From: a bacterium
GTDB lineage: Bacteria; Hydrothermota; 32-111
Direction of reading: 5' to 3'
Assembly (NCBI GenBank): GCA_050239825.1
Contig: JBFXGO010000044.1
Location: 1 to 17,257 of the forward strand
Length of the DNA stretch: 17,257 bases
Below the pieces are notes generated by a model. The model ran no database searches. It saw only the letters and a program-made list of their open reading frames with translations, and had not been told where the DNA came from. The position numbers and the translations under genes are program-made. Position 1 is the first letter of the stretch; each line of letters opens with the position of its first letter. Shown here piece after piece: positions 1-17,257 of this stretch.

Positions 1-473
1 TTCGGAGACAAGACGGCAAAGAATGTTTCATCCTTTGTGCAATATGCCGCAAAACATTTCTCCTTTCCCCTTACAAAGACAAAATCCTCCTTGTAAGCCC
101 TTGCCGATGACATCACCTTCTGCATTTTTACGCATATACTAAGAAGCGATTTGTCTCCCTCCAAAAACTTCCCGTCAGAGTCAACAACCACATACTTTTC
201 TACAAAGGGTACCTTAGAATAATCCGGCCTCTCCTTTTTCGACTTCTCCACAACTATTGCGATTCTTCCCTTCTTCAGCTTCTTGAAAGATTCTATGACC
301 TTCTCCTTATCCTTAATACCCTTGAATCCTGATGCAGTGACTTCGCCTGCCTTGAATTCAAAGAAGCATGAGTCGTCTCCTTCAAGCATTATTGAACCGC
401 TTGATTTATGCTTTTTAAACTGCTCTAATCTCTTCTCTATATCAAAATCATCCAAACTCAGAACAATTTTCAT
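1..473 (-). CDS. Partial CDS (runs off the left edge): hypothetical protein, probable DUF4388/PATAN-like N-terminal domain plus Roadblock/LC7 (MglB-like) domain
   Basis: Not in the ORF track; translated by hand. ATG at 473-471 overlaps the lepB stop (ATGA). There are 157 codons with no stop: MKIVLSLDDFDIEKRLEQFKKHKSSGSIMLEGDDSCFFEFKAGEVTASGF...SKVPFVEKYVVVDSDGKFLEGD...DFVFVRGKEKCFAAYCTKDETFFAVLSP. The CDS itself is well supported; domain calls are by eye. Confidence 0.75.
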   Translation of the reverse strand, partial: MKIVLSLDDFDIEKRLEQFKKHKSSGSIMLEGDDSCFFEFKAGEVTASGFKGIKDKEKVIESFKKLKKGRIAIVVEKSKKERPDYSKVPFVEKYVVVDSDGKFLEGDKSLLSICVKMQKVMSSARAYKEDFVFVRGKEKCFAAYCTKDETFFAVLSP

Positions 474-940
474 AAGATTTCAAACGGAGTATTGATTTTG
501 TTGATTCCCACTCCCACAATCTTCTTCGTTGAGATAAATCCGAAACTCCTTGAATCTCTGGATCTCCTGAAATTGTCTCCTATCACAAAGATAGAATCAT
601 TTGGAACAATAAATGTGTCGGATTTAACTGCATCGAAAAATAAAAGAGTATCGCCTTCGGTTCCAACGCACCTTTTTAAAAGGCACTCTCCGTCATTCTC
701 AATAACAACAACTCTCCCCTTAAGATAGCCGTTGAATCTTTCCTCATTAAAAAAGGTGAAAAACATCACAAAAGGTTTTTTGACAGCAAACAACACATCC
801 CTTTCATCAAGCGACATCTTCATTGATTCACCGGAGACAATAAAAGGAGAGACCACAAATATTTTTATTGCAATCACAATAATCATGGATTCAATCAGAA
901 TCCGCACTTTATGTTTTATATTTTGGTCAATCCTGTTCAT
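470..940 (-). CDS. lepB: Signal peptidase I (S26), short single-TM form, ~156 aa
   Basis: N-terminal hydrophobic helix; catalytic Ser box VSGESM; catalytic Lys box LLKRCVG; box E GDNFRRSRDSRSFG; directly downstream of lepA. Start placed at ATG 940 (14-nt overlap with lepA) rather than the ORF-track start at 982. Confidence 0.92.
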   Translation of the reverse strand: MNRIDQNIKHKVRILIESMIIVIAIKIFVVSPFIVSGESMKMSLDERDVLFAVKKPFVMFFTFFNEERFNGYLKGRVVVIENDGECLLKRCVGTEGDTLLFFDAVKSDTFIVPNDSIFVIGDNFRRSRDSRSFGFISTKKIVGVGINKINTPFEIL

Positions 941-2720
941 CAATTGAGAGCGCCGCAAGAAATGCTTCCTGAGGTATTTCAACCCTTCCGAGCATCTTCA
1001 TTCTCTTCTTTCCCTCTTTCTGCTTTTCAAGAAGTTTTCTCTTTCTTGTTATATCTCCGCCATAGCACTTTGCAAGAACATCCTTTCTCACCGCCTTCAC
1101 AACCGATTTTGCAATTACTTTAGTACCGATTGCGGCTTGAATGGCTATCTCAAACTGCTGTTTGTGTATTACCTCTTTCAGTTTTCTCGTGAGCTTGTTG
1201 CCGTAAAAAAATGCCTTCTCTTTGGCAGTAATTGAGGAGAGTGCGTCGACCCTGTCGCCGTTTACAAGTATGTCAAGTCTCACAAGGTCGGACTCTCTGT
1301 AATCAATCATCTGATAATCCATCGATGCATAACCCTTGGTGATTGTCTTCAGTTTGTCGAAGAAATCAAATATAACATCTGCCATCGGCATTTCATACTT
1401 TAGAAAGACCCTCTTTTCGGTTATGTACTCTACTCCTATCTGCTTTCCTCTTCTGTCAAGCACAAGCTGCATTATCGGTCCTATGAAATCAGGGGGGGTG
1501 AATATCTCAACCATCAGATAAGGCTCAAAGACAGTCTCATTTCTGGTAATATCAGGCATCTTAGCTGGATTATCAACCAGAATTTCCTCGTTCTTAACTG
1601 TAAAGTACTTATACACCACATTGGGTATTGTTGCTATTATATCAAGGTCGAACTCGGTTTCAAGACGCTCCTGAATTATCTTCATGTGAAGCATGCCGAG
1701 AAAACCGCATCTGAAACCATAGCCCAATGCCTCCGAGTTCTCCTGTATGTAGGTGAATGCGGCATCATTAAGCTTCAATTTTCCGAGAGAGTCCTTCAGT
1801 TTTTCATAATCCTCGCTGTTTGAAGGATAAAAACCCGAGAATACCATCGGCTTAACTTCTTTGTACCCTTTGAGGTGTTCCACCGGAAATGCCTTCAAAG
1901 CAACTGTATCTCCCACATGAATCTCTTCAATATTTCTGATATTGCACACCATATAGCCAACATCGCCAGCCGAAAGAATATCCGTCTCTTTCATTTTGGG
2001 AGTGAAAAACCCCACCTCTGTTACATCAAAAACGGCATTTGTGGACATGAATTTTATAATATCACCCTTCTTGACACTTCCGTCAAAAATTCTTATGAAA
2101 GGTATCGCTCCCTTGTAATTGTCATATATCGAATCAAATATCAGTGCTCTTAAAGGTATGTTTTCATTCTCCGGAGGATGGGGGAATTTTTCAATAATTT
2201 TGTCTATCAGTTCATCCACTCCTGTGCCATCCTTTGCTGATATGAGCATAATATCATTTTCAGAACATCCCAAAAGCTCCACAATCTCCTTCCCGGAAAG
2301 CTCCACATCGGCGGCAGGCAGGTCAATTTTGTTTAAAACCGGTATTATCGGCAGATTGTGCGCCAATGCTTCATTGAGATGGCTTATTGTCTGAGCTTCA
2401 ACTCCCTGAGTTGCGTCAACAAGAAGCACCGCTCCTTCGCATGCGGCAAGCGAACGGGATACTTCATAAGAAAAATCAACATGCCCGGGTGTGTCAATCA
2501 GATTGAACTGCACAGCATCGCCCTTCCAATCAAAATTAAGCCGCACATGATGAGCTTTCACTGTTATGCCGTGTTCACGCTCGACAGACATTGAATCAAG
2601 AATTTGCTCCCTCATATCCCGCTTGTCGAACGAACCCGACAATTCAAGAAGTCTGTCGGAGAGAGTTGATTTGCCGTGGTCTATATGGGCAATAATTGAA
2701 AAATTTCTTATAATTTTCAT
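927..2720 (-). CDS. lepA: Translation elongation factor 4 (LepA), 597 aa
   Basis: IRNFSIIAHIDHGKSTL, DTPGHVDFSYEVSRSL, NKID, GFRCGFLGMLH and C-terminal KCYGGDITRKRKLLEKQKEGKKRMK. Confidence 0.99.
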   Translation of the reverse strand: MKIIRNFSIIAHIDHGKSTLSDRLLELSGSFDKRDMREQILDSMSVEREHGITVKAHHVRLNFDWKGDAVQFNLIDTPGHVDFSYEVSRSLAACEGAVLLVDATQGVEAQTISHLNEALAHNLPIIPVLNKIDLPAADVELSGKEIVELLGCSENDIMLISAKDGTGVDELIDKIIEKFPHPPENENIPLRALIFDSIYDNYKGAIPFIRIFDGSVKKGDIIKFMSTNAVFDVTEVGFFTPKMKETDILSAGDVGYMVCNIRNIEEIHVGDTVALKAFPVEHLKGYKEVKPMVFSGFYPSNSEDYEKLKDSLGKLKLNDAAFTYIQENSEALGYGFRCGFLGMLHMKIIQERLETEFDLDIIATIPNVVYKYFTVKNEEILVDNPAKMPDITRNETVFEPYLMVEIFTPPDFIGPIMQLVLDRRGKQIGVEYITEKRVFLKYEMPMADVIFDFFDKLKTITKGYASMDYQMIDYRESDLVRLDILVNGDRVDALSSITAKEKAFFYGNKLTRKLKEVIHKQQFEIAIQAAIGTKVIAKSVVKAVRKDVLAKCYGGDITRKRKLLEKQKEGKKRMKMLGRVEIPQEAFLAALSIDEQD

Positions 2721-2729
2721 ATGGAGTAT

Positions 2730-2757
2730 ATAATATCATTTTTTTGGCAGATGTAAA
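2730..2757 (-). promoter_or_regulatory. Putative sigma70-type promoter for lepA-lepB
   Basis: Minus strand: TTTACA (2757-2752), 16-nt spacer ending TGA (extended -10 TGn), TATTAT (2735-2730), 9 nt before the lepA ATG. Confidence 0.5.
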
Positions 2758-2771
2758 GAGTAAAGCGGCAC

Positions 2772-2800
2772 TTGACAACTGCGCATATATTATATAATAT
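2772..2800 (+). promoter_or_regulatory. Putative sigma70-type promoter for the GGDEF gene
   Basis: Perfect TTGACA at 2772-2777, followed by TATAAT at 2793-2798 (15-nt spacer) or TAATAT at 2795-2800 (17-nt spacer). Confidence 0.65.
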
Positions 2801-2806
2801 TTAGAA

Positions 2807-3955
2807 ATGCAGAATATCAAGACTGGGGAAAGTTTTTATACGGAGATGAATTATGAGAAGGTTATTTGGCTGATTAACCTGAGATTCATTTTGATTGCAA
2901 TGCTCTCAATAACTTTTGCAATTCTCTACACACTAAAGAGCCCAATAGATTTTTCCGCTCCTTCCAATCTTATATTCGGCTGGATGGGCATCTGCTTTGT
3001 TCTTAACTTCCTTCTTCTTTTGGATATAAATTATTTAAAACAAAAGAAGCACATACTTATTGATGAAAATAACTTCAAATATATCAGTTTCATTCACATT
3101 GATTTCGACATAATCTTCGTGCTTGTAACGATAACACTCACAGGCGGATTGGAGTCACCTCTTGTAGTTCTTCTAATGTACAATATAATAACAACTTCGT
3201 TTATTATACATGACAATTATATTTTTTTCTACACAGCCATAACAATGTTGATGCTCATTCTTTCAAGCTTTAGGTTCGTTCTCCTTCCTGTTTTTCCTTA
3301 CTTGAACGTATCCTTTGAATCGCACATGTATAAGGCTATATTCACCGTTTTTATATTCTCTTTTCTTTCATACCTTTCAAAGTACATCTCTTCAAAACTC
3401 AGCCAGAAACAGGAAGAGCTGAACAATCTCTACGAGAATACATACCGGCTTTCAATCACTGACAGGCTTACCGGCCTTTATGACCAGACCTACTTCAGAG
3501 TGGCGGCATCCGACGCTATTGATATAGCTTTAACAAACAACTACAATTGCGCAATGGTAATGTTTGACATAGACAATTTCAAGGAATTCAATGATACAAA
3601 CGGTCATCTTGCAGGTTCAAGCGCTCTTAAAGAAATTGCGGAGATTATGCGCAAGACTTTCAGAAAGAGCGACCTGTTGGGGAAATACGGAGGAGACGAA
3701 TTCGTAATACTCATGAAGGATGTCGAAGAGGAGTATCTGCCTTTTGTTCTTGAAAGATTCAAAAGACGAGTTGCCGAGCATGATTTCAACCCAAAGACAG
3801 GAAGAGTGTCCACATTAACAATATCCCTTGGCGCTTCTATGTTTCCCAAAAACGGCAATACGGTCGAGAACCTAATAGATAAAGCCGATAAAGCTCTTTA
3901 CAATTCCAAAAAAGCAGGGAAAAACAGGTTATTTATTTTTGATAACGGTAAATAG
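2807..3955 (+). CDS. Membrane-anchored GGDEF dinucleotide cyclase (diguanylate cyclase family; Hypr-type D-to-S signature, candidate 3',3'-cGAMP synthase)
   Basis: About 5-6 hydrophobic helices in aa ~18-195 and a coiled linker. Then TDRLTGLY, FDIDNFKEFNDTNGHLAGS, I-site RKSD (3662-3673), GGDEF (3689-3703), TISLG and ADKALYNSKKAGKN. Alternative start ATG at 2846. Confidence 0.95.
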   Translation: MQNIKTGESFYTEMNYEKVIWLINLRFILIAMLSITFAILYTLKSPIDFSAPSNLIFGWMGICFVLNFLLLLDINYLKQKKHILIDENNFKYISFIHIDFDIIFVLVTITLTGGLESPLVVLLMYNIITTSFIIHDNYIFFYTAITMLMLILSSFRFVLLPVFPYLNVSFESHMYKAIFTVFIFSFLSYLSKYISSKLSQKQEELNNLYENTYRLSITDRLTGLYDQTYFRVAASDAIDIALTNNYNCAMVMFDIDNFKEFNDTNGHLAGSSALKEIAEIMRKTFRKSDLLGKYGGDEFVILMKDVEEEYLPFVLERFKRRVAEHDFNPKTGRVSTLTISLGASMFPKNGNTVENLIDKADKALYNSKKAGKNRLFIFDNGK

Positions 3956-5422
3956 AATCTTCACTATCTCCGGGTCATAGTGTTTCCCGGAATTTTCTTT
4001 GAAGATTTCATCAATATGACTCTCTGTCAATTTGAAAATTGACTTGAAAACATTATACTCACCGGCAATTCTTATAATTCTTGACCCAAGCGGAATCTTT
4101 GTTTCGGCAAGTCCTTCCGGTAAACCTGACCCGTCATAATTCTCGTAAAGATGCCTGATTATATATTGAGCATTTTCAAGAAATACGAGAGGCGCGATTA
4201 TCTCCGCTCCGCTTAATATTGAATCCCTGATGACAGGGAATTTATCTTCATTGAAATAGTTTGACGCCGTAAAAAGCTCTTTGGGGGCCGATGTAAGTCC
4301 GAGAAGGTGGAGAAGTGCGGCATACTGGATGCTCCTTAAATCATCATCCGGCAGATTCATTTTTTTGGCGATCTTAACGGATGTCGATGAAACAGCTTCA
4401 GAGATCTTTTTGAGTCCGGGATGAGCCCTGTTCTCGATTAGCAAAAACGCGATCAAAGACTCAAGATAACTTCTTCTTGAATCCTCAAAAAATTTTGCCG
4501 TGAGAAGTATGTTTGTTATGATGATTCTCACTATTTCAAAGAACAAACTTTTTATTCCGGCGCTTTCCTCGCTTTTTAAATCCATTATGAAGAGACCCAT
4601 AACGATATTTCCCGATGCCAAAGGCACGGTTATGGTCTTATATTCTGTTTTTCCCCTGATTGAGAAGTCCTCATACACTTTTAGATTTGTAAAATACTGT
4701 TTGAATTGATTCTTGCTTATCTTTGTGCCTTCAGGAAATTCCTTTGAAAAATCATGCTCCTTCTTTACAATTAAATTTCCTGTCTTCTCTTCATTTATCA
4801 GAGCGGCCATCGCCTCCGGCTTGAAGATCTCGTCAATTTTCTGGAAAAGATTCATAGAGGATGTTTCGACGGATTTAACCTGCGAAACACTCTCTGAAAA
4901 TTTTTTCAGTTTTTCTATGCCTTCGATAAGATCTTCCAGACTTCTGTCCGCCTCTTCTTTCTGCTTTGTCACAACGTTGTTGGCGTTCATCAATTCATCG
5001 TTGATCTGCTGTATGTCATTGTTCAATCTTTCCTTGTCAAGAAGCAGTTGGCGTTTTTCATAGGCATTCTTCAGAACAAGCATCATAGTATCAGCAGTGA
5101 ATGGTTTTGTCACGAAATCGTAGGCTCCGCTTCTGATACATGAAAGAGCTACATTCAGGTCTATTGTAGCTGCCATTGTTATTATCGGCGAATAAGGATT
5201 GTTTGTTGAAAACTGAGAAATAAAATCCAAAACATTGAAATTATTCAAATTTAAATCCAATATTATTACTGCATATTCATTTCCGTCTATAAATTGTGAA
5301 AATGTCGCGCCATCTGTTGCGATATCAATCTCAAGGTTGTTAGGATTATCGTACTCAACGATCTTCTTAAGAAAATTGGCTACTAAAAGCTCTGAATCGG
5401 CTATAAGTACTTTTTCACTCAT
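3929..5422 (-). CDS. Response regulator: REC + coiled coil + GAF-like + degenerate HD-GYP domain, 497 aa
   Basis: REC: VLIADSE, IILD56, GAYDFVTK106PF. HD-GYP-like C-terminus: YAALLHLLG, IIRHLYENYDGSGLPEGL, IPLGSRII, SGKHYDPEIV. Overlaps the upstream kinase by 8 nt. Confidence 0.9.
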   Translation of the reverse strand: MSEKVLIADSELLVANFLKKIVEYDNPNNLEIDIATDGATFSQFIDGNEYAVIILDLNLNNFNVLDFISQFSTNNPYSPIITMAATIDLNVALSCIRSGAYDFVTKPFTADTMMLVLKNAYEKRQLLLDKERLNNDIQQINDELMNANNVVTKQKEEADRSLEDLIEGIEKLKKFSESVSQVKSVETSSMNLFQKIDEIFKPEAMAALINEEKTGNLIVKKEHDFSKEFPEGTKISKNQFKQYFTNLKVYEDFSIRGKTEYKTITVPLASGNIVMGLFIMDLKSEESAGIKSLFFEIVRIIITNILLTAKFFEDSRRSYLESLIAFLLIENRAHPGLKKISEAVSSTSVKIAKKMNLPDDDLRSIQYAALLHLLGLTSAPKELFTASNYFNEDKFPVIRDSILSGAEIIAPLVFLENAQYIIRHLYENYDGSGLPEGLAETKIPLGSRIIRIAGEYNVFKSIFKLTESHIDEIFKENSGKHYDPEIVKILFTVIKNK

Positions 5423-8400
5423 TTGATTGTTTTGTCGGAAGTGAAATTATGAAAGAGACTCCGTCAGGCATGTTTTGAGCTCTTATTGTGCCGTGATGCT
5501 CCTTTATTATATTGTATGAGATTGCGAGACCAAGCCCTGTGCCTCCGCTTTTCGTAGTAAAGAAAGGTGTAAAGATTTTAGCAAGAAGCTCTTCTTCTAT
5601 CCGCGGTCCGGAGTTAAATACTTCAAGGAGCGTCTCCTTTTCACTCTGGCTAACTATGATTTTAATATTTCCATTTTTATTCATCGCTTGAACTGCATTC
5701 AGAAAAATATTTATCAGCACTTCGACAATTTGTTCTTCATCTATATCAATAAGATGAAGATTATCCGGAATCTCTTTTTTTATGTTTATTCCTGCTTCAT
5801 TTAGCCTGCCCTTAACTATCTCCAAAGCATGCTCTATAACATTGTTTAGATTTGTCTGTGTCACGATTCTTGTCTTTGTCTTAGCAAATGAAGTCATGTC
5901 ATTCACAAGCCTGTCCAATCGTCTTACTTCTTTGATTATCAGGTCTATGGATTCTCCGTAAATCGTATTTTCGTCTCCGAACTGCATCTTGAGAAACTCC
6001 ATTCCGGTGAGTATTCCGGCCAGAGGATTCTTTATTTCATGAGCCATGCCTGCGGCCATCTGTCCCAGAGCGGCAAGATTCTCCTTTGCTTTCAGTTCGC
6101 TTTGAATTCTTTTAATCTCCGATAAATTCTGTATAATGCAGACAATGTCAAGGTTGTTTTTTGTTTTTATCGGTGTAATGCTGATTCCGCAGGGTACAGG
6201 TTCCTTCGATTTCGATATAAGCTCTATTTCCGACCTGAAAATGGGTTTTTCGGATTTAATCACCTTCTGGATTATGTTGTTTTTGTCATTGAAAACTTTG
6301 CGATATTTTTTTCCAAGCACCTCTTTTTCGGAGAATCTGCTTATCCTGGAAAATGTTCTGTTCACATGTTTTATTATTCCATCGCTGTTCATGTAAATTA
6401 CTCCTGAAGGCAGATTCTCCAATATCAGGTTGGACACTTGGCCATCCTTGTCGCTTCCCATGAACTGCTCCAAGGCTATTATCGCCGTATTTGCAAGAGT
6501 TTCCAGAAACTGAGCGTCAGATTCGTTGAAATTGCCGCTCCTTTTATTGTCAACGCATATAACTCCCACTGTCTCTCCTCCGTGAACAAGAGGCACATTG
6601 ACCATGTTGTAAACGGTGTAGACCTTTGACAGATTCGCCATTTTAACAAAATTTTCATCCGTTTTTGTATTGTTGACGATTGCAGACTTTCCGCTTTTTG
6701 CAACATTTCCAGCAACGCCGACTCCTATCTTTATCTTTATGTCTTTTATCTCTTCTATGCTTACTCCAGATGCCGATTTGAAGACAAGGTAATTGCCATC
6801 CCTCAAAAGCAGAGTGGCAATTGAACCGTCGACGATTTCAATCGCGGAAGACAGAAGATAGTTGAAAAAATCCTCAATATTTTTTACATTTGTCAGCTTT
6901 TCGGCGAGTTTGCTTATGATATTGTACTGCTTTATCTTCTTCTCATTCTCTTGAAAAAGAATTGCATTTTCAAACTTCATTCCGAGTTCCTGAATAATCG
7001 CATTGTATGTGTCATCGGAGATTTTATCATTCACTCTGTTTTCATTGCATAGAAGAAGAATATATCTATGATTTTCAGTTATGTTTATAGGAAGTGCTAT
7101 GACCCTGTTCATCTTTTTTGAAAATATCATCATTGCAGTCTTTGAATCTCCGTCAAGGTGAGATGCGGTCTGCAAACTGTCAAAGAACTCTCCGGACATG
7201 TTTTGTCTTCCTTTCAGATAATCTTTAAACTTCTGATCTGCAAAGTAAGTCTCGGAAATCAAGTACCTGCTGCCGGAAACATCGCTTTCATTTTTAAAAA
7301 GAAGAGTCATGTCAGATTTTGTAGTGCTTCCCATTGTAGTTGTGACAATCCTTCTTAAAAGCTGAATATTCAAAACGGTGCGGATACTTGTGAATATCTT
7401 ATAAAGAAACGAAAGTTGTTCGATCTTGTTTTCGGTGTCCATTTGAAGAAGAAGAGATTTCACATAGCTTGAGGAATTATTGGCAATTATTTTCACCATT
7501 TCGAAATCTTCATTTGAAAATGGAGTCTCTCCGTACCTTGTCAGCATCAGAACTCCAACAAATTCACCTTTGAAGTTCACAGGTACGGCTATGGCTGCCT
7601 GACGCCTCTTTTTGTATCCTTTGCTGTACTCCACATTTTTGAATTCAAGCGCATTGTCAAGTATTATCGGCTCGTTGAGTTTTGCCACTGTTCCGACAAT
7701 ACCCTGACCCATTACAAATGTCTTCAGCATCAGCTGTTCTTGGTCCTCTCCGACGGCCGCAACCGCTCTTAACTCATCTTCCTTGCGGGTTTTCACGACA
7801 AAAAAGCATCTGTCTGCCGTTAGCTCTTCCGAAACCATCTCCATAAGATTCCTGAATGTCTTCTGATACTCTTTTGTCTGAGAGAGGACTTTGGATATCT
7901 TTAAAACAAACTCAAGTTTTTTAAGATTCTCTTTTTTCTCCTCATATGAGAATGCTTTGTCAAAAACAATTCCGATGTGATTGAAGAATGCATCAAGAAA
8001 TCCCAACTCGTTCCTCTCCTTTGAAACATCATAAGAAAATTCCAAAATAAAATCGACATAGTGGGTTTTATTGAAAATCACAGGCACAAGAACCACAGAT
8101 TCGTTTTTTGTGCTTGAAGAGACTTTCATCAGATCATTTTTTTCAGAAAATATTTTCACCTGACTCACATTCAGAGACTTGAGATGGTGCAGACCTGCCA
8201 TTGTTTTAATGTCCTGGCAAAGAGCCATATCCTTCGCTTTGTATTCGTATATTCTGTCATTCATCTTGTTAATTATAAATAATTTGTTGAATGACAGATG
8301 TTCGCTTAAATATTTGGAGATGCTTGACATCAGAGGATTGATTTCGATCGTTTCTGTAAGAATCGCATTTAGGTCATTGACCACTTCACTCTTCTTCTGC

Positions 8401-9416
8401 ACCATCTCATATTCTACTTCAAGCATTTTCTTTTCCGTGATGTCGTCGATGAGTATAACAGCTCCAACAGACCGCCCGCCCTCAACTATGGGGTATCCAT
8501 AGAGATTCTGCACAACCTCTTTTTTCATTCTTTTAGAGTATCTCTTCAAATTGAGTATTTTCTTAGATTTCTTCTGCTCCATTATTTCAACGAATATTTT
8601 ATCAAGCTTGAGTTTTAAAAAATCGGGGAACAACTCAAATATATTTTTACCGATTATCTCTTCCTTCGAGAAAGCATACTTATCCTGCGTGAACCTGTTG
8701 AATTTGATAATGTTTCCCTCTTTGTCCAGAACAATAATTCCCTGGGCAATCGAATCAAAAATCAGGTCCTGCATCCTCTTAAGCCCTTCAATTTCTCTTG
8801 ACCATCCTTCCTTCTCTTTAATATCATGTATTACCAGAATTTTCATATCTGCCCACTGCATCACTTTGATTTTAGCTGAAGCAAGGTCTCCGTTTTTGTC
8901 ATATATCTCGATGATAAAGTTGTTTTTCCCTTCCTTAATTCCGGTGAGAACCTCTTCAAGATACTGCGGGGGAAGAATCTCGCTGAAGAAAGATCCGACA
9001 AGAAGACTCTCACTGAATCCATATCTTACAGAGAAAATATAATTGGTGTAAATTATTTTATTGCCTGAATCAAGAATTATGACTGATTCGTCAATAGAAT
9101 TGACTATGTCATTGATGAAAATAATATCGTAGACAGAGGTGTTCTTAAATTCACTGCCATCAATTGCTATAAATTTCTTGTTGATAGGGTCTTCCACAAC
9201 AACAATGCCGTCCATTCTGTGAGTTATCAAAGATGATTTGTCTTTTGACGGTTTAATTTTTGACAAGGTGCTGTTAAGAATCATCGGGTTCGTTTTAAAA
9301 ATGCTTTTTGCAGGAATATCATTGTTTTTGTCCGGTTTGCCGTCATACCCGGTTACTAAATAATTTATATTATTAATTTTAAGCAGTCGGAGAAAACTTG
9401 ACATAACATCTTTCAT
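5415..9416 (-). CDS. Cytoplasmic multi-sensor histidine kinase (approx. PAS-PAS-GAFx4-PAS-HisKA-HATPase_c), 1333 aa
   Basis: PAS starts IVNSIDESVIILD, IFDSIAQGIIVLD and ILENLPSGVIYMN. Clear GAF motifs GQGIVGTVAK...AIAVPV...VGVL and GVGVAGNVAKSG...NVPL...VGVICV, plus two more divergent GAF-like blocks. H-box AHEIKNPL, N-box NIFLNAVQA, F-box IFTPFFTTK, G2 GGTGLGL. No TM helix seen. SD TAAGGA overlaps the TPR gene stop. Confidence 0.95.
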   Translation of the reverse strand: MKDVMSSFLRLLKINNINYLVTGYDGKPDKNNDIPAKSIFKTNPMILNSTLSKIKPSKDKSSLITHRMDGIVVVEDPINKKFIAIDGSEFKNTSVYDIIFINDIVNSIDESVIILDSGNKIIYTNYIFSVRYGFSESLLVGSFFSEILPPQYLEEVLTGIKEGKNNFIIEIYDKNGDLASAKIKVMQWADMKILVIHDIKEKEGWSREIEGLKRMQDLIFDSIAQGIIVLDKEGNIIKFNRFTQDKYAFSKEEIIGKNIFELFPDFLKLKLDKIFVEIMEQKKSKKILNLKRYSKRMKKEVVQNLYGYPIVEGGRSVGAVILIDDITEKKMLEVEYEMVQKKSEVVNDLNAILTETIEINPLMSSISKYLSEHLSFNKLFIINKMNDRIYEYKAKDMALCQDIKTMAGLHHLKSLNVSQVKIFSEKNDLMKVSSSTKNESVVLVPVIFNKTHYVDFILEFSYDVSKERNELGFLDAFFNHIGIVFDKAFSYEEKKENLKKLEFVLKISKVLSQTKEYQKTFRNLMEMVSEELTADRCFFVVKTRKEDELRAVAAVGEDQEQLMLKTFVMGQGIVGTVAKLNEPIILDNALEFKNVEYSKGYKKRRQAAIAVPVNFKGEFVGVLMLTRYGETPFSNEDFEMVKIIANNSSSYVKSLLLQMDTENKIEQLSFLYKIFTSIRTVLNIQLLRRIVTTTMGSTTKSDMTLLFKNESDVSGSRYLISETYFADQKFKDYLKGRQNMSGEFFDSLQTASHLDGDSKTAMMIFSKKMNRVIALPINITENHRYILLLCNENRVNDKISDDTYNAIIQELGMKFENAILFQENEKKIKQYNIISKLAEKLTNVKNIEDFFNYLLSSAIEIVDGSIATLLLRDGNYLVFKSASGVSIEEIKDIKIKIGVGVAGNVAKSGKSAIVNNTKTDENFVKMANLSKVYTVYNMVNVPLVHGGETVGVICVDNKRSGNFNESDAQFLETLANTAIIALEQFMGSDKDGQVSNLILENLPSGVIYMNSDGIIKHVNRTFSRISRFSEKEVLGKKYRKVFNDKNNIIQKVIKSEKPIFRSEIELISKSKEPVPCGISITPIKTKNNLDIVCIIQNLSEIKRIQSELKAKENLAALGQMAAGMAHEIKNPLAGILTGMEFLKMQFGDENTIYGESIDLIIKEVRRLDRLVNDMTSFAKTKTRIVTQTNLNNVIEHALEIVKGRLNEAGINIKKEIPDNLHLIDIDEEQIVEVLINIFLNAVQAMNKNGNIKIIVSQSEKETLLEVFNSGPRIEEELLAKIFTPFFTTKSGGTGLGLAISYNIIKEHHGTIRAQNMPDGVSFIISLPTKQSNE

Positions 9417-9424
9417 AAGGTTCC

Positions 9425-9682
9425 TTAAATTTTGATTATCTTTTCAAGATGTCGTTTCGCCTGCTGATGGTTTGCATCCTTTTCAAGAACTTTTTTGAAG
9501 CATATCTTTGCCTGTTCAAAATCATTTATGCTTTCATAAACAACACCAAGATTAAACAGCAGGTCATTGTCATTCTTATATAGTTTCAAACCCTTCCTGT
9601 ATATTCTGATTGCCATCTTGAACTGCTGATTCAAAAAATAGAATGAACCTGCTTCAAGAAGTTTATCTTTCTCTTCTTGCAT
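9425..9682 (-). CDS. Small tetratricopeptide repeat protein (2 TPRs), 85 aa
   Basis: TPR pattern AG..YF..QQF..AI..YRKGL..Y and LLFNLGVVYESINDFEQAKICFKKVLEKDANHQQA; fills the gap between ktrA and the kinase. Confidence 0.88.
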   Translation of the reverse strand: MQEEKDKLLEAGSFYFLNQQFKMAIRIYRKGLKLYKNDNDLLFNLGVVYESINDFEQAKICFKKVLEKDANHQQAKRHLEKIIKI

Positions 9683-9696
9683 ATTCTTTAATCATA

Positions 9697-10401
9697 TTAT
9701 ATTTTATCAATCTTTTCAAGATGCTCCTTTATGCCTATTATAATAAGAACATCTCCTTCGACAATCTGTTCCTTTGGAGAAGGAGAGATGATCGTGGTTT
9801 CCTCGAAATCATTTGTAAAATTATCGGCAGCTGTCGGCACATTTCTCTTAATGGCTATTATATTAACATCAAATCTCTTCCTGATGTCAATCTCTTCCAG
9901 AGTTCTTCCAAAAAATGAAGAGGGGGCTTTTATTTCCACTATGTTGTGTTTTTCTGAGAGTTCTATCATATCAAAAATATTCGGTGAAACAAGAGTGTCG
10001 GCAAGCCGCTTCGCGCTTTCGTACTCGGGAAAGATTATACGGTCAACCCCTATCTTCTCAAGAACCTTTGCATGCTTATGGTCGGTGGCTTTTGCTATTA
10101 CATTTTTTATCTTAAGGGTGTCTTTCAGATATGTGCATATCAGAAGACTTGATGCAACATCGTCGCCTACGGAGACAATAGCCGTATTGACATCCTCCAT
10201 ACCTATCTCTTTCAAACTCTGTTCATTTGTAGCATTCATCTGAACGGCATGCGCGACTTTATTGACAATATTTTCAACCTTTTCTTCATCAGCATCAATC
10301 GCCAAAACCTCCATTCCCTTCTCCGACAGAATGGTTGCTACGGCATTGCCGAAATTCCCAAGTCCGATAACCGCATAAACATGTTCTTTTTTCTTGTCCA
10401 T
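9697..10401 (-). CDS. ktrA: Ktr/Trk potassium uptake regulatory subunit (KtrA/TrkA family; RCK_N + RCK_C), 234 aa
   Basis: Rossmann motif VIGLGNFG, VLAID, IAKA...H.KVLEKIGVD.IIFPE, and RCK_C IDIRKRFDVNIIAIKR. SD GGAGG. Confidence 0.95.
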   Translation of the reverse strand: MDKKKEHVYAVIGLGNFGNAVATILSEKGMEVLAIDADEEKVENIVNKVAHAVQMNATNEQSLKEIGMEDVNTAIVSVGDDVASSLLICTYLKDTLKIKNVIAKATDHKHAKVLEKIGVDRIIFPEYESAKRLADTLVSPNIFDMIELSEKHNIVEIKAPSSFFGRTLEEIDIRKRFDVNIIAIKRNVPTAADNFTNDFEETTIISPSPKEQIVEGDVLIIIGIKEHLEKIDKI

Positions 10402-10409
10402 ATATCCTC

Positions 10410-11786
10410 CTATCCGACCGTAATTTTTGTTTCAGGATACTTTATAGTTTCTGACCGGTCTCTCGTAATAAATAGATTTATACTGGTCATGATTCCTATT
10501 CTACCAATTATCATTACAATTACCACCAATAGTTTTCCCATCCAAGTAAAACCGCCGGATAGGGAAAGGTTTGTTCCCGGGAGACCGCACGAAAGGCCTA
10601 CCGTTCCATAAGCGGAGACTATCTCAAAAAGCACTTTGAAAGCATCGAAAGATTCAAATACAAGAAGCAGAAGATATGATACCGCAATGAGAAAAAGCGA
10701 TATAGAGAAAATAAAGTATGACCTGAAAATTGTCTCCTCATTTATATTCCTCCTAAAAATGTTCAAACGTTTCCTTCCCTTGAGTTTGTTTATCATGGCA
10801 CTTATTACGATAAAAATCGTAGTGGTTTTTATTCCTCCCCCCGTTCCTCCCGGAGAGGCGCCGATAAACATTAAGACAATGAACATGAAGATTGTCGCAT
10901 TTTTCATTATACCCAAATTGAGAGTGTTAAATCCTGCAGTGCGCGGTGTGATTGACTGAAGACCTGTATTGATAAGTTTGTTGAAGATAGTCAAATCGGA
11001 GAGGGAATTGTTCCTCTCAAGGAAGAAAAAGAGAACAAACGGCACCAATATGAGTATAACGGTCATTATAAAAGCAATCATAGTGTGAACCTGAAACTGC
11101 CTCCTTTTTTTGAAAAGGTTCCTTCTCACATCTCCTATTGCTATGAATCCGAAGCCTCCAGTTATTATAAGCAGAGATATAACTATGCAGGCAATAGGGT
11201 CATTTCTCATTATGACAAAATTTTCGGAAAACAAACTGAATCCGGCGTTGCAGAAAGCCGACACTGAATGAAAGATCGAGAACCATGCCGCTTTGAGAGG
11301 ATTTTCAACATGCCTCATCATGTTTGGCATCAGAAGGAGAGCTCCCGCGGTTTCAATCAAAAATGTAAATGTCATGACATTCAAAAGAAATCTCTTTATG
11401 TTCTGAGCTGAGAATCTCTGAAACTCGTCAATAGTTTGATACCTCACATTTGCATTAAGTTTTTTTGCTACGGAAACCGACAGAAATGTGCTGAGTATCA
11501 TGTATCCCAAACCACCGAGTTGAATCAGCAGAAGTATAACCGCATGTCCGAAAGGAGTAAAGAAATGCTCGGTGTCCTGCACTATAAGTCCGGTTACACA
11601 GACTGACGATGTTGATGTGAAGAGTGCATCTATGAATGATATACCCGCGCTCTCCTTTATTGACACCGGAAGAAGAAGCAGAAGGGTGCCTGCAATAATT
11701 ATAACGCCGTAGCCGACAAGAACGGTTATCGAGGGATTACTCTTTCTGAGAGTAAAATTGTCATTTATAGAGTATTTTGATCGCAT
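10410..11786 (-). CDS. ktrB: Ktr/Trk potassium uptake membrane subunit (KtrB/TrkH family), ~458 aa
   Basis: Four pore-loop motifs SSVCVTGL, SAFCNAGF, TPRTAGF and SAYGTVGL; gate loop FIGASPGGTGGGIKTT; C-terminal YPE..I.VG. Start placed at ATG 11786 behind SD GAGGA, overlapping the end of lon by 26 nt. Confidence 0.95.
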   Translation of the reverse strand: MRSKYSINDNFTLRKSNPSITVLVGYGVIIIAGTLLLLLPVSIKESAGISFIDALFTSTSSVCVTGLIVQDTEHFFTPFGHAVILLLIQLGGLGYMILSTFLSVSVAKKLNANVRYQTIDEFQRFSAQNIKRFLLNVMTFTFLIETAGALLLMPNMMRHVENPLKAAWFSIFHSVSAFCNAGFSLFSENFVIMRNDPIACIVISLLIITGGFGFIAIGDVRRNLFKKRRQFQVHTMIAFIMTVILILVPFVLFFFLERNNSLSDLTIFNKLINTGLQSITPRTAGFNTLNLGIMKNATIFMFIVLMFIGASPGGTGGGIKTTTIFIVISAMINKLKGRKRLNIFRRNINEETIFRSYFIFSISLFLIAVSYLLLLVFESFDAFKVLFEIVSAYGTVGLSCGLPGTNLSLSGGFTWMGKLLVVIVMIIGRIGIMTSINLFITRDRSETIKYPETKITVG

Positions 11787-14073
11787 CGTCAATCCTCTCA
11801 ATGAAATAAATCTTTATATCTTTCTTCACTCTCGCGGGAAGCTCTACAAACTGGGCTTTATTTGCGGCAGGAATTATTACATTGTTTATGCCAGCCGATT
11901 GAGCGGCCACAAGTTTTTCCTGAAGACCGCCGATTGGAAGTATTATTCCGCGGAGGGTCACCTCTCCGGTCATTGCAAAATCTCTTCTCAGAGGCTTATT
12001 TATCAATGCCGAGAAGAGTGACATCGTTATTGTGATTCCTGCAGAAGGTCCGTCCTTTGGGATTGAACCTTCAGGCACATGTATGTGAATATCATACTTC
12101 GTAAAAAAATTCTTCTCTATTCCGTATTTTTGTGAATACTTCCTAAGCCAGCTTATTGAGGCGGATGCCGACTCTTTCATCACCTCTCCGAGCTGTCCGG
12201 TAAGCTGAACCTTGCCGCTCCCGTCCAAAAGAAGCGTTTCCATGGAGAGAGTAGCTCCGCCATACGGAGTCCAGGCAAGACCCCTCGCCACTCCAATAAG
12301 GGATTTTTTATCCTTCGCCTCTGTCATAATCAAAGGAGAACCAAGATACTTTGTGAGAAGTTTTGAAGATACTCGGATATTGCTTTTTTTCTCATTTGAC
12401 GCAATCTCCTTAGCGCGTTTTCTCATAACCTTTGAAATGGTCTTTTCAAGAGAGCGCACACCGGATTCCATAGTATATTTTTTGATAATGTCCTTTAAAG
12501 CAGAATCATCTATAGTTATGTCCTTCGCAGTCAGCCCTGATTCCTTCATTGTTCTTGGTATCAGAAATCTTTTTGATATTTCGAATTTCTCAAAATCGAG
12601 ATAACCCGGTAGATTTATTATTTCCATCCTGTCTCTCAGAGCCGGAGGTATTGTGTGCACAACATTTGCTGTGCAGATAAAGAGAACATTTGAAAGGTCA
12701 TAGTCAATTTCAAGGTAATGGTCAACGAATGCATTATTTATCTCAGGATCAAGCACTTCAAGAAGAGCGCTTGAAGGGTCTCCTTTAAAGTCAGAACCCA
12801 ATTTGTCTACTTCATCAAGCATGAATACAGGATTCATCACTCCGCCGCGCTTCATCATCTGAATAATCCTACCCGGCATTGACCCAATATATGTTTTCCT
12901 GTGCCCCCGTATCTCGGCTTCATCTCTTACTCCGCCAAGAGACAGACGCACGAATTTTCTGCCCAATGCCTGCGCAATGGATTGTCCGAGAGAGGTTTTC
13001 CCAACTCCGGGAGGACCTGAGAAGCAGAGTATCTGACCCTTAACCTGCTTCGCCATTTTGATAACAGCAAGATATTCAAGAATCCTCTCCTTAACCCTGT
13101 CAAGGCCGAAATGATTTCTGCTCAGTATCTTTTCGGCAAGTTTTATGTCCAAATTGTCCTTGGTCTTGCTGTGCCAGGGTATTGAGCAGAGCCAGTCAAG
13201 GTAATTTCTTATAACCGTGGCTTCCGGAGAGAGCGGCGCCATCGTCGCCAGTTTGTTCAGCTCCGCCAATGCCTTCTTCTCGCTCTCCTCATTCATTTTT
13301 GCTTTTAGTATTTTTGCCTTTATCTCTTCAAATTCATCAACAGCACTGCCTCCGAATCCAAGTTCTTTTTTTATTATCTTAAGCTGTTCGTTTAAAAAAT
13401 ACTTCTTCTGATTTTCTGCTATATCCTTTGTCACCTCTTTGTTTATTTTCTCCCTTAATTCATTCATATAAATCTGCTCAGAGATTATCTTGAGTATTTC
13501 AGTTGCTTTTTTTTCAATCTCGGAGATCTCAATTATCTTTAAAAGCCTTTCCTTCGGTGCTTCTATAAGCGGTAATGTGGTATCACATAGAATGCTTAGA
13601 TCCTTTGCTCCCATCACTCTCATCAGATCTTCATAAATGATTCTTAAGGGGGTGAACTTTGAAAGTTTCTGAGCTTCACTTTTTATCGAAATCAAAAGAG
13701 CGTTCTCTTTTGATTTGTCGTCCATCTCCTTGAATTCCACTACCTTTGCCTTGACTTTAAAGTACCCGCTGAAATCTATCCTCTTCTCAATTAAAACATA
13801 TTGAAGAGGATAAAGAATCAGCCGTATCGATGTATCCTTTGTTTTTTCAATATTGGCGATTTTTGCGACTACACCAGATAAATGCGAAGATGAAGAGTAT
13901 TCTATTGCAATCGTGTCATCAATATTAAAAGTAACTTGTTTGAGGTTGATATCAACTTTGTCAATCAGATCAAGCTTCTCCAGCTGATGCTTGAAGAAGA
14001 GAGGGTACTTTTCCTTTCCCCTGATATCAATCAAAACATGAAGATAATTGGAATCGAAAGTTTCTTCATTCAT
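11761..14073 (-). CDS. lon: ATP-dependent Lon protease (LonA), 770 aa
   Basis: Walker A GPPGVGKT, EIRGHRKTYIG, Walker B MLDEVDK, catalytic Ser PKDGPSAG, catalytic Lys IGGLQEK. ATG immediately follows the clpX TAG. Confidence 0.98.
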   Translation of the reverse strand: MNEETFDSNYLHVLIDIRGKEKYPLFFKHQLEKLDLIDKVDINLKQVTFNIDDTIAIEYSSSSHLSGVVAKIANIEKTKDTSIRLILYPLQYVLIEKRIDFSGYFKVKAKVVEFKEMDDKSKENALLISIKSEAQKLSKFTPLRIIYEDLMRVMGAKDLSILCDTTLPLIEAPKERLLKIIEISEIEKKATEILKIISEQIYMNELREKINKEVTKDIAENQKKYFLNEQLKIIKKELGFGGSAVDEFEEIKAKILKAKMNEESEKKALAELNKLATMAPLSPEATVIRNYLDWLCSIPWHSKTKDNLDIKLAEKILSRNHFGLDRVKERILEYLAVIKMAKQVKGQILCFSGPPGVGKTSLGQSIAQALGRKFVRLSLGGVRDEAEIRGHRKTYIGSMPGRIIQMMKRGGVMNPVFMLDEVDKLGSDFKGDPSSALLEVLDPEINNAFVDHYLEIDYDLSNVLFICTANVVHTIPPALRDRMEIINLPGYLDFEKFEISKRFLIPRTMKESGLTAKDITIDDSALKDIIKKYTMESGVRSLEKTISKVMRKRAKEIASNEKKSNIRVSSKLLTKYLGSPLIMTEAKDKKSLIGVARGLAWTPYGGATLSMETLLLDGSGKVQLTGQLGEVMKESASASISWLRKYSQKYGIEKNFFTKYDIHIHVPEGSIPKDGPSAGITITMSLFSALINKPLRRDFAMTGEVTLRGIILPIGGLQEKLVAAQSAGINNVIIPAANKAQFVELPARVKKDIKIYFIERIDDAIKILYK

Positions 14074-15246
14074 CTAAATTCCCTTTTCAAATTCCTTTAT
14101 ATCCTTATCAGTTATCATTATCTTTCTGCCGGATTTTGAAGAGGGCAGTTCAAACATCAGGTCAAGCATGAATGTCTCTATTACCGACCTCAGTCCTCTC
14201 GCTCCGGTCTTCCTTTCGACCGCTTCTTTGGCAATGTAATCAAGAGCCGAATCTGCAAAATCAAGCTCTATTCCGTCAAGAGAAAGAAGTTTTTTATATT
14301 GATTGACGAGAGAATTCTCCGGTTCATACAGAATTCTTTTCATCTCTTCAAGGTTAAGTTCAAATAACGGTGCAATAACGGGGAATCTTCCTACAAATTC
14401 AGGTATCATTCCATAAGATACGAAATCCCTCTGTTCGGCCTTCTTCAATATTTTTTTGTCATCTTCTTTATGTTGCGTTTGTTTGAAACCTATCTGAGAT
14501 TTGTTTATCCTTGATTTTATTGTCTCATCAAGATAATTGAACGCTCCACCGGCAATAAAAAGGATGTTCTTTGTGTCCATCTGCAGATATTTTTGTTCGG
14601 GATGTTTTCTTCCTCCCTGAGGAGGTATGTTGGCAACCGTGCCTTCAAGTATTTTCAGAAGAGCCTGCTGAACACCTTCACCCGACACATCCCTTGTTAT
14701 GGAAGGATTGCCAGCCGTTTTGCTTCCGATTTTGTCTATTTCATCTATATAACATATTCCAATCTGAGCCTTCTCGATGTCATAATCTGCTGATATTATA
14801 AGGCGAAGAAGTATATTTTCCACATCCTCTCCAACATAACCAGCTTCGGTCAGTGATGTGGCGTCTGAAATGGAGAAAGGCACATTTAATATTGATGCGA
14901 GACAACGAGCTATGAGAGTTTTTCCAACACCGGTCGGTCCAAAGAGGAGTATATTGGATTTATCAATTCCTGAAACATCATCTGCGAAGACTCTTTTGTA
15001 GTGGTTGTAAACTCCCACCGAAACAACTTTTTTTGCATAATCCTGACCGATAATAAATTTGTCCAGTTCTTCTTTAATCTCTTTTGGCTTTAAAACATTC
15101 ACTCTTTTCTTTTTCCTATTCTCAGCAACCAAAATTGCCTTTTCCTTTATGCATTCAAGACATACTTTGCTTCCGTCTTCAGCTATATATGCATACTCCT
15201 TTATAACATTTCCGCAGAGAGAGCAGAGATTATCCTTTTTTTTCAT
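14074..15246 (-). CDS. clpX: ATP-dependent Clp protease ATP-binding subunit ClpX, 390 aa
   Basis: C4 zinc site CSLC...[12 protein letters not shown], pore loop [32 protein letters not shown] loop, IGF loop, TGARGLR. Confidence 0.98.
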
Positions 15247-15832
15247 TTACTTTCCTTGATAAAAGAATATTGTCTATGATACCGTACTTTTGCGCCTCTT
15301 CAGAGTTCATCCAAAAATCTCTGTCAGAGTCGGTTTCAATCTGGTTTATAGGTTTTCCCGTATGTTTGGATACTATCGCATTCAAAGTGCTTCTTGTGCG
15401 CAGTATTTCGCGCGCATGTATTTCAATGTCGGAAGCCTGACCCTGCACTCCGCCGAGAGGCTGATGTATAAGAATTCTTGAATTCGGAAGAGAGAATCTT
15501 TTTCCTTTCTCTCCCGCCATCAGGATAACTGCCGCCATTGAAGCGGCAACACCCATGCAGATTGTTGAAACCGGGCATTTTATATACTGTATCGTGTCAT
15601 AAATTGCCAGACCGCTCGACACAAGACCGCCGTTGGAATTTATATAAAGATTTATATCCTTCTCCTGATTGTCCGCCTCTAGAAAGAGCATCTGCGCAAT
15701 CACAAGGTTTGCGGTATCGTCATCTATAGCTCCACCAAGGAAGATTATTCTGTCAACGAGAAGCCTTGAATAAATATCATACCCTCGCTCCCCTCTTCCC
15801 GTTCGTTCGACCACCATTGGTATCATCGGCAT
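15230..15832 (-). CDS. clpP: ATP-dependent Clp protease proteolytic subunit ClpP, 200 aa
   Basis: DIYSRLL..RIIFL and catalytic triad motifs AASM, IHQP and DRD. SD AGGAG. Confidence 0.98.
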
Positions 15833-15847
15833 ATTTCTCTCCTTTTT

Positions 15848-17086
15848 CTATTCGTAGATTACTTTGCTTATGATGAGGTCTCTGACTTTCGTAAAAACTA
15901 TATCGCGCGCAATGTCATCGCGTATATCTTCTGAATCTGCCATATTCCGAACTTTCATGTCAGGATGCTTCTTAATTTCGTCAACCTGCTTTGAAATCTC
16001 ATCCTCTTGCGCCTCTATTTTCTCCTGTTGGGCAATAGTGTGGAGAATGACCTCCCTCTTTGCCCGCCACACGGCATAATTCATGTATAGTTCGCGGAGC
16101 TTTGAATCATCCTTCATCTCTTCCTTGTTCTGTTTCTTCAATGAATTGATTATCGCTTCAAGATGCATGAGAATAAGCGTCTCTGGGACTTCGAAAGGAT
16201 TCTTCTCAATCAGATTGTTTATGACCAATTCATCCCGTTCAAGTTCGAAATCTCTTTCAAAATCGCGCGTTATTCTCTTTTTTGTCATATCAAAAATTTC
16301 GCTGTACGAGTTGAAGCCAAGTTTCTTTGCGAACTCTTCATTGTCTGTAATGAGAATTTTCTTCTTTGTTTCTTTTATCTTTATCTTAATGTTGACTTCC
16401 TTCCCCTTGAGCAATTCGTCCTGATAATCATCTGCATATTTGTATCTGAATTCGAACTCGGCTCCCTTGTTTTTCCCGGTCAGATTCTCTATAAAGACGG
16501 GAAGTATTTCACCTTCAGCAATTTCCACGGAATAGTTGGAATACTTCATCTCCTCAATCTCCTTGCCCTCCGAGTCAAAGACAGAGAGGTCAATAATCGC
16601 GATATCCTGCTTTTCAAGCGGACCCTCTTTATCCTCTATTTTTGCATACATATTTCTGATTATGTTGATGTTGGACTCTACCACATCATCTGTCACTTCC
16701 TTCTTCTTTAGATTGATTTTTATTTCATCGTATCCGTTCATCTCTTTCTCCGGAAATACATCAAATTCTATCTCACAATTGAATGAATCAAGTTTTCTTT
16801 CAACATTCTTCACATAAGGTCTAGATAAAGGATTTATATTTTTTTCCTTTATTGCCACTACAAGAGCTCTCTGCATGAGCTTTTCCTCGGCCTCCTCCTC
16901 GATATTCTTTTTATATCTCTGTTCAATAAGAGAAGATGGCGCTTTCCCCGGCCTGAATCCGTCCATTTTTGCGCCTCGTTTTACATCCTCAAGCTGAATT
17001 TTATACTCTGCAAGGAATTCTTCGTTTGTGAATGATGCAGAAATAGTCATGCGCCATTTGTCTGATAGATTTGTCGTGTAATTCAT
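15848..17086 (-). CDS. tig: Trigger factor, 412 aa
   Basis: Ribosome-binding signature GFRPGKAP, FKBP-like middle domain, helical C-domain (FEVPETLI); canonical position before clpP. SD AAGGAG. Confidence 0.96.
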   Translation of the reverse strand: MNYTTNLSDKWRMTISASFTNEEFLAEYKIQLEDVKRGAKMDGFRPGKAPSSLIEQRYKKNIEEEAEEKLMQRALVVAIKEKNINPLSRPYVKNVERKLDSFNCEIEFDVFPEKEMNGYDEIKINLKKKEVTDDVVESNINIIRNMYAKIEDKEGPLEKQDIAIIDLSVFDSEGKEIEEMKYSNYSVEIAEGEILPVFIENLTGKNKGAEFEFRYKYADDYQDELLKGKEVNIKIKIKETKKKILITDNEEFAKKLGFNSYSEIFDMTKKRITRDFERDFELERDELVINNLIEKNPFEVPETLILMHLEAIINSLKKQNKEEMKDDSKLRELYMNYAVWRAKREVILHTIAQQEKIEAQEDEISKQVDEIKKHPDMKVRNMADSEDIRDDIARDIVFTKVRDLIISKVIYE

Positions 17087-17103
17087 AGTTTCTCCTTAAT
17101 TTA

Positions 17104-17185
17104 TGCGAAAGGGGGGAGTTGAACCCCCACAGAGTTACCTACTGGATCCTAAGTCCAGCGCGTCTGCCAATTCCGCCACTTTCGC
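17104..17185 (-). tRNA. tRNA-Leu (anticodon UAG), CCA not encoded
   Basis: Minus strand GCGAAAG-TG-GCGGAATTGGCAGACGC-G-CTGGA-CTTAGGA-TCCAG-TAGGTAACTCTGT-GGGGG-TTCAACT-CCCCC-CTTTCGC-A. It has a 7-bp acceptor stem, TAG anticodon, long variable arm and discriminator A followed by TAA. Confidence 0.97.
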
Positions 17186-17199
17186 GGATTTAATCTTGT

Positions 17200-17228
17200 A
17201 TTTTATTATATTTTATTATATATGTCAA
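17200..17228 (-). promoter_or_regulatory. Putative sigma70-type promoter for the tRNA-Leu-tig-clpPX-lon operon
   Basis: Minus strand TTGACA (17228-17223), 17-nt spacer, TAAAAT (17205-17200), 14 nt upstream of the tRNA 5' end. Confidence 0.7.
17201..17220. repeat. Perfect 10-bp tandem direct repeat (TTTTATTATA x2) in the promoter spacer/-10 region
   Basis: Read directly from the sequence; on the minus strand it is TATAATAAAA x2. Confidence 0.8.
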
Positions 17229-17257
17229 TAGAAGGCAAAAGAGTGCAAAAGTCAAAA

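Follow-up and report, generated by a model that had tools for sequence, protein, structure and literature searches.

The known Hypr-type GGDEF cyclases come mainly from Geobacter, Myxococcus and Bdellovibrio. They have been described as rare, making up 0.17% of GGDEF domains, and are described as also yielding c-di-AMP and accepting other purine NTPs. The parts of the eLife 2019 study (PMC6456294) on which we draw assign roles to a metal-binding Asp, an Asn at the sugar face and a general-base Glu, report GGDE[F/Y] as the only motif form among natural Ser/Thr enzymes, and propose a 'Goldilocks' model in which a Ser-type site requires the central Asp of GGDE[F/Y]. In the same account, the S348D exchange makes GacA a diguanylate cyclase, a cross-dimer Arg occurs in 94% of predicted diguanylate cyclases and favours guanine, and Hypr enzymes with a cross-dimer Tyr, Ser, Ala or Gln make predominantly cGAMP. 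Cabther_A1065 and Ddes1475 are listed there as Hypr enzymes with relatively more c-di-GMP, and the canonical GGDEF enzyme GSU3350, which has a GGDEF motif, was still a pure diguanylate cyclase after the D-to-S exchange, so that Ser alone is not sufficient. Elsewhere, the S214D exchange in Bd0367 is described as abolishing cGAMP synthesis, GacB is counted among the Hypr enzymes and described as inhibited by c-di-GMP, and the membrane-bound Ser-type enzyme GSU1937, whose GGDEF domain has been swapped into the Rec-linker scaffold of GacA, is described as contributing to cGAMP in vivo (PMC8835794). The literature searched on Hypr cyclases contained no report of a product test on any member of the 6TM-GGDEF family described below.

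Here, we analysed a 17,257-nucleotide stretch of DNA (the window, at its full length), which contains a gene for a protein with a six-transmembrane (6TM) domain and a GGDEF domain. The features of this gene are as follows.

2772-2800, + strand: promoter-like site TTGACA-17-TAATAT just 5′ of the GGDEF ORF, from a consensus scan; a pattern match only
2807-3955, + strand: 6TM-GGDEF gene (P0001), 382 aa, from the ORF list and translation; PF25323 + PF00990
2846-3409, + strand: N-terminal membrane sensor domain, PilS-like 6TM, residues 14-201 (PF25323 6TM_PilS)
3455-3928, + strand: GGDEF catalytic domain, residues 217-374 (PF00990; the genome search gave the same coordinates)
3485-3487, + strand: Gln227 (CAG), cross-dimer position; GacA has Tyr304 here, and most diguanylate cyclases have Arg
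3617-3619, + strand: Ser271 (TCA), base-specificity position, equivalent to PleD D344 and GacA S348, by alignment to 6D9M
3662-3673, + strand: RxxD I-site R286-K-S-D289, five residues ahead of GGDEF
3689-3703, + strand: GGDEF motif G295-F299 with central Asp297; Lys293 upstream in place of the usual Arg

The translation of 2807-3955(+) reads DIDNFKEFNDTNGHLAGSSAL...RKSDLLGKYGGDEF, and residues are numbered from M1. The start codon may be either M1 (2807) or M14 (2846), the latter being considered because the alignments with orthologues begin only at residues 6-17. The promoter scan returned 22 sites, where 8.4 would be expected for a stretch this rich in AT. Both domains scored above their curated Pfam cut-offs: residues 14-201 matched 6TM_PilS with an E-value of 3.4e-10 (40.4 bits, cut-off 27), and residues 217-374 matched PF00990 with an E-value of 2.6e-39 (135 bits, cut-off 23.8). 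The GGDEF domain also reached 151.5 bits with TIGR00254 (cut-off 37.4), and the protein scored 152.6 bits with the NCBIfam PleD model, below its cut-off of 474. The Pfam scan of the protein gave no HAMP match. In the AlphaFold2 model (mean pLDDT 88.2), helices span residues 7-42, 53-79, 87-112, 118-133, 138-153 and 174-217, and a GGxxSP motif of the membrane domain (G113, G114, S117, P118) occupies invariant columns in the family alignments.

The closest structure to the GGDEF domain, both by sequence (E-value 2.6e-27) and by Foldseek (E-value 5.8e-15), was 6D9M, a T4 lysozyme fusion of the Hypr GGDEF domain of G. metallireducens GacA. The phmmer alignment to 6D9M is ungapped, with 'ndtnghlagss' of the query over 'ndthghlvgsq', and therefore Ser271 falls on the specificity Ser of GacA; it lies 24 residues N-terminal of G295 of GGDEF and 9 residues C-terminal of N262. 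In phmmer alignments with the D-type structures 3IGN, 4WXO and 4URS, this column holds Asp. The region of Gln227 also aligns to 6D9M without gaps (LTGLYDQTYF over LTGLFNYRYL). Position 228, the second Arg of the NRR / N-x-R turn, is Thr here and mostly Met or Thr in the family. D254, D256, K259, N262, D297 and E298 are all present, E298 being the residue aligned with the general base of GacA. Thus, all three residue features published for Hypr enzymes are found in this protein, namely Ser271, a GGDEF motif with a central Asp, and a non-Arg cross-dimer residue, Gln227. The sequence-only reading had located a Ser at the PleD D344 position of an intact GGDEF domain; the translation and motif reading agree with its coordinates, residues and spacings, and the 6D9M alignment, together with the catalytic and RxxD residues, upholds the assignment. 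It was also right that TCA matches neither GAT nor GAC at any of its three bases, and as Ser is moreover invariant in the orthologues, a sequencing error or a chance Ser is ruled out. A decayed GGDEF domain is likewise ruled out by the invariance of the catalytic residues in the family.

Of the 120 homologues whose alignment reaches column 271, 107 have Ser there, 105 of them together with Gln; the 13 homologues bearing Asp are the lowest-ranked matches and have other architectures. Alignment A1 comprises 56 sequences at 25-77% identity. It shows no variation at Q227, S271, D254, D256, K259, R286, D289 or GGDE, and conservation of N262 reaches 90% or more. Ser271 is invariant in alignment A3 as well. 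Within the same class as the window, all 17 orthologues found carry the Ser + Gln signature, and the Asp-bearing close orthologues that would have spoken against the earlier assignment did not appear. The named relatives come from WOR-3 / 'Stahlbacteria', Aminicenantes, Acidobacteria and Chrysiogenales, and public sources label relatives 'diguanylate cyclase (GGDEF)-like protein', in keeping with the earlier expectation that pipelines label such enzymes as plain diguanylate cyclases. Among the best 150 protein-representative matches, most proteins matched in two or more stretches and about 10 were single-stretch, full-length relatives; therefore no family size is drawn from that list.

The retention of Ser exceeds what would be expected by chance, as only 2 of 88 GGDEF domains from unrelated genomes carry Ser at this position (83 carry Asp and 3 Asn). 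This background sample came from a contig search with the family alignment, which matched general GGDEF patterns and so returned unrelated GGDEF genes. One Geomonas genome and two from Bdellovibrionota were also reached through this contig search. In a pool of 529 GGDEF domains, the 122 Ser/Thr types, which include 11 non-family domains from Rec-, GAF- and TM-linked proteins, all have the GGDEF Asp and none has a cross-dimer Arg; among the 390 Asp types, 282 have GGEEF and 304 the cross-dimer Arg. Position 293 is Lys in 109 of the 122 Ser/Thr-type domains versus 1 of the 390 Asp-type domains. Arg228 is kept in 11/11 non-family Ser/Thr domains and is replaced in the 6TM-GGDEF family. Judged by these sequence counts, the family departs from the other Ser/Thr types examined at position 228 and at Lys293. 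The genome of the window encodes four GGDEF proteins, and Ser is found in the 6TM-GGDEF protein only; since the other three, which are Asp types, have His, Tyr and Lys at the cross-dimer position, the non-Arg Gln227 is less telling in this genome.

To place the domain, columns 227 and 271 were taken out and a quick maximum-likelihood (ML) tree of GGDEF domains was built. The 6TM-GGDEF family (SH-aLRT 90) and a GacA-type group (85) form separate groups on an unresolved backbone, with 57 of the 106 inner branches unresolved. Forcing the family together with the GacA-type group was not rejected (p-AU 0.774), nor was forcing it together with an Asp-type Rec-GGDEF clade (p-AU 0.975), which gave the higher likelihood, and these AU tests are without power because both constrained trees beat the free search. 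The tree thus supports neither a grouping of the GGDEF domain with the GacA clade nor a split between the two. A probable GacA orthologue from Geomonas azotofigens (L111) was assigned by architecture and motifs rather than by annotation. A Bd0367-like Rec-GGDEF protein from a Bdellovibrionota MAG (L124), which has Met + Ser at the signature positions, branches elsewhere in the tree than the 6TM-GGDEF family.

Downstream of the 6TM-GGDEF gene, two genes are found on the opposite strand.

3929-5422, − strand: Rec-degenerate-HD-GYP gene, with a receiver, a central region and a degenerate HD-GYP domain (Pfam Response_reg + HD_5)
5415-9416, − strand: PAS/GAF/PAS histidine kinase, 1333 aa (Pfam); 8 nt at its end are shared with the start of the Rec-HD-GYP gene

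The Rec-degenerate-HD-GYP gene is convergent with the GGDEF gene, and their 3′ ends overlap by 27 nt. Its HD_5 match reaches 94 bits, and with motif positions fixed by alignment to 4MCW/4MDZ the protein reads HL for HD, LYE for HHE, GLP for GYP and IFKL at the RPYK region, so that it lacks the HD-GYP phosphodiesterase motifs (HD, GYP, HHE, Rxx(K/R)). This loss is common to 13/13 orthologues of the protein, and the gene occupies the same place in 12/12 other genomes of the same family group. The histidine kinase gene lies directly upstream of the Rec-HD-GYP gene in 4/4 other genomes fetched, at 38-51% identity, and is its probable operon partner. A complex prediction for the GGDEF domain and the neighbour's degenerate HD-GYP domain, run without controls, scored 0.00 and carries no weight in either direction as to binding. 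In the sister family group, the HD-GYP adjoining the orthologue is catalytic and reads RPYR. A GGDEF-HD-GYP pairing across the wider family was also considered and was not found in the Aminicenantes/Acidobacteria-type branch, where 17 of 22 downstream ORFs tested encode a GH77 4-alpha-glucanotransferase and none an HD-GYP protein.

We propose that the gene product is a homodimeric, membrane-anchored GGDEF nucleotide cyclase, in which the PilS-like 6-TM sensor would be coupled to the catalytic domain via the long helix of residues 174-217. In an active site that carries the full published Hypr signature, Asp297 (GGDEF, not GGEEF) would maintain the Mg-to-Ser distance needed by a Ser-type site, and Gln227 would stand in for the guanine-favouring cross-dimer Arg. 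Given this signature, the enzyme would most likely accept ATP besides GTP. We therefore consider it probable, at roughly 0.55, that the 6TM-GGDEF family represents a new membrane-sensor subfamily of Hypr-type cyclases, and we infer that the protein encoded in the window makes cGAMP, dimerises and is controlled by its membrane domain.

The main alternative to this Hypr-type reading, which we regard as unlikely, is that the enzyme is strictly a diguanylate cyclase: Ser would replace Asp, the conserved Ser/Gln/Lys set would act on GTP affinity, kinetics or regulation and not on base choice, and c-di-GMP would be the only product. The GSU3350 exchange, as described, offers a precedent, and the Asp-type enzymes of the same genome are also without the cross-dimer Arg. 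The signalling partners found in the genome all fit c-di-GMP: it encodes an RPYK HD-GYP and an EAL domain, and the cyclase itself has an RxxD I-site. The sequence-only reading had looked to GEMM riboswitches and cGAMP-type HD-GYP enzymes in the genome, and neither expectation was borne out. A search of the 99%-complete genome with RF01051 (GEMM-I) gave 0 matches, a weak result because the control genomes gave 0 too. No HD-GYP of the genome carries Rxx(Q/N), the cGAMP-phosphodiesterase signature described in the portion of bioRxiv 10.1101/600031 used here; the two catalytic HD-GYPs read RPYK and RSYH, and two others are degenerate. The HD-GYP paired with the sister-group orthologue has the canonical RPYR, but RxxR is compatible with cGAMP, since v-cGAP1 has Arg at the last position of this motif and RPYR is also the reading in 5Z7C, a cGAMP phosphodiesterase structure. 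A strict diguanylate cyclase is also harder to reconcile with the natural Ser-bearing enzymes, as GacA, Bd0367 and GSU1937 are described as having made cGAMP, GacB counts among the described Hypr enzymes, and even the relatively c-di-GMP-rich Cabther_A1065 and Ddes1475 are listed with them. Moreover, Ser is strictly kept across 25-77% identity, and given that Asp provides GTP specificity at no known cost, such retention needs a reason.

The genome also contains a gene for a DAC-domain c-di-AMP synthase. With dedicated routes to both c-di-GMP (the three Asp-type GGDEF proteins) and c-di-AMP present, a fourth, Ser-selected cyclase fits a distinct product, and c-di-AMP supply is a less likely role for the 6TM-GGDEF enzyme. 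The same gene weighs against the improbable case that the main product is neither cGAMP nor c-di-GMP, being mostly c-di-AMP at cellular ATP:GTP or an other-purine dinucleotide, with Gln227, position 228 and Lys293 reshaping the pocket beyond the GacA type. The described product range of Hypr enzymes, with c-di-AMP and other purine NTPs, would allow this, and the three near-substrate positions do differ from other Ser/Thr types and co-vary with Ser; however, the Hypr literature consulted offered no example of an enzyme with such a main product. Least probable of all, and very much so, is a catalytically silent GGDEF protein acting as a nucleotide receptor or scaffold: the degenerate HD-GYP domain in the same locus would be in line with it, but invariant D254, D256, K259 and GGDE, with N262 conserved as noted, do not form a decay pattern.

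A bolder version of the Hypr-type reading, which we offer as a speculation with long odds, would make the protein the first representative of a hitherto overlooked clade of membrane-sensor GMP-AMP cyclases (6TM PilS-like, N/D-Q-x, GHxxGS, K-YGGDEF) that carries cGAMP signalling into uncultured lineages. In the lineage of the window, the adjoining, catalytically dead HD-GYP would then serve as the cGAMP receptor in place of a riboswitch, under the PAS/GAF histidine kinase; the conserved pairing with this degenerate HD-GYP response regulator makes it a candidate for the missing protein receptor. If active, the 6TM-GGDEF family would widen the reach of GGDEF-made cGAMP to uncultured phyla, and automatic 'diguanylate cyclase' labels would hide a second messenger system. 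Its natural variation at positions 227, 228 and 293 provides material on base choice by GGDEF enzymes.

Among the described systems, GacA (GSU1658 / Gmet_1914, 6D9M), the Rec-linked enzyme of Geobacter, is the best PDB match by sequence and fold, and it shares with the 6TM-GGDEF protein the specificity Ser, the central Asp, a non-Arg cross-dimer residue, Asn262, the general-base Glu and RxxD. The two differ in their sensors, Rec and a GAF-like region in GacA and a 6-TM membrane domain here; in the cross-dimer residue, Tyr in GacA and Gln here, without the Arg that follows it in GacA; and in the residue before YGGDEF, Arg in GacA and Lys here. A GEMM-Ib riboswitch as in GacA systems was not found in the genome of the window. 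G. sulfurreducens has a second Hypr enzyme, GSU1937. Like the 6TM-GGDEF protein, it is a membrane-anchored, Ser-type member of the GGDEF family, but by its description it has HAMP and GGDDF, whereas the present protein has GGDEF and no HAMP match. Bd0367 from Bdellovibrio and GacB from Myxococcus likewise keep the specificity Ser and the I-site, but they are soluble and have other sensor domains (Rec-linked and GAF-linked, respectively). Among solved full-length structures, the nearest in architecture, with six TM helices and a GGDEF domain, is ImcA (PA1851) from Pseudomonas aeruginosa (cryo-EM, 8WCN), which matches with a TM-score of 0.59 over 384 aligned columns at 18% sequence identity. ImcA is a diguanylate cyclase; its TM domain is needed for activity, and in the assays described it converts GTP to c-di-GMP (PMC10904736). 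Finally, PleD and WspR have the GGDEF fold, the metal ligands and the RxxD I-site in common with the 6TM-GGDEF protein, while the canonical Asp (Asp344 in PleD) and cross-dimer Arg of these enzymes are replaced here by Ser and Gln.

We found that the 382-aa protein P0001, translated from the ORF at 2807-3955(+), combines a six-transmembrane (6TM) domain with a GGDEF domain. The stretch quoted in the sequence-only reading, which had noticed an Asp-to-Ser signature of hybrid-promiscuous (Hypr) GGDEF enzymes, matches the translation exactly, and at none of its three bases does the TCA codon agree with either Asp codon. The features of the protein, numbered from M1, are as follows:

Residues 14-201: PilS-like 6-TM domain (PF25323; Pfam, 40.4 bits vs a cut-off of 27)
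Residues 217-374: GGDEF domain (PF00990; Pfam, E 2.6e-39)
3617-3619 (+): Ser271, codon TCA, 24 residues ahead of G295 and 9 past N262
R286-D289: RxxD site
3689-3703 (+): GGDEF motif, starting at G295

Since the orthologue alignments begin only at residue 6-17, M14 may be the start codon instead of M1. A promoter-like TTGACA-17-TAATAT, within 2772-2809, ends 6 nt ahead of the first ATG, and given this position either the mRNA would be near-leaderless or translation would begin at M14 (2846). Within the membrane domain, a GGxxSP motif (residues 113-118, 3143-3160) is invariant. Residues 22-207 matched the NCBIfam ActS/PrrB/RegB redox kinase model at 27.3 bits, far below its cut-off of 350. RegB carries a GGxxNPF quinone-binding loop, and the likeness of GGxxSP to it is a lead only.

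A phmmer search over all PDB chains ranked 6D9M, a T4 lysozyme fusion to the Hypr GGDEF domain of G. metallireducens GacA, at the top for P0001 (E 2.6e-27). The alignment is gapless (query 216-376 over chain 163-323) and places Ser271 on the GacA Ser ("ghlagS" over "ghlvgS"), confirming its assignment to the specificity position, while the D-type structures 3IGN, 4WXO and 4URS carry Asp in this column. The lead of 6D9M over the runner-up 3IGN (E 3.1e-27) is negligible, so the PDB ranking by itself is uninformative on kinship. 6D9M again came first in Foldseek with an AlphaFold2 model built from 56 family sequences (mean pLDDT 88.2; E 5.8e-15). In addition, the P0001 turn LTGLYDQTYF lies over LTGLFNYRYL of GacA, and Gln227 therefore occupies the position of GacA Tyr304.

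According to the eLife 2019 study (PMC6456294), Ser348 of GacA touches the base at its Watson-Crick face, and the S348D mutant is a diguanylate cyclase; in its "Goldilocks" model Ser is functional only with GGDEF, not GGEEF, and GGDE[F/Y] is described as the exclusive motif of the natural Ser/Thr enzymes. The same source reports that the cross-dimer Tyr304 stands in for an Arg present in 94% of predicted diguanylate cyclases, and that Hypr enzymes with Tyr, Ser, Ala or Gln at this position give mostly cGAMP, whereas those with Arg give more c-di-GMP. Bd0367 is reported to show the same Ser dependence (PLoS Genet 2022, PMC9140294), and the Hypr share of GGDEF domains is quoted there as 0.17%. 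A membrane-bound natural Ser-type enzyme, GSU1937, is also described (PMC8835794). Judged from its sequence, P0001 carries all three Hypr determinants. Geobacter pilin-related mutants are reported to have altered cGAMP levels (PMC8835794), an intriguing parallel to the PilS-like putative sensor of P0001 that we treat as no more than a lead.

We then examined the conservation of the signature. A word-index search gave 120 homologues. In their alignment with the query (121 sequences), 120 sequences cover column 271, with Ser in 107 and Asp in 13; the Asp-bearing ones are the lowest-ranked homologues and have Rec-, GAF- or other architectures. Gln227 and Ser271 occur together in 105 sequences. 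In a 56-member alignment (25-77% identity to P0001), Q227, S271, D254, D256, K259, R286, D289, G295, G296, D297 and E298 are invariant. Source names of the relatives include 'Candidatus Stahlbacteria', candidate division WOR-3, Acidobacteria, Aminicenantes and Chrysiogenales, and JGI calls relatives 'diguanylate cyclase (GGDEF)-like protein', the plain labelling that had been anticipated. Among 201 genomes of the phylum (E <= 1e-40), 12 of the 13 others in the window's family group carry the gene, as do 4 of 5 in a sister group from the same class, and none of the remaining 182 does. Close orthologues with Asp, named in the sequence-only reading as evidence against itself, were not found: Q, S, GGDEF and RxxD are present in all 17 orthologous loci covering the region.

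Asp is the specificity residue in 83 of 88 unrelated GGDEF domains matched in a genome-contig scan; three others have Asn and two have Ser. The window's own genome (2.1 Mb, 99% complete) encodes four GGDEF proteins, of which P0001 alone is Ser-type; the cross-dimer residue of the three Asp-type proteins is His, Tyr or Lys, so Gln227 is less diagnostic in this organism. One Asp-type protein (G000:C9:35367-37859(-), 830 aa) has an N-terminal GGDEF domain that lacks RxxD; the long region behind this domain contains TPR-like repeats and a GKTS stretch resembling a P-loop. This protein forms the longest tree branch (2.34). In a pooled set of 529 GGDEF domains, a biased sample of non-independent members, the Ser/Thr types have the GGDEF Asp in 122/122 and cross-dimer Arg in 0/122, and the Asp types have GGEEF in 282/390 and cross-dimer Arg in 304/390.

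Eleven of these 122 Ser/Thr domains lie outside the P0001 family (P0001 and its Gln227/Ser271 relatives). They include a probable GacA orthologue of Geomonas azotofigens (L111), which has Rec, NYR, GHLIGS and GGDEY. Bdellovibrionota MAGs contribute Thr-type Rec proteins and a Bd0367-like protein, and TM- or GAF-linked proteins are also among the eleven. Two features separate the family from them, namely position 228 (Met, Thr or other, not Arg) and a Lys just ahead of YGGDEF. Across the pooled domains this Lys occurs in 109/122 Ser/Thr types vs 1/390 Asp types; Lys for Arg thus covaries with Ser/Thr at the specificity position (Lys293 in P0001, 3683-3685), and some Ser-type proteins that do not belong to the Gln family have it too (P0126, P0150, L032). 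A TM-linked GGDEF protein of Geomonas azotofigens (L115:1360-2610(-)) combines GGDEF with a specificity-site Thr and a cross-dimer Met, and could be a further Hypr candidate in a Geobacteraceae genome. Its membrane part contains GRTDSPF, resembling the GGxxSP of the family, and its cluster in the tree (SH-aLRT 95) also contains P0113 (Met/Ser) and a pair of Asp-type relatives.

A quick ML tree was built from 109 GGDEF domains after removal of columns 227 and 271. In it, the 21 family rows cluster with one Asp-type Rec-GGDEF (SH-aLRT 90), and the GacA-type group is separate (SH-aLRT 85), with 57 of 106 inner branches unresolved. Constraining the family to join the GacA group raised the likelihood by 32.7 over the free tree (p-AU 0.774), and a control constraint joining the family with an Asp-type Rec-GGDEF clade raised it by 74.8 (p-AU 0.975). 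Because both constraints beat the free tree, the control more so, the data are as compatible with a Ser shared by descent with GacA as with one that arose separately.

The surroundings of the gene were as follows:

3929-5422 (-): Rec-HD_5 gene, response regulator with degenerate HD-GYP
5415-9416 (-): 1333-aa PAS/GAF histidine kinase
within 9697-17185 (-): TrkA and TrkH (Pfam)
within 9697-17185 (-): ORFs resembling Lon, ClpX, ClpP and trigger factor (translations read by eye)
17104-17185: tRNA

The GGDEF gene converges on the Rec-HD-GYP gene, their 3' ends sharing 27 nt, and the latter also overlaps the end of the kinase gene; the stretch 9697-17185(-) is an ordinary housekeeping block. The Rec-HD-GYP neighbour keeps its position in 12/12 other family-group genomes and the kinase in 4/4 genomes fetched. 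With the motif position checked by alignment to PmGH (4MCW/4MDZ), the neighbour has HL for HD and [LM][YF]E for HHE, without GYP or RPYK, in 13/13 orthologues. Retention of this degenerate state among orthologues of 45-82% identity suggests that the protein has a conserved role other than catalysis. A paralogous ~500-aa response regulator of this kind, also lacking HD, HHE, GYP and RPYK, is encoded at G000:C52:11482-12993(-). The GGDEF gene of the sister group is instead followed, in the same orientation, by a gene for a catalytic Rec-HD-GYP carrying RPYR. L145 has this gene in full, the contig of L143 ends within it, and the remaining two contigs are too short to tell. In the Aminicenantes/Acidobacteria-type branch (P0034-type; metagenome loci L150-L174), 22 downstream ORFs were tested, and 17 of them are a same-strand GH77 4-alpha-glucanotransferase (malQ-like) gene.

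Taken together, the most likely account of P0001 is a membrane-sensor Hypr-type cyclase with cGAMP and c-di-GMP as products (probability about 0.55): its three determinants agree with one another and are under strong purifying selection, and the track record of naturally Ser-bearing enzymes points the same way. The proposal of a cGAMP synthase is thus upheld in its sequence determinants, and is weakened by the missing cGAMP-specific partners and by a D-to-S precedent. Both points favour the main rival, a strict diguanylate cyclase bearing Ser, which we consider less likely. D-to-S in canonical enzymes is reported to have inactivated four of five, and the fifth, GSU3350 (GGDEF), remained a pure diguanylate cyclase (PMC6456294). 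As for partners, the GEMM-I riboswitch (RF01051) had no match in the window's genome, although it had none in any control genome either, and RF00379 had none in the window's genome. Rxx(Q/N), reported as the signature of cGAMP-specific HD-GYPs (bioRxiv 10.1101/600031), is absent from its HD-GYP proteins, of which one has RPYK, one RSYH and two are degenerate. No PilZ was found in this genome, which has one EAL and one DAC domain. The RSYH protein (G000:C54:16494-18413(+)) has intact HD, HHE and GYP but reads RSYH at the Rxx(K/R) site, and its long C-terminal region is TPR-like. The cGAMP-degrading v-cGAP1 is reported to have Arg at the Rxx(Q/N) position (bioRxiv 10.1101/600031), and the cGAMP phosphodiesterase in structure 5Z7C has RPYR, so RxxR enzymes can also degrade cGAMP.

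Among the papers listed in our literature searches, we found none tying Hypr or GGDEF proteins to Aminicenantes, WOR-3, Stahlbacteria or Acidobacteria, although the supplements of the 2016 PNAS and 2019 eLife papers on Hypr enzymes may list such sequences; the P0001 variant occurs in lineages with no cGAMP-signalling link in the literature found. Hypr GGDEFs are already known, and by its sequence features the P0001 family is a distinct conserved variant of them, with a predicted 6TM sensor, an N/D-Q-x turn and K-YGGDEF.
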